DNA from: Escherichia phage AV112 | Reading direction: 5' to 3' (one strand) | DNA: 64,000 nucleotides | Sequence record: OR352942.1 | Shown: positions 1-64,000 of the stretch, one piece after another | Layout of the letters: every line of letters starts with the position of its first letter | How positions within the stretch are numbered: position 1 is the first letter of the stretch | Program-made: the position numbers and the translations under genes | The notes under the pieces: model-generated | Told to the model about the DNA's origin: nothing | The model's database searches: none | What the model saw: the letters and a program-made list of their open reading frames with translations, nothing else

Positions 1-63
1 CATATCGATAGAACCAGCGATACCGTTAGAAACATATTTGCGTTCGAAGTTGGTGTAGTTCAT
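1..63 (-). CDS. hypothetical protein, N-terminal 21 codons only (gene runs off window start)
   Basis: ATG at 63..61 preceded by GGAGA Shine-Dalgarno; ORF continues past position 1. Confidence 0.35.
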   Translation of the reverse strand, partial: MNYTNFERKYVSNGIAGSIDM

Positions 64-102
64 TTTATTCTCCAGATGTTTAAGTTGTTTGTTGGTACAG
101 GT

Positions 103-133
103 CTATAATAACATAACCTGTACCAAAGTAAAC
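103..133 (-). promoter_or_regulatory. T4-type early promoter
   Basis: minus-strand GTTTAC then 17 nt then TATTAT, upstream of ATG at 63. Confidence 0.45.
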
Positions 134-137
134 ATTT

Positions 138-509
138 TTATTTGATTTTTGTCCACTTAGCTGAATCAATAACACCTTTTGCTTTAATCTTCTCGATTAA
201 TGCCTCTGCGCGATTTCTGGCATTTTCGTACCATACAACATCTTCGGAGTAACCAGTCTCTTCATCTTCGTAAGTTTTAGAACGAATACAACCATAAACT
301 GTAGAATTCAGACGGTAAATTTCACCGGTGAAAAAGTTTTCGATTTCGATATGATAACAAAAATCGTCTGAAGGGCCATCAGGAGTTGTACAATAAACTA
401 CATCGCCTTGAACCGAACGAACCATCCACTGTAACTCGTTAACAACTTGAGATTTATATCCATCATGGTCGCGGCATTTAATTGTAGCATTTAAATTGAT
501 AGTGTTCAT
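138..509 (-). CDS. hypothetical protein (123 aa)
   Basis: ORF with SD-like site; no recognisable motif. Confidence 0.5.
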   Translation of the reverse strand: MNTINLNATIKCRDHDGYKSQVVNELQWMVRSVQGDVVYCTTPDGPSDDFCYHIEIENFFTGEIYRLNSTVYGCIRSKTYEDEETGYSEDVVWYENARNRAEALIEKIKAKGVIDSAKWTKIK

Positions 510-547
510 TTTATTCTCCGGTTGTTTTATTGATTAGGTGGTACAAG

Positions 548-579
548 TCTATAGTAACACATCCTACAGGAGAGTAAAC
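548..579 (-). promoter_or_regulatory. T4-type early promoter
   Basis: minus-strand GTTTAC / TACTAT-like -10 upstream of ORF 138..509. Confidence 0.4.
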
Positions 580-616
580 ATCTTTTTTAAACTTTTTCTG
601 CCATAAACGCACAAAA

Positions 617-634
617 GGGAGACCGAAGTCTCCC
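617..634 (-). terminator. UUCG-tetraloop hairpin followed by U-tract (rho-independent terminator)
   Basis: GGGAGAC-UUCG-GUCUCCC on minus-strand RNA then UUUU; directly after stop of 640..819. Confidence 0.6.
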
Positions 635-639
635 TAAAA

Positions 640-819
640 TTATGCAGCAACCTTTCCAAAACGAGAAGCATCATCTCGAAGAACTGCACGTGCTCTGCGC
701 ATGATCTTCTCAACCGTTTGATTAATACGAGAGTTCGACCCACGCTTGTATCCAGCGCGTTTAGAGGTACCATCAACTTTCTTTTCGACTGCTTTCTTTG
801 CTTTAGCTTGTTTTGCCAT
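640..819 (-). CDS. small basic Lys/Arg-rich protein (59 aa), not in ORF track
   Basis: my translation MAKQAKAKKAVEKKVDGTSKRAGYKRGSNSRINQTVEKIMRRARAVLRDDASRFGKVAA; followed by terminator hairpin. Confidence 0.45.
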   Translation of the reverse strand: MAKQAKAKKAVEKKVDGTSKRAGYKRGSNSRINQTVEKIMRRARAVLRDDASRFGKVAA

Positions 820-1088
820 TATAAATTCTCTTTAAATGAAAATGCAGGACTTATTGACATTGCCTGCGCAAGCCCTCAAGGGGAACATAGGTTTTGGATA
901 TTTAACGACAGGATAACCATAAACCTCGTCATCATACCAACCACGACTTAGACAGATAACCTTTTTCTGACGCGTGATAGTACAAAATACATTCAAGAGG
1001 TACACCGTAAAATTGTCGGGGCGGTACTTCTAAAACATACCGATTCGCAAATCGATAATCAGACAATTCGACGGCTCCTCGATTTAAC

Positions 1089-1337
1089 TTACTTCAGGGT
1101 AATAACAAAATGACGAACTGCTTTACGTGCTGCAGAAGCCAGAGGCTTAGCATATTTCAATTCATCTTTCTGGACCAGGATATCGCGAAGATCGGCTTGT
1201 GCTGGATTCAGATGTTTGAAATACTGTAAGATTTCAAGAGCTTCGGCTTCAACATCAATAGATGCACCGTAATTGTCATGGCCATTATTCCATGCATGGC
1301 GTTGCAGTTCAAGAGCGTGTTGTAATTGTTTAATCAT
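1089..1337 (-). CDS. rIII: rIII lysis-inhibition accessory protein
   Basis: 82 aa, matches T4 rIII size and position next to gene 31. Confidence 0.75.
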   Translation of the reverse strand: MIKQLQHALELQRHAWNNGHDNYGASIDVEAEALEILQYFKHLNPAQADLRDILVQKDELKYAKPLASAARKAVRHFVITLK

Positions 1338-1461
1338 TTTAAATTCTCAATTCGAGATAATATTTAGTAGCCACGTTCGTCTGAATTTCACCTTCTTTCG
1401 ACAAGTCTCTCAGTTGTAGGCTACCGCTTAGAAGAGTGTTCTCTTCATATAGTTATTTATA

Positions 1462-1794
1462 TCACTTATAAAGACACGGAATAGCTTTATAGTGGCATGT
1501 TACGAATTTCTGTTTAATTTCTTTAGGTTGTTTAAGACCCAAAGCCACAAATGGATGTGGAACATTTCGAATTTGTCCAACTGGTAGTGGAGTCAAATCA
1601 CCGACTTCAACAAAACCTTCAGGAACATCAGGACCTACAGAATGAACTACACATAGTTCAGGAACTTCACCTTGAACACGTTTACCAATCACAAGTCCTG
1701 ATTCTGTAACTTCTTCATCACCTGCTTGAGCGGGTTCAGAAACCAGAATGACATATTCACCAACAGCACGAATTGGGAGTTGTACTTCAGACAT
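1462..1794 (-). CDS. 31: gp31 head-assembly co-chaperonin (GroES-like)
   Basis: 110 aa, resembles T4 gp31; synteny rIII-31-cd. Confidence 0.8.
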
Positions 1795-1851
1795 CTTATT
1801 TCCTTGTTGTTTGACGATAGATTAATAATACTATACTATTTGTAAAGCATA

Positions 1852-2160
1852 TTACATAAGAAGCAAACGTTCTACCGGAGAGCCATCAACCGAAATTACT
1901 TTATCAAGGCGGAAAGAACGCCACTGACCTAACTTGGTATCGAATGCTCGAACTGATTCACGAGGTTCATAACGAACTTCTGTTGCTGGATTGTTATTTT
2001 CATATTTGACTTCAAGTTCATCGCGCGAAGCAAACATAGTGCGTACCTCGCCGTTAGCCTTTTCAAATACAACACAATGAACGCCTACAGACAGAATAGT
2101 TTTAATACGTTCACGAAGAACCATAGTTTCTTGTTCAGTTAAAATCATATTATTCACCAC
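1852..2160 (-). CDS. hypothetical protein (102 aa)
   Basis: ORF between gene 31 and cd. Confidence 0.5.
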   Translation of the reverse strand: MVNNMILTEQETMVLRERIKTILSVGVHCVVFEKANGEVRTMFASRDELEVKYENNNPATEVRYEPRESVRAFDTKLGQWRSFRLDKVISVDGSPVERLLLM

Positions 2161-2731
2161 AAAAGTTTCGGATTTGTTCCCAATTCAGAGAACGAAGATT
2201 ATTACGAGAGTACTGAATTACTTCAATACCGGCTTGTTTTAGAATGTCTGCCCAATTTTCAGGAGATCTGTCATATAATTCTGCGTATACAACCTTTTTA
2301 ATACCTGACTGCGTAATAGCTTTAGTGCAATCAGGACACGGAGAAAGCGTCGTATATAACGTAGCACCTTCAATAGAATTACCTTTACGAGCTGCAAACA
2401 AAATTGCGTTCAGTTCCGCATGGATTTCGTTATTAGCAGACCATGCACTATGAGCCGCTCGATGTTCTTTAGCCAAAACAAAATTATCTGCCCGTCCAAA
2501 TGCCGTAGTGCCTTCTTTATGTCCAGCAACGATGACCGGACTTGGTTTATTCTTCAACCAACCATTTTCAGATGCATGTTCACAACAGTTAATTCCACCT
2601 GCGGGTGAACCATTATATCCAGTAGAGATAATGCGTCCATCTTTTTCAATGACGGCACCAACTTTCCATGAACAACATTTTGATTCTTGAGAAATCAAAT
2701 AAGCAATTTGAAGATACGTGCTAGCTTTCAT
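2150..2731 (-). CDS. cd: dCMP deaminase
   Basis: cytidine/dCMP deaminase zinc motifs HAE...PCxxC (CCEHAS..., HAELNAI, SPCPDC); 193 aa as in T4 Cd. Confidence 0.9.
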   Translation of the reverse strand: MKASTYLQIAYLISQESKCCSWKVGAVIEKDGRIISTGYNGSPAGGINCCEHASENGWLKNKPSPVIVAGHKEGTTAFGRADNFVLAKEHRAAHSAWSANNEIHAELNAILFAARKGNSIEGATLYTTLSPCPDCTKAITQSGIKKVVYAELYDRSPENWADILKQAGIEVIQYSRNNLRSLNWEQIRNFCGE

Positions 2732-3723
2732 TATTGAACCTTATTAATATAAGTTAACAACTCTTTAGTTTGTTCCCAACTGATGCACGCATCGGTAACG
2801 GAAACGCCATAGGACATATTATCAGAAATTTTTTGATTTCCTTCATGTAGGAATGATTCTATCATAATTCCTTTGACCAAATCATTAGCTGCTAAATTTT
2901 TACCAATACCAATTTGATTGCTATAATACCCATCAGCGTTTGCATGGCTACAGTCAACCATTACATAATGATTCAGACCTAATGCACTTGCTTTGTTAGA
3001 AGCTTCTTGAATATCAGAAGAATGATAGTTCGGGCCATTAGTCCCGCCACGCAATACGATATGCGTATTCTGATTACCTTCAGCTTCAACAATGCCTACA
3101 GTACCATCGACATCCATACCCATATACCGATGAGGCCAGGCGGCACTATACATCGCGTCTGTAGCTACTTTAATAGAACCATTGGTTGCGTTCTTGAAGC
3201 CTACGCACATCGGTAGACCTGAAGCAATTTCACGATGTGTCTGACTTTCAGTCGTACGGGCGCCAATAGCAACCCATGAGAAAATACCAGAAAGATACTT
3301 AATCGTGAATGGGTCTAATACTTCAGTTGCTAATGGAAGTCCCATACGTAGAAGTTTACGACACAATGTTCGTGCAACTATAAGACCGTGGTTCATATCA
3401 AAACTTCCGTCAAGATATGGATCATTTACAAGACCTTTCCAACCTACGGTAGTTCGAGGCTTTTCAAAATAAACGCGCATCACTAACAGAACATTAGGAA
3501 GACGAGTTTGAAGTTCAGCCAGACGTTTGCCGTATTCAACAGCAGCAATAGGGTCATGAATTGAACAAGGACCTACAACAATAAGTTTGCGTGGGTCTTC
3601 ACCGTTCATAATCGAATTAACTTGTTCGCGATGAGAAGCCACTTGTGATGCGTAAGCTTCCGACAAAGGAATAATCTCAGCCAGTTCTTTTGGAGAAATA
3701 AGTTTTCTGATGACAGGTAACAT
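2731..3723 (-). CDS. 3-deoxy-7-phosphoheptulonate (DAHP) synthase, class I AroG/AroF-like
   Basis: VVGPCSIHD, MRVYFEKPRTTVGWKGL, AIGARTTESQTHRE, GFKN, HIVLRGG and ESFLHEGNQ motifs line up with E. coli AroG incl. metal ligands. Confidence 0.85.
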   Translation of the reverse strand: MLPVIRKLISPKELAEIIPLSEAYASQVASHREQVNSIMNGEDPRKLIVVGPCSIHDPIAAVEYGKRLAELQTRLPNVLLVMRVYFEKPRTTVGWKGLVNDPYLDGSFDMNHGLIVARTLCRKLLRMGLPLATEVLDPFTIKYLSGIFSWVAIGARTTESQTHREIASGLPMCVGFKNATNGSIKVATDAMYSAAWPHRYMGMDVDGTVGIVEAEGNQNTHIVLRGGTNGPNYHSSDIQEASNKASALGLNHYVMVDCSHANADGYYSNQIGIGKNLAANDLVKGIMIESFLHEGNQKISDNMSYGVSVTDACISWEQTKELLTYINKVQ

Positions 3724-3843
3724 AACAATCCTTAGGAGATATAAACAGATTCTGATTCAACAATACCTTTAACCGGATTAGACAGGCTAAGTTGGTAGTG
3801 CTCAGATTTATGACCATTCATGATAGTAATGAGATAGCTCTCA

Positions 3844-4080
3844 TTATAGTGTTCCATATACTCGAGTTGCTTCAACAAGACCATCACTGCCTAATTTAAG
3901 ATTAGTAATTTGGTCACCATCTTTAGGATTAACGATTATGAGAAAAGAACGAGGAGATTCTTGAATAACTCGTAATGTTGCATCCTGGAAACGTTCAGAC
4001 ACTTTATTGATGAGTGTTTGAGCGAATTCTTTTACTTTAATCTGAAATTCGTGTACTGTAATTGGATTTTCACTTAGCAT
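3844..4080 (-). CDS. hypothetical protein (78 aa)
   Basis: small ORF in the cd-pseT small-gene cluster. Confidence 0.45.
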   Translation of the reverse strand: MLSENPITVHEFQIKVKEFAQTLINKVSERFQDATLRVIQESPRSFLIIVNPKDGDQITNLKLGSDGLVEATRVYGTL

Positions 4081-4107
4081 TTCGATTTCCTCATTTTGGT
4101 AGAGTTA

Positions 4108-4137
4108 ATCATATCACAACTCTACTGTGTTGTAAAC
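4108..4137 (-). promoter_or_regulatory. T4-type early promoter
   Basis: minus-strand GTTTAC, 18 nt, TG-n-TATGAT, upstream of ORF 3844..4080. Confidence 0.45.
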
Positions 4138-4413
4138 TTAAATTGCAAAACATTTAATTTCTTGTGAATCGAAATCAACTTCACATTGAATTACTAGATC
4201 AGCGTCAAGTCCAAACACAACAATCACATGAGCCGAGCTTGGCAACAGTGTAACAGACACAGAATCCACTTGGTCTGGCACCAGCGTATTCAAAACGTAG
4301 AGTAGTTCAGAGTGGATCTTAAGCTCGGTGGCCGTATCCGGCTTATCAAAGAAATGATTTGCGATAATCTGACTAAAAACTACCTTTACAATTTCAGAAT
4401 ATTTAGGGAACAT
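4138..4413 (-). CDS. hypothetical protein (91 aa)
   Basis: small ORF, cd-pseT cluster. Confidence 0.45.
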   Translation of the reverse strand: MFPKYSEIVKVVFSQIIANHFFDKPDTATELKIHSELLYVLNTLVPDQVDSVSVTLLPSSAHVIVVFGLDADLVIQCEVDFDSQEIKCFAI

Positions 4414-4420
4414 AATTACC

Positions 4421-4645
4421 TCAGTGCACAGTATTTACTTTAACTCGAACAACAAATCGCTCGGTTGGTTCACCTACAGGAACAAACTCTACATGATATT
4501 CACCTTTGTAACGAGTATTCAGGTCGTTACGAATTTCGGTAAGCTTGTTGATTAATGTAGAACTCATATTAAGTCCCACTAGTTTACGAAGCATTTTGTA
4601 TGCTTCATCTTCGATTTCATGATGTTTATCGTACATAGTTTTCAT
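4421..4645 (-). CDS. hypothetical protein (74 aa)
   Basis: small ORF, cd-pseT cluster. Confidence 0.45.
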   Translation of the reverse strand: MKTMYDKHHEIEDEAYKMLRKLVGLNMSSTLINKLTEIRNDLNTRYKGEYHVEFVPVGEPTERFVVRVKVNTVH

Positions 4646-4816
4646 TTAACCATTCAATTGCCTGGTCGACGTTATCAAATATACTGCCGTCCAACCATTC
4701 TTCATGTTCATAGTCCAGCACATCAATACCGAACCGTCCATTTACTAAAGGCCATACTACAAACAAATATTCTTTATGCTGTTCGATGGCCTCAATCACT
4801 TCATATAATCGTTTCA

Positions 4817-4817
<1 letters not shown>
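4626..4817 (-). CDS. hypothetical protein (63 aa)
   Basis: small ORF abutting pseT stop. Confidence 0.4.
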
Positions 4818-5903
<1,086 letters not shown>

Positions 5904-5904
<1 letters not shown>

Positions 5905-6203
5905 TATTTTATTCCTAAGAAAATTTCAAGAATACGAATGTTATGCTCGCGCCGGTCTTTATTAATTTCAGCAACGTTTTTATTAATTGACGTACTTCTA
6001 ACGTTTGAAGAAATAAATTTAATCATATGACTTTTGAGTTGTTGCAAATCCAACCCTTTTTCTTTAGCAGCTTTACGAAGAGCTTTACCTGCTTCATCTA
6101 GTGCCTTTGCTGCATCTTTGTCATAATTGCCAAGTGACATTCCACGGCAGATATCAATATACTCATCAGACCGTTTGATGTAATTCTCTAGTAATGTTTT
6201 CAT
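5904..6203 (-). CDS. hypothetical protein (99 aa)
   Basis: ORF downstream of early promoter at 6232..6261. Confidence 0.5.
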
Positions 6204-6231
6204 TTAGATTTCCTCAATTATCCATAGGAGC

Positions 6232-6261
6232 ATTATACTCTGCTCCTGAGAGTTTGTAAAC
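6232..6261 (-). promoter_or_regulatory. T4-type early promoter
   Basis: minus-strand GTTTAC, 18 nt, TATAAT; -10 sits in loop of dyad GGAGCA...TGCTCC. Confidence 0.5.
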
Positions 6262-6485
6262 TATTTTACTAAAGATTCAATATACTCGTGAAGGGCTTTA
6301 GTCGCTACTGCCCACTTATTCTGATATTCATTTTTCAGATTAGCACGAGACTGAACTAACAAGCGGTCATTAGTCGGAGGCAAAGATTCTAATCGTTGAA
6401 TCTGTCGCCCATAAATCATAGCCGCCATTTCAGATTCATAGATAAGCCCTTTAATGTATTCATGCTGTTCTTTAGTCATTGGCAT
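6261..6485 (-). CDS. hypothetical protein (74 aa)
   Basis: small ORF. Confidence 0.45.
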   Translation of the reverse strand: MPMTKEQHEYIKGLIYESEMAAMIYGRQIQRLESLPPTNDRLLVQSRANLKNEYQNKWAVATKALHEYIESLVK

Positions 6486-6766
6486 TTTTCCTCTTTTAAA
6501 CCACTACGATAATAACATAACATAGTCTTCTGGTCATGTATATATCTTTTTACGTCGTTTAACCAGATACGAAATTCTTGAGAGTCTTCAAATGGCATTC
6601 CAACCCATGGATTACCATCAATAACCTTTACTTGCCATTTCTGGTTATATTCAACAATAGATTCAGGCCATGGCGGATGTAAAGTTTCTTTAGGGCTTAA
6701 GGGCACATCCTGGGCACATCCAGCCAAAATACCAATAGATAATACAACTGTGGTTAATTTAATCAT
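6476..6766 (-). CDS. predicted lipoprotein (96 aa)
   Basis: signal peptide with lipobox LAGC at N-terminus. Confidence 0.5.
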   Translation of the reverse strand: MIKLTTVVLSIGILAGCAQDVPLSPKETLHPPWPESIVEYNQKWQVKVIDGNPWVGMPFEDSQEFRIWLNDVKRYIHDQKTMLCYYRSGLKEEKCQ

Positions 6767-7119
6767 TCTGAGAGCTTCCTGAGGTCTTCTGCAAAGGAAT
6801 CGAAGGACTTGTTGATTTGTTTTTCGACCAATCCTGGTTTACTTGCCACCACGTTCTTCTTCTTCGAATCCTTACGGAGCTTTTCATTTTCGGCCTTAAG
6901 TTGGTCAACTAAAACACGGTTCTTATAAATCATTTCTTCGATTGACTGATATTGAACCTTGAAGTCGTCTAATACTTTAGCATTGTTTTTAGCAGTCTCT
7001 TTAACAGAAGCTAATTCATTATTCAACGAATCAACTTTGTTGTTTAAGACAACTATTGTTAGCGTAGAAACTAGAGCAAAAGCTGCTACCATAGCATAAA
7101 TCGGATTTACTTTAAGCAT
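6763..7119 (-). CDS. hypothetical membrane-anchored coiled-coil protein (118 aa)
   Basis: N-terminal hydrophobic helix then Lys/Glu-rich heptad-like region. Confidence 0.45.
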   Translation of the reverse strand: MLKVNPIYAMVAAFALVSTLTIVVLNNKVDSLNNELASVKETAKNNAKVLDDFKVQYQSIEEMIYKNRVLVDQLKAENEKLRKDSKKKNVVASKPGLVEKQINKSFDSFAEDLRKLSE

Positions 7120-7607
7120 GTTTTAATAATCTCAATGATTTCATCTCGGGATAATCCATTGATAAGAACGGTTTTCGGACCATCACACTGGATTTTGTAC
7201 GATTCAAACAATACACACAACTCTTCTGCTGTATGATACGGACTTGAAATTCCGAGGCGATTGAATTTGTCGGTAAGAGGGTCGCAAATAATGTAGAATT
7301 TTATACCTGAGATATGTACGTTTGGTTGACTAATATTAATGAACACATTAGCGTCATATTTAGTCAAATTGTTTTGAAGAAATTCTACCATGGCATTAAC
7401 TGCTTCCGGCATCGCTTCACGTTTCTCTTCGGTGTAACGTGTTGAATATTCCTTTTGCTTTAACTTCTTTTTAGCATTTTTCGCTAGAGTAGTACGAAGG
7501 TCCGTAAGATAACCAACTGCACGGCCTTTCTTAAAGACTCGGATTCCATCTGTAGAATCACCAAATGCTGCCACAACCATATCGTTAGTAATCAATTGCA
7601 TATTCAT
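7107..7607 (-). CDS. alc: probable Alc (host transcription elongation inhibitor), start at internal ATG
   Basis: 167 aa from ATG at 7607 with GGAGA SD; position between pseT cluster and rnlA as in T4; size match only. Confidence 0.45.
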   Translation of the reverse strand: MNMQLITNDMVVAAFGDSTDGIRVFKKGRAVGYLTDLRTTLAKNAKKKLKQKEYSTRYTEEKREAMPEAVNAMVEFLQNNLTKYDANVFINISQPNVHISGIKFYIICDPLTDKFNRLGISSPYHTAEELCVLFESYKIQCDGPKTVLINGLSRDEIIEIIKTCLK

Positions 7608-7669
7608 AATTTTCTCCTCGTGTTGTTGATAAAAGCCATAGTAACACCTTCCTTGGTGTTTGTAAACCA

Positions 7670-8803
<1,134 letters not shown>

Positions 8804-8822
8804 TCAGTTAGTTTTTTTTTAA

Positions 8823-8852
8823 ATTGTACCACAATCCTTGTGGCATGTAAAC
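8823..8852 (-). promoter_or_regulatory. T4-type early promoter
   Basis: minus-strand GTTTAC, 18 nt, TACAAT upstream of rnlA. Confidence 0.45.
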
Positions 8853-9262
8853 TACTTTTTCTTATGTTGGATATTCCAAGGCGGGTTGAACTTTTTGATA
8901 AAAAGCGGTTCTTCAAGGTCCATTGTTGCGATGGTCATTGAACCAAGTTCGTTGGTGACTGAAAGGTCAAAACATTGGCGGGCCCAGAATTCAACCTTTT
9001 TGCCTTGCATTAAGGCATCCAAAATCATAAGTGATTTTCTTGAATCTGAAGTCTGGTCTTTTCGATTTATGGCTGTTCGATAATAGTTAATGCGTTTCTT
9101 TAAATTCTTGGTTTTACCAATATACACAAGCTCGTCATCTATAGCAATAGCGTATATGACATTTTTCTTATTAGGGACATCAACTGTTTTAATTGTTGCA
9201 TCTTCTAATAGCTCCAATTCTGTATATTTAATAAAGGAATATTCGGCGGCAATATCTTTCAT
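8852..9262 (-). CDS. denA: endonuclease II (GIY-YIG family)
   Basis: 136 aa, GIY-YIG core IYAIAIDDELVYIGKTKNLKKRINYY; matches T4 EndoII. Confidence 0.85.
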   Translation of the reverse strand: MKDIAAEYSFIKYTELELLEDATIKTVDVPNKKNVIYAIAIDDELVYIGKTKNLKKRINYYRTAINRKDQTSDSRKSLMILDALMQGKKVEFWARQCFDLSVTNELGSMTIATMDLEEPLFIKKFNPPWNIQHKKK

Positions 9263-9288
9263 AATAAAGTGGGACCGAAGTCCCGTCC

Positions 9289-10467
9289 TTAGAAATATTT
9301 TTTGTATGAATTGATTACATTTTGGTCTACATCATTATCAATTTGTGCGACAAGATAAGAACTGATTTCAACTTCCTGAGGAGCTGCTTGAACTAAATCA
9401 GAGTTCAGATATTCACGAATCCAAGGATACGGATGCTTGGTCGGAGCATCAGTGATTGGGCAGGGTAAACCACACTGTTTCATACGAGACACAGTCAAGT
9501 AATCAACAAAAGCACACATACTCTGCGTATTGATACCTGGACATGTACCGTCTTTAAAGAGGTGTGCAGCCCATTCCTTCTCTTGACTATTTACTTCCAT
9601 AAAAATGCCAACTGCTTCTTGTTCACATTCTTTAGCAATTTGAACCCACTCATCACCGTCAGTACCAGATTGAAGTTGACGGATAATGTACTGAGTACCC
9701 TTGAGGTGGAGTTGTTCGTCACGAGCAATGAACTTCATAATCTTTGCATTACCTTCCATAATTTCCATATTTTTATGGAAGTTGAAAGTACATGCGAAAG
9801 ATACATAAAAACGAATAGCTTCCAAGGCGTTAATTACATGAAGGCAAAGATAAAGAGATTTCATTAGCTCACGCTTCCAATATGTCTCATGCTCAATAGC
9901 ATCTTCAATAACGTCTTCGTCTGCATTAATTTCTTTTTGGTATTTGATATCAGCTTTAGCGTTTTCCCAATAACGAGTTTTAACCAGAACATCATCGTAA
10001 TATTTACCTATTGATTCAGCTCGTTTCATGATTGCTTCGTCTAATACAATCTCATCAAATACCTTAGACGGATCGGTATAAAGATTTCGCATAATATGAG
10101 TATACGAACGAGAGTGAATAGTTTCACTGAATGTCCATGTTGCAACCCACGTATCTAATGAAGGGTCAGAAATCAGTGCCATAAGTACCGCAGATGGGGC
10201 CCTGCCTTGGATAGAATCTAATAATGATTGATACTTAAGATTGTTTGTAAAGATGTCCTGTTGGAACTGAGGAAGCTTATTGAACTGTGCAGAGTCCAAC
10301 ATCAAGTTTACCTCTTCGGGACGCCAGAAAAATGACAAGGATTTTTCTATAAGTTCTTCAAAAACTTTATGACGCTGAATATCATACCGGGCGAGGCCGA
10401 GACCAGAACCAAAGAACATCGGTTCATTCAAAACATCAACTTGTTGTGTGTTAAAAACTGTACTCAT
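9289..10467 (-). CDS. nrdB: ribonucleotide reductase small subunit (no intron)
   Basis: di-iron/tyrosyl radical R2 family; start taken at ATG 10467 (MSTVF); continuous ORF. Confidence 0.88.
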   Translation of the reverse strand: MSTVFNTQQVDVLNEPMFFGSGLGLARYDIQRHKVFEELIEKSLSFFWRPEEVNLMLDSAQFNKLPQFQQDIFTNNLKYQSLLDSIQGRAPSAVLMALISDPSLDTWVATWTFSETIHSRSYTHIMRNLYTDPSKVFDEIVLDEAIMKRAESIGKYYDDVLVKTRYWENAKADIKYQKEINADEDVIEDAIEHETYWKRELMKSLYLCLHVINALEAIRFYVSFACTFNFHKNMEIMEGNAKIMKFIARDEQLHLKGTQYIIRQLQSGTDGDEWVQIAKECEQEAVGIFMEVNSQEKEWAAHLFKDGTCPGINTQSMCAFVDYLTVSRMKQCGLPCPITDAPTKHPYPWIREYLNSDLVQAAPQEVEISSYLVAQIDNDVDQNVINSYKKYF

Positions 10468-10503
10468 TATATTTCTCACTTAGTTTAACTCATCCATGAG
10501 TAA

Positions 10504-10528
10504 ATTATAATCAAAAGTCTTAAAGCTT
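10504..10528 (-). promoter_or_regulatory. possible MotA-dependent middle promoter for nrdB
   Basis: minus-strand AAGCTTTA (MotA-box-like) 11 nt upstream of TATAAT; overlaps nrdA stop. Confidence 0.25.
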
Positions 10529-12775
10529 ACAAGCAGAACAATCTTCAGCTTTAGGTGTTTCTAATTCATAGTCATCTGTACCCGACCCATCACGAGTGTT
10601 ATGATAGTAGAGGTTTTTTCCGCCAAAGTACCAGAAGTAAAGCAGATCGTCAAGCATTACTGACATTGGCACTTTACCTTTCTCAAATACTGCAGGGTCA
10701 TAGTAAGTATTAGCAGAAGCAGATTGGCACACCCATTTCAACATGATAGCAACTTGGGTCAAATAAGGTTTATTACCTTTCTTAGCAAGTTTCCACGCGT
10801 AGTCGTAAAGACTCATGTTATGTTCTATATTAGGAACAACCTGACGGAAGTTGCCTTCTTTAGATTCTTTAATACTTACTGGACCGCGTGGGGGCTCAAT
10901 CCCGTTTGTAGAGTTTGATACTTGACTGCTTGACTCACAAGGCATGAGTGCAGACAACGTTGAGTTACGAATTCCATGTTCTTTGAGTTCAGCTCGAAGT
11001 TCTTCCCAGTCACAGACGTAGTTCGGGGCTGCAATTTGGTCAATCTTTTTATTGTACCAGTCGATAGGTAATTCGCCTCTAGACCATTTAGTGTCTGAAT
11101 AATACTCGCAACATCCTTTTTCTTTGGCGAGTTTGATTGAAGCTTTGATAAGGCCATATTGCAATCTCTCAAACAATTCATGAGTCAAATCGTTAGCGTC
11201 TTCATATGAAGCAAAGTTAGAAGCTAACCATGCAGCATAGTTCGTAACACCAATACCGAGGTTTCGACGCTTTTTAGCTTTTAAAGCTTCTGGAACCGGA
11301 TAATCTTGATAGTCTAACAGGTTATCAAGTGCACGTACTTGCACTTCGGCAAGTTCATTAATTTTATCTTGGTCTTGCCAATCAAATTTATCTAATACAA
11401 AAGCAGATAATGTGCATAAACCAATTTCAGCATCAGGACCATTCACATCATTAGTTGGAATAGCTATTTCACAACATAAGTTACTCTGACGAATTGGAGC
11501 TTTTTCACGAATAAACGGAGTATAGTTATTCGTATTATCAACAAACTGTGGATAAATTCGAGCAGTGCCAGAACGTTCAGTCATGAACAATTCAAAGAGT
11601 TCTAGTGCTTTGATTCTTTTCTTTCTGATTGTTGGGTCTTTTTCGGCTTTCTCATAAAGCTCACGGAATTTATCTTGATCTTCAAAGAACGAGTAGTATA
11701 GTTCGCCTGACATTTCGTGAGGGCTAAATAAAGTAATATAATCATTTTTACCAAGGCGTTCCATCATGAGGTCATTAATCTGAATTCCGTAGTCCATATG
11801 ACGAATACGGTTTTCATCCACACCTTTGTTATTTTTCAGAACTAATAGGTTCTCTACTTCTAAGTGCCACATCGGATAATACGCTGTAGCAGCACCACCA
11901 CGAATACCACCTTGAGAACAAGATTTTACTGCAGTTTGGAAATGTTTCCAGAATGGAATAACACCTGTATGTCGAACTTCACCCATACCGATCTTAGAAC
12001 CTTCTGCACGAAGCATACCAACGTTAATACCGATACCAGCTCGTTTAGAAATATATTCAATAATTGATGCTGAAGTTTTGTTAATAGATTTTAACGAATC
12101 ACCGGCTTCAATAACTACACAACTAGAGAACTGGCGAGTCGGAGTACGAGCGCCTGCCATAATTGGGGTTGGCAATGAAACTTGATGAGTAGAAACGGCA
12201 TCATAAAAACGAATAATATGTTTCAAACGGTCATGAGTTTCGTCTTGATGTAAGGCCATACCGATAGCCATGATAGCAAACTGTGGAGTTTCATAAATCT
12301 TCCCGGTTGTTTTATCTTTAACTAGATATTTTTCTTTAAGCTGCATAGCGCCAGCATAAGTCAGGTCAAAGTCTCTTTCATGTTTAATCTGTGAATCGAG
12401 ATAAATGATTTCTTCTGCTGAATATTGAGACAACAGCTCAGGGTCGTATTTGCCTTCATTAACACAGTAAGAAATATGGTCGATAAAAGCAGGTGGTTCA
12501 AACTGTCCGTATACATCTTTACGAAGTGCAAACATTAGCCCTTTGGCGGCGACATACTGATAATCAGGTTCTTCGACAGAAATCAAGTTAGCGGCAACTT
12601 TAATACAAATCTTCTGAATATCTTTGGTGCTCATCCCATCAACAAGATGGGTTTTAATTTCTTCGTACAATTCATATGGGTCAATTTGTGTTCCTTCACA
12701 TTGCCAAGTTAATACTTGAATAATTTTCTGTGCATCAAAATTTTGAGATACACCACTGCTCTTAGTTACTTGCAT
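10520..12775 (-). CDS. nrdA: ribonucleotide reductase large subunit
   Basis: 751 aa class Ia R1, ATP-cone N-terminus, C-terminal CSACKL tail. Confidence 0.92.
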   Translation of the reverse strand: MQVTKSSGVSQNFDAQKIIQVLTWQCEGTQIDPYELYEEIKTHLVDGMSTKDIQKICIKVAANLISVEEPDYQYVAAKGLMFALRKDVYGQFEPPAFIDHISYCVNEGKYDPELLSQYSAEEIIYLDSQIKHERDFDLTYAGAMQLKEKYLVKDKTTGKIYETPQFAIMAIGMALHQDETHDRLKHIIRFYDAVSTHQVSLPTPIMAGARTPTRQFSSCVVIEAGDSLKSINKTSASIIEYISKRAGIGINVGMLRAEGSKIGMGEVRHTGVIPFWKHFQTAVKSCSQGGIRGGAATAYYPMWHLEVENLLVLKNNKGVDENRIRHMDYGIQINDLMMERLGKNDYITLFSPHEMSGELYYSFFEDQDKFRELYEKAEKDPTIRKKRIKALELFELFMTERSGTARIYPQFVDNTNNYTPFIREKAPIRQSNLCCEIAIPTNDVNGPDAEIGLCTLSAFVLDKFDWQDQDKINELAEVQVRALDNLLDYQDYPVPEALKAKKRRNLGIGVTNYAAWLASNFASYEDANDLTHELFERLQYGLIKASIKLAKEKGCCEYYSDTKWSRGELPIDWYNKKIDQIAAPNYVCDWEELRAELKEHGIRNSTLSALMPCESSSQVSNSTNGIEPPRGPVSIKESKEGNFRQVVPNIEHNMSLYDYAWKLAKKGNKPYLTQVAIMLKWVCQSASANTYYDPAVFEKGKVPMSVMLDDLLYFWYFGGKNLYYHNTRDGSGTDDYELETPKAEDCSACKL

Positions 12776-12862
12776 ACATTCCTCAGTACAGGTTGGTAGA
12801 CATTACTCCAAACGGGATAGTATTTATCCCGTTAATTTATTATACACTTTTAAACTGAAGCG

Positions 12863-13117
12863 TTAATTATCCTCAGCAATAATTTCTTCGTATTCTTTAG
12901 GTGTCAAGACTGTGATATCGAAATAAACCAACGGTTCTTTTTCTATACCGTAACCACCACAAAATTCACGATATTCATAAATTCGTTCGTGTGAATAGCA
13001 AATAAATCGTTCACCTTTAACTGTGATTTCACTATTCGGTGAAGGGATATCCAGTTCGGTAGGATTTTTCATTTCAAAAATTGTGGTGCCATATGAATTA
13101 ATAAAACGTAAAATCAT
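12863..13117 (-). CDS. hypothetical protein (84 aa)
   Basis: ORF between td and nrdA. Confidence 0.5.
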   Translation of the reverse strand: MILRFINSYGTTIFEMKNPTELDIPSPNSEITVKGERFICYSHERIYEYREFCGGYGIEKEPLVYFDITVLTPKEYEEIIAEDN

Positions 13118-13118
13118 T

Positions 13119-14829
<1,711 letters not shown>

Positions 14830-14846
14830 TTTTATTTGATAGGACT

Positions 14847-14876
14847 ACTATAACATAGCCCTATCTTGTTGTAAAC
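14847..14876 (-). promoter_or_regulatory. T4-type early promoter
   Basis: minus-strand GTTTAC, 18 nt, TG-T-TATAGT. Confidence 0.5.
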
Positions 14877-15268
14877 TACTTTTTAAAAGTTTTTTGCAAA
14901 AGTTTGATGATTTCGTCGACGTTGGTTTCATCTACGATACAATGTATTTTTGTTACACCTAAAGTTATACCTTCGTTAGTAGGTTGAGGTTTTACTAAAT
15001 CTACCTCAGTAAAGTATTTGAACTCATCATAATAAATCTCAAAATAAGTTTCAATTTCACCACCGGCAGAACATACAGTACCGTCTTCCATAGTTACACT
15101 TACTACGTTTGGCGTATCGCCATCATAATCAGGTTCCATTCCGTTTACAACAAAACTAGGCCCGTGGAGTTCAATCAATTTTAACATCTTAGCGTTATTG
15201 TGTGGTGCTTCTTGAACAAAATCGTCTTTAAACAAAGGGTTAATGATATAAGATTTTCCGATTTCCAT
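14876..15268 (-). CDS. hypothetical protein (130 aa)
   Basis: ORF between gene 32 and frd. Confidence 0.5.
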   Translation of the reverse strand: MEIGKSYIINPLFKDDFVQEAPHNNAKMLKLIELHGPSFVVNGMEPDYDGDTPNVVSVTMEDGTVCSAGGEIETYFEIYYDEFKYFTEVDLVKPQPTNEGITLGVTKIHCIVDETNVDEIIKLLQKTFKK

Positions 15269-15297
15269 TTTGATTTCCTCATGTCGTTGATAGAACT

Positions 15298-15326
15298 ATA
15301 ATATCACATCTAGTGAAGAAGTAAAC
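15298..15326 (-). promoter_or_regulatory. T4-type early promoter
   Basis: minus-strand GTTTAC, 17 nt, TATTAT. Confidence 0.45.
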
Positions 15327-15357
15327 AACTTTTTTGGCAATTTACAGATACTCAAAA

Positions 15358-15375
15358 GGGAGACCGAAGTCTCCC
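15358..15375 (-). terminator. UUCG-tetraloop hairpin terminator after gene 32
   Basis: GGGAGAC-UUCG-GUCUCCC on minus RNA then U-tract, 7 nt past gene 32 stop. Confidence 0.65.
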
Positions 15376-15381
15376 GATTTA

Positions 15382-16281
15382 TTATAGACCAGCTAACAGG
15401 TCATCGAGGTCGCCATCATCAGAGGATGAGGTACTCATGAAGTCATCTTCAGTTTTTGCAGAACTAAAGGCTTCCATGTCTTTATCAAAATCGTCAAGGT
15501 CAGAAGCAACTTTATCTGCAACAGAAGCTGCTGCGGCTGCTGCACCACCAAGAGCGGCAGTACCAAGAACTTGATTAAATTTAGTATTCAATTCTTCAAA
15601 CGATTTGAACTTATCTTTAGAAGTCATTTCAGAAAGGTCAACCATTTGTTCGAACAATTCTTTCTGGAAAGATTCATCATCAATGTTTGGAATCGCAGAT
15701 TGATTCAGGAATTTAGATTCGTCGTAGTTACTGAAACCAGAAACCTGTTTAACTTTCAGTACAAAGTTAGCACCTTCCCATGGGCAAGTTACATCAACAG
15801 GAGTTTCACCCATTTCAGTATCGACTGCAATCATTGCATTGATTTTGTCCCAAATCTTTTTACCAAAACGGTATTTGAATACTTTACCTTCATTGTCTGG
15901 AGCTTGTGGGTCTTTAACAACCAGGATATTAGCCCAATAAGAAGTTTTACGTTTCAGTTGAGAATATTCTGTTTTGTTTGTATTGTACAGATCATTTTTA
16001 CTAATGTACTGACATACTGGACAAGAGTCATAATCGCCGTGTGTAGATGAACAGGTTTCAATATACCATTTGCCGTTTTTCTTGAACCCGTGGTTAACAA
16101 GAATTGCAAACGGAAGTGCGTCATCTGTTTTTGCCGGCAGGAAACGAATTACCGCTTGACCATTACCGGATGCATCGAGTTTCAGCTTCCATTCACCTTT
16201 ATCTTCTGAAGAGAAACCTTTGTTACCATTCAGTTTAGCCATCTGAGCTGCGAGGTCTGCGGTACTTTTACGTTTAAACAT
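15382..16281 (-). CDS. 32: gp32 single-stranded DNA-binding protein
   Basis: 299 aa, near-colinear with T4 gp32; acidic Ser/Asp-rich C-terminus. Confidence 0.92.
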
Positions 16282-16335
16282 TTTATTTGCCTTTATTTAG
16301 ATTATTAATTAAATTTTACAGTTGGTTGCTACGAC
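16282..16335 (-). promoter_or_regulatory. gene 32 A/U-rich 5' leader (probable translational operator)
   Basis: unstructured AAAAUUUAAUUAAUAAUCUAAAUAAA leader upstream of gene 32 start, as in T4 autoregulatory site. Confidence 0.35.
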
Positions 16336-16361
16336 ACTTATACCTCGTAGCTGGTATGTTT

Positions 16362-16369
16362 TATTTATA
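16362..16369 (-). promoter_or_regulatory. late promoter (TATAAATA) upstream of gene 32
   Basis: exact TATAAATA on minus strand about 80 nt upstream of gene 32 ATG. Confidence 0.4.
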
Positions 16370-16398
16370 CGGTAATTCTAACACACAAGAAATAAAGC

Positions 16399-17052
16399 TT
16401 AATACTTACATGATTTGATTGTTTCTATGAACAATTTCTTAGCAGCATTTCCATCGATTTGAAGTATTTTTCGATATGCCTTTAATTTGGTAGAATAATT
16501 TTGCCAGACTAAGTTATCGGTGAGTTCGTCGTGCTTATCTATAATATTCAAAAATGAGTCCAACAATAAGAAAGTCTCAAATGAAATTATATTGCTTTGT
16601 AGCAATTTGAATATGTAGCTCGACTGAACGTTGTTATTATAATCAAATATCTCTTGAAGCGCACTAACTTCAACTTTCTTACTGAAATAGTAGATGTTAC
16701 GCACGTCTTCAGCAAACGTCTCCTTGGCTTGTTTGAGACGTCCAATATATTCCCTATAGAAAACTAATGCATCAGCGTCTGATATCTCACCAATCCATGC
16801 GTCTTGGTTAGCAACTAAGTTGCTTATGAATATCAAGGTGAGTTCCTTCAATTTATATTTCTCTGATAGTTTTTCAAAGAAATATTTATCTCGGCGTTTT
16901 TGATACGCATTATCCGAAACACGCATGCACCAGTTATATTTGATTACGTCATACCGACCATTAAAATGTTGTTTGCACATCAAGTACAGTTTGTATACCG
17001 ATTTTCCGTTAATATAACGTTCTCCATCAGGAGGCATGCGTATTTTAATCAT
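16399..17052 (-). CDS. 59: gp59 helicase-loading protein
   Basis: 217 aa, near-colinear with T4 gp59. Confidence 0.9.
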   Translation of the reverse strand: MIKIRMPPDGERYINGKSVYKLYLMCKQHFNGRYDVIKYNWCMRVSDNAYQKRRDKYFFEKLSEKYKLKELTLIFISNLVANQDAWIGEISDADALVFYREYIGRLKQAKETFAEDVRNIYYFSKKVEVSALQEIFDYNNNVQSSYIFKLLQSNIISFETFLLLDSFLNIIDKHDELTDNLVWQNYSTKLKAYRKILQIDGNAAKKLFIETIKSCKY

Positions 17053-17387
17053 AATAAGAAATCTAACGTATTAGTTTTTTCACCACGAGCAACTGATGGG
17101 CGAAGCATGTTTTCGTCAATTGCTTCGCTTGTAATTTTTTCAACAATTCCTGTAGGAATAAATTTAGCAAATTGTGTTTCTGGAATAGAATTTTCTTCTA
17201 AGAAAGCAGTTGTTGCTTCTAAATAAGACATACCAAATTGTTCAACCATGGATTCGATAATGAATCCATTTTCTTGTCGGTCAAGCAATTTAGCGATATC
17301 ATCTTTATCGTGTTTTACTGCTAATTCTTGTTCAGATAAACCGGCCTCATCAACCGGCTTAATATCACTTAGTGAAAACTGTGTCAT
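17049..17387 (-). CDS. 33: gp33 late-transcription co-activator
   Basis: 112 aa; synteny 59-33-dsbA. Confidence 0.75.
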   Translation of the reverse strand: MTQFSLSDIKPVDEAGLSEQELAVKHDKDDIAKLLDRQENGFIIESMVEQFGMSYLEATTAFLEENSIPETQFAKFIPTGIVEKITSEAIDENMLRPSVARGEKTNTLDFLL

Positions 17388-17652
17388 AAAGCTCGACTAC
17401 CTCTTTGTTTTCAGCTTCAAATTGGTCACGAGCGTCTTTATGATAAAGAGCTAACAAACGATTAAACATTTTTCCATCGACGCCAAGCTCTTCTTTAGCA
17501 CGAGTACGAATGTCTTTAATCAGTTCATTATAACCAGAAATTTTAAGTTTGTTATCGGAAGCTTCCTTGACTAGTTTAGCCAGTTCTTCACCATGCACAT
17601 CTTGATTAAATTCAACTGCTTCTTTCTTAGCCATGTTTACCTCAGAATTCAT
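17365..17652 (-). CDS. dsbA: double-stranded DNA-binding protein
   Basis: 95 aa; synteny. Confidence 0.7.
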   Translation of the reverse strand: MNSEVNMAKKEAVEFNQDVHGEELAKLVKEASDNKLKISGYNELIKDIRTRAKEELGVDGKMFNRLLALYHKDARDQFEAENKEVVELYDTVFTK

Positions 17653-18559
17653 TAATTACACTTGTTAATTTAGAAAGACCAGATTTTACAAAGTATGAAT
17701 AAATCTTGCCTTTAGGTTGTGGTTTATATGAGTTATAATACTCTATAATGGTTGAAGCAATATTATCAGGGATATAATCAAAATCAATGAGAACCAAATT
17801 TTCTTGATACCGTTTATATTCTTCTGCACTTAATAATACTTCAGCTTGAGAACGGTCATTGGCAATTGCTTCAATAATCGTTGTTTTCATGCTCGGAGTT
17901 CGTTCACCATCAACTCTGGTAAACCAGAAGTCGCCGCGAACTCGAACAGATGCAACGCCGTCTTTACGGTCACCTTTAAGAATTTTAGTCATGCAATCAA
18001 TTTCAGCAGAACCATTCTTAATTTTAACCCATTTTTTCTGTGGTGGCGACCACTGTTTAACGTTAGGATATTTGTGTAATTGTGTAAAGTCGCCATCTGA
18101 TGCAACAATACATACCTTATGTCCAGCTAATGACAAATATTTAGTTAATACACCGATATGGTCATCCGCTTCATATTTGTCGATATCCATTACAACGTAT
18201 GGCATGTATTTCTTAATCTCATCAACAACTTGACGGAGTGCAGTAAAATATCCTTCCCAATCCCACTTTGAAGCTTCACGATCGGTTTTACGATTTTTCT
18301 TGTAATAGTAAGCAAAGTCACGACGCCAATAACCTGAAGTAGCATTATCCATACACAATACAAATTTTGTATAGCCTTGCTTACGGAACATCACTACGTT
18401 TTTACGAATTGAATTCAAGATTACATGGCGAACCATCGGAACAGTAATTTTATCACCGTCTTCAAAGTTGTTTAATGCAGCTGCTAATGCAATGTTACTA
18501 AAGTCGGCAAGTGCAATACCTTCTTTGTAATCTTCATCCAACATCATTTCTAAATCCAT
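17642..18559 (-). CDS. rnh: RNase H (5'-3' exonuclease, FEN family)
   Basis: 305 aa; acidic metal-binding clusters; synteny. Confidence 0.85.
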   Translation of the reverse strand: MDLEMMLDEDYKEGIALADFSNIALAAALNNFEDGDKITVPMVRHVILNSIRKNVVMFRKQGYTKFVLCMDNATSGYWRRDFAYYYKKNRKTDREASKWDWEGYFTALRQVVDEIKKYMPYVVMDIDKYEADDHIGVLTKYLSLAGHKVCIVASDGDFTQLHKYPNVKQWSPPQKKWVKIKNGSAEIDCMTKILKGDRKDGVASVRVRGDFWFTRVDGERTPSMKTTIIEAIANDRSQAEVLLSAEEYKRYQENLVLIDFDYIPDNIASTIIEYYNSYKPQPKGKIYSYFVKSGLSKLTSVINEF

Positions 18560-18624
18560 ATGAACCTCTTGTTCAGTTAGTCAACTTGACTATAGTAACA
18601 TACTCATTTGAAAGCGTAAACTGG

Positions 18625-18632
18625 TATAAATA
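18625..18632 (+). promoter_or_regulatory. late promoter TATAAATA for gene 34
   Basis: exact TATAAATA 30 nt upstream of gene 34 ATG. Confidence 0.7.
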
Positions 18633-18662
18633 AGTATTATTGAAACAATAAAGGAAAAACGA

Positions 18663-21600
18663 ATGGCCGACATCAAACGTAAGTTCAGAGCCGAAGACGG
18701 TCTGGACGCCGGTGGCGACAAGATTGTTAACGTAGCATTAGCCGACCGTACAGTAGGTACTGATGGCGTAAACGTTGACTTCCTGGTACAAGAAAACACC
18801 GTTCAAGTATATGATTCTACGCGCGGATATAACAAAGGATTTGTTGTTCTTTATGACAACCGTTTATATCAAGCAATAAATGATATCGTGTCTCCTTCCG
18901 GGGCATTTAACCTTTTACAATGGCGTGCAGTTCGTACCGATGCACAATGGATAACTGTCTCTTCTGGGACTTATCAACTTTCTTCAGGTGAATCGATTTC
19001 GGTTAACACTGGTGCCGGCAATGATATGGTTTTCACATTGCCAAATGCGCCGGTTGATGGTGACACTGTTGTTTTGGCTGATATTGGTGGAAGAACCGGG
19101 ACAGTTAAAGTACAGATTAACGCGTCTGTGCAGAGTATTTTAAACTTTAGAGGTGAACAAGTTCGTACAGTTTTAATGACGCGCCCACGTTCACAACTAT
19201 TGTTTGTGTTTAGTAATCGTTTGTGGCAGATGTATATTACCGATTATGGTAAAGAATCAATCACTGTTACACCTGCGGCACCATATCAAGCACAAGCAAA
19301 TGATTTTATCGTTCGTCGTTTTACTAGTGCAGCACCAATCAACATTACACTTCCACGTAATGCTAACAATGGTGATATAATCAGCCTAGTCGATTTAGAT
19401 AGATTAAACCCACTGTATCATACAATTGTTAAAACATTTGATGATACAACGTCTATTGGTGAAGTCGGGACTCATATTGCCGAAGGCAGAAATGACTCTG
19501 ACGCGTTTTTTGTTTTTGATGCTGCAAATAGTTTATGGCGTATATGGGAAGGCGACCAGAAATCGCGTCTTCGTATTATCCGTGTGGATTCAAATATTCG
19601 TCCAAATGAAGAAGTTCTTATTTTTGGCACAAATAACGCTACAGCCGGAACTATTAATCTTACGCTGCCTTCTGGAATTTTGAGTGGTGACACCGTTAAA
19701 ATTTCAATGAACTACATGCGTAAAGGCCAAACAGTAAAAATTAAAGCTGCCGAAGGTGATACAATTGCTTCTTCTGTTGCGTTGCTTCAGTTCCCTAAAC
19801 GTTCGGAGTATCCACCTGATGCACAATGGGTCTCTGTTACTGAACTAGAATTCAATGGCACTACTTCATATGTTCCTGTATTAGAATTAGCGTATATCGA
19901 AGACACCGTTGCTGGTACGCGTTATTGGGTTGTTAAACAAAACGTCCCAACTGTAGAACGTGTCGATGCTGGAACTGATACAACTAGAGCTCGTGTAGGT
20001 GTTATTGCTCTTGCAACTCAGGCACAGGCAAATGTTGATTTTGAAAATTCTCCGGCTAAAGAAGTTGCTATTACTCCTGAAACGTTGGCAAATCGTACAG
20101 CAACTGAAGCTCGACGTGGTATCGCCAAAATTGCTACAACAGCACAAGTTAACCAGAATTCCACAGCAACATTTGTAGACGATACTATTGTTACGCCTAA
20201 AAAATTAAATGAGCGTACAGCAACTGAAACTCGTCGCGGTCTTGCTGAAATTGCTACTCAGACTGAAACCGATGCTGGTCTTGATGACACAACGATTATT
20301 ACGCCTAAGAAATTACAGGCACGTCAGGGTTCCGAAACACTATCGGGTATAGTTAAATATGTATCAACTACTTCTGCTACTCCTGCCGAAACTCGTGGGG
20401 CTGCAGGCACTAATGTTTATAATAAAACCGTAAATAATTTAACTATTTCTCCTAAAGCCCTTGACCAATATAAAGCAACTTACGCCCAACAAGGTGCAGT
20501 AATTTTAGCTATTGATAGTGAAGTAATTGCTGGACAATCTCAGTCTGGATACTCTCATGCTGTAGTAACTCCTGAAACACTACATAAGAAAACTTCTACT
20601 GATGGACGTATTGGTTTAATTGAAATTGCTACGCAAGCAGAAACTAATGCTGGGACTGATTATACACGTGCAGTAACGCCTAAGACGTTAAATGATAGGA
20701 GAGCGACGGAAGGATTATCCGGCATAGCCGAAATTGCTACGCAAGTTGAATTTGATACTGGAACTGATGATACTCGTATCTCGACTCCACTGAAAATTAA
20801 AACTCATTTTGATTCTTCTGACCGTACCAGTGTTAATTCTGATTCCGGACTTATTGAAGAAGGAACCTTGTGGAACCATTATACTCTTGATATTTCTAAA
20901 GCAAATGAAACACAACGTGGTACACTTCGCGTAGCGACCCAGGCAGAATCTAATGCAGGAACTTTAGATGATGTTCTTATTACTCCTAAAAAGCTTTTAG
21001 GGACTAAGTCCACTGAAACGTCTGAAGGTGTAATCAAGGTTGCAACCCAGTCTGAAACTGTGACTGGAACGTCAGCGAACACTGCTGTATCTCCTAAGAA
21101 TTTAAAATGGATTGTGCAGAGTGAACCAACATGGGCTGCTACTACAGCAATTCGCGGATTCGTTAAAACTTCATCCGGTTCTATTACATTCGTTGGTAAT
21201 GATACAGTCGGTTCTACACAAAACTTAGAGCTATACGAGAAAAATAGCTATGCAGTATCACCGTATGAATTAAACCGTGTATTGGCAAATTACTTGCCAT
21301 TAAAAGCAAAAGCTGCTGACGCAAATTTATTAGATGGCCTAGATTCATCTCAGTTCATTCGTAGGGACATTGCACAGACGGTTAATGGTTCACTAACCTT
21401 AACCCAACAAACGAATCTGAGTGCCCCTCTTGTATCATCTAGTACGGCTACGTTTGGTGGTTCGGTATCTGCTAATAGTACATTAACTATTTCTAATACA
21501 GGTGCTTCAACTCGCTTAATATTTGAAAAAGGTCCACAAACTGGAAACAACCCTGCTCAGGCGATGAATATCCGTGTATGGGGTAACCAATTCGCCGGCG

Positions 21601-22538
21601 GTTCTGATACATCTCGTGCTACGATATTTGAAGTTGGTGATGAAACATCTAACCACTTTTATTCACAACGGGATAACCTTGGTAATATTACTTTCAGCAT
21701 CAACGGTACAGTTCGGCCGATTAATGTTAATGCATCCGGAACATTGAATGCTAATGGTGCGGCAACATTTGGACGTTCGGTGACAGCACAGGGTGAATTT
21801 ATAACCTATAGTGCAAACGCATTCAGAGCAATTAGTGGTAATTACGGATTCTTTATTCGTAATGATGCTGTTAATACCTATTTTATGCTTACTGCATCAG
21901 GTGATCAGACTGGCGGATTTAATGGATTACGTCCTTTAGCTATTAATAATGCATCCGGCCAAGTAACGATTGGTGAAAGCTTAATCATTGCCAAAGGTGC
22001 TACTATAAATTCAGATGGTTTAACTGTTAACTCGAGAATTCGTTCTCAGGGCACTAAAACCGCTGATTTATACACCCGTGCACCGACATCTGATACTGTA
22101 GGATTCTGGTCAATTGACATTAATGATTCAGCTACTTATAACCAATTCCCGGGTTATTTTAAAATGGTTGAAAAAACTAATGAAGTGACTGGGCTTCCAT
22201 ACTTAGAACGTGGCGAAGAAGTTAAATCTCCTGGTACATTGACTCAGTTTGGTAATACACTTGATTCACTTTACCAAGATTGGATTACTTATCCAACAAC
22301 TCCAGAAGCACGTACAACCCGTTGGACACGTACATGGCAGAAAACTAAAAATTCTTGGTCGAGTTTTGTTCAGGTATTTGATGGCGGAAACCCTCCTCAA
22401 CCTTCTGATATTGGCGCTTTACCTTCTGATAATGCAACAATCGGAAACTTGACAATAAGGGATTTCTTAAGGATTGGTAATGTTCGCATTATTCCAGACC
22501 CTGTGAATAAAACTGTTAAATTTGAGTGGATTGAATAA
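18663..22538 (+). CDS. 34: gp34 long tail fiber proximal subunit
   Basis: 1291 aa (T4 gp34 about 1289); internal ~35-aa repeats (RRG-IA-IATQ...TPKKL). Confidence 0.92.
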   Translation: MADIKRKFRAEDGLDAGGDKIVNVALADRTVGTDGVNVDFLVQENTVQVYDSTRGYNKGFVVLYDNRLYQAINDIVSPSGAFNLLQWRAVRTDAQWITVSSGTYQLSSGESISVNTGAGNDMVFTLPNAPVDGDTVVLADIGGRTGTVKVQINASVQSILNFRGEQVRTVLMTRPRSQLLFVFSNRLWQMYITDYGKESITVTPAAPYQAQANDFIVRRFTSAAPINITLPRNANNGDIISLVDLDRLNPLYHTIVKTFDDTTSIGEVGTHIAEGRNDSDAFFVFDAANSLWRIWEGDQKSRLRIIRVDSNIRPNEEVLIFGTNNATAGTINLTLPSGILSGDTVKISMNYMRKGQTVKIKAAEGDTIASSVALLQFPKRSEYPPDAQWVSVTELEFNGTTSYVPVLELAYIEDTVAGTRYWVVKQNVPTVERVDAGTDTTRARVGVIALATQAQANVDFENSPAKEVAITPETLANRTATEARRGIAKIATTAQVNQNSTATFVDDTIVTPKKLNERTATETRRGLAEIATQTETDAGLDDTTIITPKKLQARQGSETLSGIVKYVSTTSATPAETRGAAGTNVYNKTVNNLTISPKALDQYKATYAQQGAVILAIDSEVIAGQSQSGYSHAVVTPETLHKKTSTDGRIGLIEIATQAETNAGTDYTRAVTPKTLNDRRATEGLSGIAEIATQVEFDTGTDDTRISTPLKIKTHFDSSDRTSVNSDSGLIEEGTLWNHYTLDISKANETQRGTLRVATQAESNAGTLDDVLITPKKLLGTKSTETSEGVIKVATQSETVTGTSANTAVSPKNLKWIVQSEPTWAATTAIRGFVKTSSGSITFVGNDTVGSTQNLELYEKNSYAVSPYELNRVLANYLPLKAKAADANLLDGLDSSQFIRRDIAQTVNGSLTLTQQTNLSAPLVSSSTATFGGSVSANSTLTISNTGASTRLIFEKGPQTGNNPAQAMNIRVWGNQFAGGSDTSRATIFEVGDETSNHFYSQRDNLGNITFSINGTVRPINVNASGTLNANGAATFGRSVTAQGEFITYSANAFRAISGNYGFFIRNDAVNTYFMLTASGDQTGGFNGLRPLAINNASGQVTIGESLIIAKGATINSDGLTVNSRIRSQGTKTADLYTRAPTSDTVGFWSIDINDSATYNQFPGYFKMVEKTNEVTGLPYLERGEEVKSPGTLTQFGNTLDSLYQDWITYPTTPEARTTRWTRTWQKTKNSWSSFVQVFDGGNPPQPSDIGALPSDNATIGNLTIRDFLRIGNVRIIPDPVNKTVKFEWIE

Positions 22539-22546
22539 GAGGTATT

Positions 22547-23674
22547 ATGGAAAAATTTATGGCTAAGTTCGGACAAGGATACGTCCAAACGCCATTTTTA
22601 TCGGAAAGCAATTCAGTACGATTTAAATTAAGCATAGCGGGCTCTTGCCCGCTATCAACATCTCCTGCTTATATTAAGTTCCAAGATAATCCACTTGGGT
22701 CCCAGGTTTTTTCCGTTGGATTAAACGTTCGTGTAATAAATCCTACAACAGGTGCAGTAGTTGAATCTAAGTCATATAATTTCTCTACTGAAAACGACGC
22801 CACGTCAAGTGCATTTGTTACTTACATGGACACATATGCTTCTAATTTTATATTTGCTCTTGTTACTAACTCTAAAACAAACTTTCCTCCTGAAGTTCTC
22901 GCATGGTTTACCAAAGTTGGGAGTTCTGTTATTCCATTAGCTCAACAAGTTTTAAATATAGTGGACATTTCTTATTCTGCATTTTATATTTCTGGTAAGA
23001 ATGCTATAGCACTAGAACATATTAAGTATAGTAATAAGAAAACTTCAACCGACTATAGTACACCACTTGATGTTGTGTACGACACGATTGATGATATTGG
23101 TGCTACCGGCTTTCCTAGTCGTACGTACGAATCGACAGACACATTTTTATCTGCTGTTGGAGGTACTAATAATGAAATTAAAAGGATGCCTACAACGTCC
23201 CTTATTACACCTCTCGCTGGGTATAAATTGAAGGCTGGAGATTTCCTTTATATGAAATTCCAACTAATGGCTGATGCTGATTTGTTAGCACAAGGGACGA
23301 CACGACTTTCTATTCGTTTCTTTAAATCTCCTTCTACTTCACCTATTTCATTTAAGGATATAAACTTTGATGGGGGCGCAGGTGAATGGAAGATATATGA
23401 AGACTACATAGAAATTCCTGCTGGTGCCGACGGGTTCACGATTTATTGTTATCGTACAGCTCCAGTTGGGCAAGGTGGATTAAGAAATGTTATATTCACT
23501 GAAGTATCATGTAATGGAAGCGTTTCAAAACCTGCCGAGTTTGGTATAAATGGTATTCGTGTAAATTATGTTTCAGAATCTTTAAGTGCCCCAGACATAA
23601 TGACATTACCTACTCAATCTTCAACTGATACTGGTAAGGTATTTGGACAAGAATTTAAAGAAGCATCAGAATAA
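22547..23674 (+). CDS. 35: gp35 long tail fiber hinge connector
   Basis: 375 aa; synteny 34-35-36-37. Confidence 0.85.
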   Translation: MEKFMAKFGQGYVQTPFLSESNSVRFKLSIAGSCPLSTSPAYIKFQDNPLGSQVFSVGLNVRVINPTTGAVVESKSYNFSTENDATSSAFVTYMDTYASNFIFALVTNSKTNFPPEVLAWFTKVGSSVIPLAQQVLNIVDISYSAFYISGKNAIALEHIKYSNKKTSTDYSTPLDVVYDTIDDIGATGFPSRTYESTDTFLSAVGGTNNEIKRMPTTSLITPLAGYKLKAGDFLYMKFQLMADADLLAQGTTRLSIRFFKSPSTSPISFKDINFDGGAGEWKIYEDYIEIPAGADGFTIYCYRTAPVGQGGLRNVIFTEVSCNGSVSKPAEFGINGIRVNYVSESLSAPDIMTLPTQSSTDTGKVFGQEFKEASE

Positions 23675-23679
23675 ATTTA

Positions 23680-23697
23680 GGGAGACTTCGGTCTCCC
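23680..23697 (+). terminator. UUCG-tetraloop hairpin terminator after gene 35
   Basis: GGGAGAC-UUCG-GUCUCCC then AUUUUU. Confidence 0.6.
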
Positions 23698-23704
23698 ATT
23701 TTTG

Positions 23705-23712
23705 TATAAATA
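23705..23712 (+). promoter_or_regulatory. late promoter TATAAATA for gene 36
   Basis: exact TATAAATA 24 nt upstream of gene 36 ATG. Confidence 0.7.
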
Positions 23713-23736
23713 TGGTATACATATAAGGAGACAACT

Positions 23737-24402
23737 ATGGCCGATTTAAAAGCTGGTAGTACAACTGGCGGTGCCGTTATATGGCATCAAGGTAATTTCC
23801 CTTTAATGCCAGCAGGTGATGACGTCCTGTATAAAACGTTTAAACTTTATTCAGAATATAATAAACCACAAGCGGCTGATAACGATTTTGTTTCTAAAGC
23901 TAATGGTGGTACTTTTGCGTCAAAGGTAACATTTAATGCTGGTGTTCAAGTACCATATGCTATAAACAATACAAACCAAAGCGGTATTTATCCTGGCAAT
24001 GGCGACGCAGCTACTTTTGCTACAGCAAATATTGATATTGTTTCATGGTATGGTATTGGTTTTAAATCATCACAGGGTTCAGCAGCCCGAACTGTTGTAA
24101 TTAACACACGTAATGGTGATATTAGTACAAAAGGTGTTGTGTCGGCAGCTGGTCAAGTAAGAAGTGATGCGACTGCTCCTATAGCAGCGAATGACCTTAC
24201 TAGAAAAGATTATGTTGATGGACGAATAAATATTGTTACGGATAACGCAAATTCCCGTGTATTGCGTTCTGGCGATACCATGGCTGGTACTTTAACAGCA
24301 CCAAACTTTTTCTCACAGAATCCGGCATCCGAGGCTAATCATGTTCCTCGTTTCGACCAGATTGTAATTAAAGATTCTGTTCAAGATTTCGGCTATTATT
24401 AA
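23737..24402 (+). CDS. 36: gp36 long tail fiber distal connector
   Basis: 221 aa, same length as T4 gp36. Confidence 0.88.
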
Positions 24403-24410
24403 GAGGACTT

Positions 24411-27400
24411 ATGGCTACATTAAAACAGATACAATTTAAAAGAAGCAAAGTAGCAGGAGTTAATCCTACTGCAGCACAATTAGCCGAAGGCGAATTAGCG
24501 ATAAACTTAAAAGATCGAACTCTTTTTACTAAAGATGACCTCGGTAATATTATTAGCCTAGGCTTTGCTAAGGGCGGGGATATTAACGGTAATGTAACTC
24601 AAAATGGAGATTATTTACAGAACGGTACATATAATCTCAATGGAAACCAGTTTGTTTATGCAGGAAAGTATATTGAATTCTTGCCAAAAACTGCTGGAAA
24701 TGGCGCTTGGGCTAACCAACACACAAATAAAGCCCCTATCTTTACAGATTTGAGTTCAACTACTTCAACTTCTGAATACCATCCTTTGATTAAGCAACGT
24801 TATAAAAACGGTACTTTTTCAGCAGGTACATTAGTAAGCGAAGGTAGTTTTAAAATTCACTATATCGATGAAACAGGTGATTCAAAATATTGGACTTTTA
24901 ACCGTAACGGTAGTTTTATTGTAGATAACGGCAATATTGAAGTCCGCGCCGGTAATATTTCGGCTTCAGGTAATATTAACTCTGCTTCAGGGGTTGTGTC
25001 TGCGCCACGCGTCAACACAAAAAATATTAACTTGAGTTCTAAAACCTTTATCCCGAATAATGACGCGGGTTATGACATTGTTTCTTTACCTACTTGGATT
25101 TATAATCCACCAGCAGATGGTTCAGACCGTGATACAAACGGATTGAACTACATGCGTAAAATGCGTGCATCAAACACATCCAGCATTTTCCATGAAATTG
25201 TCGATTGCCGTAAAGACAAGCCGCAAGAAATTTCTTGGTGGACTGGTGTAGGGCCGTCATCTTTCCAATGGTCGTTTGATACCACTGGACGTATTGCTGC
25301 CGGTAAATCAATTTCTGTAGGTCTTCCTGATAATGGTGTGAATGGTCGTTATCCGCTTGAGTCTGCAATTTCTATTGGTATTGCAATTGGTGATAACGAC
25401 ACCGGTATTAAATGGGTCCGCGACGGTGTTATTGATTTCATGGCTAATGGTATTTCATCCGCTACCATTTTGAATAACGGTATTAACAGTACTAAGAAAT
25501 TGATGGTCGGTTATAGCCGCGATTCTGGTACTACTTGGGATTTCCCAAATAACAACCAAGCAATGTTTACTGCTCGTACTGATATTGATGGTAATAATAA
25601 CGGCGATGGACAGACTCATATCGGTTATAGCAGCAATTCTAAAATGTATCACTATTTCCGTGGCACGGGTCGTATGGCTATTGGCATGGCCGAAGGACTT
25701 ATTGTTGAACCAGGAATTTTAGATATTAAAACTAGTTCAAATACATTAAGTTTGCGTGCTGATGGTACCGTCGCTTCTGTTCAAACATTAAAGCTTAATA
25801 ATGGATTATATTTTAATGGTGATGGAACTAATGCTTCTCTAGTTTTTAAAGCAGCTTCAGGTATTGACGGCACTAAGCAAATCATGTGGGAAGGCGGTAC
25901 TCGAGCAGGTCAGAATAAGAGTTATGTAACTGTTAAAGCATGGGGTAATTCATTTAACGCATCCGGCGATCGTACTCGTGAAACAGTTTTTGAAGTAGCT
26001 GACGGGCAGGGATATTATTTTTATTCACAGCGTGTGGCTCCAACCGGTTCAGAAACTGTGGGACCTGTTGTAACACAAATTAATGGACAACTGAATGCAA
26101 GAGGGAGCATTATCACCGATGGAAGTCTTAGAGTTAATGGATTAAGTACATTATCCGGACAAGTTACTATGGATAACGGGCTTGTTTTATCCGGCGGTGG
26201 TTCTATTACCGGTCAAGTTAAAATCGGTAATACCGCAGATGCTTTCCGTATTTACAATGCTGAATATGGAGCTATTTTCCGTCGTTCTGAAGCATCTTTG
26301 TATATTATACCTACTCCTAAAGATGCCGGAGAATCAGGAGGTATAAGTAATCTTAGACCATTGACAATAGAACTGAACACTGGTACAGTTAAAATGTCAC
26401 ATGATGTTCATTTGGGAGATTCTGGATCCGGCACAGGATTATTACAAGTAAGTAATAGTCTTAAAACTATTAAAATGATATGTCCAGTAACTATTAATGA
26501 ACGTAATGCAGCGCTTACTCTAGATTCTCCTTCATCTTCTTCTGCTAATTATTTGCAGGGTTCTAAAGCTGGAACTAGATCTTGGTATGTTGGTCTTGGT
26601 GGTTCTGGAAATGATTTATCACTTTATAGCCAATCGTATGGACATGGTCTTGTTATAAGTGATAATTTCGTGTCAATCACTAAACCCTTTAAAGTCGGAA
26701 ATGCCCAACTAGGAACTGATGGTAATATCACCGGTGGTTCTGGTAATTTTGCTAACTTGAATACCACAATAAATAACCTTAAGACGGATATTGTCTCAAG
26801 TTATCCAATTGGTGCTCCAATTCCATGGCCAACGGATACTCCTCCTAATGGTTACGCTATTATGGAAGGTCAGACTTTTGATAAGTCTGCATATCCAAAG
26901 TTAGCTGTTGCATATCCTAGTGGTGTTATTCCAGATATGCGTGGGCAAACTATCAAGGGTAAACCAAGTGGTCGTGCTGTTTTGAGCGCAGAAGCAGACG
27001 GTGTTAAGTCACATAGCCATAGTGCAAGTGCATCAAGCACAGATTTAGGTACTAAGACCACTTCTAGTTTTGATTACGGTAGCAAAACGACTTCAAGCTT
27101 TGATTATGGTACTAAGACAAGTAGTACCACTGGCAACCATAACCATACAGTGAGTGGTAATACTAGTTCCGCTGGTGCTCACCAACACGCGCGTTCAGGC
27201 CCTCAGATACAAGGCGGCGTACCCGCTAGCATATTCTATGATGGATACAATAGTGCCGGTCCAAACGGCAACGCTAAAATCACTGGAAGCGTGAGCGGTG
27301 CTACTGCATCGTCGAATATGGCCAAAACTTCTTCAGACGGTGCCCACACCCATAGTTGGTCTGGTACTACTAGCGCCACAGGTAACCATGCGCATACGGT

Positions 27401-27557
27401 AGGTATTGGCGCTCATACCCATTCGGTAGGTATTGGTGCTCATACGCATACTGTTGCAATTGGTTCCCATGGACATACAATAACTGTAAATGCCACAGGA
27501 AATACAGAAAACACAGTTAAAAACGTTGCTTTTAACTATATCGTTCGTTTAGCATAA
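24411..27557 (+). CDS. 37: gp37 long tail fiber distal subunit (receptor-binding tip)
   Basis: 1048 aa; C-terminal His-x-His array ([35 protein letters not shown]) typical of T4-type gp37 needle. Confidence 0.92.
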
Positions 27558-27587
27558 GGAGAAGGGACTTCTGTCCCTTTTTATAAT
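27556..27587 (+). promoter_or_regulatory. split ribosome-binding site of gene 38 (SD, hairpin, AUG)
   Basis: AAGGAG at 27556..27561, hairpin AGGGAC-UUCU-GUCCCU at 27563..27578, ATG at 27588. Confidence 0.5.
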
Positions 27588-28139
27588 ATGAAACTCTATC
27601 ACTATTATTTTGACACTAAAGAATTTTACAAAGAAGAAAATTACAAACCATTAAAAGGCGTAGGATTTCCGGCTCATTCGACACCAAAAAAACCTTTAGA
27701 CCCTAAAGAAGGCTATGCTATTATATTTGACGAACGCGAGCAAGAATGGGTATATGTTGAAGACCATCGTGGAAAAACGGTATGGACTTATGATAAGCAA
27801 AAAATTGTTATTGACACTCCAGGTGCTCTTCAAAATGTTACTACAGAAGAACCCGGCGAATTTGACATTTGGACCGACGACGGGTGGAAGGAAGATGAAG
27901 CATATAAACGCGTAGTTCAACGTGATAAGAAAATTCATGAACTCTATAAATTATTCAGTGTTTTAAGTTCTCTTATTGACGCAGAGGTTGCTAATAGAGA
28001 AGAAAAACGAAAATTTAAAGAGCTCAAAAAATTCTTTGCCCTTTTAGAAAAACATGAACATCTTGGCGGCGAATTCCCTAAATTCCCTGACCTTGAAAAC
28101 AAATCTATTATCAAAGCGATTATAAATATCTTTAAGTAA
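27588..28139 (+). CDS. 38: gp38 tail fiber assembly chaperone (T4 type)
   Basis: 183 aa, near-colinear with T4 gp38 (MKLYHYYFDTKEFYKEENYKP). Confidence 0.9.
   Translation: MKLYHYYFDTKEFYKEENYKPLKGVGFPAHSTPKKPLDPKEGYAIIFDEREQEWVYVEDHRGKTVWTYDKQKIVIDTPGALQNVTTEEPGEFDIWTDDGWKEDEAYKRVVQRDKKIHELYKLFSVLSSLIDAEVANREEKRKFKELKKFFALLEKHEHLGGEFPKFPDLENKSIIKAIINIFK
28121..28128 (+). promoter_or_regulatory. late promoter TATAAATA for holin t
   Basis: exact TATAAATA 21 nt upstream of t ATG, inside 3' end of gene 38. Confidence 0.6.
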
Positions 28140-28148
28140 GGAGGTATT

Positions 28149-28808
28149 ATGGCAACACCAAAAGTATCATTTTCGCCTAGTGATATTCTATTTGGGTTGC
28201 TAGATCGTATTTTCAAAGATAACGCTACTGGAAAGGTTTTAATGTCTCGAGTAGCGGTAATTATTCTTTTGTTCCTAATGGCACTAATATGGTACAAAGG
28301 AAGTATTTTGCTGGATTATTACGTAAGAGCTAAGTATGATACTTATACTGAAATAATCCAAAAAGAACGAGCTTTACGTTTTGAATCTGCGGCTCTAGAA
28401 CAACTGCAAATAGTTCATATCTCATCTGGTGCAGATTTTAGTGCTGTGTATTCTTTCAGACCTAAAAACTTAAATTATTTTGTCGACCTTATAGCTTATG
28501 AAGGCAAACTACCTAGCACAATTTCTGAAAAGTCCCTTGGCGGATTCCCGGTGGATAAAACGGCCAATGAATATATAATTCATTTAAGTGGCCGTCATTT
28601 CTCATCTAAATCAGAATTTGCATTTTTGCCTACAAAATCTAAGACTGCCGAACTTTCTTATATGTATAGTTGTCCATACTTTAATTTGGATAACATCTAT
28701 GCCGGAACTGTGACGATGTATTGGTATAAGGGGAGTAATATACTTGAGGAAGACCGCTTAGCGGCTATATGCAACCAAGCGGTCCGAATACTAGGAAGGG
28801 CTAAATAA
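28149..28808 (+). CDS. t: holin T
   Basis: 219 aa, single N-terminal TM, near-colinear with T4 T. Confidence 0.9.
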   Translation: MATPKVSFSPSDILFGLLDRIFKDNATGKVLMSRVAVIILLFLMALIWYKGSILLDYYVRAKYDTYTEIIQKERALRFESAALEQLQIVHISSGADFSAVYSFRPKNLNYFVDLIAYEGKLPSTISEKSLGGFPVDKTANEYIIHLSGRHFSSKSEFAFLPTKSKTAELSYMYSCPYFNLDNIYAGTVTMYWYKGSNILEEDRLAAICNQAVRILGRAK

Positions 28809-29081
28809 TTAGTTGTTAGAATACATCGCTAAATGACGATAAATATTTTCAAAACCTTCATTGAATTCACTAATAAGTGTTTTCTTTTCTTCGGCAGTTA
28901 AATTTGTAATTAGTTTTCTGAACGAATTCTGATTTAGCTGCCGACCATCTTTTTTAATTCCAATCTCATTCAAGAATCCGATGAAACTTGCTCGGTCTTC
29001 AACAATATCTTCCCTAGAGAATTTAATCAAAATAGAAGCAATAGTAATAATTTCACGTACGATTTCAATGTCTTTATTCAT
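28809..29081 (-). CDS. asiA: anti-sigma-70 factor AsiA
   Basis: 90 aa, near-colinear with T4 AsiA. Confidence 0.9.
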   Translation of the reverse strand: MNKDIEIVREIITIASILIKFSREDIVEDRASFIGFLNEIGIKKDGRQLNQNSFRKLITNLTAEEKKTLISEFNEGFENIYRHLAMYSNN

Positions 29082-29127
29082 AACGTTTTATTCATTCCAC
29101 TTAGTTGATATGGATATAGTACCAATA

Positions 29128-29343
29128 TCAGTGTTGATTGTAAACGGCTTTTTCTACGCTTTTAACGTAATTGGTATAGTCTTCTTGTTCGTACGAGTGT
29201 AAGGCCAAGAACGGAACTAATAGTTCATTATAGACTAAAGCCTCACGCTCACGTTCGGCCTCTACTACGTTCTGAAGATTATGACTCATATCGTTCCTTA
29301 TAACTATCAATGTAGTCCTGTATGTCGAAGAATGACATTTCAT
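29128..29343 (-). CDS. hypothetical protein (71 aa)
   Basis: small ORF; overlaps next ORF, true start uncertain. Confidence 0.35.
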   Translation of the reverse strand: MKCHSSTYRTTLIVIRNDMSHNLQNVVEAEREREALVYNELLVPFLALHSYEQEDYTNYVKSVEKAVYNQH

Positions 29344-29578
29344 ATTCTAGGGCATTAAGAGCCCGTTCTTCAGTATAGTCAGAACCAAAGACGATAGTGA
29401 TTTCACCAGGCTTCATGTGATTGAAATCAACACTAAAAGGAATACGAGAACATACTTCGTCTGCCATATCTGCAACAACACTACGATATACTTCTCGGTT
29501 AACCTGATAAAGCTCTGCAAGTTCTTCACAACGAATAACAAGTTCAGTGGCAGGATTTTCTTTGATTTTAGTAAGCAT
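29279..29578 (-). CDS. acidic small protein (99 aa), possible Arn-like
   Basis: strongly Asp/Glu-rich; position between asiA and motA. Confidence 0.35.
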   Translation of the reverse strand: MLTKIKENPATELVIRCEELAELYQVNREVYRSVVADMADEVCSRIPFSVDFNHMKPGEITIVFGSDYTEERALNALEYEMSFFDIQDYIDSYKERYES

Positions 29579-29652
29579 AGTCTTTACCCTTATGTTTTTG
29601 TTTGCGTTTAGATTGAAGTTCTGATTTCTTCTTGTCCTTATGAACAGAAGCC

Positions 29653-29877
29653 TTATTGAAATCGTGTTTTGCTACAAGATTGTTCATAATGATTTATAAC
29701 CTCGTTTAAACATTTATCGGTAAAAGAAAACTTTTTAGCCACAGAACATTCGATAATGTGCTCTTTCAAATCTTTAGAGTCAGTATATCCCATCTCAGTA
29801 ATAAAGTGGCGAATTAAAGCTTTATTCTTATCATTAACAGAATTAAAATAATCTGCTTTAGAATCAATTATTCTCAT
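29653..29877 (-). CDS. hypothetical protein (74 aa)
   Basis: small ORF. Confidence 0.45.
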   Translation of the reverse strand: MRIIDSKADYFNSVNDKNKALIRHFITEMGYTDSKDLKEHIIECSVAKKFSFTDKCLNEVINHYEQSCSKTRFQ

Positions 29878-30145
29878 CGTCTAATTTCCTTAATTGATAT
29901 TGCAACGAGCTAATAATTTCTTCGTTCATTTTAATATACATGTCACGCAAGAAAGATTTTAACCCGTCACGAATAATTGCTAACGTATCACCTTTACATA
30001 AATTAACCAAATAAGGATGATCTAAAGCGTCCCAACCAGGCTGATTAGCATACATACCATAGTTTTCTTCCATCATATGATTAAGACGTTTGATATCTTG
30101 GATACGTGATTCAATAGCATCTTTCTGGAGCTGTTTAATATTCAT
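29864..30145 (-). CDS. hypothetical protein (93 aa)
   Basis: small ORF. Confidence 0.45.
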   Translation of the reverse strand: MNIKQLQKDAIESRIQDIKRLNHMMEENYGMYANQPGWDALDHPYLVNLCKGDTLAIIRDGLKSFLRDMYIKMNEEIISSLQYQLRKLDDENN

Positions 30146-30606
30146 TAATAAAGGTCCTCTGAATAAAGTTCTTTCTCACTTCCGCCACGTTCAATACGTA
30201 CCTGTCCAGCATATGTTGCAATAATCATTGCTTCTTCACGAGTCCAGTAATTAGAGTATTGGTCGATAAAGCCTTGGTCGTCACCACAAACTTGTTGCGA
30301 GACTAATTGAGGACCAACTATATCAAGTACTTCAGCCATATCTTTAGAGTAATGACGAACTCCAGGAATAACCAGAGTTCCACCACTCTTCAATTTAAAC
30401 CTATTAGCTGCACATACTATAACACGTTGAACTTTTTGGTCATTATTCCAATAGCACGTTTGCCAACAGATTTCAGGAACTTCATTCATTATATCATCGG
30501 CAGAATAATTATAACCGTAGGACTGGAATTTTTCTGCTAGACTTTCAGGAGTCTCACGAGACAAGGCCAAATCTAATAGCTCTAAACGTTCTTTAAATGA
30601 TTTCAT
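30145..30606 (-). CDS. hypothetical protein (153 aa)
   Basis: ORF, stop/start coupled to neighbours. Confidence 0.5.
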
Positions 30607-30947
30607 TTAAACCATTCCTTAATACGTTGCCAAATAGATTTTTGTGCTTGTTTATTTACACCAATCGAACGAATAACAGGTTGTGACTGCTGATATTCTT
30701 TATAATCTTCTTTATAGATTTCGTAAGCTGCATCAACAAATGAACTGATCGCTGCCATAAAGTTTTTACGTATACCGCCAGGAGCTACTCCATTAGGGAA
30801 TTCAGAATTTTCGCGAATAATTAAATATAACCCAGCTTTAACTTTAACTATAGTTCCAAGATAAGCCCCATGGTACCAAATATCCCATCCTTCCTGAGTA
30901 GGTTCTGCACATTTACGAAGTTCGTTAATAATATTCAGCTTATTCAT
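30603..30947 (-). CDS. hypothetical protein (114 aa)
   Basis: ORF directly downstream of motA. Confidence 0.5.
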
Positions 30948-30957
30948 TATGTATTCC

Positions 30958-31590
30958 TCACAGTACGTTAGTTACAAGGGTAATGATTTCTTTGGACACA
31001 TTAGGGAAGTCAATGTAAGTATATTTACCACCGATCTTAATCTTAACATCATTTTCAAGAGAAGTAAACAGCTTTGATTCAGTTTCTGACATGTTGTACG
31101 CAAATATTCTAAGACAACCATCTCGACGAATTTCGATCTGACGAATACCTAGAACTCGTTTTGCAAATCGAACTTCCAAGTTACTACGGTTTTCACCGAT
31201 TTCTTTAACTTCAACTTTATCTTTAATATTTTCAAAAACAAAGTTTGCTAATTCATGCATTTCAGGAGTAACTCCACGTGCTTTTCTAGTGTTACGTTTC
31301 TGAAGAAGTTCTGGAGCATTTTCTTGGGCAAAGAGGTCTGCAGCTTTTTGGATAATATCCATTGCTTCGCCTGTTGCTATAAGTCCATCACCAGATTTTT
31401 CGACTAAACCTTTCTTAATCAATACACCAATGTTAGAGTTAACAACCGATGCATTGTATTCCGCTTCCAGAGCTTCACGGACATTGGCAGCAGTGGTGAA
31501 GTTGTTCTTAATGATATAAACCATTATTGCAGCAGTTTTTTCATTCAGAGCGTTTTCGGAAGCTTTGATGATGTAAGCAACTTTAGACAT
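30958..31590 (-). CDS. motA: middle-transcription activator MotA
   Basis: 210 aa, near-colinear with T4 MotA. Confidence 0.9.
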   Translation of the reverse strand: MSKVAYIIKASENALNEKTAAIMVYIIKNNFTTAANVREALEAEYNASVVNSNIGVLIKKGLVEKSGDGLIATGEAMDIIQKAADLFAQENAPELLQKRNTRKARGVTPEMHELANFVFENIKDKVEVKEIGENRSNLEVRFAKRVLGIRQIEIRRDGCLRIFAYNMSETESKLFTSLENDVKIKIGGKYTYIDFPNVSKEIITLVTNVL

Positions 31591-31629
31591 TTTATTTCTC
31601 CAATTTGGTTGTTTTGTTTTGATAGGTCT

Positions 31630-31658
31630 ATAATATCATGTTTGAAGCAAAAGTAAAC
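31630..31658 (-). promoter_or_regulatory. T4-type early promoter for motA
   Basis: minus-strand GTTTAC, 17 nt, TATTAT. Confidence 0.5.
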
Positions 31659-31683
31659 TGTTTTGTGAGAAAAATGCACAAAA

Positions 31684-31699
31684 GGGAGCCGAAGCTCCC
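31684..31699 (-). terminator. UUCG-tetraloop hairpin terminator after gene 52
   Basis: GGGAGC-UUCG-GCUCCC then U-tract on minus RNA. Confidence 0.55.
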
Positions 31700-31775
31700 T
31701 AATCATGTTTGTCCAACCAATACAGCCAAATCACTAGTGCAGCTATTGCACCGAGAAATCCTAAGGCTAGGGCAC

Positions 31776-33101
31776 TCAAAGTGCCTCCAAGTCTTTAGTG
31801 TACTCTGTCACAACATCAGTAGACTTCCAATACTCATTTTCTTCTTTCTTAGCTTTAGCTTCTTCTGCCAGTTTACGCGCTTCGTCGGAAGTGATATGGA
31901 AGATGTTAAGACCTACAAGTTTATCGACATGTTCTTTATACATTTCGATTTGTGCCAGCTCTTCAGTCAAAGCTTTACGAGTCTTGCCCTGAATCACAAT
32001 TTCACCTGTAATAACTTTTTTGATGAAGTGTGCCCTAGCAAAAGCCAGTTTAAATGCTTTTTCAGATTCAAGGATTTTGTTGTCAATACGTTTCTGAACG
32101 TAAGTCTTACGGACTTCAACAAAATCTTTGATTAAGTCCACTACGTTATCGTAGACAGCTAATTTACCCTTTTCATTAATCACTGTGATGTTTTGTGAAC
32201 GACGTTCGATGAGACTAAAATCTTTCATGATTTTTTCATGACGTAGCTCTTCATCATCAGGAAGCGAGTACTCTTTACGGAACTTCACCTTAAACCCAAA
32301 GCCGTGTTCACCGCAATCATCTTCCCATGAGATTAGACCTTTGTCTTCCAACGGGTCAAGAACCTTACTCACATACGTTTCACGGTCGAATTTATATGGG
32401 ATTTCAGTTATCTGCATTTGAGTGCGAGATGTGAACTTATATGTTCCGTGAATCTCATAACGCCCATCAACTTCATGTACTTCACCACGGAATTCCGGAA
32501 ATTCAACTTTTGGCTTAGTGACATTTTTACCTTGAAGAGCTTGTAATACAGCCTTTTTGACTGATTTAAAACTATGAGGCAGAATATTTGTTGCGTAACC
32601 GGTTGCAATACCAGAGACGCCATTCAAAAGAACTGTCGGAATAATAGGAAGATAGAATTTTGGTGGAATGTGTTCTTTATCTTCATGAGCCGGAGCATAT
32701 TCAGTATCTTTATATACGTTATAGAAATTTTTACTTACACGAGCAAAAATATAACGAGATGCTGCAGCTTTTTGGACTGTTCGAGAACCAAAGTTGCCTT
32801 GGCCATCTAACAGTGGATAGTTGTTGTTCCATGTGTTAGCCATCAATGCACCTGCATCTTGTGCAGAAGATTCACCATGGTGATAACCTAAATCTGCAAC
32901 ACCGCCTGCAATTGACGCAAGTTTATGAAATTTTTCTTTATTACCACGAGCCAAATCTAACGCACGATGAACCACAAAACGTTGAACCGGCTTAAATCCA
33001 TCAATCATGTTTGGGATTGCACGGTTTTCAACGGTGTACATCGCATATGCTAAGGCTTCGTTATCAATAATACTTTTTAGATTACGAGAATTCAATTGCA
33101 T
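31776..33101 (-). CDS. 52: gp52 DNA topoisomerase II medium subunit (GyrA-like)
   Basis: 441 aa; GyrA/ParC N-terminal breakage-reunion domain; synteny motA-52. Confidence 0.9.
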   Translation of the reverse strand: MQLNSRNLKSIIDNEALAYAMYTVENRAIPNMIDGFKPVQRFVVHRALDLARGNKEKFHKLASIAGGVADLGYHHGESSAQDAGALMANTWNNNYPLLDGQGNFGSRTVQKAAASRYIFARVSKNFYNVYKDTEYAPAHEDKEHIPPKFYLPIIPTVLLNGVSGIATGYATNILPHSFKSVKKAVLQALQGKNVTKPKVEFPEFRGEVHEVDGRYEIHGTYKFTSRTQMQITEIPYKFDRETYVSKVLDPLEDKGLISWEDDCGEHGFGFKVKFRKEYSLPDDEELRHEKIMKDFSLIERRSQNITVINEKGKLAVYDNVVDLIKDFVEVRKTYVQKRIDNKILESEKAFKLAFARAHFIKKVITGEIVIQGKTRKALTEELAQIEMYKEHVDKLVGLNIFHITSDEARKLAEEAKAKKEENEYWKSTDVVTEYTKDLEAL

Positions 33102-33108
33102 ATTTTCA

Positions 33109-33246
33109 CCATATTAATGAACGAATAACCATTATAACATCTGAAATGAAAAGCACTACTTGGATTAGCCCAAACATCACACCGTAGTACAGAACCGTAA
33201 GCAACAACAAGAGCCCGAAGGCTCCTGCTAAGATTTTCTTAATCAT
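33109..33246 (-). CDS. small hydrophobic membrane protein (45 aa), ac-like; not in ORF track
   Basis: my translation MIKKILAGAFGLLLLLTVLYYGVMFGLIQVVLFISDVIMVIRSLIW; position of T4 ac. Confidence 0.4.
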
Positions 33247-33392
33247 TGCTCGCCTTTTAATACGTTAAGAAGAGCTAAGACCGCTAAGGTACCTTGTGAC
33301 ACAGCCTGTTGAAATACTGTTGTTTCGCCTGTAACTAAAGTGTTAACGAATAAAAACGACCAACACAGCAATGCAATAATCCATGCTACCAT
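33243..33392 (-). CDS. small hydrophobic membrane protein (49 aa); not in ORF track
   Basis: my translation MVAWIIALLCWSFLFVNTLVTGETTVFQQAVSQGTLAVLALLNVLKGEQ; ATGA overlap with downstream ORF. Confidence 0.4.
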   Translation of the reverse strand: MVAWIIALLCWSFLFVNTLVTGETTVFQQAVSQGTLAVLALLNVLKGEQ

Positions 33393-33411
33393 TTTAATTA
33401 CCTCAAAAATA

Positions 33412-33432
33412 AATTAAAGGCCTAGCTTAATA
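33412..33432 (-). terminator. possible terminator hairpin after ndd
   Basis: GGCCU...AGGCC stem followed by U-rich run on minus RNA. Confidence 0.3.
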
Positions 33433-33444
33433 GGCCCGTATAAA

Positions 33445-33891
33445 TTAGTAACTCTGCAGAATGAATTTGAAATTATCGGCCAGAAGACGGTTCATTTCAG
33501 TGAGTGTTTGATATTCTGATGTATGATTACGAGTGAATACCAGAGCCAATTGTCCTTTACCATAACCAGTAGTCAGGGGTTTCATGTTCTTAGCTGCAAC
33601 AAAGATTACATCGTATTCAATATTGTTAGTGCCCATAGTACGGGCTAGTTGCGAACGGCCTTGTCGAATGTGAGAAAGAATTGCATCCAACCCTTGTTTA
33701 GAACGTTGGCGTCCTACAAAGAATCGTGCTGCTACTTGTCGCCAATCAGATGAACCTTTAACAAAGAAGTAAAAACCTTCACGAGAACGAAACTCTTTAG
33801 AAACTTCAGAACCGTATTCGCCATTACGAACTACTGCAACAACTTCACCACCAACTGCCAGAAGGTCTTTACGAGTTAAATATTTGGACAT
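33445..33891 (-). CDS. ndd: nucleoid disruption protein Ndd
   Basis: 148 aa, resembles T4 Ndd (FYVGNQRSKQG, KPLTTG.GKGQLAL, EMNR.LADNFKF). Confidence 0.8.
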
Positions 33892-33935
33892 GCTAATTTC
33901 CTCAATTAATTAATGTTTTTGTAATCCATGAGAGC

Positions 33936-33965
33936 ATTATACTCTGCTCTCAAGAGTTTGTACAA
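33936..33965 (-). promoter_or_regulatory. T4-type early promoter for ndd
   Basis: minus-strand TTGTAC, 18 nt, TATAAT; near-identical copy of promoter at 6232..6261. Confidence 0.45.
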
Positions 33966-33967
33966 TT

Positions 33968-34168
33968 TTATTCGGTTATATCAGAACGTTCAAAAAGCTC
34001 TTCAACAGTTAAACATTCGGTGTCATCCTCAATAAAGAATCGGGTCCAACACGTTGGGGCGATGCAGTTATGAGTTTGCCCGGCTATAGAAGCTACACGA
34101 ATAAGCTGCTGACCATTATTCAGGACAAATTTTTCACCAATTTCAACATCTTTAAAAAGCTTAGCCAT
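33968..34168 (-). CDS. hypothetical protein (66 aa)
   Basis: small ORF with its own early promoter. Confidence 0.45.
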   Translation of the reverse strand: MAKLFKDVEIGEKFVLNNGQQLIRVASIAGQTHNCIAPTCWTRFFIEDDTECLTVEELFERSDITE

Positions 34169-34186
34169 TTTGTATTCCTCATGTTT

Positions 34187-34216
34187 TGATAGGACTACTA
34201 TACCATAATCCTACCT
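34187..34216 (-). promoter_or_regulatory. T4-type early promoter
   Basis: minus-strand GTTTAC, 18 nt, TATAGT. Confidence 0.5.
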
Positions 34217-34418
34217 TGATGTAAACAATTAAATTACATTAAAATATGTTAAAGCCAACCATGTTCCGGTGAACGAACATGCGATGTAAAAACCTGTATC
34301 ACAAATTGTTCTTAGTACAATAATAAGTGCATTTTTCATAAGTACCTCAATGCAATTGAAAATATTATACAAATCATAGGGATACTAAGCAACCATATTC
34401 CGATCCACATTTTAGAGC

Positions 34419-34682
34419 TCATATCTCAACTTCCGCGAGTTCCATATATCCTTTGTTGATAACCTCTTTAAGGTCTTTAGAAAGAATAACACTAAAATGG
34501 TTGTTCATATGTCCATTAACCAGACGAGTTATTTCGGCTTCAGATGACATATAAGGCACGTCTGAGTCCCAATGAGATAGACCCAAATGGGTATAAATCA
34601 TCCCTTCGTCATCTGCAGTGTTGTACATTGAAACAAATTCGCCTGTTACTTTATGTTTTGCATAGAAAAATTTAAATTTCAT
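34419..34682 (-). CDS. hypothetical protein (87 aa)
   Basis: small ORF with its own early promoter. Confidence 0.45.
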   Translation of the reverse strand: MKFKFFYAKHKVTGEFVSMYNTADDEGMIYTHLGLSHWDSDVPYMSSEAEITRLVNGHMNNHFSVILSKDLKEVINKGYMELAEVEI

Positions 34683-34708
34683 GATGTTATCCTCTTTTAG
34701 ATAGGACT

Positions 34709-34738
34709 ACTATATCATAGTCCTACTTAGTTGTAAAC
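34709..34738 (-). promoter_or_regulatory. T4-type early promoter
   Basis: minus-strand GTTTAC, 18 nt, TATAGT. Confidence 0.5.
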
Positions 34739-34750
34739 ACTTTTATGAAA

Positions 34751-35371
34751 TTAAAGTTGAAGATACCACCCGTTGTAGTTGCTCTTGCGGACGATTTTCT
34801 TTAGATCTTCATGGTCTCCCACGAACTTTATAGAATAAGAGAAGACGTCAGGTGAGGTTTCTTTGACATCTAATATAATAATGCAATCTGCGACTCGATG
34901 GTTCAAGAAAGGCCCTATATTGATTCCATTACCACCCGGATAATCACCACTGTATCCTGTGGTAACAGAAATCCATTTAGAATCTATCTGGTGTGTCTTG
35001 ACTTCTACACGAATTCCACAATACTTGGGATGGGCTAACACGTCCCATGCATACGTGTACGGGTCTTCTACGTCTTCAATACCTTTATTAACATATCCGT
35101 CTAGCCAATTTGCTACTACATACTCTGCAAAGACCGCAACCTTACAACGTCGAACTACATCTTCTTTGTTTTGGTCAGGATTTTGGCTCAGGGAATACCG
35201 AGCAGTGTCAGCAATCTTCACCTTCATTTCACTAGTCAAAAACTCATTCGACAGGATAAATGTCGGAAGATTCTTCAGTCTCAACAGTCCCAAGTTCGTC
35301 TTTACCATAGATACCTCTGATGTGTAGTTCGCCAAAATAAATGCGGTCACCTTCTTCAAGATATTCTGCAT
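34751..35371 (-). CDS. hypothetical protein in the denB (endonuclease IV) position
   Basis: up to 206 aa ORF between ndd and rIIB; assignment by synteny only. Confidence 0.35.
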   Translation of the reverse strand: MQNILKKVTAFILANYTSEVSMVKTNLGLLRLKNLPTFILSNEFLTSEMKVKIADTARYSLSQNPDQNKEDVVRRCKVAVFAEYVVANWLDGYVNKGIEDVEDPYTYAWDVLAHPKYCGIRVEVKTHQIDSKWISVTTGYSGDYPGGNGINIGPFLNHRVADCIIILDVKETSPDVFSYSIKFVGDHEDLKKIVRKSNYNGWYLQL

Positions 35372-35552
35372 CTACCGGTGGGATTTCAATAACAACTTCG
35401 TCGCATTCTAACCAGCCGTAGTGTGCATCACCAGGATGTTTTACCAATTTAGCGCAATAAACTGATTTACACTTATGATGACCACGAAGATTAGCAATTT
35501 TGGATTCTGATACGTCAAATGGATGAATCATAATTACCCCTAAAGAAAAAAA

Positions 35553-35568
35553 GGGGACCAAAGTCCCC
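35553..35568 (-). terminator. hairpin terminator after rIIB
   Basis: GGGGAC-UUUG-GUCCCC then U-tract on minus RNA. Confidence 0.5.
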
Positions 35569-35573
35569 AATTA

Positions 35574-36521
35574 TTATTCTGCAAATAATTCAGTAACGTC
35601 TGAAATTACTTCATAACGACAAGTACGCATCTTAGCATCACCATAGTCAACTGGGATGGACACAACATCACGTGGATGAACTTTAACCTTAACAACTTTA
35701 TCTGAGCTAGAACCAAAGTAACGAATATATGATTTAGCACAAACATGTAGACCACGGGAACAAGTTTGTGTATCGTCATCGTTAACACGAGTACGAGGCA
35801 TTGAAACAACTTTACCAGGCGAGTTATCAAATGTGCCGCTATAGCAATCTAAATAGTCTTTACGAACTACTTTCCATGCATAGAAATGCCCATCTTCAGT
35901 GATTTCAATATCGTTTGCAACCAAGAAGTCGAATAAACGTTGTACAGCTTTTTCGCTTGGGTTTTCTAACAGGTTTTCAAGGAATGGCAGATAGAATTTA
36001 AAGTCTTCGCCTTTTTCCATGGAATCAATAATACGGTTAACCAGTCCTGAACGAATTTCTATACCTTGATAAAATAAACTACCACCTTCAATAGTAACAT
36101 TACCGTCAACAAACTTACTAATAGCTTTCTTGATGTTAATAAGTTCGACAGCTTTACTAAGGTTTCCTGCGACCAAATTAGCTTTAATTTCTTCAAAATT
36201 TGCATGACTTGATGGGGTCGCATTGTATGCTACGCGTCCTTCAATAATTGAAATAAATTTAGATGACGCGTTCCATACGATTTCTGGACGATGACCGCCG
36301 ATAATAGGTTCATCATTTTCTGGAACTTCTTCGATTACATAAGAGGCATCGTTTGCTTCAGGGACAACGCCTTCTGCTTTAAAATTCTTAACAATCTTAC
36401 GAAGAGTATCTGTTGAAATGTCGAAGTAATCGGCAATTTCTTTACGAGTCCATTTGCCTGATTCAACCAGGCCATAAGCTTCTAACTGTTCTTCTTGGGA
36501 CAAGCATTTAATATTGTACAT
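35574..36521 (-). CDS. rIIB: rIIB membrane-associated protein
   Basis: 315 aa; size and synteny with rIIA. Confidence 0.8.
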   Translation of the reverse strand: MYNIKCLSQEEQLEAYGLVESGKWTRKEIADYFDISTDTLRKIVKNFKAEGVVPEANDASYVIEEVPENDEPIIGGHRPEIVWNASSKFISIIEGRVAYNATPSSHANFEEIKANLVAGNLSKAVELINIKKAISKFVDGNVTIEGGSLFYQGIEIRSGLVNRIIDSMEKGEDFKFYLPFLENLLENPSEKAVQRLFDFLVANDIEITEDGHFYAWKVVRKDYLDCYSGTFDNSPGKVVSMPRTRVNDDDTQTCSRGLHVCAKSYIRYFGSSSDKVVKVKVHPRDVVSIPVDYGDAKMRTCRYEVISDVTELFAE

Positions 36522-36530
36522 AATGTTTCC

Positions 36531-38744
36531 TTATTTGGCCGCTTCCACGGCCTTCATGAATTTAACGATTTGAGCGACTTGTTCTTTAGAAAGAGTACCA
36601 CGTCGTCCCATGTAGTCTGACACAATATGATAATTGGTTTCGAATTCAATAACCATTTTATCATCATTATCGTAAGCATTATCTTTAAGCTTATCGAAAA
36701 TTTTAGCACACAATTCTAACTTCTTATTCAGTTCTGTATTAGTAGCACCTGCGAATCGATTCCATCCCCAACGATTATTTACTGTTGAGAGTTTTGCAAA
36801 ATCTTTACTGATTTCTTTGTTTTTAGAGCTAAAATACTTACTAAGGAAGTTAAGCTCTTCATTACGAGTAATATGATTCAAATAAGGCTGTGCTCTACGA
36901 CTTGGTGATACATACTCATCATAATCCACTTTATCGATTAGCGTAATATAGTCATTAATTGATTTTTCGAACAAGCATTCTACTTCACCAAGTTTACGAA
37001 CTTTCTTAGCAATCTGTGGACGAACTACAGTGAACTCTTTAATACCTGACAAATCAGCAATACGGGTCAAGAAATTGGAGTCATAGTTCAACCAACCTTT
37101 ATCTGCGTCAAGACATTCAGCATTAGAACGATTACGAACTATAGCATAACCTTGGATTTTATCAGCTTCACTCGCTGGAATAAAGAGATCTTCTGATACC
37201 CAAACATCGTTTTCATTCTTAAAGAACCGATGAGCACTTGGGGATTTAGGACGAGGCCCATTAGAACGAGTCTTGACTTCAATCCATGGCTTAACGATTT
37301 GTAAAAGCTCTGAAGTCTTGTACATGTTAATGTTGTCGCCATCAAAGATAACTTTAAGGCGTTCCAGAAGTTTCATTGCATCTTCGTCTGTAGGGTCAAC
37401 GAATAGTACGCTTTTACCAAAACCGCGTGGAACTTTACCGGTTAATTTAACCTCGTCTTTAGACATTTCAATTGAATTAAGAGCTCGCATTAATGGAACA
37501 CGTCCCTTAACGTCGTCAATAACAATTTCAACGTTTTTAATGTTAATACCAATCAGACTGTTAATTGAAATAGTTGCAGATGAGCTACCACTTTCACGAA
37601 TACGACGAAGACGAGGGTCTTCAATGATATCGTATACGACGCCGAGATTACACCATTCAGGTCCCATTTTAAAACGTTTGTACAACTCTGAATAAGTTAG
37701 TTGTTCTTTAGAGTATTTCAGTGATTCAATATTAGACCCAGCCTTTTCCATGTATTTACGAGCAGTATAGCCAAGAGAATCAATTTCACGGAACACATGA
37801 CGCGGGTATTTACAATCAATCCATTTCTTAGAATCTTCAGCGAACAATTTAGCATCGATTTCTGCAACGCGTTTATGGATATTTGCTACTGTACGTTTAT
37901 CAAATGACAATGCTTCACGAGACGGGGCTACATCTAGTTCACCCATAGGGAATTTAATATAAGCTGTAGTGCATCGCGTCATCATCCATGTTTGTTCTTT
38001 AATAACACTTCCGATTGGATATACAATACCACCATAAACAGCCATGATATTACCACGTTCACCCCATGGAGCTTCCTTGGCTAAATAAACATCGTCGAAT
38101 TCCGGGAAGTATTTGATATCTTTAACACCACGAACTTCTGCAATATCACCGAGAGGACGCATAACATATGCAATTTCAGATGCGAACTTTTCAAAATCTT
38201 CTGGGTTAACCGGTACAACTACTTCTACACCAGTACGATCATCAGGACCCATCTTATCTACGAAGGTTGGCTTAATCTGTGGACCACTGTCATCTTGATA
38301 AATTACATAACCACGAACTTCACCGTTGTGATAAGACGTAAGGTTAAACGTATCGGTATATGCTAGTGGAGCTTTAGAGCCGAGACCGAATCCACCAATG
38401 AAATCGTTACTCGATGTTTTAGTTGAAGCAAAATATGAGTTATAGATTCCTGGCTCTTCGTCATTACCTCGAATGGTGAAATCACTCATACCAGGACCAA
38501 AGTCTCGAACTACAAAACGTGGGTCTAAACGACCTGGGGCCTGAACAATAAACTTATCAGTGCAACCATTAAGAATTTGACCATCGATACAGTTTGTGAT
38601 TAATTCACGTACACAAGCCAATTCTTTGTTTGTATAAAGGTCATTAGACAAAATCTTATAAACTTTGCTATTGCCTTGAATAGTAAATGCTGTGCTCTTA
38701 CCGCCTGAACCAATAATCGTTTCTTTAGCCGTTTCAATAATCAT
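36531..38744 (-). CDS. rIIA: rIIA protein
   Basis: 737 aa; N-terminus resembles T4 rIIA (GHKL-type ATPase-like start). Confidence 0.88.
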   Translation of the reverse strand: MIIETAKETIIGSGGKSTAFTIQGNSKVYKILSNDLYTNKELACVRELITNCIDGQILNGCTDKFIVQAPGRLDPRFVVRDFGPGMSDFTIRGNDEEPGIYNSYFASTKTSSNDFIGGFGLGSKAPLAYTDTFNLTSYHNGEVRGYVIYQDDSGPQIKPTFVDKMGPDDRTGVEVVVPVNPEDFEKFASEIAYVMRPLGDIAEVRGVKDIKYFPEFDDVYLAKEAPWGERGNIMAVYGGIVYPIGSVIKEQTWMMTRCTTAYIKFPMGELDVAPSREALSFDKRTVANIHKRVAEIDAKLFAEDSKKWIDCKYPRHVFREIDSLGYTARKYMEKAGSNIESLKYSKEQLTYSELYKRFKMGPEWCNLGVVYDIIEDPRLRRIRESGSSSATISINSLIGINIKNVEIVIDDVKGRVPLMRALNSIEMSKDEVKLTGKVPRGFGKSVLFVDPTDEDAMKLLERLKVIFDGDNINMYKTSELLQIVKPWIEVKTRSNGPRPKSPSAHRFFKNENDVWVSEDLFIPASEADKIQGYAIVRNRSNAECLDADKGWLNYDSNFLTRIADLSGIKEFTVVRPQIAKKVRKLGEVECLFEKSINDYITLIDKVDYDEYVSPSRRAQPYLNHITRNEELNFLSKYFSSKNKEISKDFAKLSTVNNRWGWNRFAGATNTELNKKLELCAKIFDKLKDNAYDNDDKMVIEFETNYHIVSDYMGRRGTLSKEQVAQIVKFMKAVEAAK

Positions 38745-38756
38745 ATTTTTCTCTCA

Positions 38757-38957
38757 TCACAAGTTACGTTTAAAAATTTCTGCTACTTCAAGAAGTTCTT
38801 CTTTAGTAGCTGTATCGGTTTGTATTTTATATCGAATTTCTTTAAAGCGTTCTTTAAAGGACTCTGCTGACTCGATATCAAAAAATCTTTGGATAAGCCG
38901 GAATTCCCGGAGCACCGCTTTATCAAAAAGTTCCAAGTCCACGTTATATGTTCTCAT
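38757..38957 (-). CDS. hypothetical protein (66 aa), rIIA.1 position
   Basis: small ORF upstream of rIIA. Confidence 0.45.
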   Translation of the reverse strand: MRTYNVDLELFDKAVLREFRLIQRFFDIESAESFKERFKEIRYKIQTDTATKEELLEVAEIFKRNL

Positions 38958-39049
38958 AATATTCTCTTCAGTAGATTCCTAGGGCACTATTACTAAAGAC
39001 CATATAATCTATCATCTTATGTGTAATAGTGCCTCAGGCGATTCAGGAT

Positions 39050-40150
39050 TTACGCTGTGAAGATTTTATCCCACATCGCAACAACTGCATCTCGGTTATA
39101 CTTTTTCCATACTGCTTCAGCACGTTTAACTCGAGCTTCGTATGTGTCAGTGAATTCTAATACAGCTTTTGTGTAAAGCGCAACTACTTCTTTCTTAGGA
39201 GTAGAGGAATCAATTTCTACACGCACAGTATCTGGGTCGTATTCGAATGTCGCATGAGGATAATCCTTAAAAACTAACTGGATTACAGGGACACCTTTAG
39301 AGATGGCTTCAATAGAACTATTCTCTACTGTACCTGTGTCAGGACACGTATTAATAAGTGCTTTAGCTGTTTTAAGACGTTCCATGATTTCACTGTGTGG
39401 AGCATCAATAATAACAGGATATTTAGCTGGTGGTGCCCATTTACTAGGACAGTATCCTACACCATTTTCGCCTAGTGCTTTAATTGCTTCAAGAGCAACA
39501 TCGGTGCGGCGCATCTTAGTGTCATAACGTTGTGCACTAATAATCAGATCAGTCGCCGGAAGAACTTCAGGTTTCTCATTCAAACAAATAACCGGGTAAT
39601 CTTCGGCTTCAAACAACGGATTTGCTCGCCAATAATCATAATCAATTTTGTCAGTCAGAGCTGAAGTCATATGGCAATATTTACGTTCAAATTCACGGAA
39701 GGCTTTAGTAGGAGCATAACTCTTACCACCGTTCTTATGAATTTGAATAGTCTGGTCCCAAATTTGAACAATGCCACGAGATACCGGTTCAAATGGTGTT
39801 GCCATAAAATTCTTATGAACTTTAGAGAGACCTGCGTCTTTAATTGCCTGAACGGTTAGTTTAGTCGGTTCCATAGTAACAACAAAATCGTATTCATGGA
39901 TGCCGGCTAGTTCAACAATCTTACGAGCCATAGTATAACTCATACCTAGACTGAATTTAGTCAGATGACCAACAGGATGGTGTGTAACTTTCCAGTCACC
40001 AAACGTGTCATTATCAAAGCCGATATAATCAATATCAGCACCAATAGAAACTAAATATTTCAACACATTTAAATGTACTGCTTCAAGGCCACCTTGTACA
40101 CGGTCAGGATTAAATGGGACTGCACGAGATGGGATAAACATAACTTTCAT
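39050..40150 (-). CDS. GT-B fold glycosyltransferase (candidate DNA glycosyltransferase)
   Basis: 366 aa; C-terminal motif VENSSIEAISKGVPVIQ resembles GT4-type ExxxxxxxE / G-x-P-V signature and T4 a-gt LELGACGTIPVF. Confidence 0.55.
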   Translation of the reverse strand: MKVMFIPSRAVPFNPDRVQGGLEAVHLNVLKYLVSIGADIDYIGFDNDTFGDWKVTHHPVGHLTKFSLGMSYTMARKIVELAGIHEYDFVVTMEPTKLTVQAIKDAGLSKVHKNFMATPFEPVSRGIVQIWDQTIQIHKNGGKSYAPTKAFREFERKYCHMTSALTDKIDYDYWRANPLFEAEDYPVICLNEKPEVLPATDLIISAQRYDTKMRRTDVALEAIKALGENGVGYCPSKWAPPAKYPVIIDAPHSEIMERLKTAKALINTCPDTGTVENSSIEAISKGVPVIQLVFKDYPHATFEYDPDTVRVEIDSSTPKKEVVALYTKAVLEFTDTYEARVKRAEAVWKKYNRDAVVAMWDKIFTA

Positions 40151-40179
40151 AATTAAGCCTTATTAAAATTAAAATGAAA

Positions 40180-40191
40180 CTCCCGAAGGAG
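40180..40191 (-). terminator. short UUCG hairpin directly after gene 39 stop
   Basis: CUCC-UUCG-GGAG then U-rich; weak 4-bp stem. Confidence 0.3.
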
Positions 40192-40192
40192 C

Positions 40193-42010
40193 TTAGGACA
40201 TCCATTCTTTACGAAGTTCTGAATCGTCACCCAACAACATTTCAAAGAGTTCTTTCCAATTTTCAGGAAGTTTAACTACGTCGTACACAGGGTTCTGAAT
40301 CATTTCACGATATTCTGACTTTTCAAGGGAGCCTAATCCCTTGATGTATCGAATACTATGCTTAGGAAGTGTATCTTTAGCTTCTTCATACTCAGCTACA
40401 GTATAAAACCATTTTTGAGTTTTGCCAATTTGTGCAATAATTACAGGCGTTTTAACAAAGCGAATACGTCCTTGTTCAAACAATTCAGGCCAATTACTAA
40501 AGAAAGCAAGCAAAGCCGGATAAATACTTCCAAGACCATCATGATCGGCATCGGTCATAATTGCAATATTACGATAGTTCGTATTCTCTGCCTTTTCACC
40601 AAGAATAAGACCTGTGATAGCACAGATATCAAAGAGCTCTTTGTTCTTCATCATATCGGCATATGACATACCCCAGCTATTCATCACCTTACCACGTAAT
40701 GGGAATCCGCCGTGTAGTTCACGGTCACGAACATCAATGAGATAACCAATTGCCGAATCACCTTCTGTTAAAAACAATGTCGTATCTGCATCTTTACCAC
40801 ATTGGTTAGCTTTAATATGCTTATGAACCTTAGCTTTAGTTGCCTTTTTAGCTGCTTTAGTTTCTGCAGCCTTTTCTGCCGCCAATTTACGAGCTAATGC
40901 TGCTTCAACAATAGGCATAATCAAGGCTTCGTTTTTAAGAAGTGCCTGAGCAATTTTCTTAGCATCTAATTGGATATGATTACGAATATCACCATACGTT
41001 GACGTTAAACGTTCTTTAGTCTGAGAATCAAAACGCATGTTGCTCATGTCTCTAATAAACATCAACATTGTGAGGCATTCTTTAACACGAGCTTTAGTGA
41101 CTTCAATACCCTTATATTTCTTTTTAATGCCAGGCAAAAGATGTTCGCAAATATCATCCATTACACATTCAACATGATGACCACCATTTTTAGTATGGAT
41201 GTTATTCACATAAGTTAAATGACGGAAGCCATCTGGTGATGTTGTGAATGCTATAGAGACTTTATCATTTTCTTGAATGATGTTATCTTCACCAAATTGT
41301 TTAGCAAATCGTTTAAAATTACCATCAACCTTTTTACCATTAAATGTGAACTTGATATCAGGATAAACGACTGCCAATGTTTGAAGACGGTCTAAAGTAA
41401 TATCTAAATAAATTTGAGATAAATTATGCTCTTCAAATGAAGAGAAATCAGGAGTGAAGATTACTTTAGTGCCTTTACCTTTAGATTTCTTAGAAGACCA
41501 TGATTTGTTTTCCATTCCGTTTGAACAGTTAACAGTGATTTCATTTTCGCCATCTGACGTGATGCCTGTAAACAACGTAGAGAAGATATTAGTTAAACTA
41601 CTCCCGACGCCGTTCATACCACCAGTCTTGCGTTCAGAGTCGTCACCAAAGTTACCGCCAGCCTTTGGAATAGTCCAGGCTGCTACAGGCCCAGGAATCT
41701 GTTCACCATTTTGGTCGGTGACCATTGCTTGAGGAATACCACGTCCGTTATCTTCCACTGAGACTTGATTATTTTTAATTTGCACATCAATTTTATTTGC
41801 AAACTTAAATGATGTACGAATAGCTTCATCAACCGAGTTGTCAATAATCTCATCGATTAATTTAACCAGACCAGGAACATATTCAACTTGTTGATATTTA
41901 CCAAACAAAAAACGCTCGTGGGCTTCTTTGGCCGAAGAACCAATATACATGCCACTACGTTTCTTAATATGTTCTACATCTGACAATACCTTAATTTCAT
42001 TTTTAATCAT
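40193..42010 (-). CDS. 39: gp39 DNA topoisomerase II large subunit, unsplit (39+60 fused)
   Basis: 605 aa GyrB-like ATPase + TOPRIM in one ORF. Confidence 0.9.
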   Translation of the reverse strand: MIKNEIKVLSDVEHIKKRSGMYIGSSAKEAHERFLFGKYQQVEYVPGLVKLIDEIIDNSVDEAIRTSFKFANKIDVQIKNNQVSVEDNGRGIPQAMVTDQNGEQIPGPVAAWTIPKAGGNFGDDSERKTGGMNGVGSSLTNIFSTLFTGITSDGENEITVNCSNGMENKSWSSKKSKGKGTKVIFTPDFSSFEEHNLSQIYLDITLDRLQTLAVVYPDIKFTFNGKKVDGNFKRFAKQFGEDNIIQENDKVSIAFTTSPDGFRHLTYVNNIHTKNGGHHVECVMDDICEHLLPGIKKKYKGIEVTKARVKECLTMLMFIRDMSNMRFDSQTKERLTSTYGDIRNHIQLDAKKIAQALLKNEALIMPIVEAALARKLAAEKAAETKAAKKATKAKVHKHIKANQCGKDADTTLFLTEGDSAIGYLIDVRDRELHGGFPLRGKVMNSWGMSYADMMKNKELFDICAITGLILGEKAENTNYRNIAIMTDADHDGLGSIYPALLAFFSNWPELFEQGRIRFVKTPVIIAQIGKTQKWFYTVAEYEEAKDTLPKHSIRYIKGLGSLEKSEYREMIQNPVYDVVKLPENWKELFEMLLGDDSELRKEWMS

Positions 42011-42059
42011 GTTGTCTCCTCGTTATGAAGGTATTCTATCATCCGAAATCTAAAGCAAA

Positions 42060-42075
42060 AAGGGCCGAAGCCCTT
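42060..42075 (-). terminator. hairpin terminator overlapping goF-like stop
   Basis: AAGGGC-UUCG-GCCCUU then UUUUU on minus RNA. Confidence 0.5.
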
Positions 42076-42499
42076 ATTTAAATTTAATTTTCTGAAGTGC
42101 ATCAATTGCAGCCAAACGCCCTTGTTCACTTTTAACTGTAATGACCACATCGCCTGATACGATCACCGAACCATCAACAAATTCTATAGAGCCTTTTTTG
42201 AAATCGACAGCTGTATCTGGTTCCGGAACTTCTTCAAAGAATTTAAATTCTGCACCATAAATCAGAATATCACCTTGCATACTATGAATAGTTCGGCCAT
42301 AATCGCCTACGGCTTCTACAGCAATCACCGAAACGCCGTAACCAATCATCTCTTCCACAATAAAATCTTTGGACAATAAAGTAGTATGCAGATTAGTATT
42401 AAGACGTTTACCAGTCGTATTAAGCATTCTCAAGAAATTATCTTCTTGACCTTTGATAATACGATATTTCTTACCAACTTCAAAACCTTTAAAAGCCAT
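42074..42499 (-). CDS. hypothetical protein (141 aa), goF-like by position and size
   Basis: 141 aa ORF directly upstream of gene 39. Confidence 0.4.
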   Translation of the reverse strand: MAFKGFEVGKKYRIIKGQEDNFLRMLNTTGKRLNTNLHTTLLSKDFIVEEMIGYGVSVIAVEAVGDYGRTIHSMQGDILIYGAEFKFFEEVPEPDTAVDFKKGSIEFVDGSVIVSGDVVITVKSEQGRLAAIDALQKIKFK

Positions 42500-42501
42500 A
42501 A

Positions 42502-42681
42502 TTAACCCTTCTTAAGTAAGTCGTAAAAACCACCGTTCACATGTTTAGGAGCAGAAACCCGACGAGTAGACAGACGATGACATTCAGGGCAAACATCGGT
42601 TTCTCGTTCAGAAATCCTTTTAATTTTTTCATATTCATGACCACAATCTTCAGATTGACATTTATAGTCGTATAACGGCAT
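42502..42681 (-). CDS. FmdB-family zinc-ribbon protein (59 aa); not in ORF track
   Basis: my translation MPLYDYKCQSEDCGHEYEKIKRISERETDVCPECHRLSTRR...; C-x4-C ... C-x2-C. Confidence 0.55.
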   Translation of the reverse strand: MPLYDYKCQSEDCGHEYEKIKRISERETDVCPECHRLSTRRVSAPKHVNGGFYDLLKKG

Positions 42682-42683
42682 TA

Positions 42684-43112
42684 TTATTCCTTAAAATGTG
42701 CTTTCAACATTTGATACAAAGACCATGCCTGGTCGTTATTTTCGATAGTAATCGTCATCACCGGAAATTCAGACAATTCGTCAAGTTCATCAGAATCTTG
42801 CTCTTCGGACGCTTGATATGGATTTTCAACTTCATCAAAGAACTCTGCTTCATTCGTGGAGAGCCAGATAAAGTTTTCATCAAGGATATCACCACCTGTT
42901 GCGTATCCAACCGTGCCAGTAGATGTCACAATTTTAGTAGGACGTCCGAGATGGTCAACATCTAAAATTTTAAAAGGTTCCATGCCAAGACGTCGTGCAT
43001 AAATCCCATTATCAGTGTGGTCTTTAATAAACTCTTCTTGGGCACGTTTATCTATAAATTGGTACCATGAGTTAACTCGGAATTTATTAGCCATTAGTAA
43101 GTTTCCTTCCAA
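42684..43112 (-). CDS. hypothetical acidic protein (142 aa)
   Basis: ORF; acidic [10 protein letters not shown] stretch. Confidence 0.5.
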
Positions 43113-43320
43113 TAAGTTGTACCATTTTCAGTGATTTCACGGAAGATACCATAGATAGGCATTTCATCACCGAGTTTTTCGTAAACGTAAACCACTTCAG
43201 TGTAGCATAAAAATTCTGTCCAGTTTTTCTGTACAACAACTAAATCAGGATTAAACAGAACATCTTCAAACTCATCGATGTTTGAATCAGTAGTTACGTT
43301 TTTAATGATTTGACGTTTCA
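43094..43320 (-). CDS. hypothetical protein (about 75 aa, start at internal ATG 43320)
   Basis: SD GAGGAG before ATG at 43320; upstream part of table ORF overlaps a promoter. Confidence 0.4.
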
Positions 43321-43349
43321 TAATATTCTCCTCTTGTTTTGATAGGTCT

Positions 43350-43379
43350 ATAGTATCATAGGCCATAGTTGTTGTACAT
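43350..43379 (-). promoter_or_regulatory. T4-type early promoter
   Basis: minus-strand TGTACA-type -35, 18 nt, TACTAT. Confidence 0.4.
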
Positions 43380-43903
43380 CATTTTAGCAAAATAAAATCA
43401 ACTTGTTCTGCCAATGAACGTCTGAACATTAATTGACAACTTCCGAGGATGAAATCAGGTGCTTCATAGACCGCGATGTAGTATCCTTTAGCTTTCAAGA
43501 GTTCAACATCCACCTGGTCATCAAACCATGCATAAACCGCGTCAACACTTTCAAATCCAAAATAGAGCCCTTTAGCCCAATCTTCACTCAATTCAAATGT
43601 TTGCTCAATTCTATAGTATCTTAAGATATTTTGTTCAAGGAGTTTGTCTTCATTTACTGTAGGACGATTAGGGACATTATAGTTGTCGCCGTGATGGTAG
43701 AAGTTACCTGAGAGTATTCCATGCTTATCAAGGAACTCCCATGTTTCTTCAGAGTTGTCGGTGCCCGTCCAACCGTATGGCGAACGAGGTTCTTTATTCC
43801 AAGAGGTTTCCCAAATTCTGACGGCTTTACCATCTTCGATAGCAATTCCTGGTAATGATTCACGTTGAGTACAAAAACTACGTTCTACGCGGTAAACTAA
43901 CAT
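43379..43903 (-). CDS. hypothetical protein (174 aa)
   Basis: ORF with GAGGAGA SD. Confidence 0.5.
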   Translation of the reverse strand: MLVYRVERSFCTQRESLPGIAIEDGKAVRIWETSWNKEPRSPYGWTGTDNSEETWEFLDKHGILSGNFYHHGDNYNVPNRPTVNEDKLLEQNILRYYRIEQTFELSEDWAKGLYFGFESVDAVYAWFDDQVDVELLKAKGYYIAVYEAPDFILGSCQLMFRRSLAEQVDFILLK

Positions 43904-43929
43904 ATTATTCTCCTCTGGTTGATATGGTT

Positions 43930-43958
43930 ATAATATCAAAACCAGAGGAGAAGTAAAC
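43930..43958 (-). promoter_or_regulatory. T4-type early promoter
   Basis: minus-strand GTTTAC, 17 nt, TATTAT. Confidence 0.45.
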
Positions 43959-43962
43959 AACT

Positions 43963-44382
43963 TTATGCAAAAGATGCTGGACAATATTTTTTGATTTGGA
44001 ACTCAGGAACTACCATGAACTGTCCAGCGAAAACGATGTTATAAAGCTTAACACCATCTTCTACCCATTGGTCCGAAATAAAACCAGCAACTTGATTCGT
44101 TGTCCATGGAGACCCGTCAGTTGCAGAAGCAATAGTAAATTCATGGTCTTTTACAACTAAAACAGACCTGCATAGTTTCCATTTGAACGCTTTTTCTTCT
44201 GATTCAATGAATTGGCTTTTAACATAACCAATGTTACCATCGGCGTCACGAACTTTAACTTCGTTACGTCCAAAAACCGGATCACTCACAGAAAGAACTT
44301 CAACCAACTTCCCGGCAACTTTAGAGCGAGAAGCAACAGATACATATACGTAATCACCTGTAGAGAGATTTACAATATTCAT
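43963..44382 (-). CDS. paralogue A of a three-member tandem family (139 aa)
   Basis: shares C-terminal GFISDQWVEDG.KLYNIVF.G.F.VV and N-terminal SRSK.AG.LVEV with 44392..44847. Confidence 0.55.
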   Translation of the reverse strand: MNIVNLSTGDYVYVSVASRSKVAGKLVEVLSVSDPVFGRNEVKVRDADGNIGYVKSQFIESEEKAFKWKLCRSVLVVKDHEFTIASATDGSPWTTNQVAGFISDQWVEDGVKLYNIVFAGQFMVVPEFQIKKYCPASFA

Positions 44383-44391
44383 AATAATTCC

Positions 44392-44847
44392 TTAAGCTTT
44401 AAGAGGAGACACATAGCGAGTGATTTCAGATTCTTTAACAACTCGGAAGTCACCTAAGAATACGATATTGTATAACTTTTCGCCATCTTCAACCCATTGG
44501 TCACTAATGAAGCCACACATAGTATCAGTTTTGCTTGGATAACCGTATTCGTCGATGTAATCAAATTCTTTATCGGTTATAAATTCAACGCCTTTGCAAA
44601 GAGCCCATTTGAACTGTACATTAGGTTCAGTAGAAGCAAAATGAGCGCTCACACGAGTTTCCAGGAATTTAGGACTTACGTAAGCGTACTGAGTATCCTG
44701 ACGTCCAAAACTAGGAATGATTCGAACTTTAACTTCTTTAATGCGTCCCATGCCATTTGTGCGAAGTCCGACAACTTCAACCAGACGACCTGCGGCTTTA
44801 GACCGGGATGCAGTTGATACACGCTTAATTTCACCAATAGTAATCAT
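44392..44847 (-). CDS. paralogue B of tandem family (about 151 aa from ATG 44847)
   Basis: same conserved termini as paralogue A. Confidence 0.55.
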   Translation of the reverse strand: MITIGEIKRVSTASRSKAAGRLVEVVGLRTNGMGRIKEVKVRIIPSFGRQDTQYAYVSPKFLETRVSAHFASTEPNVQFKWALCKGVEFITDKEFDYIDEYGYPSKTDTMCGFISDQWVEDGEKLYNIVFLGDFRVVKESEITRYVSPLKA

Positions 44848-44877
44848 AATTTTTCTCTCTTTGTTTAAGTTGAATTC

Positions 44878-44907
44878 ATTATACTCCATCCGTCCTTGGA
44901 TGTACAA
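44878..44907 (-). promoter_or_regulatory. T4-type early promoter (duplicated module)
   Basis: minus-strand TTGTAC, 18 nt, TATAAT; near-identical to 45435..45464. Confidence 0.45.
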
Positions 44908-44909
44908 CA

Positions 44910-45404
44910 TTAATTTAGAATATTAACTACTGCACTACGTGGAACCACACTAAAATCACCGGCATGAACAACGTTCAGAAGTTCAACACCGTCTTCAATC
45001 CACTGGTCAGTTACCCATCCATTTACTGGACCATCGAATGGGCGTCGAATTGAAACATATTTACACAATAAATCAGTAGGCTCAATAGGCTTAATCAGAG
45101 TACCGTACATACAAACGATATCCATATCAAAGTGGAGACCATCTTTAACAGGTGCTTCTTCAATCAACAGTTCAAAGTCAGTGCTTGGAAGGGCAGTAGT
45201 AGAAATTGTACCGTATGAATTTTTAATTTCTAAGAATAACCAAGGGCCTTCAACTTGTTTAATGAAGTTAACAATAGTGAAACTATTACCTTGAGTGGCG
45301 CCTAAAATTTCACAAAACTTTTCATAAGCTCGCACTGAAGCACCGTACCAGTTGATTTGTTTTTCGTCTTTCAGGATGTAAGTAGCCGTAGTATTGATAT
45401 TCAT
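44910..45404 (-). CDS. paralogue C of tandem family (about 165 aa from ATG 45404)
   Basis: C-terminal GWVTDQWIEDGVELLNVVHAGDFSVV matches family motif. Confidence 0.5.
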   Translation of the reverse strand: MNINTTATYILKDEKQINWYGASVRAYEKFCEILGATQGNSFTIVNFIKQVEGPWLFLEIKNSYGTISTTALPSTDFELLIEEAPVKDGLHFDMDIVCMYGTLIKPIEPTDLLCKYVSIRRPFDGPVNGWVTDQWIEDGVELLNVVHAGDFSVVPRSAVVNILN

Positions 45405-45434
45405 AATGTTTTCCCGTTTGGTTAAGATAGAAAG

Positions 45435-45464
45435 ATTATACTCCAACCATCCTTGGTTGTAAAC
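45435..45464 (-). promoter_or_regulatory. T4-type early promoter (duplicated module)
   Basis: minus-strand GTTTAC, 18 nt, TATAAT. Confidence 0.45.
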
Positions 45465-45468
45465 TGTT

Positions 45469-46146
45469 TTATCGCTGTTTTACACTTAACGGGTCAGGAT
45501 TCTCAGGGACATCTTCAAGGCCAAGCGCATAACGCTGAGCATATTTTAACATCAAAATATCTTTAGCACAATCATGAATACTATCATGGGCAACGAATCC
45601 TTTTAGCGTACCCATCGGTAATGGACACATACTTAATCCTCGTGTCAACGAGTAAGCTTCGATTGCCGTACGAATATCGCGTTGAGCCCAGAATTTAACC
45701 GGTTCTAATTTATCAGTATCAATATCTGGTTCAAGAACACCTTCATCACGATAGAGGTCACGAATCAAATCGACCAATATCGGGAAGTCAAAGCTCATAC
45801 CACGGCACCACATCTGTGATTTCCATTGGTCAACTTTATTAGCTCGGCAATAATCTAAAAAGATTTTAATGCCTTCAAGCGTAGTGACATCGTCTTCAGA
45901 CGGAGCCAAGTTTTTACGTGCTTCAGCCGATTGTTCTTTCCACCATTTCATAGTGGATTTAGCAAAAACTCGCTTCCCTTTCTGAGAAGCCAAATTAAAT
46001 TTAATTCGCTTACCTCGTTGAACAAGTTCTTCAAATGATTCAACAACTTCAGGGTCGGAATTATATGCAATAACCGCAAGGTCAATAACAGCCGCTTTTG
46101 ATGTATTGCCGAATGTTTCAAAATCTATAATAACATCAGTGCTCAT
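45469..46146 (-). CDS. dexA: exonuclease A (DnaQ-like 3'-5' exonuclease)
   Basis: DFETFG DEDD motif; start at ATG 46146 (MSTDV) with SD; about 225 aa. Confidence 0.85.
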   Translation of the reverse strand: MSTDVIIDFETFGNTSKAAVIDLAVIAYNSDPEVVESFEELVQRGKRIKFNLASQKGKRVFAKSTMKWWKEQSAEARKNLAPSEDDVTTLEGIKIFLDYCRANKVDQWKSQMWCRGMSFDFPILVDLIRDLYRDEGVLEPDIDTDKLEPVKFWAQRDIRTAIEAYSLTRGLSMCPLPMGTLKGFVAHDSIHDCAKDILMLKYAQRYALGLEDVPENPDPLSVKQR

Positions 46147-46157
46147 AATTTTCTCTC

Positions 46158-47471
46158 TCAAATAAAATGGACGTCAAACCGACCACGAGTTGTGCCGACA
46201 TACAATAACTGTTTAGCTAATTCTGAATCGGCATAATGGATACACGGTGTATAAACAAAGGCCGTGTCAACAGACATACCCTGGGCCTTATGGAAGGTCG
46301 ATACTGGTAGTGCCTTCACCTTAGTGAACATACGTTTAGCATCCCAGAATTCGCTCCATGGAGCTTTACCACCTTTATTCCAAAATTTGTATGTTTCTGC
46401 GGTCTTAGCCAAAAACAAATTGAATTTATAAAGCTCTTCTTCAGAAGAAATAACCTTTATATCTTCGCGGATGTATTCTTCGTCGTCCCCATATGTTTCT
46501 ACTGTAAGATTCCAGTATCGTATCATATATTCGCCTGAAACACCACGTGCTTTAACAAATGTAGACGTTTCTACAGCATCTCGAATACGAACGAATTGGC
46601 CGTTATTGAAAAGCATTTCGGTAATATTTTTACCATCTAGCTTATATGTCTTAGTAAATGGCTCCTGTAGAACAATGACTTCGTCTTTAATAAATGGTTT
46701 TTCTGTTTCAAGAAGTTTTCGTCGAATAATTGAATTTAACTTGTCCACTGACTTATTTGTGAATGCCATCATTCGATTTTCGAAAAGGTCTTCAGGAGTT
46801 TTAACGACGTTAAAATAGTTCATCATATACGATTTAAGGTCTGTATATCCATGAACACCGTGCCCATCAACTACTTTATCGTAAATCCATTTGCCGTTAC
46901 GAATATCAGTCGCAACATCAATAATTGGTGCGTTGCTACGTTTAACTTCTGTAAGGTTGCATTGCACGAAGTCTTTGTGAGTGAAGAAAGGACTTAGATA
47001 CGCAGTTGATTCGCCTGGGTCTACCGGACGAATCTGGCATCGGTCGCCGATTCCAATTACTGTACACCATTTAGGGATACTAGCTAACATTATTTTAAAC
47101 AGAGAACGGTCGCACATTGACGCTTCATCAAATAACAGTACACGACACAAGGCTAAGTCGGGAACCTTTTTCTGTTCAAACAATACGTTTTCTTCGTATG
47201 TAGTTGGGTTGATTTTAAGAATGCTATGAATAGTCGATGCTTCTTGACCCGCAAGTTTGCTTAGAACCTTTTTAGCAGCATGTGTAGGGGCTGCTAAAAT
47301 AATACCTGATTCTCCAGAAGAAATAAGGGCTTCAACGATGAATCTAGTAAGGGTTGTTTTACCTGTACCGGCAGGCCCATTAATAGTTACGTGATGTTTC
47401 TTTTCTTTAATAGCGTTCATAACAACGTTGAAGGCGTTTTTCTGGCCTTCGGTCAAATCATCAAATGTCAT
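46158..47471 (-). CDS. dda: Dda DNA helicase (SF1B)
   Basis: 437 aa, Walker A GPAGTGKTT, near-colinear with T4 Dda. Confidence 0.92.
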   Translation of the reverse strand: MTFDDLTEGQKNAFNVVMNAIKEKKHHVTINGPAGTGKTTLTRFIVEALISSGESGIILAAPTHAAKKVLSKLAGQEASTIHSILKINPTTYEENVLFEQKKVPDLALCRVLLFDEASMCDRSLFKIMLASIPKWCTVIGIGDRCQIRPVDPGESTAYLSPFFTHKDFVQCNLTEVKRSNAPIIDVATDIRNGKWIYDKVVDGHGVHGYTDLKSYMMNYFNVVKTPEDLFENRMMAFTNKSVDKLNSIIRRKLLETEKPFIKDEVIVLQEPFTKTYKLDGKNITEMLFNNGQFVRIRDAVETSTFVKARGVSGEYMIRYWNLTVETYGDDEEYIREDIKVISSEEELYKFNLFLAKTAETYKFWNKGGKAPWSEFWDAKRMFTKVKALPVSTFHKAQGMSVDTAFVYTPCIHYADSELAKQLLYVGTTRGRFDVHFI

Positions 47472-47779
47472 CGTAAAGTCCCTGCAATTGGAATACTAAC
47501 AATACGGCCTGTGTCCAGGATTCGTTGATATAATTTTTGCGTCTCCGCATCTAGTTTAATGTGTTTCATTTCAAGCTTATTAAACCAGAACTTACGCGGA
47601 GTTTCGACCATTCTTAGAACTCCCATTTTTAAATCTGTTTTATACTGTGTTTTCAAAGTATCGAAAACTTTATCTGCAATATCCTTTCTAAAAAATACTG
47701 CAGGACGATGCTCATCAAGTGGAACCGGAACAGTAAATCCTTCCATATCTCGATAAACTATTGCATATACATAAACCAT
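47468..47779 (-). CDS. hypothetical protein (103 aa)
   Basis: ORF, ATGA overlap with dda. Confidence 0.5.
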   Translation of the reverse strand: MVYVYAIVYRDMEGFTVPVPLDEHRPAVFFRKDIADKVFDTLKTQYKTDLKMGVLRMVETPRKFWFNKLEMKHIKLDAETQKLYQRILDTGRIVSIPIAGTLR

Positions 47780-47781
47780 AA

Positions 47782-48528
47782 TTAACCTTTAATCAGTTGG
47801 AATAATGATGCGCTAAGTGGTAAGCCACGTTTCAATTTTAATTTACCAATTAAACCAATCTTTTCAAAACGTTGCAGACCTTGGATAACTTTATCATATG
47901 TATCGAAAAGCGATTCAGCGTCAGTTAATTTAGTTTTAGTTTTCCAGTCAGAGCCTTTAAGAAGAACGTTGAGTTTAGTAAGTTCATGGCCTTCTGCTTG
48001 ATGTGAGCCATTAATGCGTGCTTTCAAAGCAACAATTCTAAGTTTAGATTCGTTAGATAAAGGTTGATTTTTCATCATGTTCGCCATATGCTTAACACGG
48101 TTTTCACGTTTTGCTCGGATTTTTAAAATAGTACCATAAACCTTTTTAATTTGGGCCCATTTCTTCTCGTCGAGATTAAGTTTCTCTACTTTACGGGCAG
48201 AAGGATTAGCGATACGTCTTGCAATGGCATCACGTTTCTCAATAAGTTCTTCTAATGTTAAATCAGAACGAGCCGTGTTATATTTTTTCTTAACTGGGAT
48301 AACATTACCTTTAATGTAGCCGATATCGTTATTAAAACGTTCTAAGGATAATTTCTCACCTTCAACAGAGTTATTGAAAGATTCACCTGAGTAAGCGCAG
48401 ACCTTTTGATCAAGAATGTTTTTAAGGTAATTAAAGTCTAAGTTAAAATCCTTAGAGCGTCTCTTTGCAGAAGCTCTGGTGTGGTCAAGACGACGATTGA
48501 TTTTGTTAATTTTATTATTTGATAACAT
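47782..48528 (-). CDS. srd: Srd-like protein (248 aa)
   Basis: size and position after dda as in T4; basic helical protein. Confidence 0.45.
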   Translation of the reverse strand: MLSNNKINKINRRLDHTRASAKRRSKDFNLDFNYLKNILDQKVCAYSGESFNNSVEGEKLSLERFNNDIGYIKGNVIPVKKKYNTARSDLTLEELIEKRDAIARRIANPSARKVEKLNLDEKKWAQIKKVYGTILKIRAKRENRVKHMANMMKNQPLSNESKLRIVALKARINGSHQAEGHELTKLNVLLKGSDWKTKTKLTDAESLFDTYDKVIQGLQRFEKIGLIGKLKLKRGLPLSASLFQLIKG

Positions 48529-48577
48529 AATATTTTCCTCTGTCTTACGGACGTTAGGTCATTTAGCTGATAGGGTT

Positions 48578-48606
48578 ATAATATCATGCCCTCAGGTAGT
48601 GTACAC
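48578..48606 (-). promoter_or_regulatory. T4-type early promoter for srd
   Basis: minus-strand GTGTAC, 17 nt, TATTAT. Confidence 0.4.
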
Positions 48607-48680
48607 TCTTTTTTCGTAAAATGCTTTAATTTTTTATGTGTTATAATGGTTCTGAGTTCCATCCGGTTATTCCAATCCGG

Positions 48681-49289
48681 TCAGTAACCGACAATAGACA
48701 GATTCCAGATTGTATAACGTCCATCTTGAATAATAGAATCTACACGCAGTGTAGTCCCTATAGGGAGCATAAATTCACATTCGTCAGATATAAGTCTAGC
48801 ATTAGACCGTCTTGTCGCTTCAGGGAAAGCTCCATTGAACTCACAAGATGGTGCAGCCAGAATCATATTAAGCATATGTTCACGGAAGTTGAAAGCAAAT
48901 GGTGCATCTTTGATGCAGAACATATTAAATGTTCCATAAAAATTATATGAAGCGAAGTTACGTGCTACACCAAACACCGGACTAAAGCTCATTACTCTGT
49001 CAAATTTAATAATACTACCAATGCCTTTATCATCGAGTGTGGCCATAGTTTTCTTAGAGATTCCACGATACATTGTCTCAGGAACAGAAGACGTCCAATT
49101 TCTACGAACAATTGCACTTAAATCTTGTTGGATGCTGTCTGGCTTGTTTTCCATACATTGCCATAGTACACTTTGTTCAATGTCGCTGAATTGCTCATCG
49201 ATTTTGTACTGAAGCATATCTTGATAATCCGGGCATTGAGCACGTCGAACCATTTCTTCAATTTCACACTCGTTATACGGCATAAACAT
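48681..49289 (-). CDS. modA: ADP-ribosyltransferase ModA-like
   Basis: 202 aa; R-S-ExE ART motifs (MYRGIS, SFSP, DECE); synteny. Confidence 0.6.
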   Translation of the reverse strand: MFMPYNECEIEEMVRRAQCPDYQDMLQYKIDEQFSDIEQSVLWQCMENKPDSIQQDLSAIVRRNWTSSVPETMYRGISKKTMATLDDKGIGSIIKFDRVMSFSPVFGVARNFASYNFYGTFNMFCIKDAPFAFNFREHMLNMILAAPSCEFNGAFPEATRRSNARLISDECEFMLPIGTTLRVDSIIQDGRYTIWNLSIVGY

Positions 49290-49317
49290 TTAGATTTCTC
49301 CTGTGGTTGATAAAGGT

Positions 49318-49347
49318 ATAGTATCATCATCGGAAGAGTTTGTACAC
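49318..49347 (-). promoter_or_regulatory. T4-type early promoter
   Basis: minus-strand GTGTAC, 18 nt, TACTAT. Confidence 0.4.
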
Positions 49348-49928
49348 TAAAAATTCAACATTTTCAAATGAATGATTTTGTATAATCGAGATAAAGGGTC
49401 ATATTCTAAGTCTTCAATTTTCACAATCTCAAATCTAGAGATACCTGAGACCATGTACTCTTGTTCAGATTCAATCATATCTAGGACATCGATACGAGTT
49501 TCTTCCATAACATGCTTAGGGTTCTTTCCGGCAAGTACAATGTTAACCATGTTTTGGTAGTAATCAAAAATGAATGGAGCATTCCTGAGACTAAGAATAG
49601 TGTACGTCTGATATTCCCAGCTCCCGGAGAATTGACGAGCTGTACTGAAATCAGTTGTGAACGATGTTACTCGTCCAGGAGACCAATGACATCCAACAGA
49701 AAGAAGGGAAAGACGTTCTACTTCTTCTGGAGTTACACCGCGGTAGAGTTCTACTGGTACTGTAGAAGTCATATGCTTACGAACAAGATGGTCTAATTCA
49801 TAGTGGAAATCCGGGTCTTCCTTAGAATCAGTGCAAGCCCAGAGAATGTTTTGTTCTTGGCGGGTGAATTTGCTATCAATCAGATTTGTTAGGTATTCAC
49901 GTTCTTGAAGTTCAGATTGACATGTCAT
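49347..49928 (-). CDS. modB: ADP-ribosyltransferase ModB-like
   Basis: 193 aa paralogue of ModA-like (LYRGV, S-T-T, EQE). Confidence 0.6.
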   Translation of the reverse strand: MTCQSELQEREYLTNLIDSKFTRQEQNILWACTDSKEDPDFHYELDHLVRKHMTSTVPVELYRGVTPEEVERLSLLSVGCHWSPGRVTSFTTDFSTARQFSGSWEYQTYTILSLRNAPFIFDYYQNMVNIVLAGKNPKHVMEETRIDVLDMIESEQEYMVSGISRFEIVKIEDLEYDPLSRLYKIIHLKMLNF

Positions 49929-49954
49929 GATAGACCTCCATTTAAAGATAAGCC

Positions 49955-49984
49955 TATCATAACACGAGAGGAGGGAATGTAAAC
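49955..49984 (-). promoter_or_regulatory. T4-type early promoter
   Basis: minus-strand GTTTAC, 17 nt, TATGAT. Confidence 0.4.
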
Positions 49985-50144
49985 TACTTTTTAAGCTTTC
50001 CTACTAAAGGTCCATCAGGGCCGGGTTGTTCTAACATGAATAAGGATGCTTTAAAAAGCAATGTCAGCCCTTTCACCATTCGATACCATGTCTCAAAGTC
50101 TTTTTCCTTGATTTCTAGTAAGAATTTCTCTTTAAATTTCTCTT

Positions 50145-50333
50145 TCATTTCCAAGGACTCCATGGTGGAGGGTCGTCATAATAAGAGGCAAGGTCTTTCA
50201 GGGCTTCAACAGGTAAACTAAAGCCGTGACGTTGTATAATACTATCTAGTTCATCAACAAGTTCACTACGATGCACTTTAGGAGCCTCAACTTCGGGCTC
50301 ATCAAACATACTCATCAAGTCCATATTATTCAC
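50145..50333 (-). CDS. hypothetical protein (62 aa)
   Basis: small ORF. Confidence 0.4.
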   Translation of the reverse strand: MNNMDLMSMFDEPEVEAPKVHRSELVDELDSIIQRHGFSLPVEALKDLASYYDDPPPWSPWK

Positions 50334-50790
50334 CGAGATAAAAACTAGCAGGTTCAGAGAATGTTTCTAGTGCTACGCCTTTTGTCTTAAAAAATTTCCA
50401 AATAGCTCGTTGCAAATGGATTAAATCTGCTAATGATGTAATAAAGTATTTTTTAGCAAAATACTTATGGTCTCGTTTTTCAAACAAATCTAAACGCTTT
50501 TCTGGATTCACATAAACGGCATTTTCCGTAGATTCATAACCTAAGTCCTTTATGCCTTCTTCAAGACTAAATGGAGAATTTTTAGAATGAGTAATAGCTC
50601 CAACTCGCTCTACACGAATTTTGTAACCTTTAGGAATCTGCAATTTGCAGAATTCTTCTACGATATATTGCGGATTATTTAGACTTTTGTTAATGAGAAT
50701 AGCTATTTCTAGTGGAGTCTTATCTTCTACTGGTATATGTTTAAACGACTTGGCTTCAAGCAAATACATTTTAAATAACATAGCATCCAT
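50326..50790 (-). CDS. hypothetical protein (154 aa)
   Basis: ORF in modB-soc interval. Confidence 0.5.
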   Translation of the reverse strand: MDAMLFKMYLLEAKSFKHIPVEDKTPLEIAILINKSLNNPQYIVEEFCKLQIPKGYKIRVERVGAITHSKNSPFSLEEGIKDLGYESTENAVYVNPEKRLDLFEKRDHKYFAKKYFITSLADLIHLQRAIWKFFKTKGVALETFSEPASFYLGE

Positions 50791-50996
50791 TATAATTTCC
50801 TCGATGGTTCACCCATATAAAGTTTTACAATACGTTCGCCTTCATCTTCGATGAGCTTCTCTTCGTGTTTCTGGAATTCTTTAGCCATATTCTCTTCAAG
50901 AACATCCAGCCAATCTTCCGGACCGACACCATCGTCCCAGCTTTTAAACCATCTTACCACTCTGTTCATTCGCAGCTCCCTGAGCTTGAACCACAA
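50790..50996 (-). CDS. hypothetical protein (68 aa or shorter)
   Basis: small ORF. Confidence 0.4.
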   Translation of the reverse strand: MWFKLRELRMNRVVRWFKSWDDGVGPEDWLDVLEENMAKEFQKHEEKLIEDEGERIVKLYMGEPSRKL

Positions 50997-51289
50997 TCAG
51001 AATAACTTGTCCCAGAATCACCAGGCCAAGACGATACGTATGAATGATTATAATCGGAAGAGCTTGAAGCATTAACCTGTTTTGTTTTTGGACGAACAAC
51101 TTCTTCCATCATTCCGTCGCCGATATATTCCCAACTTTTTTCGTGTGTATCAGGAATAGGCATCATACCTTCGCCTGGTTTAACAGCAAACAACTTCTTC
51201 AGCATCGTAAGCATTAATTGTTCCTCGAACAAAACGAACACCACCATCGTCCCAACGGATTTCGGCGTTAAATTTGACGTCTTCACCAT
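50966..51289 (-). CDS. hypothetical Ser-rich protein (start uncertain)
   Basis: ORF with Ser/Gly/Cys-rich C-terminus; overlaps neighbours. Confidence 0.35.
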   Translation of the reverse strand: MVKTSNLTPKSVGTMVVFVLFEEQLMLTMLKKLFAVKPGEGMMPIPDTHEKSWEYIGDGMMEEVVRPKTKQVNASSSSDYNHSYVSSWPGDSGTSYSDCGSSSGSCE

Positions 51290-51476
51290 CCATCATGAAT
51301 GAGTGTACGACTACATCATCGTAATATCCAAGACCGTATTTCAACGAAACTTCTTGAGCAATCAAAGCACCTAATGTGTTATTAGGTTTAATCCAACGAT
51401 TTAACATATTGTTCTCCTCTTGAGTAAGTAAGAATATCTTAACACAGTTTTTAGTGTTTGTAAACTGTAGAAACAA
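51180..51476 (-). CDS. hypothetical protein (start uncertain)
   Basis: ORF; likely starts at internal Met. Confidence 0.35.
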   Translation of the reverse strand: MFLQFTNTKNCVKIFLLTQEENNMLNRWIKPNNTLGALIAQEVSLKYGLGYYDDVVVHSFMMDGEDVKFNAEIRWDDGGVRFVRGTINAYDAEEVVCC

Positions 51477-51480
51477 AAAA

Positions 51481-51500
51481 AGGAATCCCGAAGGATTCCT
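51481..51500 (-). terminator. UUCG-tetraloop hairpin terminator after soc
   Basis: AGGAAUCC-UUCG-GGAUUCCU then UUUUUUU on minus RNA. Confidence 0.7.
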
Positions 51501-51508
51501 TAAATTAT

Positions 51509-51745
51509 TTAACCACTTACTGGTGTAGGGGTAAACATTGCAGCATTCTTAGTTTTCCAATCAGCTGCATCAGAAACTACAGTAGAATATGCTGCCTTTT
51601 CTGATGGAAAGATTTGGTAATGAGAATCTGCAATCCGATGTTCGTTTGAATAAATCTCAAACGGCACAGAAACTTCCATACCTTTAACTTCTTTGCCTTC
51701 ACCAGCAGGATGCGTAAAGGTTTTGATGTTTACATAACCACCCAT
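51509..51745 (-). CDS. soc: small outer capsid protein Soc
   Basis: 78 aa, matches T4 Soc (GYVNIKTF, YQ.FPSEKAAYSTV). Confidence 0.85.
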   Translation of the reverse strand: MGGYVNIKTFTHPAGEGKEVKGMEVSVPFEIYSNEHRIADSHYQIFPSEKAAYSTVVSDAADWKTKNAAMFTPTPVSG

Positions 51746-51776
51746 AATTAACTCCTTTGTTGTTTAATTACAGGTG

Positions 51777-51784
51777 TATTTATA
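51777..51784 (-). promoter_or_regulatory. late promoter TATAAATA for soc
   Basis: exact TATAAATA on minus strand 32 nt upstream of soc ATG. Confidence 0.65.
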
Positions 51785-51790
51785 ACTTAA

Positions 51791-52312
51791 TCAGTAACCA
51801 TTATCCTGGCGTTCAAAGTTGTGTTGGTTTTTCAAGTAGTAAAGTTTAAAGATTTCTTCAGCGGAAAGACCCAGACCTTGGAACATGTTCAGGACAAAGT
51901 GGAGGATATCAATCATCTCGAATTTAATTTCAAGCTGGTCTTCAGGAGACAGTTCATCGATACGACGATTTCGATATTCAGCATGTTGAGCTTTCCAAGG
52001 CTTCCATACAGAGCTAGCGGCTTTTTCACCATTGCTCATACCACCAAGTGAAGTCAACAGTTCACGGAATTCATCATCAATATAATCTTTCTGATTACGC
52101 AGCCAATCAACAACATCGCCAGCAGTGGCTAATTCATCAGGATGTTTGTTATGTTCAGGCTTGTCATTTGCCAGACGAACCTGTAAAGATTTCTGCATAT
52201 CAAGCATTACCTGCAGAGGGTCTTTATCTTCGTGAATCAGAGCATTAAAATAAGCTTCTTCTGCTTTATCAACACCAGAAATAAGTTGTGAACATTCGTT
52301 AAAGTGTGCCAT
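51791..52312 (-). CDS. 56: gp56 dCTPase/dUTPase (MazG-like)
   Basis: start at ATG 52312 (MAHFNEC) with SD; about 173 aa. Confidence 0.8.
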   Translation of the reverse strand: MAHFNECSQLISGVDKAEEAYFNALIHEDKDPLQVMLDMQKSLQVRLANDKPEHNKHPDELATAGDVVDWLRNQKDYIDDEFRELLTSLGGMSNGEKAASSVWKPWKAQHAEYRNRRIDELSPEDQLEIKFEMIDILHFVLNMFQGLGLSAEEIFKLYYLKNQHNFERQDNGY

Positions 52313-52402
52313 TATTTTTCCTTTCAATTCAGTATAAGAGAGTTTAATTCTAACATTAATTTTATAAAGCGTAATAAATAATAAGGTAACTAAGGAGATA
52401 TT

Positions 52403-52600
52403 ATGTTTAAACTTCCATCGTTAATCAACGCTATTAAAGGCAATAAAAAGAAAACTGCTATCGCTGCAATAGTTGTAGGTGGCATTATTTCATGGAACTT
52501 CGGGATTGCGCCATTGTTAGTTGCCCATGGTGTTATGGTTCCTTCTGTTCCATTGGATACTGTAGTTGATTTGGCCTTTGCTATTATAGGGCTTGTCTAA
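52403..52600 (+). CDS. small hydrophobic protein (65 aa) on opposite strand
   Basis: AAGGAG SD 5 nt before ATG; two hydrophobic segments; stop overlaps gene 61 stop. Confidence 0.4.
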   Translation: MFKLPSLINAIKGNKKKTAIAAIVVGGIISWNFGIAPLLVAHGVMVPSVPLDTVVDLAFAIIGLV

Positions 52601-53619
52601 ATCTTAGAATAACGAGATAATCTCATTTTAGCATGCAACCCACTTGAAATATTCTGTTTCATATATTCTAAAATTTCTTGTGGTGTTGCATTTTCTTTCA
52701 TTACCATATCATTCACATCCTTTGATCTCCACGGAGCTCGGTCCCAGAACATGACACGTTCGCCTGCATCAACTAATCGCTTCATGCGAGCTATAGTATC
52801 CGGATGCCTAGGTTCATTATCCATTACCCATACCCGACGTTCTTTAAATGGTACAACATCTAAATCTATTGAGCCGCCTGTAATAGCGATTGCATTGGGT
52901 ATGAATAAACTATCAATAGGGCCTTCCATTACCCAGACGTCTCCTTCCTTAACACGTTCAACACCATAAATTTTTGTTGCAGACTCAAACGCTTTAATAG
53001 TGATATATTTCTGAGGAGCATCTTTACGAAGTGCACGTCCTTGGAATGACTCAGCCTTCCCGTCTTTATTAAAAATAGGAATCACTAAACGTGGTTCGGG
53101 AATCTCTTTTTTATATGTACCGGGTTGAATCTTGTTGACCAATTTAGGCCATTCTAATGTGAACCATAATCTGTTCCATGATTCTTTAGGAATGCATCGA
53201 GACTTAACATATTTCACAATAGGATGCTCTTCAGGCAGCTTGTCCAGACGAGAACAAGACGGCAAAGAATTTATAGTCTTTTTCTCTGGTTCTGGTTTAT
53301 GTTCAGGAACCTTTTCAATCTTTGGTTCCATTCTAGCTTTTTCTTTACGAACTTCCATTAGATATTCGCGATAAAGCTCTTCATCATACTCTTTTAAGTA
53401 TCCGGAAATTGTATTGTGGTATTGACAATTATAGCAATGTACATTACCAGGAGTACCGCCATAATACCATCCGCGAGCTTTCATTGCATCTGTCTGGGAG
53501 TCGCCACAAACTGGACATCGAAACGTTAATTTAAATGTGCTTGAATTATTGATTTGTCTAAAACGAGGTAGGTGAGAAAACGCACGATAAGCAAATTCAT
53601 TATCTATCCATTCAGCCAT
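52597..53619 (-). CDS. 61: gp61 DNA primase
   Basis: 340 aa; N-terminal zinc ribbon CPVCGDS...CYNC, TOPRIM core. Confidence 0.9.
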   Translation of the reverse strand: MAEWIDNEFAYRAFSHLPRFRQINNSSTFKLTFRCPVCGDSQTDAMKARGWYYGGTPGNVHCYNCQYHNTISGYLKEYDEELYREYLMEVRKEKARMEPKIEKVPEHKPEPEKKTINSLPSCSRLDKLPEEHPIVKYVKSRCIPKESWNRLWFTLEWPKLVNKIQPGTYKKEIPEPRLVIPIFNKDGKAESFQGRALRKDAPQKYITIKAFESATKIYGVERVKEGDVWVMEGPIDSLFIPNAIAITGGSIDLDVVPFKERRVWVMDNEPRHPDTIARMKRLVDAGERVMFWDRAPWRSKDVNDMVMKENATPQEILEYMKQNISSGLHAKMRLSRYSKI

Positions 53620-53658
53620 AGTATTCTCCAGAGGCCTTAAATTAATAAGGCCATCATA

Positions 53659-54153
53659 TCACAACTTATTAATATTTACTTTAATTCGCTTTCTTTTCTT
53701 GGAAGGAATTTGTTCTGGACCTTTATTTACGACTGCACCTGTAGTTGTTCCTGATGCAATAGCTTGAGGACTACCGCCTGAATCACCAGCAACCATATCC
53801 TCAAATAAAGGGAGTTCTTTAAATATTTCTTTCTGTTGTTCTTCCGTAATGTTATAGCGTGAAGCTACAGCACTCCAGGCAGACATCATTGAGGCCATTC
53901 CATTAAGACCTGGAACAGTGCTCATCATTCGCTTCATTGAACGAACTGACGCATGAAAAGGTGTATACGCAGCTTTCTCTTCGGGAGTAGAAGGACGTTT
54001 AAGAACACTTCCACGTTCATCGATGATTTTGGCTTCGTATGCTTTCCATTCGGTAAAAGGTTTTTGCATTAGTCGAATAAACTTATATGCATAAACAGAA
54101 TCTATTGCAGTGTTAATAATACCCATAGGTACCTCCTGAGTATATTTAATCAA
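53659..54153 (-). CDS. hypothetical protein (164 aa)
   Basis: ORF upstream of gene 61. Confidence 0.5.
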   Translation of the reverse strand: MIKYTQEVPMGIINTAIDSVYAYKFIRLMQKPFTEWKAYEAKIIDERGSVLKRPSTPEEKAAYTPFHASVRSMKRMMSTVPGLNGMASMMSAWSAVASRYNITEEQQKEIFKELPLFEDMVAGDSGGSPQAIASGTTTGAVVNKGPEQIPSKKRKRIKVNINKL

Positions 54154-54343
54154 TTACAAAGATTGCTTTGTCACCATTTATATCTGTGACTTCATACGTA
54201 GTGCCTTCATACTGCGGAATATTCCAAATTACACCATCATTAGCTTTTACGCTAATATGGTATTGGTGTTTTGAAACAACTTCATAATCTTCAAAACTTG
54301 TAAAAACACTAATTTTAGAACCAGTGCAAATTGCAGTAGTCAT
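54146..54343 (-). CDS. hypothetical protein (65 aa)
   Basis: small ORF. Confidence 0.4.
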   Translation of the reverse strand: MTTAICTGSKISVFTSFEDYEVVSKHQYHISVKANDGVIWNIPQYEGTTYEVTDINGDKAIFVID

Positions 54344-54344
54344 T

Positions 54345-55004
54345 TTAACCTCGATTCATAAATGCATTAAATATTTGGTCATCAACAGAAATTTCTAATT
54401 CGACTTCAATTGCTTCAGCCTTTTCTTCAGGTGGTAATTCGTATCCACACACTACAATTTTTTCATCGATATCAAAATATACAGAAGCAATATGATTAAT
54501 GTTATTTTCGGTTAAGTCTAAATCAACATCAACATCTTTTTGACCTACACTTAAAGGATAACTAATACGGGTTATTTTATTATCTTTAACAAAGAGTCCA
54601 CCGACATACTCTGTGCTATGTTTGAAGCTTACACGTTTCCGAAATGAAAGATATGATGCATCTTTACCGTGAGCTCGGCTCATAGGACATAATGAATAGC
54701 TAGAATAAGAGATGTCAAATCCTACACCTTCAATATGAGCCAACGTGTCATGATTAAACCAATTATAATCATATGCCAAATCCATTATATTGTAATACGT
54801 GAAAGGCACCGGATTAACATCATACGTTGTACCTTTAAAATCTGCCCAGGCAACGATTTCGTTATCTTTAACAATTACAAAAATTACACCAATATGGTAT
54901 CCATTATTATTTTCGTTCGGCGTTATATTATAACATTGTGCATTAGGAAATTTACCATATTTAAATGGTGCGTTTTTGTGCATGTAATAAATCATATTAT
55001 TCAC
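54345..55004 (-). CDS. hypothetical protein (219 aa)
   Basis: ORF. Confidence 0.5.
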   Translation of the reverse strand: MNNMIYYMHKNAPFKYGKFPNAQCYNITPNENNNGYHIGVIFVIVKDNEIVAWADFKGTTYDVNPVPFTYYNIMDLAYDYNWFNHDTLAHIEGVGFDISYSSYSLCPMSRAHGKDASYLSFRKRVSFKHSTEYVGGLFVKDNKITRISYPLSVGQKDVDVDLDLTENNINHIASVYFDIDEKIVVCGYELPPEEKAEAIEVELEISVDDQIFNAFMNRG

Positions 55005-55290
55005 CTGTGATTTCGGTTACGATATCTTTGTTATCGAAATTAGGGTCACAATACAAAACATAATTGTACTGCATGATACCACCAGACTTAAGTTGTTCAA
55101 CAACTTTATTAACCATATTAGGACGGTCTCGTTTAGTGATGTTCATAATATCAGAGAAGATTTGTTGTTCAACATCTTCTTGATTTGCAGTCATTGACCA
55201 CTCACAGAGGTCTTTATCATAACCTGCCGTAACTGGAGCTGGTGCGCATGATACTGCAAGTAAGATTGCTGCCAATGATAACTTTTTCAT
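54997..55290 (-). CDS. sp: Spackle periplasmic protein
   Basis: 97 aa with signal peptide; resembles T4 Sp (GYDKDLCEWSM, LKSGG.MQYNYVLYCD). Confidence 0.7.
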   Translation of the reverse strand: MKKLSLAAILLAVSCAPAPVTAGYDKDLCEWSMTANQEDVEQQIFSDIMNITKRDRPNMVNKVVEQLKSGGIMQYNYVLYCDPNFDNKDIVTEITGE

Positions 55291-55319
55291 TTTAACTCCT
55301 TAGTTGATTTGATAGGACT

Positions 55320-55349
55320 ACTATACCATAGTCCATCTATAATGTAAAC
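55320..55349 (-). promoter_or_regulatory. T4-type early promoter for sp
   Basis: minus-strand GTTTAC, 18 nt, TATAGT. Confidence 0.5.
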
Positions 55350-55353
55350 AACT

Positions 55354-55602
55354 TTATTCTTTTTCGCGAATAATAATTACTTGTTGAGGCTGCTGGGCAG
55401 ATTTCTTTTCGGCAACGATAGACCAAATTAAAGTTCCAATCCAACCAATCATCGTCCAGTTAAAGAGTAAAGATATAAAGAAGATTGCTGTTGTGCTTTT
55501 TGTGCCACGAATAAGTGCGATTACCCAAGGCAACATGTAAATGATGATTGAACCAATACCTGCGATTAAAACTGCTACTGAACTAGCTACGAATAATTCC
55601 AT
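55354..55602 (-). CDS. small inner-membrane protein (82 aa, two TM segments)
   Basis: two hydrophobic helices; possibly immunity-type membrane protein. Confidence 0.45.
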   Translation of the reverse strand: MELFVASSVAVLIAGIGSIIIYMLPWVIALIRGTKSTTAIFFISLLFNWTMIGWIGTLIWSIVAEKKSAQQPQQVIIIREKE

Positions 55603-55663
55603 GTTAATTTCCTCTTGATTTGTTATGTTTATAATATCTTGTTTTAACTTTGGTGTAAACCAA

Positions 55664-56032
55664 TTAATTAAATTTGTTTAAACGTTCAATACACTGGACG
55701 TAGTTATTTGCGATTTGTTTCTGGGTGGGCTCTTTACCAGTTGTTTCAACATAGCGAATGAATGCGATTTCAGTAGCCTGTAGACAATGTTCTTTAACGC
55801 GTTGTTCTTTTGACAATGCTACAGTATCAGAGTCACGATAACGTTGAGCATGGGCATCAGCTTGAATCATTCGATTACCTACAGTAACCGGGTCTTCCAC
55901 TTCAACTTTAGGTTGGTCATACTGTTTAACATTCGGATTGTAAATCAGTTGGCCAACGTTATTAGGGATAAAGCCATGGGCACCACATCCGGTTAATCCA
56001 AATACCATTGCTAAAGCGATTAATTTTTTCAT
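55664..56032 (-). CDS. predicted lipoprotein (122 aa)
   Basis: signal peptide with lipobox LTGC. Confidence 0.5.
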   Translation of the reverse strand: MKKLIALAMVFGLTGCGAHGFIPNNVGQLIYNPNVKQYDQPKVEVEDPVTVGNRMIQADAHAQRYRDSDTVALSKEQRVKEHCLQATEIAFIRYVETTGKEPTQKQIANNYVQCIERLNKFN

Positions 56033-56060
56033 TTCAATTTCCTCTGTAGTTGATAGAAAG

Positions 56061-56090
56061 ATAGTAACACAGTATGTGGTGCTTGTAAAC
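56061..56090 (-). promoter_or_regulatory. T4-type early promoter
   Basis: minus-strand GTTTAC, 18 nt, TACTAT. Confidence 0.45.
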
Positions 56091-56092
56091 AG

Positions 56093-56350
56093 TTATTTTA
56101 AACTTTTGCGAAATTTGCGTTTTTCTTGACGAATCTGTCGTTTAGTCGGACGTACAGCAAATTTAACGAAGTCCACTTTGCCGTGTGGAAACTTTTCAGA
56201 TGCTTCACAGTCCATCATTAGTTCCCATCCTTCCAGAATAAGAGCTTTCCATTGTGTAGTTGATGCAAATTCGTATGTTGATGGTTTAAACACAGTTGAA
56301 TACATATTATCCTCTGAAATCAGCTTCAAAAACTTTCTCGTCATTAACAA
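56093..56350 (-). CDS. hypothetical protein (85 aa)
   Basis: small ORF. Confidence 0.45.
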   Translation of the reverse strand: MLMTRKFLKLISEDNMYSTVFKPSTYEFASTTQWKALILEGWELMMDCEASEKFPHGKVDFVKFAVRPTKRQIRQEKRKFRKSLK

Positions 56351-56498
56351 ATGCTTTAACTAATGCGTTGTTCACTTCAGCAAGTTGTACCGTAACCCAC
56401 TCGATTTCTTCGCGATCACCTGATAACATAATATCTTTAGTGAACATCTCGCCGCTTTTAAACCAACCTATAAAAGTAACTTTAGTTAATTTGCTCAT
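56307..56498 (-). CDS. dmd: probable Dmd antitoxin (about 63 aa from ATG 56498)
   Basis: small protein next to gene 41 region; assignment from position and recalled similarity. Confidence 0.45.
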   Translation of the reverse strand: MSKLTKVTFIGWFKSGEMFTKDIMLSGDREEIEWVTVQLAEVNNALVKAFVNDEKVFEADFRG

Positions 56499-56812
56499 AT
56501 TTCCTCGCAAAATGCCCATTCAGCGTGATAAACTGTAGCACCTTTAGTATCATTCATTTGAACTACGTCTACCGGAGAAATTACTCGATAGAGACGTGGT
56601 TCACCTCCATAAGAGCGTGCTGCTCGTCCTGCATAAATCTTTGCTAAACCGATATCTTCAGTAAAGAATACACGATCCAAGTTTTTCTTACGTCCAGTTT
56701 CAGACAGAACTCCTGTTTCCTCAGGAGGACAAAGCATGTTTTCGATGTTAGCTGAACTACTTGAACCGTGATAAAAAATCTTAAATTCTGCTTTACAATC
56801 GATGGTTTTCAT
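56495..56812 (-). CDS. hypothetical protein (105 aa) with FYHGSSS motif
   Basis: ORF; His-Gly-Ser motif of uncertain meaning. Confidence 0.45.
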   Translation of the reverse strand: MKTIDCKAEFKIFYHGSSSSANIENMLCPPEETGVLSETGRKKNLDRVFFTEDIGLAKIYAGRAARSYGGEPRLYRVISPVDVVQMNDTKGATVYHAEWAFCEEI

Positions 56813-56838
56813 TTTGTTCTCCAGTAGTTGATAGGTCT

Positions 56839-56867
56839 ATAATAACACAACTACTGGAGAAGTAAAC
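56839..56867 (-). promoter_or_regulatory. T4-type early promoter
   Basis: minus-strand GTTTAC, 17 nt, TATTAT. Confidence 0.45.
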
Positions 56868-57242
56868 TTAAAAACGTAATTTAGATACGTCTGCGTTGAT
56901 TTCGTTTTGGTTTGCGTCGTATGCAATTAAACGAACCGCTTTAGATTGGTCATTCAATGCATAGAAATGATGGAACATTGCTCGAACGATATCACCATTT
57001 ACGAGTTCTACCTGGATAGGAGAACCTTTTTCGAGTTGGAAATGTTCATAAGCTTTGATGGTTCGCAGATAATCAAGTTTTTGATTTCCGGCTCCAACAA
57101 TTTGTACGATACGTTTGCCCATGTTTTCCATACGAGATACAATAGTTTTAGGAGCAAGAATAACGTAGGTTGCCAGCGGAGAAACTACTTCAACAGTTGT
57201 GTTTTCGGTGATTGCAGTAAAAATTGCTTGAGACATATTCAT
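56868..57242 (-). CDS. hypothetical protein (124 aa)
   Basis: ORF downstream of gene 41. Confidence 0.5.
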   Translation of the reverse strand: MNMSQAIFTAITENTTVEVVSPLATYVILAPKTIVSRMENMGKRIVQIVGAGNQKLDYLRTIKAYEHFQLEKGSPIQVELVNGDIVRAMFHHFYALNDQSKAVRLIAYDANQNEINADVSKLRF

Positions 57243-57271
57243 AATGTTTTCCTCTTGGTTTGTGTAAGTAC

Positions 57272-57301
57272 ATCATATCATGCCTAGAGGAAGATGTAAA
57301 C
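57272..57301 (-). promoter_or_regulatory. T4-type early promoter
   Basis: minus-strand GTTTAC, 18 nt, TATGAT. Confidence 0.4.
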
Positions 57302-57306
57302 CCCGA

Positions 57307-57326
57307 AAGGAGACCGAAGTCTCCTT
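57307..57326 (-). terminator. UUCG-tetraloop hairpin after gene 41 (no clear U-tract)
   Basis: AAGGAGAC-UUCG-GUCUCCUU on minus RNA, 5 nt past gene 41 stop. Confidence 0.45.
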
Positions 57327-57330
57327 TTTG

Positions 57331-58773
57331 TTAAAATTTTAACTCATTGGCTAAGCTATCTAGGTCAGCACGTGTTGCTTTGGCTTTACCTACGCGTTCC
57401 GTACGATTCGCCTCTGCCTGACGCATCTGAGCACCTGCGTTTTCATTTACTGTGTTAGGTGTGTTCATGCCTTCTTGCTCAATCTCAACCCATTTCTGGT
57501 TGCCTTTGCGTACACCCATCAGGAATTTATTCCACTTATTCTTATCGCCGTATCGTGATTTGATTTGTTTGATAAGTTGTTGTTCAGCTTGTGCAAGTTC
57601 TTCGGTTTCAATTACGGCCAACATGAAATCTGCTGTTGCTGGTAAACCTGCTGATTCTGCAATATCACTCATGTTCATATCCGAAGCATCCCATGCTGCA
57701 CGTCCTACTTGAGCTGCAGTCCATAGAACTGTTTCAGATTCTACTGCTAATGCACGAAGTTCTTCTGCGATAGCTTTAACTAATGTGTAGCTATTTTCAG
57801 TGTAAACTCTGATACGACAAGACCCACAAATACCTAAGTAATCAACCATGATTACAGATGGCACAAAGTTCTTCTTGAGTTTCAATTCATTAAGCAATGC
57901 ACGGAATGTATTAGCATTAGCTCCGCCAGTAGGATACTGTTTAACTACTAAACGTCCTAATGTGGATTTTGAACGCCATTTTTCCATCTTGGCTTTATAT
58001 TCAGCATAAGATACGTTACCATCATCAATATCATCAAGTGATACGTCAAGCATGTTTGCATCTATACGCTTAGCGCAAACTTCTTCGGCCATTTCCATGG
58101 AAATATAAAGAACATTATGACCTGTTTGAAGATAATCTGCAGCAAGTGAACAAAGGCCTAAAGATTTACCAACGTTAACACCAGCCATTAAAACGTTTAG
58201 TGTACCAGTTTCAGCACCACCTTTAGTGATTTTATTCAGAATGTTTAATTTGAACGGGACCTTACGTGCTTTGTTCAGATAAGAAAGCCAGCGTGCTTCA
58301 TAGTCTTCCATCCAGTCATGTCCAACATAACTATCAAACGAAATTGAAAGTGCTTGACGCATAATATCAGGAATAGCTCCTACGTCAGGCATTTTCTTGT
58401 TACGTTGTTCTGGAGGTAGTTCAGCATTAGACTGAATCTCAATGATTTTGGACGTAGCGTTATACATCGCTTTTTGCTGGACGTATTTCTCAGTTTCTTT
58501 AACCAACCATTCGTGGTCTTCAGGAGTATCAGCCAATTTTTCAATTAGGTCTGAAGTTCCTTTATATTCAGCTTCAGTTAAAGAACTGTTATCTAAAGCC
58601 ACCTTTAATGCATTTATAGACGGCATTGCATTATATTCGTTAACGTGGCTCTTTATAATTTTAAAGACATTTTTTGCCGGTCCACGCTCAAAATACTCAG
58701 AATCCATATAAGGCCAGACCTTAGAAAAATAAGCCTGGTCATATACTAGATGAGACAAAATAATTTCTACCAC
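57331..58773 (-). CDS. 41: gp41 replicative DNA helicase (DnaB family)
   Basis: 480 aa; Walker A GVNVGKS; near-colinear with T4 gp41. Confidence 0.92.
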   Translation of the reverse strand: MVEIILSHLVYDQAYFSKVWPYMDSEYFERGPAKNVFKIIKSHVNEYNAMPSINALKVALDNSSLTEAEYKGTSDLIEKLADTPEDHEWLVKETEKYVQQKAMYNATSKIIEIQSNAELPPEQRNKKMPDVGAIPDIMRQALSISFDSYVGHDWMEDYEARWLSYLNKARKVPFKLNILNKITKGGAETGTLNVLMAGVNVGKSLGLCSLAADYLQTGHNVLYISMEMAEEVCAKRIDANMLDVSLDDIDDGNVSYAEYKAKMEKWRSKSTLGRLVVKQYPTGGANANTFRALLNELKLKKNFVPSVIMVDYLGICGSCRIRVYTENSYTLVKAIAEELRALAVESETVLWTAAQVGRAAWDASDMNMSDIAESAGLPATADFMLAVIETEELAQAEQQLIKQIKSRYGDKNKWNKFLMGVRKGNQKWVEIEQEGMNTPNTVNENAGAQMRQAEANRTERVGKAKATRADLDSLANELKF

Positions 58774-58782
58774 GATAACTCC

Positions 58783-59151
58783 TTAAAAGAATTTAAATTT
58801 TTTCTTGGTCCGTTCATTAAAAGCTTGTTGTACTTGCATTGTAACACATTTTTCAACATGCGGTGCAAGTTCTGCTTTTCTGTCCTGGTCAAGAACTGCA
58901 AAGTCCATTACGATTTTACCATCAACCCAGTCTAGTTTTGTAATATAGACTATATGATGAGAACCATCTTCAAGTGTAATCAGAATCTCTTGAATGACAT
59001 TTTCCATTGCTGAACGGATAATTTTAAGAGATTCATTAAACACTCGTTCTTTGCGAATGTCTTCCCCTTCCGAAGAAGGGGATTCATCAACGATTTCTAG
59101 ATTTAAATCATCGAGATTATTCATCGAAATCTTCCATTTCGTCAAGGTCAT
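58783..59151 (-). CDS. 40: probable gp40 head-vertex assembly protein
   Basis: about 113-122 aa between 41 and uvsX; synteny only. Confidence 0.45.
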   Translation of the reverse strand: MTLTKWKISMNNLDDLNLEIVDESPSSEGEDIRKERVFNESLKIIRSAMENVIQEILITLEDGSHHIVYITKLDWVDGKIVMDFAVLDQDRKAELAPHVEKCVTMQVQQAFNERTKKKFKFF

Positions 59152-60289
59152 TTTCTATATCTGCTGCAGACGGAGCATCAGAAGTTTTAACCGGAACTTT
59201 AGTTGTTGCTTTGCAATTAATAAGGTCGTTAACAGCGTCATCAACTTCTTTAATAGAAGAGATAGCACCTAGTTTATATTTAGTTTCAATTGCATCTCGG
59301 AAAGGTTTGTGTTTAAACAACGGTCCCCAGAATTCTACACAATCAGTAGCTTTAGCACGCCATGATTTTTCTTCACGAATCATTTCGCCTGTTTCTTCGT
59401 CAAGGAATTCACGAGCATACCACCCGGCTTTAGGCTTAACTACAAAACCAATTTCAGTTGCCATTTCTAACAAGCCACTGAACGGGTCGATACCACCATC
59501 AAAATTAACTGTGATTGGGAAAGTAGATTTTTCTTTAACGGTGCGAGATTTTTCTGCTTTCAACGTGAAGTCATAACCGGTCAATTCTGTACCTTCTTTA
59601 ACCTGACGTTTAGAGATAAAGAATACAGTGTTAGCAGAGTAAAGAATACCTGTACCACCACCCATAATCTCTTTAGGATACAATCCGCCGATTTCCATTG
59701 CTGTATGGTTAATTGCAACACACGGAATATCTTTAATAGTCAGATAAGGAGTCACAATGCGGAACAGAGATTTAAGTGCCTTAGCACGAGACATATCACC
59801 TACAACTTTCTCGTTCAATGCATCTTCGGTTTCTTTCTTAGATGCAGTATTACCGATTGAATCGATAAAGATAATAACTTTATCACCGCGTTCAATCGCG
59901 TCAAGCTGATTAGTCATATCAACTTTAAGTTGTTCGACAGATTGAATCGGAGTATGAACTACACGGTCTAAATCAACACCCATTGAACGAAAATAAGATT
60001 CTGAAGCACCAAATTCTGAATCATAGAACAAACAAATTGCATCTTTATATTTCTTCATATATGCTGCAACCATGGTCAGTCCAAACAACGTTTTAAAGTG
60101 TTTAGAAGGAGCAGCAAAAATAGTTAAGCCTGATTGCAACCCAGCATTCAGTGCACCACCTAATGCAATATTCAACATCGGAATACGAGTAGGGACTTCA
60201 TCACGATTATTAAACAGCTTAGACTTAGTCAAGTCTGCAGTCATTTTAGAAGTAGAAGCTTTAATCAGACGAGATTTTAAATCAGACAT
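59117..60289 (-). CDS. uvsX: UvsX recombinase (RecA-like)
   Basis: 390 aa; near-colinear with T4 UvsX; acidic C-terminus. Confidence 0.92.
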   Translation of the reverse strand: MSDLKSRLIKASTSKMTADLTKSKLFNNRDEVPTRIPMLNIALGGALNAGLQSGLTIFAAPSKHFKTLFGLTMVAAYMKKYKDAICLFYDSEFGASESYFRSMGVDLDRVVHTPIQSVEQLKVDMTNQLDAIERGDKVIIFIDSIGNTASKKETEDALNEKVVGDMSRAKALKSLFRIVTPYLTIKDIPCVAINHTAMEIGGLYPKEIMGGGTGILYSANTVFFISKRQVKEGTELTGYDFTLKAEKSRTVKEKSTFPITVNFDGGIDPFSGLLEMATEIGFVVKPKAGWYAREFLDEETGEMIREEKSWRAKATDCVEFWGPLFKHKPFRDAIETKYKLGAISSIKEVDDAVNDLINCKATTKVPVKTSDAPSAADIENDLDEMEDFDE

Positions 60290-60388
60290 TGTATTTTTCC
60301 ATAGGCATCATTATATTTTACTCATGTTTAAAAGATAAGACGATTATATACTAAGGGTTATACAGCATTTAAAACTTTAAACAGGCTC

Positions 60389-60937
60389 TTAACGAGCCCA
60401 TTTGATAATTTCTGTAATCAAATTATTACGTTCGCTTGCATTAAATCCTATAACTTTGTTAGCACCATCATGATTAAGTAATTGATACGTTTGGATTTTG
60501 TTATGAATTGCAAACTCTTCAAAATATGAAATGACTGTATTAAAACCGAATGAAGACAAAGTAATAAGGTCGTCTTCAAAACTTTCAGTCATTTCGTTAC
60601 GTGTTAAAATAATTGTGAACACATCATGGTTTTGGCAAAGACGAACATAATCCTGTTCATAAACGTCAAGAACCGAGTCCACATCTTGTCGAATACGTCC
60701 ATAAACCCAGTTACTAATATATCCACGGTCTAACAGATAAATCTTAGTAGGGTCTAAATAATTCAACATCGTTTCGAAACAGCCAACTTCATTTCGAGAT
60801 TTAACATCGAAACGTCCATCAACTGTTCGTTTAGGGAAATCAATCTTTACATATCTTTCACTAATTTCCATTATGTCATTAATGAAAGTTGTTTTACCAG
60901 CATTATCCGGGCCATCTACTAAAATAATTTTAGCCAT
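60389..60937 (-). CDS. P-loop nucleoside/nucleotide kinase (thymidylate-kinase-like)
   Basis: Walker A ILVDGPDNAGKTT; LLDRGYISNWVYG resembles TMK/dNK DRY-type motif; 182 aa. Confidence 0.55.
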   Translation of the reverse strand: MAKIILVDGPDNAGKTTFINDIMEISERYVKIDFPKRTVDGRFDVKSRNEVGCFETMLNYLDPTKIYLLDRGYISNWVYGRIRQDVDSVLDVYEQDYVRLCQNHDVFTIILTRNEMTESFEDDLITLSSFGFNTVISYFEEFAIHNKIQTYQLLNHDGANKVIGFNASERNNLITEIIKWAR

Positions 60938-60938
60938 T

Positions 60939-61838
60939 TTATTCCTCGATTACGACATCTTCATATTTAGGTATATTATACGGTGAAGAAATTAAAGCAT
61001 TAAAGTAGATGAACTCACCAAGACCTGGATGGAATACTTCTTCAGGATTTTCGAAATATTGAATCTTCGGTCTTCCTTTAAGAATTTGATAGTACTCAGT
61101 TTTAGTTGGTTTAAAAATTCGAATCAGTGCTTCTTCAGGATACTTATTTCTGTCGAAGCTACTATTTGGATCGGTTATATAAAGCGGTTGACCTAATTGA
61201 ATTGCACATTCAACCACTTGTTCAAAACGATAACACGGGTCACTAATTCGAAATGGATGAAAAATACCATCTAGATGAATAGGAGCCAAATCACCTACAA
61301 GACGCTGCATGATGGAAGGACGTATAACTTTCTGGGTTACGATAATCTTATTACCATCTGCACCTGCGTTAACCAGCACTTCTTTTTGACGTTCATTCAA
61401 CACAGTAGTTTGAAGTGAACGATTAACCGACAACATGTCGGTTTTTAAGAATTCGTCAATGTAAAAACGTGGTTTATTAGGGTCTGCAGTGATATTGAAA
61501 TTGAATTCTACATCAAAAGCGCCGTCATATCCAGTGATATCTGTGATTAGAAAATCACAATCATAATAAGCAATTAATGAATCAACCACAAATTCATTTT
61601 CAGACCAGAAATATTTACGAGTGTTATACGCGTTATCTTTATACCATAATGGAACAAACTTAAATTCTGGGAAAAGACGTTCGCATTCTTTAATATCAGA
61701 TGCATTACGTGGATATGTAATCACATCACCCGGATTAGCACGGTGCAAATGAAGTTGGAAGTTGCCATCCTTAAGGATAGCATACTGTCCAGTTTCATAA
61801 GACCGCATACTCAAGATAGGTACGCGGAAAATAGCCAT
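60939..61838 (-). CDS. hypothetical protein (299 aa), translationally coupled in 42-like operon
   Basis: start overlaps stop of 42-like gene by 1 nt; stop 1 nt from kinase start; no motif recognised. Confidence 0.5.
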   Translation of the reverse strand: MAIFRVPILSMRSYETGQYAILKDGNFQLHLHRANPGDVITYPRNASDIKECERLFPEFKFVPLWYKDNAYNTRKYFWSENEFVVDSLIAYYDCDFLITDITGYDGAFDVEFNFNITADPNKPRFYIDEFLKTDMLSVNRSLQTTVLNERQKEVLVNAGADGNKIIVTQKVIRPSIMQRLVGDLAPIHLDGIFHPFRISDPCYRFEQVVECAIQLGQPLYITDPNSSFDRNKYPEEALIRIFKPTKTEYYQILKGRPKIQYFENPEEVFHPGLGEFIYFNALISSPYNIPKYEDVVIEE

Positions 61839-62554
61839 TAGTCAAGAAATCCTTTAACATAATCAAAATCACGTTCAAACACATGGGCACTTACCATGGT
61901 ATGAGTATAATCACCAACTTCTACACCACATTCGTTAGCGATATAATGAAGTAATTTTCCTTGGAGATAAAAATCCAACTGCATAACAACAGCACAGTTC
62001 TGAGAACGCATATGACAGTGGGTATAAAGCTTACCATCACGAATATAATAAGTCACTGAGTCGGTACATGGATATTCAAGTGTTTCGTCTGAATCAAGCA
62101 AAGCCTGATCAGAACTTTCTAGAATTTGGAACACAACTCTTCGAGAGTTAGGTTTTTCTTTAAGTTCTTTTAGAAGAGTTGGTAACTGGGCCGCAATGCG
62201 AGGACCATAGAAAGTGTTGAAGTTCGCAGGCAAAGCATCTGATTTTGGTTTAGAAATAAATTTAGCGACGTTAGGATATGCCTTAAATGCTTCTTCTGCA
62301 TCAGTACCACCAGAAATCATAAATTTCCAGAAATCTTCAGCATATTCATAAGAGATGCGATTAATACGTGGGTCGGTCATTTTGAATGATGAAGGGGTAT
62401 CAACAACTACTGTCATAGACCCAATTTCATTACAACGTCCAATACGAGAATCAGTTACGAATTCCGGGTTTTCTAAAATTTCACGATTGACGGCTTTAAA
62501 TGCGGATTGAAAATCTGCGGCTTTAATATATTTCATTGTGTTATGTTTTCCCAT
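61838..62554 (-). CDS. 42: dCMP-hydroxymethylase-like enzyme (thymidylate synthase fold), divergent from T4 gp42
   Basis: TS-family core SRRVVFQ...YPCTDSVTYYIRDGKLYTHCHMRSQNCAVVMQLDF with catalytic Cys; Asp aligned with gp42 cytosine-specifying Asp. Confidence 0.6.
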   Translation of the reverse strand: MGKHNTMKYIKAADFQSAFKAVNREILENPEFVTDSRIGRCNEIGSMTVVVDTPSSFKMTDPRINRISYEYAEDFWKFMISGGTDAEEAFKAYPNVAKFISKPKSDALPANFNTFYGPRIAAQLPTLLKELKEKPNSRRVVFQILESSDQALLDSDETLEYPCTDSVTYYIRDGKLYTHCHMRSQNCAVVMQLDFYLQGKLLHYIANECGVEVGDYTHTMVSAHVFERDFDYVKGFLD

Positions 62555-62595
62555 GTTTACCTCAATACAGTTATTATATACTCAATTCATAAAGC

Positions 62596-62837
62596 TTATT
62601 TGAATTTCTTAGCGATGTTGATATAACGTAGAGCTTCGGCATCGATACTTCCAAGGACGCTATGAAGGAACGCGTCGACATAGTATTCTAGTTGAACATG
62701 TTCTCTTTAATCACTTTAGCCGCTTTAGTTTCAAACAGGCCCATAAGGGCCTTTTTAAGAATTTGTTCGTTGTTGTTAATTTTAATAGTCAAAATCTCTT
62801 CGTTAAGTTGGTGGTTAAAAGTTTTTCTAGAAATCAT
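62596..62837 (-). pseudogene. small ORF apparently interrupted by a frameshift (49 aa + 31-aa continuation in another frame)
   Basis: ATG 62837 overlaps stop of upstream gene; TAG at 62688; different frame reads on to TAA 62596 with no ATG. Confidence 0.3.
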
Positions 62838-63994
62838 TCTGGGTACCTCAAAGCGTCATCAGAGTTAGTTATATCAATAATAGATATAGAGTTTTCCGAT
62901 AACCCATTTTTAGATAACTGACGTTTATAATATCTTTCACAATATGTACACGTCGTCCCACAGATTTCATTAGCACAATCGAAATCTGGATGTTTGAACC
63001 ACCTTTTTTCTAAAAAGCCATCTAACAAAGAGGTTTCAATATTTACCGTATGTGAAAACTCAGTCTCATTTTCAAGAGTGAAAATGGTCTCTAAAGGCTT
63101 CCACAATTCCAACAAATTACCTTCAAATTTTTCAGAAGCATAAGCTTCAAGAACTTTCAAAATGTAGTCTGTGCTACCTGTACGTCCTGAAACTTTGAAT
63201 TGAGTGATACCAATATCATTATAAAGTTTCAAATCTTGAGGACGAACAAAACGAGTTCTCAACCAGTTAAATGGATCTGTATCACGAGCTTTAATACAGT
63301 GCTGCATTGGATATCCATTTAAGGATTTGGCATCATCTACTGTAACATCAGTGCTATGGAAAATATAGCAAGAGTCACGATAACTACAATGTGTTGTATA
63401 CCCTTTACCAGCATTAGAACAGAACTCATTTACAAGAACTTCAAATATTATATTGTTCTTATTACAAAACTCTGCTGCACGCTTCAGGAAAGAAACTGAA
63501 CGGTTCTTATGAATTCCACAGCAGACCTTTTTGATATTATATTGGTCATGCAAGTATTTGATTTGAGTTACAGCATCGACATGTAGAATTGTTGAAACTT
63601 CAATCTCAATGTCTTTATTGACTTCACGAACAATTTCCATAACAACAGGGTTAGCGATAGTAATACGCCAAACGCCTATTGACCAAAGATACTGAACATA
63701 ATCCTGAATAGCTTTCTTCTTCCACTCAACTAGTTCTCTTTTTGAACCAGGATTTATCGTGTTGAGTGTATAGTTAAAGCAAATACCTAATTCGTTACAA
63801 CGTTTAACGTAATCTTCTAACATCTTTTTGTCAACGTCAGGAAGCCTAAAATCAGGTCTGGCTGCTACAAAAGCCATTTCTCTTGTAGAGCCGTATACTT
63901 CGTTTATCAAGCTATTAGGATAAGTTTTATTGAGCTCTACGATTTTATCAAGAAGAGCTAAATCAAAATTCGTTCCGATTTTAAAGGTATTCAT
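62834..63994 (-). CDS. Cys-rich hypothetical protein (386 aa), possible Fe-S enzyme
   Basis: Cys clusters CCGIHK, EFCSNAGKGYTTHCSYRDSC, C-terminal CANEICGTTCTYC (contains C-x3-C-x-Y-C). Confidence 0.5.
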   Translation of the reverse strand: MNTFKIGTNFDLALLDKIVELNKTYPNSLINEVYGSTREMAFVAARPDFRLPDVDKKMLEDYVKRCNELGICFNYTLNTINPGSKRELVEWKKKAIQDYVQYLWSIGVWRITIANPVVMEIVREVNKDIEIEVSTILHVDAVTQIKYLHDQYNIKKVCCGIHKNRSVSFLKRAAEFCNKNNIIFEVLVNEFCSNAGKGYTTHCSYRDSCYIFHSTDVTVDDAKSLNGYPMQHCIKARDTDPFNWLRTRFVRPQDLKLYNDIGITQFKVSGRTGSTDYILKVLEAYASEKFEGNLLELWKPLETIFTLENETEFSHTVNIETSLLDGFLEKRWFKHPDFDCANEICGTTCTYCERYYKRQLSKNGLSENSISIIDITNSDDALRYPE

Positions 63995-64000
63995 TTTTGC

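Follow-up and report, generated by a model that had tools for sequence, protein, structure and literature searches.

The gene 41-61 interval of Escherichia phage AV112: a Mosigvirus-type accessory region with a small protein of ADP-ribosyltransferase fold

What does a T-even-type phage carry between its primase and replicative helicase genes when that interval is larger than the one in T4, and what might the additional genes do? We addressed this question in Escherichia phage AV112, using a stretch of 64,000 nucleotides from sequence record OR352942.1 (the window). The first-pass annotation had reported ten ORFs at this locus, and these are real: ten minus-strand ORFs, non-overlapping apart from a 4-nt junction described below, lie between gene 61 and gene 41, and the same ten genes are called in the deposited annotations of AV113 and HX01. 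The RB69 annotation has eleven genes, 61.1 being split there into two ORFs. Four ATG starts (54126, 54995, 56305 and 56498) are supported by homology; the mechanically called ORFs (53659-54153, 54345-55004, 56093-56350 and 56307-56519) begin upstream of them. From the primase side to the helicase side the genes are as follows.

52597..53619, minus strand: gene 61, DNA primase, a 340-aa ORF; downstream boundary of the interval
53659..54126, minus strand: 61.1, 155 aa, N-terminal two-thirds helical, tail basic and disordered
54146..54343, minus strand: ORF033c, 65 aa (phrog_3249, E 1e-32)
54345..54995, minus strand: 61.2, AdfA, anti-DarT factor A (Pfam PF23813, E 4.8e-120, 399 bits)
54997..55290, minus strand: sp, Spackle, periplasmic superinfection-exclusion protein (Pfam PF25676, E 1.1e-42; phrog_1586)
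55354..55602, minus strand: imm, superinfection immunity, inner-membrane protein (Pfam PF14373, E 1.8e-15; phrog_1039)
55664..56032, minus strand: imm.1, predicted lipoprotein, DUF5481 (Pfam PF17578, 37.3 bits; cutoff 27)
56093..56305, minus strand: 61.4, 70 aa, DUF7279 (Pfam PF23945, E 3.5e-20)
56307..56498, minus strand: dmd, antitoxin against the host toxins RnlA/LsoA (Pfam PF17587, E 4e-21; phrog_2102)
56495..56812, minus strand: ORF040c, 105 aa, minimal protein of ADP-ribosyltransferase (ART) fold, Arr/Tpt1 type (confident model)
56868..57242, minus strand: ORF041c, 124 aa, Mosigvirus-restricted ORFan (sole match phrog_10668)
57331..58773, minus strand: gene 41, replicative helicase, a 480-aa ORF; upstream boundary of the interval

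At the DNA level the stretch matches Escherichia phage AV113 with 100% identity and RB69 (Mosigvirus) with 98%. The primase gp61 is 99-100% identical to its RB69/AV113 counterparts and 74% to that of T4; for the helicase gp41 the values are 99% (RB69) and 86% (T4). The T4 interval holds only five genes (61.1, 61.2, sp, 61.4 and dmd), all of which are present in the window, so that the earlier impression of more ORFs than in T4 was correct. Two of the others, imm and imm.1, lie in T4 between genes 42 and 43, and in RB69 imm was not found between uvsX and the region beyond. The remaining three, ORF033c, ORF040c and ORF041c, have no counterpart in the T4 61-41 interval; the two intervals are not related by one-to-one orthology. 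Among related phages the distance from gene 41 to gene 61 ranges from ~1.4 kb to ~7.3 kb, with differing gene sets, which agrees with the suggestion that this is a plasticity zone. The interval is the Mosigvirus (RB69/AV113-type) form of the variable 41-61 accessory region of T-even-type phages, and as a whole it is a known and ordinary region of a genome already deposited and annotated.

Each ORF had been credited with an early promoter of its own, which is not what we find. The interval contains five rather than ten matches to the T4-early-type pattern GTTTAC-N15-19-TAnnnT, which lie upstream of ORF041c, ORF040c, imm.1, imm and sp. In the whole window there are 26 matches, far more than the 5.1 +/- 2.0 of shuffled sequences, and 24 of the 26 are on the minus strand.

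55320..55349, minus strand: early-type promoter of the sp-adfA-ORF033c-61.1 unit, GTTTACATTATAGATGGACTATGGTATAGT, consensus match (sigma-70 scan 10/12, extended-10 TG)
55631..55660, minus strand: early-type promoter of imm, GTTTACACCAAAGTTAAAACAAGATATTAT, consensus match
56061..56090, minus strand: early-type promoter of imm.1, GTTTACAAGCACCACATACTGTGTTACTAT, consensus match
56839..56867, minus strand: early-type promoter of the ORF040c-dmd-61.4 unit, GTTTACTTCTCCAGTAGTTGTGTTATTAT, directly after the ORF041c stop codon
57272..57301, minus strand: early-type promoter of ORF041c, GTTTACATCTTCCTCTAGGCATGATATGAT, consensus match
57306..57327, minus strand: stem-loop (9-bp stem, UUCG loop) immediately beyond the gene 41 stop

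The other five genes are promoterless and are separated from the gene upstream by a 1-19 nt gap or overlap it by 4 nt. Because this spacing fits operons, we read the interval as five predicted early minus-strand units: P-ORF041c, P-ORF040c-dmd-61.4, P-imm.1, P-imm and P-sp-adfA-ORF033c-61.1. The stem-loop folds as RNA with -16.2 kcal/mol (z -3.05 against shuffles) and was not called by the terminator scan because its T-run is short; it is possibly a weak terminator or an RNA-stabilising hairpin.

Both envelope and anti-toxin functions, as proposed earlier for this locus, are represented among the products. For Sp, Imm, Dmd and AdfA, function is taken from the literature. Spackle and Dmd had been named from sequence, and Pfam confirms both (145 and 75.6 bits, respectively); like these two, the AdfA, Imm, DUF5481 and DUF7279 assignments exceed the Pfam cutoffs. 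Sp is 66% identical to T4 Sp, and its residues 4-24 form a hydrophobic N-terminal signal segment. The two-TM membrane protein noticed before is Imm, with 82 aa, two hydrophobic segments and 65% identity to T4 Imm, and the lipoprotein is Imm.1, with 122 aa, 32% identity to T4 Imm.1 and a signal peptide with the lipobox L-T-G-C at residues 13-16. We rejected these two as novelties, both being the T4 proteins encoded between genes 42 and 43. The first-pass annotation had missed that gp61.2 is the characterised anti-DarT factor AdfA. AdfA is 66% identical to T4 gp61.2, and at residue 164 (RB69 numbering) it has His, as in T4, where RB69 has Arg; His-164 is the DarT1-neutralising allele (PMC11257639). 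Dmd is 57% identical to its T4 homolog.

Proteins in this set would be active in the first minutes of infection and on two fronts, envelope exclusion and toxin-antitoxin neutralisation. At the envelope, Spackle would stop the tail lysozyme of later-arriving phages in the periplasm and Imm would stop DNA entry at the inner membrane, with the lipoprotein Imm.1 next to them, all three lying side by side in this lineage. Against host toxins, AdfA would bind the DNA ADP-ribosyltransferase DarT1, the allele present here being the neutralising His-164 one, and Dmd would bind and inhibit the host RNases RnlA/LsoA.

Of three further small genes, ORF033c, which starts 1 nt past the adfA stop, has no match in Pfam and is found in 66-71% identical versions in a second group of T-even-type phages. 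The 61.4 product is 57% identical to T4 gp61.4; its gene starts 1 nt past the dmd stop and is absent from some Mosigvirus-type contigs (L009 and L010). ORF041c falls into two clusters among 5.8 billion proteins and occurs in 134 phage records, in 132 of which it is at least 95% identical.

The gene that remains is ORF040c, in whose 105-aa product an FYHGSSS motif and a possible ART/Tpt1-like fold had been pointed out. The motif is present at residues 13-19 (F-Y-H-G-S-S-S), and a confident model has the ART fold, of Arr/Tpt1 type; this fold is already known, and the interval contains no novel one. The best match in a BFVD search, beyond close homologues of ORF040c itself, is a 94-aa phage protein named Arr (E 1.2e-8). 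The window protein alone has no sequence match in Pfam (PF12120, Arr, included), NCBIfam or PDB, and the link to Arr requires a family profile, in which H15 is aligned with H19 of Arr and F49 with its Y49, and which has an E-x-G-R motif in common with Arr. Among relatives of ORF040c, the Pfam Arr-ms model matches 19 of 51 in one set and 31 of 55 in another. Residues H15, G16 and Y60 do not vary among 51 diverse relatives, and Y60, 11 residues past F49, would by our reading of the sequence have the spacing of the Y-x10-Y nicotinamide clamp. The residues N87/D88, near the catalytic Asp84 of Arr, are not invariant, and conservation of Glu103 is confined to the T4-like subfamily, so catalysis by ORF040c is not assured. 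Missing from the protein are the last ~40 residues of Arr and the whole RNA-binding lobe of Tpt1, and therefore neither known substrate can be assumed. In Tpt1/KptA this N-terminal lobe provides most of the Arg-His-Arg-Arg catalytic tetrad.

Conservation of ORF040c exceeds that of the helicase and the primase at the same loci (for example, 90% versus 68% and 62%, and 73% versus 56% and 44% in a second such comparison). Its domain recurs within polyvalent and virion-associated proteins, where its partners are ART-PolyVal, NUDIX, GNAT, Toprim, portal and tape-measure domains; such company is characteristic of effectors that are injected or act early.

The best explanation, and one that we consider probable, is that this is a Mosigvirus 41-61 region of five early units whose products act on the two fronts above and in which ORF040c is an autonomous NAD+-using ART. 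The catalytic activity, target and biological role that we infer for it are these: a minimal (105-aa) enzyme of the Arr/Tpt1 branch, produced from its own early promoter, would modify a conserved host macromolecule (an RNA end or a protein) in the service of takeover or counter-defence, and its adjacency to dmd would reflect a common early operon and not toxin-antitoxin dependence. We favour an autonomous early NAD+-dependent effector because ART and dmd genes mostly occur apart. Among loci with a called downstream ORF, dmd is the next gene after the ART in ~15 of 59; otherwise a small TM protein, a Cys-rich 41-46-aa protein, a lipoprotein, gp30.6 or others follow. The ART occurs in 609 records, including phages of Klebsiella (116), Acinetobacter (68), Aeromonas (62) and Vibrio (14), whereas none of the 798 Dmd records listed is from phages of these four hosts; almost all are from Escherichia, Shigella, Yersinia or Salmonella phages, 565 of them T4-type. 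Conversely, no ART was found in the 61-41 interval and first 50 kb of T4.

It is also conceivable, but unlikely, that ORF040c transfers no ADP-ribose and only binds NAD+ or a molecule derived from NAD, as an immune-signal sponge (e.g. for cyclic ADP-ribose isomers), an NAD+ shield or a decoy that inhibits a host ART or NADase. The conserved positions are NAD-contacting ones (H15-G16-S/T, F49...Y60) while the acidic catalytic position varies, the protein has a mere 105 aa, and its neighbours Dmd and AdfA work by bind-and-block (PMC11257639). However, the embedding of the domain beside other enzymes in polyvalent proteins suggests an enzymatic effector. Arr and Tpt1, moreover, have no classical catalytic Glu and are active nonetheless, and we know of no sponge protein with an ART fold.

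We likewise regard it as improbable that ORF040c and Dmd together constitute a type II toxin-antitoxin system carried by the phage, in which Dmd would neutralise an ART toxin, possibly RNA-acting, besides host RnlA, and which might, for example, abort superinfection or enforce dmd retention. A 'p0068-family ART + Dmd' pair was predicted as a phage toxin-antitoxin system by Iyer, Burroughs, Anantharaman and Aravind (2022; PMC9503650, section 3.7.1), the two genes forming a pair in phages of Escherichia, Shigella and Salmonella. That description fits ORF040c-dmd, which, matched in this way, appears to be the same pairing, and in some Klebsiella phages a Mod-like ART occupies this position beside Dmd (PMC9503650). 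The dmd ATG overlaps the ORF040c stop by 4 nt (ATGA), with a GAGG Shine-Dalgarno sequence inside the last ORF040c codons, and adjacency of 0 to -4 nt is seen in three sequence groups, Mosigvirus and two with ARTs 86-90% identical; many ARTs of this fold are toxins. The overlap gives the two genes the look of a functional pair, which counts against the autonomous reading. The main objection is distribution, as ART and Dmd records differ in phage hosts and the pairing is limited in our survey to a minority of ART-bearing phages: Dmd follows the ART in about a quarter of the loci, at least six unrelated families taking its place elsewhere, and T4-type phages keep Dmd with no ART in the 61-41 interval. 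Furthermore, RnlA fully explains the essentiality of Dmd in T4 (10.1101/2025.11.20.689424), and addiction is of no obvious use to a lytic phage.

Very unlikely is an Arr-like small-molecule ADP-ribosyltransferase whose substrate is diffusible, either antibiotic-like or anti-phage, and is inactivated in the way that Arr inactivates rifampin: Arr is the only characterised enzyme linked to ORF040c at the sequence level and the idea has been raised for bona fide Arr homologues of actinophages (PMC9503650), but ORF040c ends ~40 residues before Arr (the alignment covers Arr 13-82), so that nothing of Arr outside the core is present, and a family spread over phages of many Gram-negative hosts at 62-90% identity fits a universal cellular target better than it fits a compound specific to one niche.

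Among known systems, AcrIF11, a phage anti-CRISPR ADP-ribosyltransferase (PDB 6kyf), targets a Cascade subunit; sequence similarity to ORF040c was not detected, and neither its hosts nor this target bear a demonstrated relation to ORF040c. No sequence-level match was found to the RNA 2'-phosphotransferase Tpt1/KptA (PDB 9ld3, 7kw9), whose N-terminal lobe is missing in ORF040c. The rifampin ADP-ribosyltransferase Arr (PF12120; PDB 2hw2, 9iaf) has 143 aa against 105, its Tyr49 is Phe in ORF040c, and the equivalent of its Asp84 is not invariant in the ORF040c family. For the region as a whole, T4 has the same genes on either side, the same orientation and, for the five common genes, which are 57-75% identical, the same relative order, but fits its five into ~1.65 kb where the window has ten in ~3.7 kb, and its 61.1 corresponds to only the C-terminal 54 aa of the 155-aa window protein. 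AV113 (OR352943) and RB69 (NC_004928), both of the genus Mosigvirus, share gene order and calls with the window, the RB69 reference differing in its divided 61.1 and in the Arg-164 of its AdfA, where the window has an intact 61.1 and His-164.

The interval between the primase and helicase genes of the window consists of ten consecutive minus-strand ORFs at 53659-57242, non-overlapping apart from 4 nt shared by ORF040c and dmd, and flanked by a 340-aa primase (gene 61, 52597-53619) and a 480-aa helicase (gene 41, 57331-58773). A megablast search of this region (query 53600-57330) against 50,697 phage records returned AV113 as 100% identical over the full length, and RB69, HX01, ST0 and approximately 150 further Mosigvirus genomes as 97.8-98.6% identical, again over the full length. 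The same ten genes are called in AV113 and HX01, and eleven in RB69, where 61.1 is represented by two ORFs. Since these matches and gene calls agree, the window comes from an RB69-type phage, and this feature is one already deposited and annotated; the ten ORFs counted by the first-pass annotation are those of the AV113 and HX01 records. The genes are listed below with homology-supported ATG starts and with evidence from Pfam and PHROGs.

Genes of the interval between genes 61 and 41 (coordinates, strand, length, evidence)
53659-54126, minus strand, 155 aa: 61.1, phrog_2086 only
54146-54343, minus strand, 65 aa: ORF033c, phrog_3249 only
54345-54995, minus strand, 216 aa: 61.2 = AdfA, anti-DarT factor A (PF23813), 399 bits
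54997-55290, minus strand, 97 aa: sp, Spackle (PF25676), 145 bits over residues 1-96
55354-55602, minus strand, 82 aa: imm, Imm_superinfect (PF14373), 57 bits, cutoff 27.9
55664-56032, minus strand, 122 aa: imm.1, DUF5481, 37 bits, with signal peptide and lipobox LTGC
56093-56305, minus strand, 70 aa: 61.4, DUF7279
56307-56498, minus strand, 63 aa: dmd, Dmd (PF17587), 75.6 bits, cutoff 27
56495-56812, minus strand, 105 aa: ORF040c, no Pfam match, phrog_2110
56868-57242, minus strand, 124 aa: ORF041c, phrog_10668 only

The first-pass annotation thus correctly described an accessory region that is known and annotated, erring in one detail (the promoters) and missing three identities (Imm, Imm.1 and AdfA). 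A search of the interval proteins against NCBIfam added nothing beyond Pfam and PHROGs, and no Rfam family was found in 52000-59500 at E <= 0.1. Plus-strand ORFs within the interval (for instance 54735-55010 and 56946-57287) were treated as chance ORFs, because conserved genes lie opposite them and nothing supports them. Outside it, a 65-aa hydrophobic ORF on the plus strand between genes 56 and 61 (52403-52600) corresponds to ORF029w in the RB69 annotation; very few such plus-strand genes occur in this early region. The HX01 RefSeq record (L002 2565-3206) names Imm.1 'iduronate sulfatase' and the 70-aa gp61.4 'DNA polymerase', both of which are annotation artefacts. A wrong product name is also found at imm.1 in the RefSeq record of T4, and looks like name propagation.

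In order to describe the transcriptional layout, we searched the whole window for a T4-early-type promoter pattern (GTTTAC-N15-19-TAnnnT). The pattern is meaningful because it occurs 26 times, compared with 5.1 +/- 2.0 in shuffled sequences, and because 24 of the matches lie on the minus strand. Five predicted promoters fall between genes 61 and 41, where they precede ORF041c, ORF040c, imm.1, imm and sp within intergenic gaps of 55-88 nt, while the other five genes follow their upstream neighbors with either a 4-nt overlap (ORF040c/dmd) or gaps of 1, 1, 1 and 19 nt. An early promoter for every ORF, as had been proposed, is therefore not what the sequence contains: there are five matches for ten genes, and the remaining genes are closely packed. 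The layout is one of five predicted early units, namely ORF041c; ORF040c-dmd-61.4; imm.1; imm; and sp-adfA-ORF033c-61.1. Predicted promoters of this type number 5 in the 3.7 kb of the interval and 21 in the remaining ~60 kb of the window, a density about three times higher in the interval. A stable minus-strand hairpin at 57306-57327 (9 bp, UUCG tetraloop, -16.2 kcal/mol, z -3.05) lies directly after the stop codon of gene 41, immediately ahead of the following predicted early promoter; the terminator scan made no call there, as its T-run is too short.

Expressed early, the region serves both superinfection exclusion and anti-toxin counter-defence. In T4, the tail lysozyme of an incoming phage is inhibited by Sp, DNA entry is blocked by Imm, and RnlA and LsoA are neutralized by Dmd. 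The Spackle protein reported by the first-pass annotation is confirmed by a full-length match to PF25676 and by an N-terminal hydrophobic segment at residues 4-24. The membrane protein with two transmembrane segments indeed has two hydrophobic segments, and its match to PF14373 and 65% identity to T4 Imm identify it as Imm; the lipoprotein, recognizable by its signal peptide and lipobox, is Imm.1. The probable Dmd antitoxin likewise holds at the sequence level, as the predicted protein scores above the PF17587 cutoff, is 57% identical to T4 Dmd, and occupies the same place beside 61.4 as in T4. A recent transposon screen shows that RnlAB alone accounts for the essentiality of dmd in T4 (10.1101/2025.11.20.689424).

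The protein encoded by 61.2 is AdfA, with a match to PF23813 along its full length. An Arg164His escape change in RB69 AdfA has been reported to allow binding and neutralization of the DarT1 toxin, and natural His-164 alleles exist in relatives (PMC11257639). At this position, which is codon 168 of the 216-aa ORF and residue 164 by RB69 numbering, the window and T4 have His and RB69 has Arg. Given this residue, and the meaning assigned to the allele in that study, the window phage should resist DarTG1 through AdfA, unlike RB69.

ORF040c is the sole element of the region that is of wider interest. As a single query it retrieves nothing from Pfam (E <= 1), NCBIfam or PDB sequences, and a profile of its close homologues (A1) also finds nothing in the PDB. 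Only a broader profile built from 51 diverse stand-alone relatives (A2) reached the rifampin ADP-ribosyltransferase family Arr, matching chains 2hw2 and 9iaf at E 5e-4. In this alignment H15-G16-S17 of ORF040c corresponds to H19-G20-T21 of Arr, E38..R41 to E40..R43, and V48-F49-F50-T51 to I48-Y49-I50-T51. ORF040c has the ADP-ribosyltransferase (ART) fold, with the H-G-[ST] motif at the end of strand 1. H15, G16 and Y60 are invariant in 51/51 stand-alone relatives. F49 and Y60 are eleven residues apart, a spacing that we read as the putative counterpart of the nicotinamide-clamping Y-x10-Y motif of diphtheria-toxin-type ARTs. Among the 60 matches listed for ORF040c, nearly all are ADP-ribosyltransferases, and in a BFVD search a 94-aa phage protein named Arr (E 1.2e-8) ranks directly after its close homologues. 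PF12120 matches 19 of the 51 stand-alone and 31 of 55 multidomain relatives, some above the 25-bit cutoff (best E 1.8e-9); ORF040c itself is not matched.

Two assignments to known enzymes have to be weighed against this fold. A Tpt1-type RNA 2'-phosphotransferase role was rejected, because Tpt1/KptA enzymes combine an N-terminal RNA lobe carrying an Arg-His-Arg-Arg tetrad with a C-terminal NAD+ lobe, whereas only 75 of the 179 Tpt1 residues align and ORF040c is too short to hold the RNA lobe. The family profile does align with Arr, but the H-Y-D triad of Arr is not preserved: Phe49 stands at the position of Arr Tyr49, and the position near Asp84 (N87/D88) is D, E, N, S or A among relatives. 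Glu103 of ORF040c is conserved within the T4-like subfamily only. At 105 aa the protein is also some 40 residues shorter than the full-length, rifamycin-modifying Arr enzyme (~140 aa), the aligned part of which ends at residue 82 of 143. The ART/Tpt1-like fold for which the first-pass annotation proposed a search is an ART fold here, but the protein is not a two-lobe Tpt1 enzyme. Since ORF040c has no Pfam or PDB match of its own, Phe in place of Tyr49, a variable Asp84 site, a short length and no RNA lobe, we place it outside both families: it is an ART-fold protein of the Arr/Tpt1 branch and a member of neither.

Close relatives of ORF040c number 149 in a large protein database. Phages of Escherichia, Klebsiella, Acinetobacter, Aeromonas, Enterobacter, Cronobacter and Vibrio contribute 609 records with the protein, mostly at 60-90% identity, and in several GenBank entries its product is already called 'ADP-ribosyl transferase'. 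In loci holding all three genes it is more conserved than gp41 and gp61, for example 90% identity compared with 68% for the helicase and 62% for the primase, 78% with 65% and 53%, or 73% with 56% and 44%. Searching 1.84 billion cluster representatives with a profile recovered 221 relatives, many of them embedded within large proteins, and 31 of 55 large proteins with this domain have a Pfam Arr-ms match at its position. In these it is accompanied by ART-PolyVal, NUDIX, GNAT, Toprim, portal, tape measure, CHAP and 2H phosphoesterase domains, an architecture typical of polyvalent or virion-delivered effector proteins. The genomic contexts of distant stand-alone relatives gave little information and showed no Macro, NADAR or ARH partner; one such relative is encoded on a phage contig carrying a giant fused RNA polymerase gene, and the rest on contigs shorter than 2 kb. 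In Acinetobacter phage Acj61 (L006 1-2297) the third gene upstream of the ART homologue encodes a nicotinamide phosphoribosyltransferase, perhaps by coincidence; this enzyme recycles nicotinamide, the by-product of ADP-ribosyl transfer.

A type II toxin-antitoxin system composed of a 'p0068-family' ART and Dmd has been predicted in Escherichia, Shigella and Salmonella phages (Iyer et al. 2022, PMC9503650, section 3.7.1). The ORF040c-dmd pair fits that description, so ORF040c may belong to this family. The two genes are adjacent and coupled in the window by an ATGA overlap of 4 nt and a single predicted promoter upstream of ORF040c. We surveyed 55 IMG/VR loci together with reference phages, which gave 59 loci with a called downstream ORF. 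Dmd directly follows the ART in about 15 of these 59, corresponding to Mosigvirus and two other groups; elsewhere the ART is followed by a 55-60-aa membrane protein, a 41-46-aa Cys-rich acidic protein, a lipoprotein, gp30.6 or further unrelated proteins. These downstream genes in other lineages gave neither a Pfam Dmd match nor a tblastn match that would identify them as hidden Dmd homologues. Nearly all of 798 Dmd records come from Escherichia, Shigella, Yersinia or Salmonella phages, and 565 of the 798 are T4-type; T4-type phages have Dmd without the ART in the 61-41 interval, and Klebsiella, Acinetobacter and Aeromonas phages have the ART with no Dmd among the records listed. The two genes do not co-occur consistently across genomes, and the fact that they are mostly found apart argues against an obligate pair, although this distribution is compatible with an interaction between the ART and Dmd where they are adjacent. 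The acidic protein, which has two Cys-x2-Cys pairs, a zinc-ribbon-like appearance and an EEE end, has no Pfam match; at 8 loci it is encoded next after the ART or Dmd.

Occurrences of the 41-46-aa Cys-x2-Cys protein
L007, 2316-2456
L018, L023, L024, after the ART
L011-L016, after Dmd

ORF040c is most likely an autonomous NAD+-dependent early effector, with an activity and a target that we infer. We tentatively extend this to a specific proposal, which may well prove wrong: that ORF040c is an active 105-residue ADP-ribosyltransferase that acts independently of Dmd, forms a fourth class of ADP-ribosylating enzyme in T-even-type phages beside Alt, ModA and ModB, and modifies an RNA end or a protein of the host that is universally conserved, thereby blunting RNA-targeting or NAD-linked defence. 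If active, it would be among the smallest known ADP-ribosyltransferases, and a conserved host target would explain both its 62-90% identity across Escherichia, Klebsiella, Acinetobacter, Aeromonas and Vibrio phages and its loss from T4. An ART of this type was not found in the 61-41 interval of T4 or in the first 50 kb of that genome, and this absence from the model system is why no genetic study of the gene is known. The protein is a practical lead, small enough for direct biochemistry, and its target, if found, would reveal a new NAD+-dependent step in phage takeover or counter-defence, as well as settle the published toxin-antitoxin prediction (PMC9503650).

Among the remaining genes, ORF041c is a Mosigvirus-restricted ORFan, represented by only two clusters in the large protein database. 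Even in Acinetobacter and Yersinia phages the 155-aa product of 61.1 shows 52-64% identity, and its gene always lies just upstream of the primase gene (L006, L011-L025, L039-L049); modelling returned nothing specific. T4 61.1 is equivalent to the C-terminal third only of this protein, retaining its disordered, basic last 54 residues, which suggests for 61.1 a conserved role that work on T4 would have missed. In RB69 (NC_004928, L001 1560-2026) the gene appears as two ORFs in separate frames (92 aa and 63 aa); the window, HX01 and AV113 have one intact ORF, so the split reflects a frameshift or a sequencing error in RB69.

As a genome feature the region is already known, being covered by deposited RB69-type annotation, and functions have been published for most of its genes. 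Within 3.7 kb it contains three envelope-level exclusion genes, two anti-toxin genes, one ADP-ribosyltransferase-fold protein and five predicted early promoters, and it is a compact example of how T-even-type phages bring early counter-measures together at a single variable site. Genes 41 and 61 are between ~1.4 kb and ~7.3 kb apart among the related loci compared, and gene sets differ, in agreement with the earlier description of a plasticity zone for envelope and anti-toxin functions. The island varies even inside the genus, as Mosigvirus-type contigs L009 (534-1159) and L010 (4315-4941) lack 61.4 and have imm.1 following dmd after ~75 nt. The impression that T4 has fewer ORFs here was also right, since T4 encodes five genes between 61 and 41 (61.1 with 54 aa, 61.2, sp, 61.4 and dmd) compared with ten in the window. 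One-to-one orthology with T4 does not hold: five of the window genes are positional T4 orthologues, two are T4 genes sited elsewhere in T4, and three have no T4 counterpart in the interval. No imm gene was found in RB69 in the stretch after uvsX. Local tblastn gives 57-75% identity to T4 for the five common interval genes, 65% for Imm and 32% for Imm.1, and it is the last two genes that differ in position, lying between genes 42 and 43 in T4 and within the 61-41 interval in the window.

Follow-up and report, generated by a model that had tools for sequence, protein, structure and literature searches.

Gene content and layout of the locus

The analysed window, a stretch of 64,000 nucleotides from Escherichia phage AV112 (OR352942.1), is a 100% DNA match to the record of phage AV113, the record being classified as Mosigvirus (RB69 group); 151 other phage records match it at 95–99% identity, and phage HY126 is 97.9% identical to it in DNA. 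Five coupled ORFs adjoin uvsX, all on the minus strand (Table 1), with an ATGA overlap between the U32 gene and the 49-aa ORF, a TAATG overlap between the ThyA homologue and the 299-aa ORF, and one base separating the kinase ATG from the stop of the 299-aa ORF. The operon that a sequence-only reading of this DNA had placed beside uvsX is therefore present in coordinates, strand and junctions alike, and it corresponds gene for gene to RB69 gp45–gp50. The gene order of T4 at the same position is uvsX-segA-beta-gt-42. As had been proposed, the gp42 homologue is far more divergent from its T4 counterpart (25% identity) than the flanking genes are from theirs (68% for uvsX, 86% for gp41 and 74% for gp61); no compositional anomaly of the interval relative to its flanks was found.

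Table 1 Features of the modification module and related genes in the window
Feature	Coordinates	Strand	Remarks
Second glycosyltransferase (RB69 gp3 orthologue)	39050..40150	-	Outside the uvsX-proximal interval; 98.6% identity to RB69p003; ORF confirmed
dCTPase (gp56 orthologue)	51791..52327	-	Outside the uvsX-proximal interval; 97% identity to RB69p028; ORF confirmed
uvsX	59117-60289
TMK-like P-loop kinase (RB69 gp45 orthologue), 182 aa	60389..60937	-	PHROG 761 'thymidylate kinase', 7e-45
Predicted GT-B fold glycosyltransferase (RB69 gp46:47 orthologue), 299 aa	60939..61838	-	98% identity to RB69 gp46:47
Predicted 5-hydroxy-dCMP synthase (RB69 gp48 orthologue), 238 aa	61838..62554	-	Pfam Thymidylat_synt (PF00303), 1.9e-15
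gp49 C-terminal remainder	62596..62700	-	Other frame; 2-nt insertion at ~62703-62706
gp49 N-terminal fragment, 49 aa (PHROG 8601)	62688..62837	-	PHROG 8601, 7.5e-26, profile positions 1-46 of 79; start overlaps U32 stop
U32-family Fe-S-type protein (RB69 gp50 orthologue), 386 aa	62834..63994	-	Pfam Peptidase_U32 (PF01136), 6.3e-11

The small frameshifted ORF noted earlier is indeed coupled to the U32 gene, but it needs correcting to a truncated allele of RB69 gp49, which is intact at 79 aa. The C-terminal part lies in a different frame because of the 2-nt insertion: the window reads 'TTAAAGAGAAC' where RB69 has 'TTAA--AGAAC', and translation of the downstream frame ('...VQLEYYVDAFLHSVLGSIDAEALRYINIAKKFK*') matches the RB69 gp49 C-terminus. 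HY126 is among several other Mosigvirus genomes with an identical split.

A predicted flavin-dependent hydroxylase at the gene 42 position

The 238-aa protein was judged against the features proposed for 5hodCMP synthases, namely Asn at the position of ThyA D169 (diagnostic), together with N177D and L143E/D (PMC13326640). All of these changes are present: its catalytic Cys aligns with E. coli C146, placing it in the ThyA superfamily, and in E. coli numbering it carries L143E (within LEYPC), D169N and N177D (both within MRSQNCAVVMQLD). It is also ~99% identical over 238 aa to the phage HY126 protein crystallised with flavin (PDB 9iqc/9ir2/9iqu), and its RB69 orthologue, gp48, binds FMN and makes 5hodC with oxygen from 18O2; for both the RB69 and the HY126 enzyme, dCMP has been shown to be converted to 5hodCMP by a flavin-bound protein that needs O2 (PMC13326640). 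Judged by its sequence, the 238-aa protein is an FMN/O2-dependent dCMP 5-hydroxylase (5hodCMP synthase) and not a hydroxymethylase.

The sequence-only reading had seen a divergent dCMP hydroxymethylase here, which would yield hmdCMP and a new hmC derivative, much as RB69 was viewed in 2018 (arabinosyl-hmC; PMC6024577). Membership of the ThyA family and a position equivalent to T4 gene 42 are consistent with that assignment, but T4 gp42 retains Asp169, the residue whose change to Asn is diagnostic of 5hodCMP synthases, and the protein is not close to gp42. The near-identity to the HY126 flavin enzyme likewise argues against hydroxymethylation, as do NMR and MS data on RB69 and phage NP, in which the sugar is attached directly via O5, with no methylene. 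The hydroxymethylase reading is already contradicted, and we consider it very improbable. What did hold was the broader claim of a pyrimidine hypermodification pathway, here of cytosine, distinct from the T4 glucosyl-hmC route, with a strongly divergent ThyA-family enzyme at the gene 42 position.

Glycosyltransferases, kinase and the order of steps

The 299-aa protein, previously an unknown, has two Rossmann-like domains and structural similarity to GT-B enzymes, although no sequence similarity to T4 beta-gt was detected (best BLASTP E-value 3.7). The earlier statement that no beta-gt-like ORF is present therefore holds by sequence and fails by fold. The protein is predicted to add the first arabinose to 5hoC; that RB69 gp46:47 and DLP3 gp79 move arabinofuranose from UDP-Araf onto the 5-OH has only been proposed, and the individual transferases were inactive on 5hoC-DNA in vitro (PMC13326640). 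A second transferase, the gp3 orthologue (Table 1), is near-identical to PDB 9iqz/9ir0, 'phage HY126 glycosyltransferase'. A divergent beta-glucosyltransferase within an ordinary glucosyl-hmC system, the outcome that would have undone the sequence-only reading, is not what was found.

The TMK-like P-loop kinase that had been recognised in the operon is confirmed by its profile matches: a profile of 11 homologues matched YorR (2axp) at 1.8e-8 and several thymidylate kinases at ~1e-6, with invariant P-loop (G9/D11/G14/K15) and DR-motif (D70/R71) residues, as in TMK-like NMP kinases. It is TMK-like rather than a bona fide Tmk, since it scored 16.8 bits against a cut-off of 83 for the dTMP kinase equivalog TIGR00041.

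This kinase bears on the order of steps. One alternative is that the hydroxylase, the 299-aa transferase and the TMK-like kinase act before replication, arabinose being attached to 5hodCMP while it is still a mononucleotide, and the TMK-like kinase phosphorylating a product too bulky for the gp1 kinase. The three genes are translationally coupled in the window and kept together in other Straboviridae genera and in Rhizobium phage RL38J1, and a separate gp1-type kinase already takes 5hodCMP, so that no task is evident for the TMK-like kinase. The inactivity of the individual transferases on 5hoC-DNA fits as well, and the authors of that work leave open whether the first arabinosylation hits the nucleotide or DNA, although later arabinoses are added on DNA (PMC13326640). 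Set against this, the T4 paradigm is post-replicative glycosylation, and the polymerase would have to accept C5-O-arabinosyl dCTP; we regard the pre-replicative order as unlikely.

A probable pathway to arabinosylated 5-hydroxycytosine

Taken as a whole, the interval is best explained as the uvsX-proximal half of the Mosigvirus (RB69/HY126-type) cluster that converts virion-DNA cytosine to arabinosylated 5-hydroxycytosine, a reading to which we assign a probability of about 0.9, with essentially no finding that speaks against it. The gp56 dCTPase, whose role is to supply dCMP and exclude dCTP (PMC13326640, Table 1), would provide the substrate that the 238-aa ThyA homologue would hydroxylate at C5 with flavin and O2, both steps having been shown for orthologues. 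A gp1-type dNMP kinase (on in vitro data for an orthologue) and host enzymes would then carry the product to 5hodCTP, to be polymerised into DNA. On the basis of fold and synteny, the first arabinofuranose would be passed from UDP-Araf to the 5-OH by the 299-aa GT-B enzyme, and the gp3-type transferase would add a second arabinose. On the same grounds, UDP-Araf would be made by genes beyond the window end (arabinose-5-P isomerase, bifunctional kinase/uridylyltransferase and phosphatase), and the TMK-like kinase is probably dedicated to a modified pyrimidine dNMP. Every cytosine in virion DNA would be replaced by arabinosylated 5-hydroxycytosine. The cluster's sugar-decorated 5-hydroxycytosine serves evasion of host nucleases.

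Two earlier expectations did not survive. The four genes first singled out are not self-contained: the UDP-arabinose genes lie past the window end, the second transferase and the dCTPase elsewhere in the window, and a gp1-type dNMP kinase is also involved. Nor is the gene set undescribed; it matches RB69 gp45–gp50 and phage HY126 genes described in 2025–2026, and is therefore not new. In the literature covered on the RB69/HY126 pathway, no established role was found for gp50 (U32), gp49 or gp45; He et al. (Nat Chem Biol 2026) and Mahler et al. (Cell Host Microbe 2025), which reportedly also treat the HY126/RB69-type 'Afh' pathway, were outside that coverage and may assign or exclude a role for U32.

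A divergent U32-family clade and its gene neighbourhoods

The 386-aa protein is Cys-rich, as first described, with 13 Cys, and belongs to the U32 family (42.4 bits to PF01136, against a gathering cut-off of 22.4). Its AF2 model (pLDDT 90.8) has the U32 protein 5d88 as its best PDB fold match (E = 1.8e-7), while identity to the E. coli paralogues is 17–21%. Within the family's motif of a conserved Glu and four Cys that ligate a 4Fe-4S cluster, E185 and C192 correspond to E162 and C170 of TrhP, both of them essential in that protein, and C203 and C209 to canonical cysteines of the family; at the second Cys, essential in TrhP (C177; UbiU C176), the phage clade has Gly198. Across 36 homologues ten Cys do not vary, among them those of a CX4CX3CX2C at 340–352, and C233 or another invariant Cys could substitute for the missing motif Cys, as in UbiU/UbiV. 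The protein occurs in 221 phage records, all at ≥80% identity, and in four of the five comparisons that include U32 no other module protein is as well conserved (80–87% identity for U32, versus 48–68% for the glycosyltransferase and 44–72% for the kinase).

Outside Mosigvirus, the U32 gene is almost always beside an intact phage chorismate mutase (56 phage records, versus 68 non-Mosigvirus-like U32 carriers, and also one metagenome contig), in three different arrangements; the phage enzyme keeps all six EcCM active-site residues without variation. Mosigvirus, including the window, has no chorismate mutase, only gp49, which is unrelated to it. A DAHP synthase gene adjoins one distant clade member. 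This wider clade (48–58% identity) was found only on uncultured phage-like contigs. Neighbours across the clade include dCMP deaminase, TMK-like kinase, dNK, NT5C, dUTPase and DNA polymerase genes, and on the wider-clade contigs also genes for radical-SAM/SPASM proteins, DNA glycosyltransferases and DNA polymerase III alpha; some members have an epimerase gene and glycosyltransferase genes close by. None of the 57 Acinetobacter and 20 Rhizobium phage records with the hydroxylase (these represent few independent lineages) contains U32; Dhakavirus coliphages also lack it, and JS98 has neither U32 nor chorismate mutase.

Possible functions of the U32 protein

Every U32 protein with an assigned function takes part in O2-independent, prephenate-requiring hydroxylation, the RlhA product being 5-hydroxycytidine (PMC5727448, PMC6599085, PMC10990095); none of them is yet known to hydroxylate directly in vitro. 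We tentatively suggest, at slightly less than even odds, that the phage protein may be a virus-encoded, prephenate-dependent and O2-independent pyrimidine C5 hydroxylase acting on DNA precursors (or DNA), in most genera with an adjacent chorismate mutase. In this view the operon would pair the O2/FMN-dependent 5hodCMP synthase with an anaerobic counterpart that would sustain 5hoC synthesis when the O2-requiring enzyme cannot work. In favour of the suggestion are the U32 fold with its conserved Glu and Cys, the strong conservation of the protein, the neighbouring chorismate mutase and DAHP synthase genes, and the absence of U32 from the Acinetobacter and Rhizobium phages and, together with chorismate mutase, from JS98. 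Gly198, the lack of chorismate mutase in Mosigvirus, the lack of U32 in Dhakavirus and the small number of independent lineages behind the host distribution count against it.

Other roles have to be weighed against the same neighbourhoods. Labels such as 'sugar or heterocycle reductase' and 'UDP-arabinose biosynthesis' (PMC13326640, Table 1, and some GenBank records) would place U32 on the sugar side, or it might be a protease, in either case with no link to hydroxylation. Its location between the sugar-activation genes and the hydroxylase, and the epimerase and glycosyltransferase genes near other clade members, are compatible with a sugar role; however, DLP3-type Acinetobacter phages and JS98 carry arabinosylation genes without U32, so that arabinose can be made and transferred in its absence. 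Neither a sugar nor a protease role accounts for the neighbouring chorismate mutase and DAHP synthase genes, and the conserved features are Fe-S-type cysteines, protease catalytic features not having been found in U32. Both of these roles seem to us quite improbable.

Similarly doubtful is an RNA hydroxylase like TrhP or RlhA, acting on host or phage tRNA or rRNA and found in a DNA-modification cluster only by linkage. The characterised nucleic-acid substrates of the family are RNAs only, and T4-like phages both encode tRNAs and depend on them. Yet the low identity to the E. coli paralogues and the shorter, differently built C-terminus relative to RlhA and TrhP argue against an equivalent function, as does the recurrence of the clade beside deoxynucleotide and DNA polymerase genes. 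A phage chorismate mutase would also suit the stoichiometric demand of ~6 × 10^4 cytosines per genome, a figure that we infer from 37.7% GC and a 168-kb genome, and would suit trace RNA modification poorly. If the hydroxylase suggestion is true, the wider U32 clade would point to a family of anaerobic DNA hypermodification pathways not yet described.

Comparison with known systems

The closest known system is the RB69 gp45–gp55/HY126 'Afh' arabinosyl-5-hydroxycytosine pathway (Lee et al. NAR 2026, PMC13326640), with gene content and order identical to the window and 98–99% protein identity between the RB69/HY126 proteins compared and their window counterparts; nothing substantive differs. The T4 glucosyl-hmC system (gp42, alpha- and beta-glucosyltransferases, gp56 and gp1) has the same location between uvsX and gene 43 and the same logic, in which a dCTPase is followed by a ThyA-family enzyme on dCMP, a kinase, polymerisation and a GT-B transferase, but it relies on folate-dependent hydroxymethylation and glucose where the pathway in the window would use flavin/O2 hydroxylation and arabinofuranose. 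The glycosyl-5-hydroxycytosine clusters of Acinetobacter phage DLP3 and Rhizobium phage RL38J1 have the core of hydroxylase, glycosyltransferase and TMK-like kinase in common with the window; they are without U32 and chorismate mutase, and differ in their sugars and number of transferases.

For the U32 protein, the comparison is with RlhA (23S rRNA ho5C2501), TrhP (tRNA ho5U34) and UbiU/UbiV (ubiquinone), with which it has in common the Pfam U32 domain, a TIM-barrel-like fold, the Glu and three of the four motif Cys positions, and a genetic association with prephenate supply; the RlhA target, C5 of cytosine, is the same atom as in the window pathway. The phage proteins nonetheless form a separate clade, with Gly at the second motif Cys, the extra invariant C-terminal CX4CX3CX2C and no RlhA/TrhP C-terminal extensions, and unlike RlhA, TrhP and UbiU/UbiV they sit in deoxynucleotide and DNA gene contexts. 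The aerobic/anaerobic pairing suggested here would parallel those of UbiI/H/F with UbiU/V and of TrhO with TrhP.

A known arabinosyl-5-hydroxycytosine cluster beside uvsX

The flagged 3.7 kb adjoining uvsX is 100% identical to the record of Escherichia phage AV113 (OR352943.1; Straboviridae, Mosigvirus), with 97.9% identity to phage HY126 and 95–99% identity to 151 other phage records. All of the open reading frames (ORFs) named in the sequence-only reading are present on the minus strand at the positions given there, the couplings among them are ATGA, TAATG and a one-base gap, and their order matches RB69 ORFs 045–050 one for one (the same position in T4 holds uvsX-segA-beta-gt-42). The ThyA/gp42 homologue is indeed more divergent than its flanks (25% identity to T4 gp42, against 68% for uvsX, 86% for gp41 and 74% for gp61 relative to their T4 counterparts), and in a composition profile the base composition of the interval was like that of the flanks, with no mark of recent foreign origin.

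The DNA of RB69 contains 5-hydroxycytosine in mono- and di-arabinosylated form, a finding that replaced the 2018 view of arabinosyl-hydroxymethylcytosine and assigned gp45–gp55 to the modification cluster (PMC13326640); arabinosylated 5-hydroxycytosine was confirmed for Mosigvirus NP (PMC13390438). The cluster matters because this modification shields phage DNA against restriction enzymes and CRISPR nucleases. This protection had been established with RB69, HY126 and relatives, and the window is one more member of a known system. The earlier observation is confirmed and its interpretation partly upheld: the module is a distinct one, for cytosine hypermodification, with chemistry other than that proposed, and its gene set was already known from RB69 and HY126. 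Nor are the four flagged genes a self-contained pathway, as had been suggested, because the remaining pathway genes lie directly past the window end and elsewhere in the window (see table).

Coordinates of the module genes and of related features at comparison loci
Feature	Sequence	Position	Strand	Remark
TMK-like kinase	Window	60389–60937	minus	182 aa; RB69 gp45 orthologue
299-aa predicted transferase	Window	60939–61838	minus	RB69 gp46:47 orthologue
dCMP 5-hydroxylase (by homology)	Window	61838–62554	minus	238 aa; RB69 gp48 orthologue
Split gp49 (49-aa ORF plus C-terminal remainder)	Window	62596–62837	minus	49-aa ORF
U32-family protein (gp50)	Window	62834–63994	minus	386 aa
Second transferase	Window	39050–40150		Near-identity to PDB 9iqz
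dCTPase	Window	51791–52327
Phosphatase	Directly past window end
Bifunctional sugar kinase/nucleotidyltransferase	Directly past window end
Arabinose-5-phosphate isomerase	Directly past window end
Intergenic region upstream of hydroxylase gene	Window	62555–62600		TATATAAT
Intergenic region upstream of uvsX	Window	60290–60388		TATATAAT
Chorismate mutase	EcS1 (L005)	5884–6228		114 aa
Chorismate mutase	Serratia LC53 (L006)	5884–6228		114 aa
gp49-like and mutase genes	Yersinia phiR1-RT (L012)	5049–5523		Adjoining
segB-like homing endonuclease	Serratia LC53 (L006)	4078–4716		Between phosphatase and U32 genes
segB-like homing endonuclease	Yersinia phiR1-RT (L012)	3207–3845		Between phosphatase and U32 genes
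Module without U32	JS98 (L007)	2476–7589		Dhakavirus
DAHP synthase	Phage-like contig L016	8145–8891		Directly after U32 gene

The homologue that had been called a dCMP hydroxymethylase differs at 3 of 238 residues from the HY126 protein in PDB entries 9iqc, 9ir2 and 9iqu (~99% identity). Aligned to E. coli ThyA, it shows the catalytic C146, L143E, N177D and the diagnostic D169N, Asp169 being kept in T4 gp42, and its RB69 orthologue converts dCMP to 5hodCMP with oxygen from 18O2 and with FMN bound (PMC13326640). Because of this near-identity, signature and orthologue chemistry, we assign it by homology as a dCMP 5-hydroxylase rather than a hydroxymethylase. Homologues occur in 373 phage records, 57 of them from Acinetobacter and 20 from Rhizobium phages.

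The 299-aa protein, the proposed first arabinosyltransferase, had no match in Pfam, NCBIfam or PDB sequence searches and no similarity in sequence comparisons with T4 beta-gt or with the TAGT-type glycosyltransferase of metagenome contig L019. It is 98% identical to RB69 gp47 plus gp46, a single gene split in the RB69 record through a sequencing error (PMC13326640). The 182-aa protein is a TMK-like P-loop kinase whose score does not reach the equivalog cut-off of a true dTMP kinase; this kinase and the pre- versus post-replicative timing of the first arabinosylation are of lesser residual interest.

A generic sigma-70 promoter and terminator scan gave no enrichment over shuffled sequences. By eye, TATATAAT was seen in both intergenic regions, preceded 10–11 nt upstream by AGCTTTA or TGCTGTA; these pairs, unflagged by the scan, resemble T4 MotA-box middle promoters. 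The segB-like gene of LC53 and phiR1-RT is missing from AV113, and T4 has segA between uvsX and beta-gt.

A conserved U32-family protein and a neighbouring chorismate mutase in other phages

The main residual interest of the locus is the unassigned 386-aa protein, a U32-family member (Pfam 6.3e-11) whose AF2 model (pLDDT 90.8) has the U32 protein 5d88 as its top PDB match; a PDB sequence search gave no match. Orthology with UbiU was considered and rejected, the NCBIfam UbiU match being weak (19 bits). The RB69 orthologue appears only as a table entry, 'sugar or heterocycle reductase', in a paper which states that none of the known routes to hydroxylated pyrimidines in RNA employs a 5hodCMP synthase homologue and which passes over the kinship of gp50 with the family of those RNA hydroxylation factors (PMC13326640). 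Our literature search, outside which lay He et al. 2026 and Mahler et al. 2025, found no paper tying a phage U32 protein or chorismate mutase to DNA modification.

All U32 proteins with an assigned function (RlhA for ho5C2501, TrhP for ho5U34 and UbiU/V) act in hydroxylations that proceed without O2 and require both prephenate and Fe-S clusters, prephenate being the demonstrated oxygen donor for UbiU/V (PMC5727448, PMC6599085, PMC10990095). When the phage protein is aligned with the four E. coli paralogues, its E185 and C192 correspond to E162 and C170, which are essential in TrhP, and its C203 and C209 fall at canonical cysteine positions; Gly198 occupies the position of TrhP C177 and UbiU C176, so that one canonical cysteine is missing. 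Ten cysteines, including C233 and a C-terminal CX4CX3CX2C motif, are invariant among 36 homologues (46–85% identical).

The U32 protein was recovered by tblastn in 221 phage records, each at least 80% identical, with hosts that, among the records listed, are only Enterobacterales or Shewanella; it was found in none of the Acinetobacter and Rhizobium phage records with the hydroxylase, a host correlation that comes from few lineages. Four of five comparisons ranked it as the most conserved module protein, and in Entb_45 it came just behind uvsX; its conservation also exceeded that of gp41 in each of the three phages in which gp41 was compared. Since phages without U32 keep the arabinosylation genes, it is not needed for making or transferring the sugar. 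Dhakavirus lacks U32: JS98 keeps the hydroxylase, transferase, kinase, phosphatase and bifunctional enzyme and is without the SIS-type arabinose-5-phosphate isomerase, and its kinase, only 38% identical, lies upstream of the hydroxylase.

Outside Mosigvirus, which has no mutase, the gene adjoining U32 almost always encodes a type II chorismate mutase that scores above the Pfam gathering threshold and in which all six EcCM active-site residues (R11, R28, K39, E52, S84 and Q88) are invariant. In total, 56 records were found to contain the mutase; apart from one unclassified faecal phage contig, these belong to genera that carry U32, and JS98 lacks both genes. Three arrangements were observed: U32 followed by the mutase (Entb_45, EcS1 and LC53), the mutase followed by U32 (L021, a metagenomic T4-like contig), and the two shifted jointly behind the kinase (Thanatos-2).

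The 49-aa ORF represents the N-terminal portion of RB69 gp49 (79 aa, PHROG 8601); AV113 has a 2-nt insertion at ~62703–62706, and the C-terminal 33 residues run on in another frame as far as 62596. The split also occurs in RPN187, HY126, JS09, phi25-307, TU01 and AV118, the gene being intact in most Mosigvirus genomes. It appears to be a natural polymorphism, suggesting a gene that is dispensable or decaying. The idea that a frameshift had left the ORF as the N-terminal half of a chorismate mutase was rejected: it belongs to PHROG 8601 and not to the mutase family PHROG 10027, it has no Pfam match, its hhalign probability against chorismate mutases is 0.1%, and phiR1-RT carries both a gp49-like and a mutase gene. 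The EcS1 and LC53 mutases have an N-terminal extension (MRRINHMMNE...) like the gp49 N-terminus (KINHKLNEE or TFNHQLNEE), which, with the side-by-side genes in phiR1-RT, suggests an accessory role for gp49 alongside U32 and the mutase.

The wider U32 clade

U32 homologues at 48–58% identity came only from uncultured, phage-like contigs. Their neighbours include dCMP deaminase, TMK-like kinases (one 33% identical to that of the window), UDG, dNK, NT5C, radical-SAM/SPASM proteins, DNA polymerase III alpha, a TAGT-type DNA glycosyltransferase, dUTPase and UDP-galactopyranose mutase, and because of these genes we assign the clade to a setting of deoxynucleotide metabolism and DNA modification, not of RNA. 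Several of the contigs have no ThyA-type enzyme within 7 kb; a 334-aa U32 neighbour on L019, compared with the ThyA homologue, showed no similarity to it and no family match. One module recurs (TMK-like kinase, radical-SAM/SPASM protein, ~327-aa unknown, then U32, beside DNA polymerase III alpha), and it and variants with dCMP deaminase, or with TAGT glycosyltransferase and UDP-galactopyranose mutase, are on metagenome contigs L013, L017, L018, L022–L025, L014–L016 and L019. These modules may represent undescribed DNA hypermodification pathways.

Beside the U32 gene of one distant clade member lies a Bacillus-type DAHP synthase (237 bits, versus 63 bits as KDO8P synthase). DAHP synthase catalyses the first shikimate-pathway step, toward chorismate and prephenate.

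A possible anaerobic route to 5-hydroxycytosine

The family precedent, conserved residues, host distribution, mutase and DAHP synthase neighbours, conservation and dispensability for the sugar point to a hydroxylase role for the U32 protein. As the known hydroxylase needs O2 and these hosts can grow without it, it is simplest to suppose that the U32 protein would provide an anaerobic, prephenate-dependent route to 5-hydroxycytosine, to which we give a probability of roughly 0.45. A phage-encoded mutase would fit the stoichiometric demand, which we infer to be ~6 × 10^4 cytosines per genome from a GC content of 37.7% and a genome size of 168 kb. If correct, such a route would account for full DNA modification of gut coliphages without oxygen, give the U32 'peptidase' family its first DNA-related substrate, offer a small, soluble and strongly conserved protein for in vitro prephenate-dependent hydroxylation (so far achieved with no family member), and direct attention to uncharted hypermodification systems among phages that infect anaerobes. 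The proposed pairing of hydroxylase and U32 protein would resemble that of UbiI/H/F with UbiU/V and that of TrhO with TrhP.

Follow-up and report, generated by a model that had tools for sequence, protein, structure and literature searches.

The DNA of phage RB69 contains arabinosylated 5-hydroxycytosine (5hoC), in which the sugar is ether-linked directly to C5 (Lee et al., NAR 2026, PMC13326640). The ThyA homologue gp48 makes 5-hydroxy-dCMP, apparently with flavin rather than folate, and an Asp-to-Asn replacement at E. coli position 169 is diagnostic of the 5-hydroxy-dCMP synthases (PMC13326640). In vitro, 5-hydroxy-dCMP is phosphorylated to the diphosphate by gp159, the RB69 homologue of gene 1, and gp48 and gp159 together suffice to put 5hoC into E. 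coli DNA (PMC13326640). The proposed first arabinosyltransferase is RB69 gp46:47. No activity of the individual glycosyltransferases was seen on 5hoC-containing DNA with either UDP-Araf or UDP-Arap, the third arabinose is added on DNA, and for the first arabinose both the mononucleotide and DNA are stated to remain possible acceptors (PMC13326640). In the Pootjesviridae, 5hoC is hexosylated, with a galactose/glucose modification (PMC13326640).

The steps of this 5-hydroxycytosine glycosylation were elucidated only in 2025-2026, and one conserved gene of the cluster, a kinase, stands outside the scheme. The gene, RB69p045 or DLP3_078, is listed as a 'nucleotide kinase' (PMC13326640, Table 1), a name that comes from fold matches only, and the pathway scheme gives it no step (PMC13326640). 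No enzymology of the kinase was found in the literature covered, and the paper on Shewanella phage Thanatos mentions no kinase. Among the phage P-loop kinases, M6 gp54 has been validated by experiment as a 5-hmdU DNA kinase (PMC8989533).

The kinase described here is encoded in a window of 64,000 nucleotides from Escherichia phage AV112 (OR352942.1), the whole stretch of DNA that was analysed. Its gene is already catalogued as the predicted nucleotide kinase of the 5hoC cluster and is not a discovery.

The kinase gene and its neighbours

The kinase ORF and the two genes upstream of it are arranged as follows.

61838..62554, minus strand: ThyA-superfamily 5-hydroxy-dCMP synthase, 238 aa, orthologue of RB69 gp48 (Pfam Thymidylat_synt, 1.9e-15, and signature residues)
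60939..61838, minus strand: glycosyltransferase (GT1), 299 aa, orthologue of RB69 gp46:47 (PHROG 3891, E 1e-155)
60942..60947, minus strand: GAGGAA, Shine-Dalgarno-like, within the 3' end of the upstream glycosyltransferase gene, read from the sequence
60389..60937, minus strand: kinase ORF (thymidylate-kinase fold, YorR-like), 182 aa, ATG start

The kinase ATG (60935-60937) lies 1 nt beyond the stop codon TAA (60939-60941) of the glycosyltransferase (GT), and this gap, together with the GAGGAA sequence, suggests that the two genes are translationally coupled. The synthase gene overlaps the start of the GT gene by 1 nt. Because of the gap, the GAGGAA in the end of the GT gene and this overlap, the synthase, GT and kinase genes look like a single translationally coupled unit. 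A scan for sigma-70 promoters and terminators between 60200 and 64000 gave sites no more numerous than chance, and no minus-strand terminator was found inside the synthase-GT-kinase block. The gene uvsX lies ~100 nt downstream of the kinase ORF. On the plus strand of 60389-60937, the ORF list contains no competing ORF of at least 40 aa.

The preliminary description had assigned the kinase to the beta-gt slot and coupled it to a hydroxymethylase. The position is indeed that of T4 beta-gt, between the ThyA homologue in the gene 42 position and uvsX, but the kinase is not its sole occupant, as the slot is shared with the 299-aa GT. The coupling to a hydroxymethylase had to be abandoned. The ThyA homologue combines C146 with Asn at position 169 and Asp at position 177 (D169N/N177D); the neighbour is a 5-hydroxy-dCMP synthase, and the pathway is one of 5-hydroxycytosine arabinosylation. 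A U32-family protein is encoded upstream, and beyond the window edge are the genes of a phosphatase, a bifunctional kinase/uridylyltransferase and an arabinose-5-phosphate isomerase, leading to UDP-arabinofuranose.

Escherichia phage AV113, an RB69-like Mosigvirus, matches the region at 100% identity; HX01, HY126 (98.9%), F2 and about 150 further genomes of Mosigvirus, the RB69-like T4 relatives, match it at 98%. The Afh genes of phage HY126 are reportedly named by He et al. 2026 (Nat Chem Biol). In public records the kinase ORF is called either 'hypothetical protein' or 'thymidylate kinase'. Its product is 98% identical to HX01 gp147 and other Mosigvirus copies and is the orthologue of RB69 ORF045 / HX01 gp147; one homologue is annotated RB69ORF045c, and DLP3 and Thanatos-2 are matched by members of the kinase family. 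Pairs of orthologues with unsaturated dS gave dN/dS values of 0.07-0.17, and the kinase is under purifying selection. The gene is real, as judged from these values, the 27 close homologues that were collected and its occurrence in 343 phage records (tblastn).

The canonical gene 1 kinase had been said to belong to a different family and to lie elsewhere, and this proved correct. When an approximate T4 gp1 query was searched against the window by tblastn, there was no homologue below E = 3. In the AV113 record, 146890-147624 is annotated as a deoxynucleoside monophosphate kinase; it lies about 55 kb from the kinase ORF and beside gene 3/57, flanked by genes for tail completion and tail-fibre assembly, and so occupies the canonical position of gene 1. 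A thymidine kinase (tk) is recorded at 128052-128633 in the same genome. The window kinase is an extra kinase, additional to the gene 1 dNMP kinase and tk.

Fold and family of the kinase

Scans of the single sequence against Pfam and NCBIfam gave only sub-threshold P-loop matches, and no classification was taken from them. The kinase scored 12.3 bits with PF02223 (cut-off 27) and 16.8 bits with TIGR00041 (cut-off 83.25). It was matched by PHROG 761 ('thymidylate kinase') at 7e-45. A profile search of 1.84 billion representatives returned 306 relatives at E <= 1e-3, with 45 at E <= 1e-10. When a family profile of 48 sequences was employed, YorR was found at E = 1.2e-9 and the thymidylate kinases (TMKs) of yeast, Aquifex, S. 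aureus, vaccinia, human and M. tuberculosis at 2e-8 to 2e-5; significant homology to TMKs appears only with the family profile and not with the single sequence. The RecA concatemers that topped the first profile search of the PDB were dismissed as an artefact of the six repeated P-loops in these engineered chains. The closest solved relatives of the kinase are ordinary TMKs and YorR.

An AlphaFold2 model based on a 21-sequence alignment had a pLDDT of 87 and a pTM of 0.84 and was weak only at residues 39-42 and 121-130, the latter with a mean pLDDT of about 65. Structural similarity to solved TMKs, with the alpha/beta fold of the NMP kinases, was observed. The assignment to the thymidylate-kinase fold holds. 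The NMP-kinase fold put forward in the preliminary description is thus supported, in that the family profile matches YorR and the TMKs and the motifs align, with the curated TMK thresholds not reached. Strict membership of the curated Tmk family does not hold, and the kinase belongs to a small phage-specific clade nearest to YorR of SPbeta. The motifs are located as follows.

60887..60913, minus strand: Walker A / P-loop, G9-P-D11-N-A-G14-K15-T16-T17, residues 9-17
60827..60838, minus strand: F34-P35-K36-R37, aligned with FPER of eukaryotic and poxvirus TMKs
60701..60730, minus strand: D70-R71-G72-Y73-I74-S75-N76-W-V-Y79 (LDRGYISNWVY, residues 69-79), counterpart of TMK DR(Y/H/F)xxSxxAY
60563..60601, minus strand: lid-like region, R113 (TRN) to F120-E-D122-D123-L-I125, from residue conservation and a low-confidence alignment to the S. 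aureus TMK lid

The Walker A sequence GPDNAGKTT and the DRG-Y-x-S segment are both in the 182-aa ORF, exactly as first described. GPDNAGKT aligns on the TMK P-loop, including the acidic residue at position 3, which in TMKs contacts the deoxyribose 3'-OH. HMM alignments to 1tmk, 5uiv and the vaccinia and human TMKs placed FPKR on the TMK FPER, and DRGYxSNxVY aligns on DRYxxSxxAY of the TMKs and YorR. One set of the TMK alignments was made with approximate TMK sequences and only corroborates the alignments to the PDB copies. Throughout the 48 family sequences G9, D11, G14, K15, D70, R71 and D122 are invariant, and K36, S75, N76, Y79, R113, D123 and N133 are conserved in at least 90%. The position after D70-R71 is Gly, Ser or Phe in the family, not Tyr or His.

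The second half of the kinase diverges from the TMKs. In the lid region, R113 is the single conserved Arg, alongside a family-specific acidic pair, D122/D123 (FEDD). In close relatives, F43 and R48 are possible counterparts of the TMK Phe and Arg according to a low-confidence alignment, and R48 varies across the family. The thymine-binding Arg of the TMKs has no clearly conserved counterpart across the kinase family.

Linkage to the synthase across phages

The kinase was found by tblastn in 343 phage records and the synthase in 375. The numbers of kinase and synthase records, respectively, were 176 and 176 in Escherichia phages, 57 and 57 in Acinetobacter, 25 and 26 in Klebsiella, 15 and 15 in Shigella, 9 and 9 in both Enterobacter and Serratia, 7 and 7 in Proteus, and 6 and 6 in Yersinia. 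The surplus of the synthase over the kinase consists of 22 Rhizobium phages. The 60 kinase records listed are all from T4-like or unclassified T4-sized phages, and none of these 60 is a Tequatrovirus (T4-type).

The order synthase-GT-kinase-uvsX is kept in viral contigs with 44-99% kinase identity and also in Morganella phage Rgz1, Acinetobacter Ac42 and Pseudomonas PspYZU05. The cluster occurs in at least 10 T4-like genera, and the position of the kinase inside it varies; in Dhakavirus IME341, a Klebsiella phage and Proteus Pm5461 the kinase is elsewhere in the cluster, directly after an HAD phosphatase gene. The window kinase is both orthologous to RB69 ORF045 / DLP3_078 and located in the cluster of the D169N ThyA homologue and the first GT.

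A related arrangement was found in Rhizobium phage AF3 (Pootjesviridae), where the order is a gp1-like kinase, a MazG-like protein, a D169N synthase, a GT and a divergent TMK-like kinase. The AF3 GT is in the same position as the window GT and 25% identical to it (E 2e-6), and the TMK-like kinase aligns with the family profile over 85 columns with a probability of 88%. In this Pootjesviridae homologue the Asp of the DR motif is replaced by Ala. No arabinose genes were present in the region of AF3 that was examined. Both the T4-like phages and the Pootjesviridae retain a gp1-type kinase plus a second kinase. Distant relatives of the kinase (E 1e-18 to 1e-9), in unrelated phage-like contigs, also adjoin D169N ThyA homologues. 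One of these contigs has, in addition, an FMN reductase, a SIS isomerase and a 624-aa protein, which is taken to be an AfhE-type bifunctional enzyme from its size and position.

An intact kinase that is 52% identical and retains every motif is encoded between polymerase and uvsX in Morganella phage MP1, and no synthase, GT or U32 gene was found anywhere in its 163 kb genome. The congener of MP1, Rgz1, has the full cluster, and the kinases of the two phages are only 59% identical as compared with 93% for uvsX. The kinase is genetically linked to the synthase, with MP1 as the one clear exception. It belongs to a mobile 5-hydroxycytosine module comprising the 5-hydroxy-dCMP synthase, the first GT and the kinase.

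Candidate substrates and comparison with known systems

The most likely of the roles considered, although it is advanced only tentatively, is that of a dNMP kinase whose substrate is 5-hydroxy-dCMP or a near derivative of it. The protein would be an active P-loop phosphotransferase of the thymidylate-kinase fold. The presumed substrate, 5-hydroxy-dCMP made by the adjacent synthase, would be converted by the kinase with ATP to the diphosphate, and the host NDP kinase would then provide 5-hydroxy-dCTP for the phage polymerase. In T4-like phages this step would overlap with that of the gene 1 dNMP kinase. The persistent association of the kinase with the synthase, including that in the distant contigs, is the classic signature of a next enzyme and argues for 5-hydroxy-dCMP as the substrate. 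By analogy with TMK structures, from which the roles of the residues were transferred, a nucleotide 5'-phosphate acceptor is favoured over a hydroxyl acceptor because of the TMK-type P-loop Asp, the basic FPKR and the DR motif. Moreover, dNKs use a carboxylate as general base where the kinase has a Lys/Arg pair, and the replacement of this carboxylate by the pair in FPKR likewise favours phosphate as the acceptor.

The possibility was considered that the protein is a sugar-phosphate kinase of the UDP-arabinose pathway. This was rejected, since AfhE/AfhF-type enzymes already cover that pathway and the kinase is kept in the AF3 cluster; AF3, with a different sugar, retains the synthase-GT-kinase order, which argues against a role in the sugar pathway. 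A role in UMP/UDP recycling was also discarded by reasoning that glycosyltransfer releases UDP, which the host NDP kinase recharges.

The main difficulty of a kinase for 5-hydroxy-dCMP is that it would be redundant with the gene 1 kinase, because RB69 gp159 already phosphorylates 5hodCMP in vitro and, with gp48, suffices to put the base into E. coli DNA. Further points against it are the MP1 copy in a genome lacking the pathway, the sub-threshold scores of the TMK models, the atypical lid and the unconserved thymine-binding Arg. Another candidate is a general kinase of pyrimidine (d)NMPs that takes dTMP, dCMP or dUMP, is loose in its C5 specificity and not dedicated to 5-hydroxycytosine, boosts nucleotide flux and merely hitch-hikes with the module. 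In its favour, MP1 keeps an intact copy in the absence of the 5hoC pathway, the divergence of the MP1 and Rgz1 kinases relative to uvsX suggests independent movement of the gene, the closest solved relatives are ordinary TMKs and YorR, and many public records carry the annotation 'thymidylate kinase'. Nevertheless, such a kinase is unlikely. It does not account for the near one-to-one match with the D169N synthase per genus across about 340 genomes, exactly equal in the Escherichia counts, or for the absence of Tequatrovirus among the 60 kinase records listed. In T4-like phages, dTMP is already served by gp1 and thymidine by tk, and the thymine-contacting Arg of the TMKs is not conserved across the family.

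The retention of two kinases despite the activity of gp159 keeps alive a different proposal, in which GT1 adds arabinofuranose to 5-hydroxy-dCMP before replication and the kinase makes 5-O-arabinosyl-dCDP. The pocket of the kinase would have to be open at C5, gp1 would have to be unable to take the substrate and the polymerase would have to incorporate the glycosylated dCTP. This proposal explains the presence of a second kinase beside a gp1-type kinase in two phage families and the synthase-GT-kinase order shared by Straboviridae and Pootjesviridae despite their different sugars; it also fits the inactivity of single GTs on 5hoC DNA and the open level of the first arabinose (PMC13326640). It is nonetheless improbable, since the characterised phage DNA glycosylations, in T4 and for the third arabinose (PMC13326640), are all post-replicative, and expression of gp48 and gp159 alone is enough for 5hodCTP to be readily formed and incorporated (PMC13326640). 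Moreover, the negative in vitro GT result has many trivial causes, the kinase and GT1 are separated by other genes in several genera, and MP1 has the kinase without a GT. It is slightly less probable still that the kinase exists specifically for a bulky 5-O-furanosyl-dCMP that the gp1-type kinase cannot take, the first sugar being attached before replication; if true, this pathway would be the first for DNA in which glycosylation takes place at the nucleotide level, ahead of replication. Loss of catalysis was also weighed. The atypical lid, with few Arg and an acidic pair, and the Ala in place of the DR Asp in the Pootjesviridae homologue could indicate a P-loop protein with a regulatory or other non-catalytic role, such as that of an NTP-binding partner for GT1 or the dNTP-synthesis complex, or a decaying relic. 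This is very improbable in view of the invariance of the Walker A Lys/Thr, D70 and R71 in the 48 members, the dN/dS of 0.07-0.17 and the ORF being intact in 343 records.

The preliminary description had also drawn an analogy with hmU-DNA kinases, and a kinase acting on the polymer, phosphorylating the 5-hydroxyl of 5hoC or a sugar hydroxyl so as to prime or regulate glycosylation, was considered on this basis. Distant relatives of the kinase are repeatedly fused to base-flipping domains of the DNA-glycosylase type (MBD4-like HhH-GPD and UDG), and a P-loop kinase and an enzyme of the HhH glycosylase fold are the two universal components of thymidine hypermodification (PMC5889632). The lack of activity of GT1 alone on 5hoC DNA (PMC13326640) is also consistent with a priming step. 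However, the analogy failed at the level of homology. An hhalign comparison of the family profile with M6 gp54 gave no similarity beyond 31 columns of the P-loop, hmmsearch gave 8.4 bits, again in the P-loop only, and M6 gp54 lacks the P-loop Asp, FPK and DR...SN..Y motifs. The fused HhH domain is MBD4-like (E 1e-9) with its catalytic Asp kept and showed no similarity to the aGPT-Pplase M6 gp51; a stand-alone MBD4-like homologue occurs in the 5-methylcytosine phage XP-12. Because the domain keeps the catalytic Asp, differs from M6 gp51 and occurs alone in XP-12, repair of deaminated modified cytosine would be the simpler reading of the fusion. A supposed kinase-ThyA fusion, P0154, was guessed from its C-terminal sequence and dropped when Pfam gave no confirmation. 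The neighbours of the kinase are a GT and a cytosine-specific (N177D) synthase, not an aGPT-Pplase and a dUMP hydroxymethylase. Furthermore, the window protein has no DNA-binding domain, and by analogy it has the TMK residues that would hold the nucleotide 3'-OH and 5'-phosphate. On chemical grounds (PMC13326640), no phosphate leaving group is required for an O-glycosidic bond in which the 5-oxygen is kept. Phosphorylation at the DNA level is accordingly a most improbable role for the kinase.

The original observation of the kinase is thus confirmed and its interpretation partly supported. What is new here are the matching record counts of the kinase and the D169N synthase in every T4-like genus tallied, the conserved synthase-GT-kinase order shared by two phage families, both of which carry a gp1-type kinase as well, the exceptional case of MP1 and the explicit exclusion of homology to 5-HMUDK. 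The substrate of the kinase would tell whether the first sugar joins the nucleotide or the DNA, and why phages with a broad dNMP kinase retain a second one. Should the kinase accept 5-hydroxy- or 5-glycosyl-dCMP, it would be a practical tool for the enzymatic synthesis of modified dNTPs; if it is merely a redundant dNMP kinase, the finding is an ordinary one.

As compared with Tmk, the window kinase lacks ~18 residues of the helix before the base-binding segment, and its lid has one conserved Arg and an invariant Asp pair whereas that of Tmk is Arg-rich. Its genomic partner is a dCMP-modifying rather than a dTMP-producing enzyme, and the thymine-binding Arg is not conserved. YorR of the B. subtilis prophage SPbeta (PDB 2axp / 3kb2) is not linked to the 5hoC pathway, and the C-terminal halves of the two proteins do not align. 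The likeness to 5-HMUDK, likewise a P-loop kinase from phages, lies in the size of about 185 aa and in the co-occurrence with a pyrimidine hydroxy(methyl)ase of the ThyA superfamily, and the HhH fusions of the distant relatives recall the pair of 5-HMUDK and aGPT-Pplase. However, only the P-loop aligns, no aGPT-Pplase is present and the O-glycoside chemistry does not call for a phosphate leaving group. T4 gp1 (PDB 1dek/1del), which phosphorylates a 5-substituted dCMP supplied by a ThyA homologue, is the likely functional analogue, although its family is another one, no similarity to it was detected in the window and AV113 has both kinases. The 'nucleotide kinase' RB69p045 / DLP3_078 is the counterpart from which the window kinase shows no substantive difference.

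U32-family and chorismate mutase genes

The U32-family protein of the cluster, of which UbiU is a weak match, is encoded ahead of a small ORF in the window, and in Morganella phage Rgz1, as in Proteus phage Pm5461, the U32-family gene is followed by a type II chorismate mutase gene.

Window 62834-63994, minus strand: U32-family protein (Pfam Peptidase_U32, 6e-11)
Window 62688-62837, minus strand: 49-aa ORF between the U32 and synthase genes
L034:6023-6400 and L035:10204-10590 (Rgz1 and Pm5461 loci): type II chorismate mutase gene (CM_2, E about 5e-12)

The 5hodCMP synthase gene lies directly after the chorismate mutase gene in both phages. The hydroxylated RNA bases ho5C and ho5U are products of the U32 enzymes RlhA and TrhP, which require prephenate (PMC5727448, PMC6599085). 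Given this requirement and the pairing of U32 and chorismate mutase genes, these phages may have a second route to 5-hydroxycytosine, which would be prephenate-dependent and possibly anaerobic. In the literature searched, no paper was found that connects the phage genes with prephenate-dependent 5-hydroxycytosine, and RB69p050 is named just 'sugar or heterocycle reductase' in PMC13326640.

The 49-aa ORF occupies the position of the chorismate mutase gene in other genera; its HX01 counterpart, of 51 aa, is annotated as a hypothetical protein. The automated annotation of cluster genes was found to be misleading in HX01 (L001, NC_018855) and other RefSeq records.

Glycosyltransferase: 'RNA polymerase binding protein'
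HAD phosphatase: 'phosphoheptose isomerase'
5hodCMP synthase: 'thymidylate synthase' or 'dCMP hydroxymethylase'
U32 protein: 'peptidase'

Kinase-glycosylase fusions

Fusion to DNA-glycosylase domains occurs in distant kinase-family members (proteins P0059, P0060, P0065, P0067 and P0069 at loci L029, L030 and L033; also P0139), and D169N ThyA homologues adjoin these fusions. One type carries an HhH-GPD domain that resembles MBD4 (E 1e-9) and retains the catalytic Asp, and another carries a UDG-superfamily domain. The MBD4-like domain also stands alone in Xanthomonas phage XP-12, the DNA of which is fully 5-methylcytosine, suggesting a phage glycosylase that repairs modified cytosine after deamination. 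The metagenomic phage contig L029, which also encodes a 394-aa D169N ThyA homologue, has a further gene directly after the fusion.

L029:9068-9613: FMN_red-family flavin reductase

This placement fits the reported reliance of 5hodCMP synthases on flavin (PMC13326640).

The kinase in MP1 and AF3

Morganella phage MP1 (vB_MmoM_MP1, NC_031020; L015 and L023-L026) retains an intact kinase gene, flanked by uvsX and the DNA polymerase gene. The whole 5hoC/arabinose cluster, present in its congener Rgz1, is absent from MP1 (NC_031020). The two kinases are only 59% identical, whereas the adjacent uvsX is 93% identical.

The family Pootjesviridae, represented by Rhizobium phage AF3, shares the order synthase, glycosyltransferase and kinase with the window.

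AF3 locus L039 (MT778837, 123520-128689): gp1-like kinase, MazG-like protein, D169N synthase, glycosyltransferase and TMK-like kinase

The AF3 TMK-like kinase differs in having Ala in place of the DR-motif Asp.

Follow-up and report, generated by a model that had tools for sequence, protein, structure and literature searches.

The U32 locus and its neighbours

We analysed a window of 64,000 nucleotides from Escherichia phage AV112 (OR352942.1), a Mosigvirus of the RB69 group. An ORF with an ATG start on the minus strand encodes a 386-residue protein and is a real gene, corresponding to RB69 gp50. Only 6 nt separate its start codon from the end of the window, so that upstream signals fall outside. 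The phage U32 gene, as we will call it, is located between an AfhF-like HAD phosphatase gene and base-modifying genes (Table 1).

Table 1. Genes and sequence features at the U32 locus; positions refer to the 64,000-nt window.
Feature	Position	Strand	Evidence
U32-family protein, RB69 gp50 (RB69p050) ortholog	62834..63994	-	ORF, PF01136, phrog_5757, AF2, Foldseek, hhalign
U32 core motif with invariant C158, E190, C192, C203, C209, C233; putative barrel [4Fe-4S] site	63296..63523	-	109-121 homologs
C-terminal Cys4 CANEICGTTCTYC, putative second metal/Fe-S site	62939..62977	-	all four Cys invariant
RB69ORF049c homolog, N-terminal part, 49 aa	62688..62837	-	phrog_8601 residues 1-46 of 79
RB69ORF049c homolog, C-terminal part, -1 frame	62596..62703	-	frame comparison with relatives
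5-hydroxy-dCMP synthase, ThyA superfamily, RB69 gp48 ortholog	61838..62554	-	PF00303 57 bits; RSQN (D169N), QLDF (N177D)
Glycosyltransferase phrog_3891, RB69 gp46:47 ortholog	60939..61838	-	E = 1e-155
P-loop nucleotide kinase phrog_761, RB69 gp45 ortholog	60389..60937	-	profile matches

The original prediction had placed a dCMP hydroxymethylase next to the gene. This neighbour is in fact a 5-hydroxy-dCMP synthase, as indicated by its D169N and N177D signatures and its orthology to RB69 gp48. Experiments on RB69 gp48 showed an O2-dependent, flavin-carrying enzyme whose product derives its oxygen from O2, as determined by 18O2 labelling, and synthases of this type belong to the arabinosyl-5-hydroxycytosine pathway (Lee et al. 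2026, PMC13326640). For the phrog_3891 glycosyltransferase a role as the first arabinosyltransferase acting on 5-hydroxycytosine has been proposed only (PMC13326640).

The start of a 49-residue ORF overlaps the U32 stop codon (ATGA). We considered this ORF as a decayed chorismate mutase and rejected the assignment because it is the N-terminal part of RB69ORF049c cut off by a frameshift; the intact protein has 79 residues and is unrelated. Pfam CM_2 (PF01817) matched neither the 49-residue ORF nor the repaired 79-residue protein, and Yersinia phages carry both the ORF049c gene and a true chorismate mutase. Based on tblastn, the ORF049c homolog is split into two pieces in AV113 and present as one intact 79-residue ORF in RB69 and most Mosigviruses. 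A 2-nt insertion, seen on comparison with the intact copy, caused the split, and the frame of the C-terminal piece shows 8 synonymous versus 2 non-synonymous differences between two relatives. No chorismate mutase gene was found in the Mosigvirus of the window.

Family and fold

The 386-residue protein is a U32-family TIM barrel, in agreement with the family resemblance initially suggested from the sequence. PF01136 (peptidase U32) matched residues 94-286 with 42.4 bits (GA 22.4, E = 6.3e-11), the same domain is present in the precomputed annotation of homologs, and a match to phrog_5757 spans the full length of the protein. The AF2 model (pLDDT 94, pTM 0.92) had 5d88 as its best Foldseek match in the PDB (E = 5e-7, TM 0.67 on the target, 277 columns), a fold match already found for RB69 gp50 by Lee et al. 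2026 (PMC13326640). A PDB sequence search with the protein returned no match. No second Pfam domain was detected at E<=1, and the RlhA-type domain DUF3656 is absent. In databases, homologs go by names such as 'peptidase U32' or 'collagenase-like protease'.

Among characterized U32 profiles, hhalign gave the best match to RlhA (E = 3.9e-6, 207 columns), followed by TrhP (1.3e-3) and UbiU (6.8e-3), while UbiV was not matched. As RlhA is an rRNA cytidine-C5 hydroxylase, the suggested link to U32 enzymes that hydroxylate pyrimidine C5 was also supported. All peptides on which these early suggestions were based (PVVMEIVRE, IEIEVS, EFCSNAGKG and CANEICGTTCTYC) are found in the translation.

Cysteine pattern and putative metal sites

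The protein is cysteine-rich, as originally described. It contains 13 cysteines, nine of which (C158, C192, C203, C209, C233, C340, C345, C349 and C352) are invariant in 121 homologs with identities down to ca. 46%; a further one, C177, is 98% conserved. With only 40 of 386 positions invariant overall, this enrichment (hypergeometric P = 3e-7) excludes chance and indicates that the cysteine pattern is under selection.

In the barrel, E190, C203 and C209 show no variation across 109 sequences and align with E161, C169 and C176 of RlhA, their counterparts in TrhP being E162, C170 and C177. These residues are essential in both enzymes. The phage core spacing is C192-x10-C203-x5-C209-x23-C233 and not the canonical U32 arrangement CX6CX15CX3-4C, and in profile alignments no phage cysteine aligned with the third and fourth canonical positions. 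UbiU (C232) and UbiV (C39) likewise use ligands at non-canonical positions. C-terminal to the barrel, the four invariant cysteines of CANEICGTTCTYC are spaced C340-x4-C345-x3-C349-x2-C352 and modeled with a local pLDDT of 96-97. For RlhA, binding of a second cofactor has been attributed to essential C-terminal cysteines, and the phage Cys4 would fit a similar arrangement. The nine invariant cysteines appear compatible with one or two clusters. Invariant cysteines together with family precedent thus make it plausible that the phage protein is an Fe-S protein.

Linkage to prephenate-forming enzymes

UbiUV, TrhP and RlhA use prephenate as an oxygen donor or need it as a cofactor. Chorismate mutase is the enzyme that makes prephenate. 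A CM_2 chorismate mutase gene adjoins U32 in 13 of 15 Straboviridae loci and lies next to it in 56 GenBank phage records covering ca. 12 host genera. The phage CM_2 proteins retain R11, R28, K39, E52, S84 and Q88 of the E. coli PheA chorismate mutase. A protein search with a 79-residue phage chorismate mutase yielded close relatives only, and divergent chorismate mutases were therefore collected from the U32 loci.

We further assembled 39 loci from uncultured phages of a distant clade (29 clusters at 90% U32 identity), mostly covering 10 kb on either side of U32. A standalone CM_2 or a DAHP synthase-CM_2 fusion is encoded directly beside U32 in 11 of these loci, and a chorismate mutase or DAHP synthase is found near U32 in 13. 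In MAGs, four loci have a chorismate mutase or DAHP synthase-chorismate mutase gene adjoining U32. The DAHP_synth_1 neighbour was suspected to be a KDO8P synthase because of its proximity to an arabinose-5-phosphate isomerase gene. Scores of 216-237 bits for DAHP synthase versus 62 bits for KDO8P synthase led us to reject this assignment, as did the fusion of several copies to CM_2. The presence of chorismate mutase or its DAHP synthase fusion beside U32 in two distant phage clades is a new observation.

U32 in clusters lacking a nearby 5-hydroxy-dCMP synthase

In the same 39 loci, U32 clusters with the phrog_3891 glycosyltransferase (26 loci), an AfhE-like NTase-kinase (17), API (10) and the phrog_761 kinase (8). 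No gene of the 5-hydroxy-dCMP synthase type was found within 10 kb of U32 in any of them. Only locus L040 has a ThyA-family gene in this range. We considered this gene as a possible second hydroxylase and rejected it, because D169 and N177 are both retained and canonical thymidylate synthase is matched with 243 bits. A fully reconstructed contig of 43,970 bp shows the order kinase-GT-U32-TAGT-dUTPase and carries no ThyA-family gene over its whole length, although the contig lacks a terminal repeat and could be incomplete. In phage Thanatos, a ThyA-like gene is present but does not adjoin U32. Given this arrangement and the mostly 10-kb scope, a distal synthase in the distant clade is possible. 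The co-clustering of U32 with genes for glycosyltransferase, kinase and sugar activation, in loci where no 5-hydroxy-dCMP synthase is found nearby, is likewise new, and suggests that U32 occupies the place expected of the hydroxylase in these clusters.

Close genomic homologs of the phage protein were found mostly in MAGs of obligate anaerobes. Phage-database searches returned no match below 80% identity. Acinetobacter phages Maestro and DLP3 as well as coliphage JS98 carry the ThyA-like synthase and arabinose genes and neither U32 nor chorismate mutase. Acinetobacter is a strict aerobe. This oxygen-related distribution is a new comparative observation, and the presence of U32 in anaerobe MAGs versus its absence from Acinetobacter phages is suggestive of an O2-independent activity. 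A sibling Mosigvirus encodes nrdD and nrdG. The absence of U32 from E. coli Dhakaviruses such as JS98, whose host lives in the gut, indicates that the gene is not obligatory for a gut lifestyle.

Proposed function

We propose that the phage U32 protein is an Fe-S, O2-independent and prephenate-dependent cytosine C5 hydroxylase with dCMP as its likely substrate, a reading to which we assign a probability of roughly 0.6. It combines the family, fold, conserved residues and gene linkage observed here with U32 chemistry and the O2 dependence of gp48 as known from the literature; activity, substrate and cluster number are what we infer from them. The enzyme would hydroxylate cytosine C5 without molecular oxygen, taking the oxygen atom from prephenate, and would most likely convert the mononucleotide dCMP to 5-hydroxy-dCMP. 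In this scheme the adjacent ThyA-like synthase, dependent on O2 and flavin, would have the U32 enzyme as its anaerobic counterpart. As the oxygen introduced by gp48 comes from O2, an O2-free route would be needed in the anoxic gut, and both enzymes together could provide 5-hydroxycytosine, hence arabinosylated DNA, across the whole oxygen range.

One [4Fe-4S] cluster may be held in the barrel by C203, C209 and two of C158, C192 and C233. A second cofactor, bound by the C-terminal Cys4, may pass on the two electrons that the base loses, and the protein would then be self-sufficient as a single polypeptide. Prephenate would be supplied by the adjacent chorismate mutase or DAHP synthase-chorismate mutase fusion in many related phages, and the Mosigvirus of the window, having no chorismate mutase gene, would draw it from host PheA/TyrA. 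Our literature search found no paper proposing a prephenate-dependent anaerobic route to 5-hydroxycytosine in phage. We see about an even chance that this protein is the first viral U32 hydroxylase and the first acting on a DNA precursor, a single-polypeptide, two-cluster and prephenate-dependent dCMP 5-hydroxylase that, in a large group of uncultured phages linked to obligate anaerobes, serves as the sole source of the 5-hydroxypyrimidine to which DNA glycosylation is anchored.

Alternative readings

The same chemistry might be carried out on a polymer, with cytosine being hydroxylated within phage DNA after replication. Every characterized nucleic-acid U32 enzyme acts on polynucleotides, RlhA and TrhP on folded RNA, and the level at which the first glycosylation takes place was left undecided by Lee et al. 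(PMC13326640). However, the phage protein lacks the nucleic-acid-binding domains of these enzymes (DUF3656 in RlhA, U32_C in TrhP), and its gene neighbours encode mononucleotide enzymes, including kinases, dCMP deaminase, dUTPase/DCD and NT5C. T4-like phages achieve complete cytosine replacement at the level of the nucleotide pool, which also counts against a polymer substrate, and we consider this variant unlikely. A role in the sugar branch is less probable still. Table 1 of Lee et al. (PMC13326640) and annotations of BASEL phages label the protein as a 'sugar or heterocycle reductase' or assign it to UDP-arabinose biosynthesis, which would suit both its position next to the AfhF-like phosphatase gene and the distant clade, where U32 often follows API and the AfhE-like NTase-kinase. 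Yet AfhE and AfhF convert Araf5P to UDP-Araf with no U32 role mentioned, and Araf5P supply has been ascribed to a proposed phage arabinose-5-phosphate isomerase (PMC13326640). The two gene sets also separate from each other: JS98, Maestro and DLP3 retain the sugar genes without U32, and U32 is retained in loci with other sugar genes (TAGT, GLF; L021 and L046). Further, a sugar-branch role would not account for chorismate mutase and DAHP synthase genes being linked to U32, and we know of no U32 member acting on sugars.

The database names of its homologs would make the phage protein a protease or collagenase, and the RNA substrates of TrhP and RlhA might point to a modifier of host tRNA or rRNA. 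We regard either function as very improbable. The 'peptidase' name of U32 is historical and catalytic residues are undefined, RNA-binding accessory domains are absent from the phage protein, and the gene is co-inherited with DNA-modification and nucleotide-metabolism genes in ca. 50 independent loci. The original prediction had also suggested an Fe-S or radical enzyme; its Fe-S part is plausible as outlined above, whereas its radical-SAM part did not hold. Read literally, C345-x3-C349-x-Y-C352 matches the radical-SAM motif, including the aromatic residue ahead of the final cysteine, and a radical-SAM-type enzyme would use this C-terminal CX3CX2C cluster. Nevertheless, PF04055 gave no match even at E<=1, the fold is that of U32 and no radical-SAM structure appeared among the top 50 structure matches. 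The phage motif comes after the barrel, that of radical-SAM enzymes after the first strand. In addition, invariant C340 would fill the iron site needed for SAM; a fourth invariant cysteine before CX3CX2C suggests a fully cysteine-ligated site, unlike the three-cysteine SAM-binding site. U32 proteins have been reviewed as a family without a radical-SAM motif, and we consider this the least probable of all readings.

Comparison with known systems

Several known systems resemble the proposed dCMP hydroxylase in part. RlhA (E. coli YdcP) forms 5-hydroxycytidine at C2501 of 23S rRNA and depends on prephenate and Fe-S biogenesis. Both proteins have a U32 barrel, a single U32 domain, aligned E/C/C residues and an extra conserved cysteine cluster C-terminal to the barrel, and cytosine C5 hydroxylation as product chemistry would be shared as well. 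On the other hand, RlhA has 653 residues, DUF3656 and the canonical CX6CX15CX3C, compared with 386 residues and C-x10-C-x5-C-x23-C in the phage protein, and the phage Cx4Cx3Cx2C cannot be aligned to C572/C580/C611/C614 of RlhA. The RlhA substrate is rRNA while that of the phage protein is proposed to be a DNA precursor. The phage protein is not an RlhA ortholog.

The tRNA modification ho5U34 is formed either by O2-dependent TrhO or by TrhP, a prephenate-dependent and O2-independent U32 enzyme. The phage locus may follow the same dual logic, with an O2-dependent and a U32 enzyme for one pyrimidine C5 hydroxylation per genome. TrhO, however, belongs to the rhodanese family, whereas the O2-dependent phage partner is a flavin-using ThyA-superfamily enzyme, and TrhP acts on tRNA and has U32_C, in contrast to the phage protein, which lacks U32_C and is proposed to act on a deoxynucleotide. 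In case of UbiU/V, [4Fe-4S] clusters have been demonstrated and prephenate is the proven oxygen donor for anaerobic ubiquinone hydroxylation, providing an alternative to the flavin monooxygenases UbiI/H/F in E. coli. Like these compact U32 proteins, the phage enzyme would act on a small molecule, but its sequence similarity to them is weak, and UbiU/V form a heterodimer working with the carrier UbiT whereas the phage has a single U32 gene with an extra Cys4 module.

MK0906 (5d88), to our knowledge the only solved U32 structure, shares the U32 fold as the best structural match, but has 11% identity and no C-terminal Cys4 extension. RB69 gp48 and DLP3 gp80 yield 5-hydroxy-dCMP, the product proposed here for the U32 enzyme, in RB69 from the same cluster and with the same downstream glycosylation, although their fold is unrelated and their cofactors are FMN and O2. 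Synthases of this type occur in phages of aerobes without U32, and none was detected close to U32 in the uncultured phage clade linked to anaerobe MAGs.

Conclusion

The only route to phage 5-hydroxycytosine that we know of requires molecular oxygen. If our proposal is correct, a second, O2-independent route would explain how the DNA of these coliphages and their relatives is protected from restriction in largely anoxic guts. Glycosylated 5-hydroxypyrimidine DNA would then also be widespread among obligate-anaerobe phages without a ThyA-type enzyme, with bearing on phage therapy and the evasion of restriction and CRISPR. Chorismate mutase and DAHP synthase would gain a clear purpose as auxiliary metabolic genes of phages, some uncultured phages raising prephenate supply through their own DAHP synthase-chorismate mutase, and more than 200 GenBank 'peptidase' annotations would be reassigned. 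No U32 enzyme has so far been reconstituted in vitro. As its substrate would be small and soluble, the phage enzyme could supply the in vitro assay missing in the U32 field, and the roles of prephenate and Fe-S clusters in the enzymology of U32 'oxidases' would become directly testable.

Results

U32 gene and neighborhood

The 386-aa ORF of the original prediction and its quoted peptides, including CANEICGTTCTYC, were all located in the window. The U32 start codon lies only 6 nt from the window end, and upstream signals fall outside. The best match of the region is Escherichia phage AV113 (OR352943.1), at 100% identity, and ca. 150 further phages match at 97-99%. Via an annotated relative, the window and its kin were placed in Mosigvirus (RB69 group). 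The minus-strand gene order is gp41 helicase, gp40, UvsX, P-loop kinase, phrog_3891, ThyA-superfamily, small ORF and U32, while past the window end relatives carry a HAD phosphatase, a nucleotidyltransferase-kinase, arabinose-5-phosphate isomerase (API) and DNA polymerase gene 43. The U32 gene carries no name in the HY126 GenBank record. Serratia phage CHI14 and Yersinia phage phiR1-RT have the HAD phosphatase separated from U32 by an inserted gene for a segB-like homing endonuclease (loci L012:578-1216, L013:430-1068).

Coordinates of the U32 gene and its neighbors in the window
Feature	Position	Strand	Remarks
P-loop kinase	60389-60937	-	
phrog_3891 protein	60939-61838	-	299 aa
ThyA-superfamily protein	61838-62554	-	
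RB69ORF049c homolog, frameshifted	62596-62837	-	79 aa, no Cys; translationally coupled to U32
U32-family protein	62834-63994	-	386 aa

The small ORF downstream of U32 was considered as a chorismate mutase (CM) remnant and rejected; it is RB69ORF049c, found as an unbroken 79-aa gene in most Mosigviruses. A 2-nt insertion at AAAGAGAAC splits the AV113 copy, and phage 308Ecol101PP carries a separate 1-nt insertion at the same site. Two tblastn pieces were also obtained for HY126, phi25-307, AV115, AV118 and others. A mutational hot spot, gene dispensability or sequencing error could account for the split.

Fold and conserved cysteines

The original prediction noted a weak resemblance to U32-family enzymes, some of which hydroxylate pyrimidine C5 in RNA, and this lead held up. 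The protein scores 42.4 bits to PF01136 (Peptidase_U32; gathering score 22.4), and its AlphaFold model (109 sequences; pLDDT 94, pTM 0.92) has the U32 protein MK0906 (5d88) as top PDB match (E = 5e-7, TM 0.67 on target), other matches being generic TIM barrels. In profile comparisons with the four E. coli U32 paralogs, RlhA was closest (E = 3.9e-6, 207 columns), followed by TrhP (1.3e-3) and UbiU (6.8e-3); UbiV gave nothing. Across 121 homologs, down to ca. 46% identity, 40 of 386 positions are invariant, including nine cysteines (C158, C192, C203, C209, C233, C340, C345, C349 and C352; enrichment P = 3e-7), with C177 conserved in 98%. Invariant E190, C203 and C209 align with RlhA E161, C169 and C176 (numbering checked), which are needed for ho5C2501, as their TrhP equivalents are for ho5U34. 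The third and fourth cysteines of the canonical CX6CX15CX3C motif are unmatched, the phage family spacing being instead C192-x10-C203-x5-C209-x23-C233.

The suggested radical-SAM enzyme did not find support, with no Radical_SAM Pfam match at E<=1 and no radical-SAM enzyme among the top 50 PDB matches. The C-terminal motif is a literal CX3CX2C, but it is preceded by a fourth invariant cysteine (C340) and positioned after the barrel. RlhA likewise combines one U32 domain with essential C-terminal cysteines (C580, C611). A 2024 review suggested that these bind a second cofactor, removing the need for a partner subunit, and argued that the two-electron chemistry of U32 oxidases needs more than one cluster. 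A second-cofactor site of the RlhA type is the more likely model for the phage motif.

The neighboring hydroxylase

RB69 DNA contains arabinosylated 5-hydroxycytosine (5hoC) rather than hydroxymethylcytosine (Lee et al., NAR 2026, PMC13326640). Its flavin-carrying ThyA homolog gp48 makes 5-hydroxy-dCMP (5hodCMP) with oxygen derived from O2, as determined by 18O2 labelling; for phage HY126, Lee et al. refer to He et al. as having confirmed this in vitro. The window homolog carries D169N ('RSQN', diagnostic per Lee et al.) and N177D ('QLDF') and is therefore a 5hodCMP synthase, not the dCMP hydroxymethylase originally assumed. The phrog_3891 protein was proposed by Lee et al. to be the first transferase onto 5hoC. 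In the same paper the RB69 U32 ortholog (gp50, RB69p050) is present solely in Table 1, as a 5d88 fold match labelled 'sugar or heterocycle reductase', and the Discussion names RlhA and TrhP as unrelated pyrimidine hydroxylations with no tie to gp50.

Linkage to prephenate supply

The hydroxylations catalyzed by RlhA, TrhP and UbiU/V do not need O2 but do require prephenate. For UbiUV, prephenate was proven to be the oxygen donor by 18O-shikimate labelling, and both UbiU and UbiV bind [4Fe-4S] clusters; in vitro reconstitution has not yet been achieved for any U32 enzyme. Between its U32 and ThyA-homolog genes, Enterobacter phage Entb_45 encodes a 79-aa CM_2 chorismate mutase, the enzyme that makes prephenate (40.9 bits against 27). 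The same gene occupies the same slot in 56 GenBank phage records (hosts: Klebsiella, Enterobacter, Edwardsiella, Serratia, Erwinia, Kosakonia, Pectobacterium, Yersinia, Providencia, Morganella, Proteus/Shigella and Shewanella), and five additional examples from further genera clear the Pfam threshold. All of these CMs retain the E. coli PheA-CM residues R11, R28, K39, E52, S84 and Q88. In Shewanella phage Thanatos-1, U32 and CM are adjacent with the ThyA-like gene elsewhere.

Neighbors of distant U32 homologs (40-58% identity) were scored by curated Pfam models. Standalone CM_2 genes abut U32 in L056, L059, L067 and near-identical relatives, and DAHP synthase (DAHPS)-CM_2 fusions do so in four loci. 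These two separate architectures indicate that the U32 subfamily is coupled to a prephenate-making pathway. The fusions, with DAHPS at the N-terminus and CM_2 at the C-terminus (L050:8411-9433, L053:7302-8357, L054:8332-9387, L064:11079-12197), lie on viral contigs of 74-199 kb and resemble auxiliary genes by which phages could contribute the shikimate pathway's first step and the prephenate-making step. The unfused neighbor in L005 is a genuine DAHPS (216-237 bits) and not a KDO8P synthase (62 bits).

Distribution

The ThyA-like synthase was found in 373 phage records and U32 in 221. Every U32 match in the phage database is at least 80% identical, and the 40-58% clade occurs in no cultured phage of this database. 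U32 is the most conserved cluster protein, with identity of at least 80% in every Straboviridae genus that has it, including Shewanella phage Thanatos; in U32 phages, adjacent CMs show 32-79% identity to the Enterobacter phage query and ThyA-like synthases ca. 76-82% among the matches listed.

U32 appears to occupy the hydroxylase's slot in the distant clade, as judged from the genes counted within +/-10 kb of U32 at 15 Straboviridae loci and 39 distant-clade loci (the latter in 29 clusters at 90% U32 identity).

Gene families near U32
Family	Straboviridae	Distant clade
ThyA-like	15/15	1/39 (L040)
phrog_3891 glycosyltransferase (GT)	15/15	26/39
AfhE-like nucleotidyltransferase-kinase	15/15	17/39
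phrog_761 kinase	15/15	8/39
API	11/15	10/39
dCMP deaminase	not found (15 loci)	7/39
dUTPase/DCD	not found (15 loci)	7/39

The L040 gene was rejected as a 5hodCMP synthase, having canonical D169/N177 and 243 bits to Pfam thymidylate synthase. Two uncultured-phage loci, L021 (8474-15076) and L046 (contig IMGVR_UViG_3300045988_074298, also L098-L100), share the order kinase, phrog_3891 GT, U32, TAGT-like GT, dUTPase, DNA polymerase, and carry a second GT; contigs are ca. 44-61 kb, and L021 additionally has UDP-galactopyranose mutase. A ThyA-family gene is missing from both the L021 locus and the rebuilt 43,970-bp L046 contig (best HMM E = 0.17, best tblastn E = 0.14), the latter having no terminal repeat and thus perhaps being incomplete. 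Both probably represent an undescribed glycosylated 5-hydroxypyrimidine DNA system.

On jumbo-type phage contigs with PolIII-alpha polymerase (L002:7447-9086, L019:8279-9858; one contig of 466 kb), U32 is immediately preceded by dCMP deaminase, thymidylate kinase and UDG genes are close by, and U32 might convert dUMP to 5-hydroxy-dU rather than act on dCMP. Two U32 paralogs occur on Bacillota contigs L003 (8001-15428) and L073 together with NT5C, genes for a deoxynucleoside kinase, an NMN-type transporter and a radical-SAM/SPASM protein, and a gene resembling nucleoside deoxyribosyltransferase; the island may serve to modify or salvage nucleosides.

Discussion

The best-supported reading, based on homology and gene context, is that the U32 protein would be a prephenate-dependent, O2-independent pyrimidine C5 hydroxylase. 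The Mosigvirus of the window has no CM gene and would draw prephenate from host PheA/TyrA. DLP3, an Acinetobacter phage, produces the same base as RB69 without a gp50 counterpart (PMC13326640). Both U32 and CM are absent from JS98 (Dhakavirus) and Acinetobacter phage Maestro, where the HAD-(kinase)-ThyA-like genes are contiguous. U32/CM therefore behaves as an accessory module, not required for arabinosyl-5hoC as such, which speaks against its taking part in sugar activation. Hydroxylation of DNA itself by U32 is possible; dCMP is the likelier substrate because the protein is compact, without RNA- or DNA-binding add-ons, and its neighbors are mononucleotide enzymes.

As such a hydroxylase, U32 would supply 5-hydroxycytosine under conditions where O2-dependent gp48 cannot work. 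E. coli similarly has both TrhP (U32, O2-independent) and O2-dependent TrhO for one tRNA hydroxylation. In GTDB, searched with one genome per species, close homologs (44-52% identity) come for the most part from obligate anaerobes, as MAGs or genomes (Erysipelotrichales, Oscillospiraceae, Lachnospiraceae, Romboutsia, Tannerella, Phocaeicola, Gastranaerophilaceae), in the same U32, CM/DAHPS and GT clusters, with the ThyA-like gene not present. The presence of NrdD and NrdG in a sibling Mosigvirus shows these phages to be equipped for replication without oxygen; E. coli Dhakaviruses, which have no U32, are an exception to the oxygen-related pattern. No statement of U32 function in phage 5hoC synthesis was found in the literature searched, and the role proposed here, apparently unpublished, is specific and testable.
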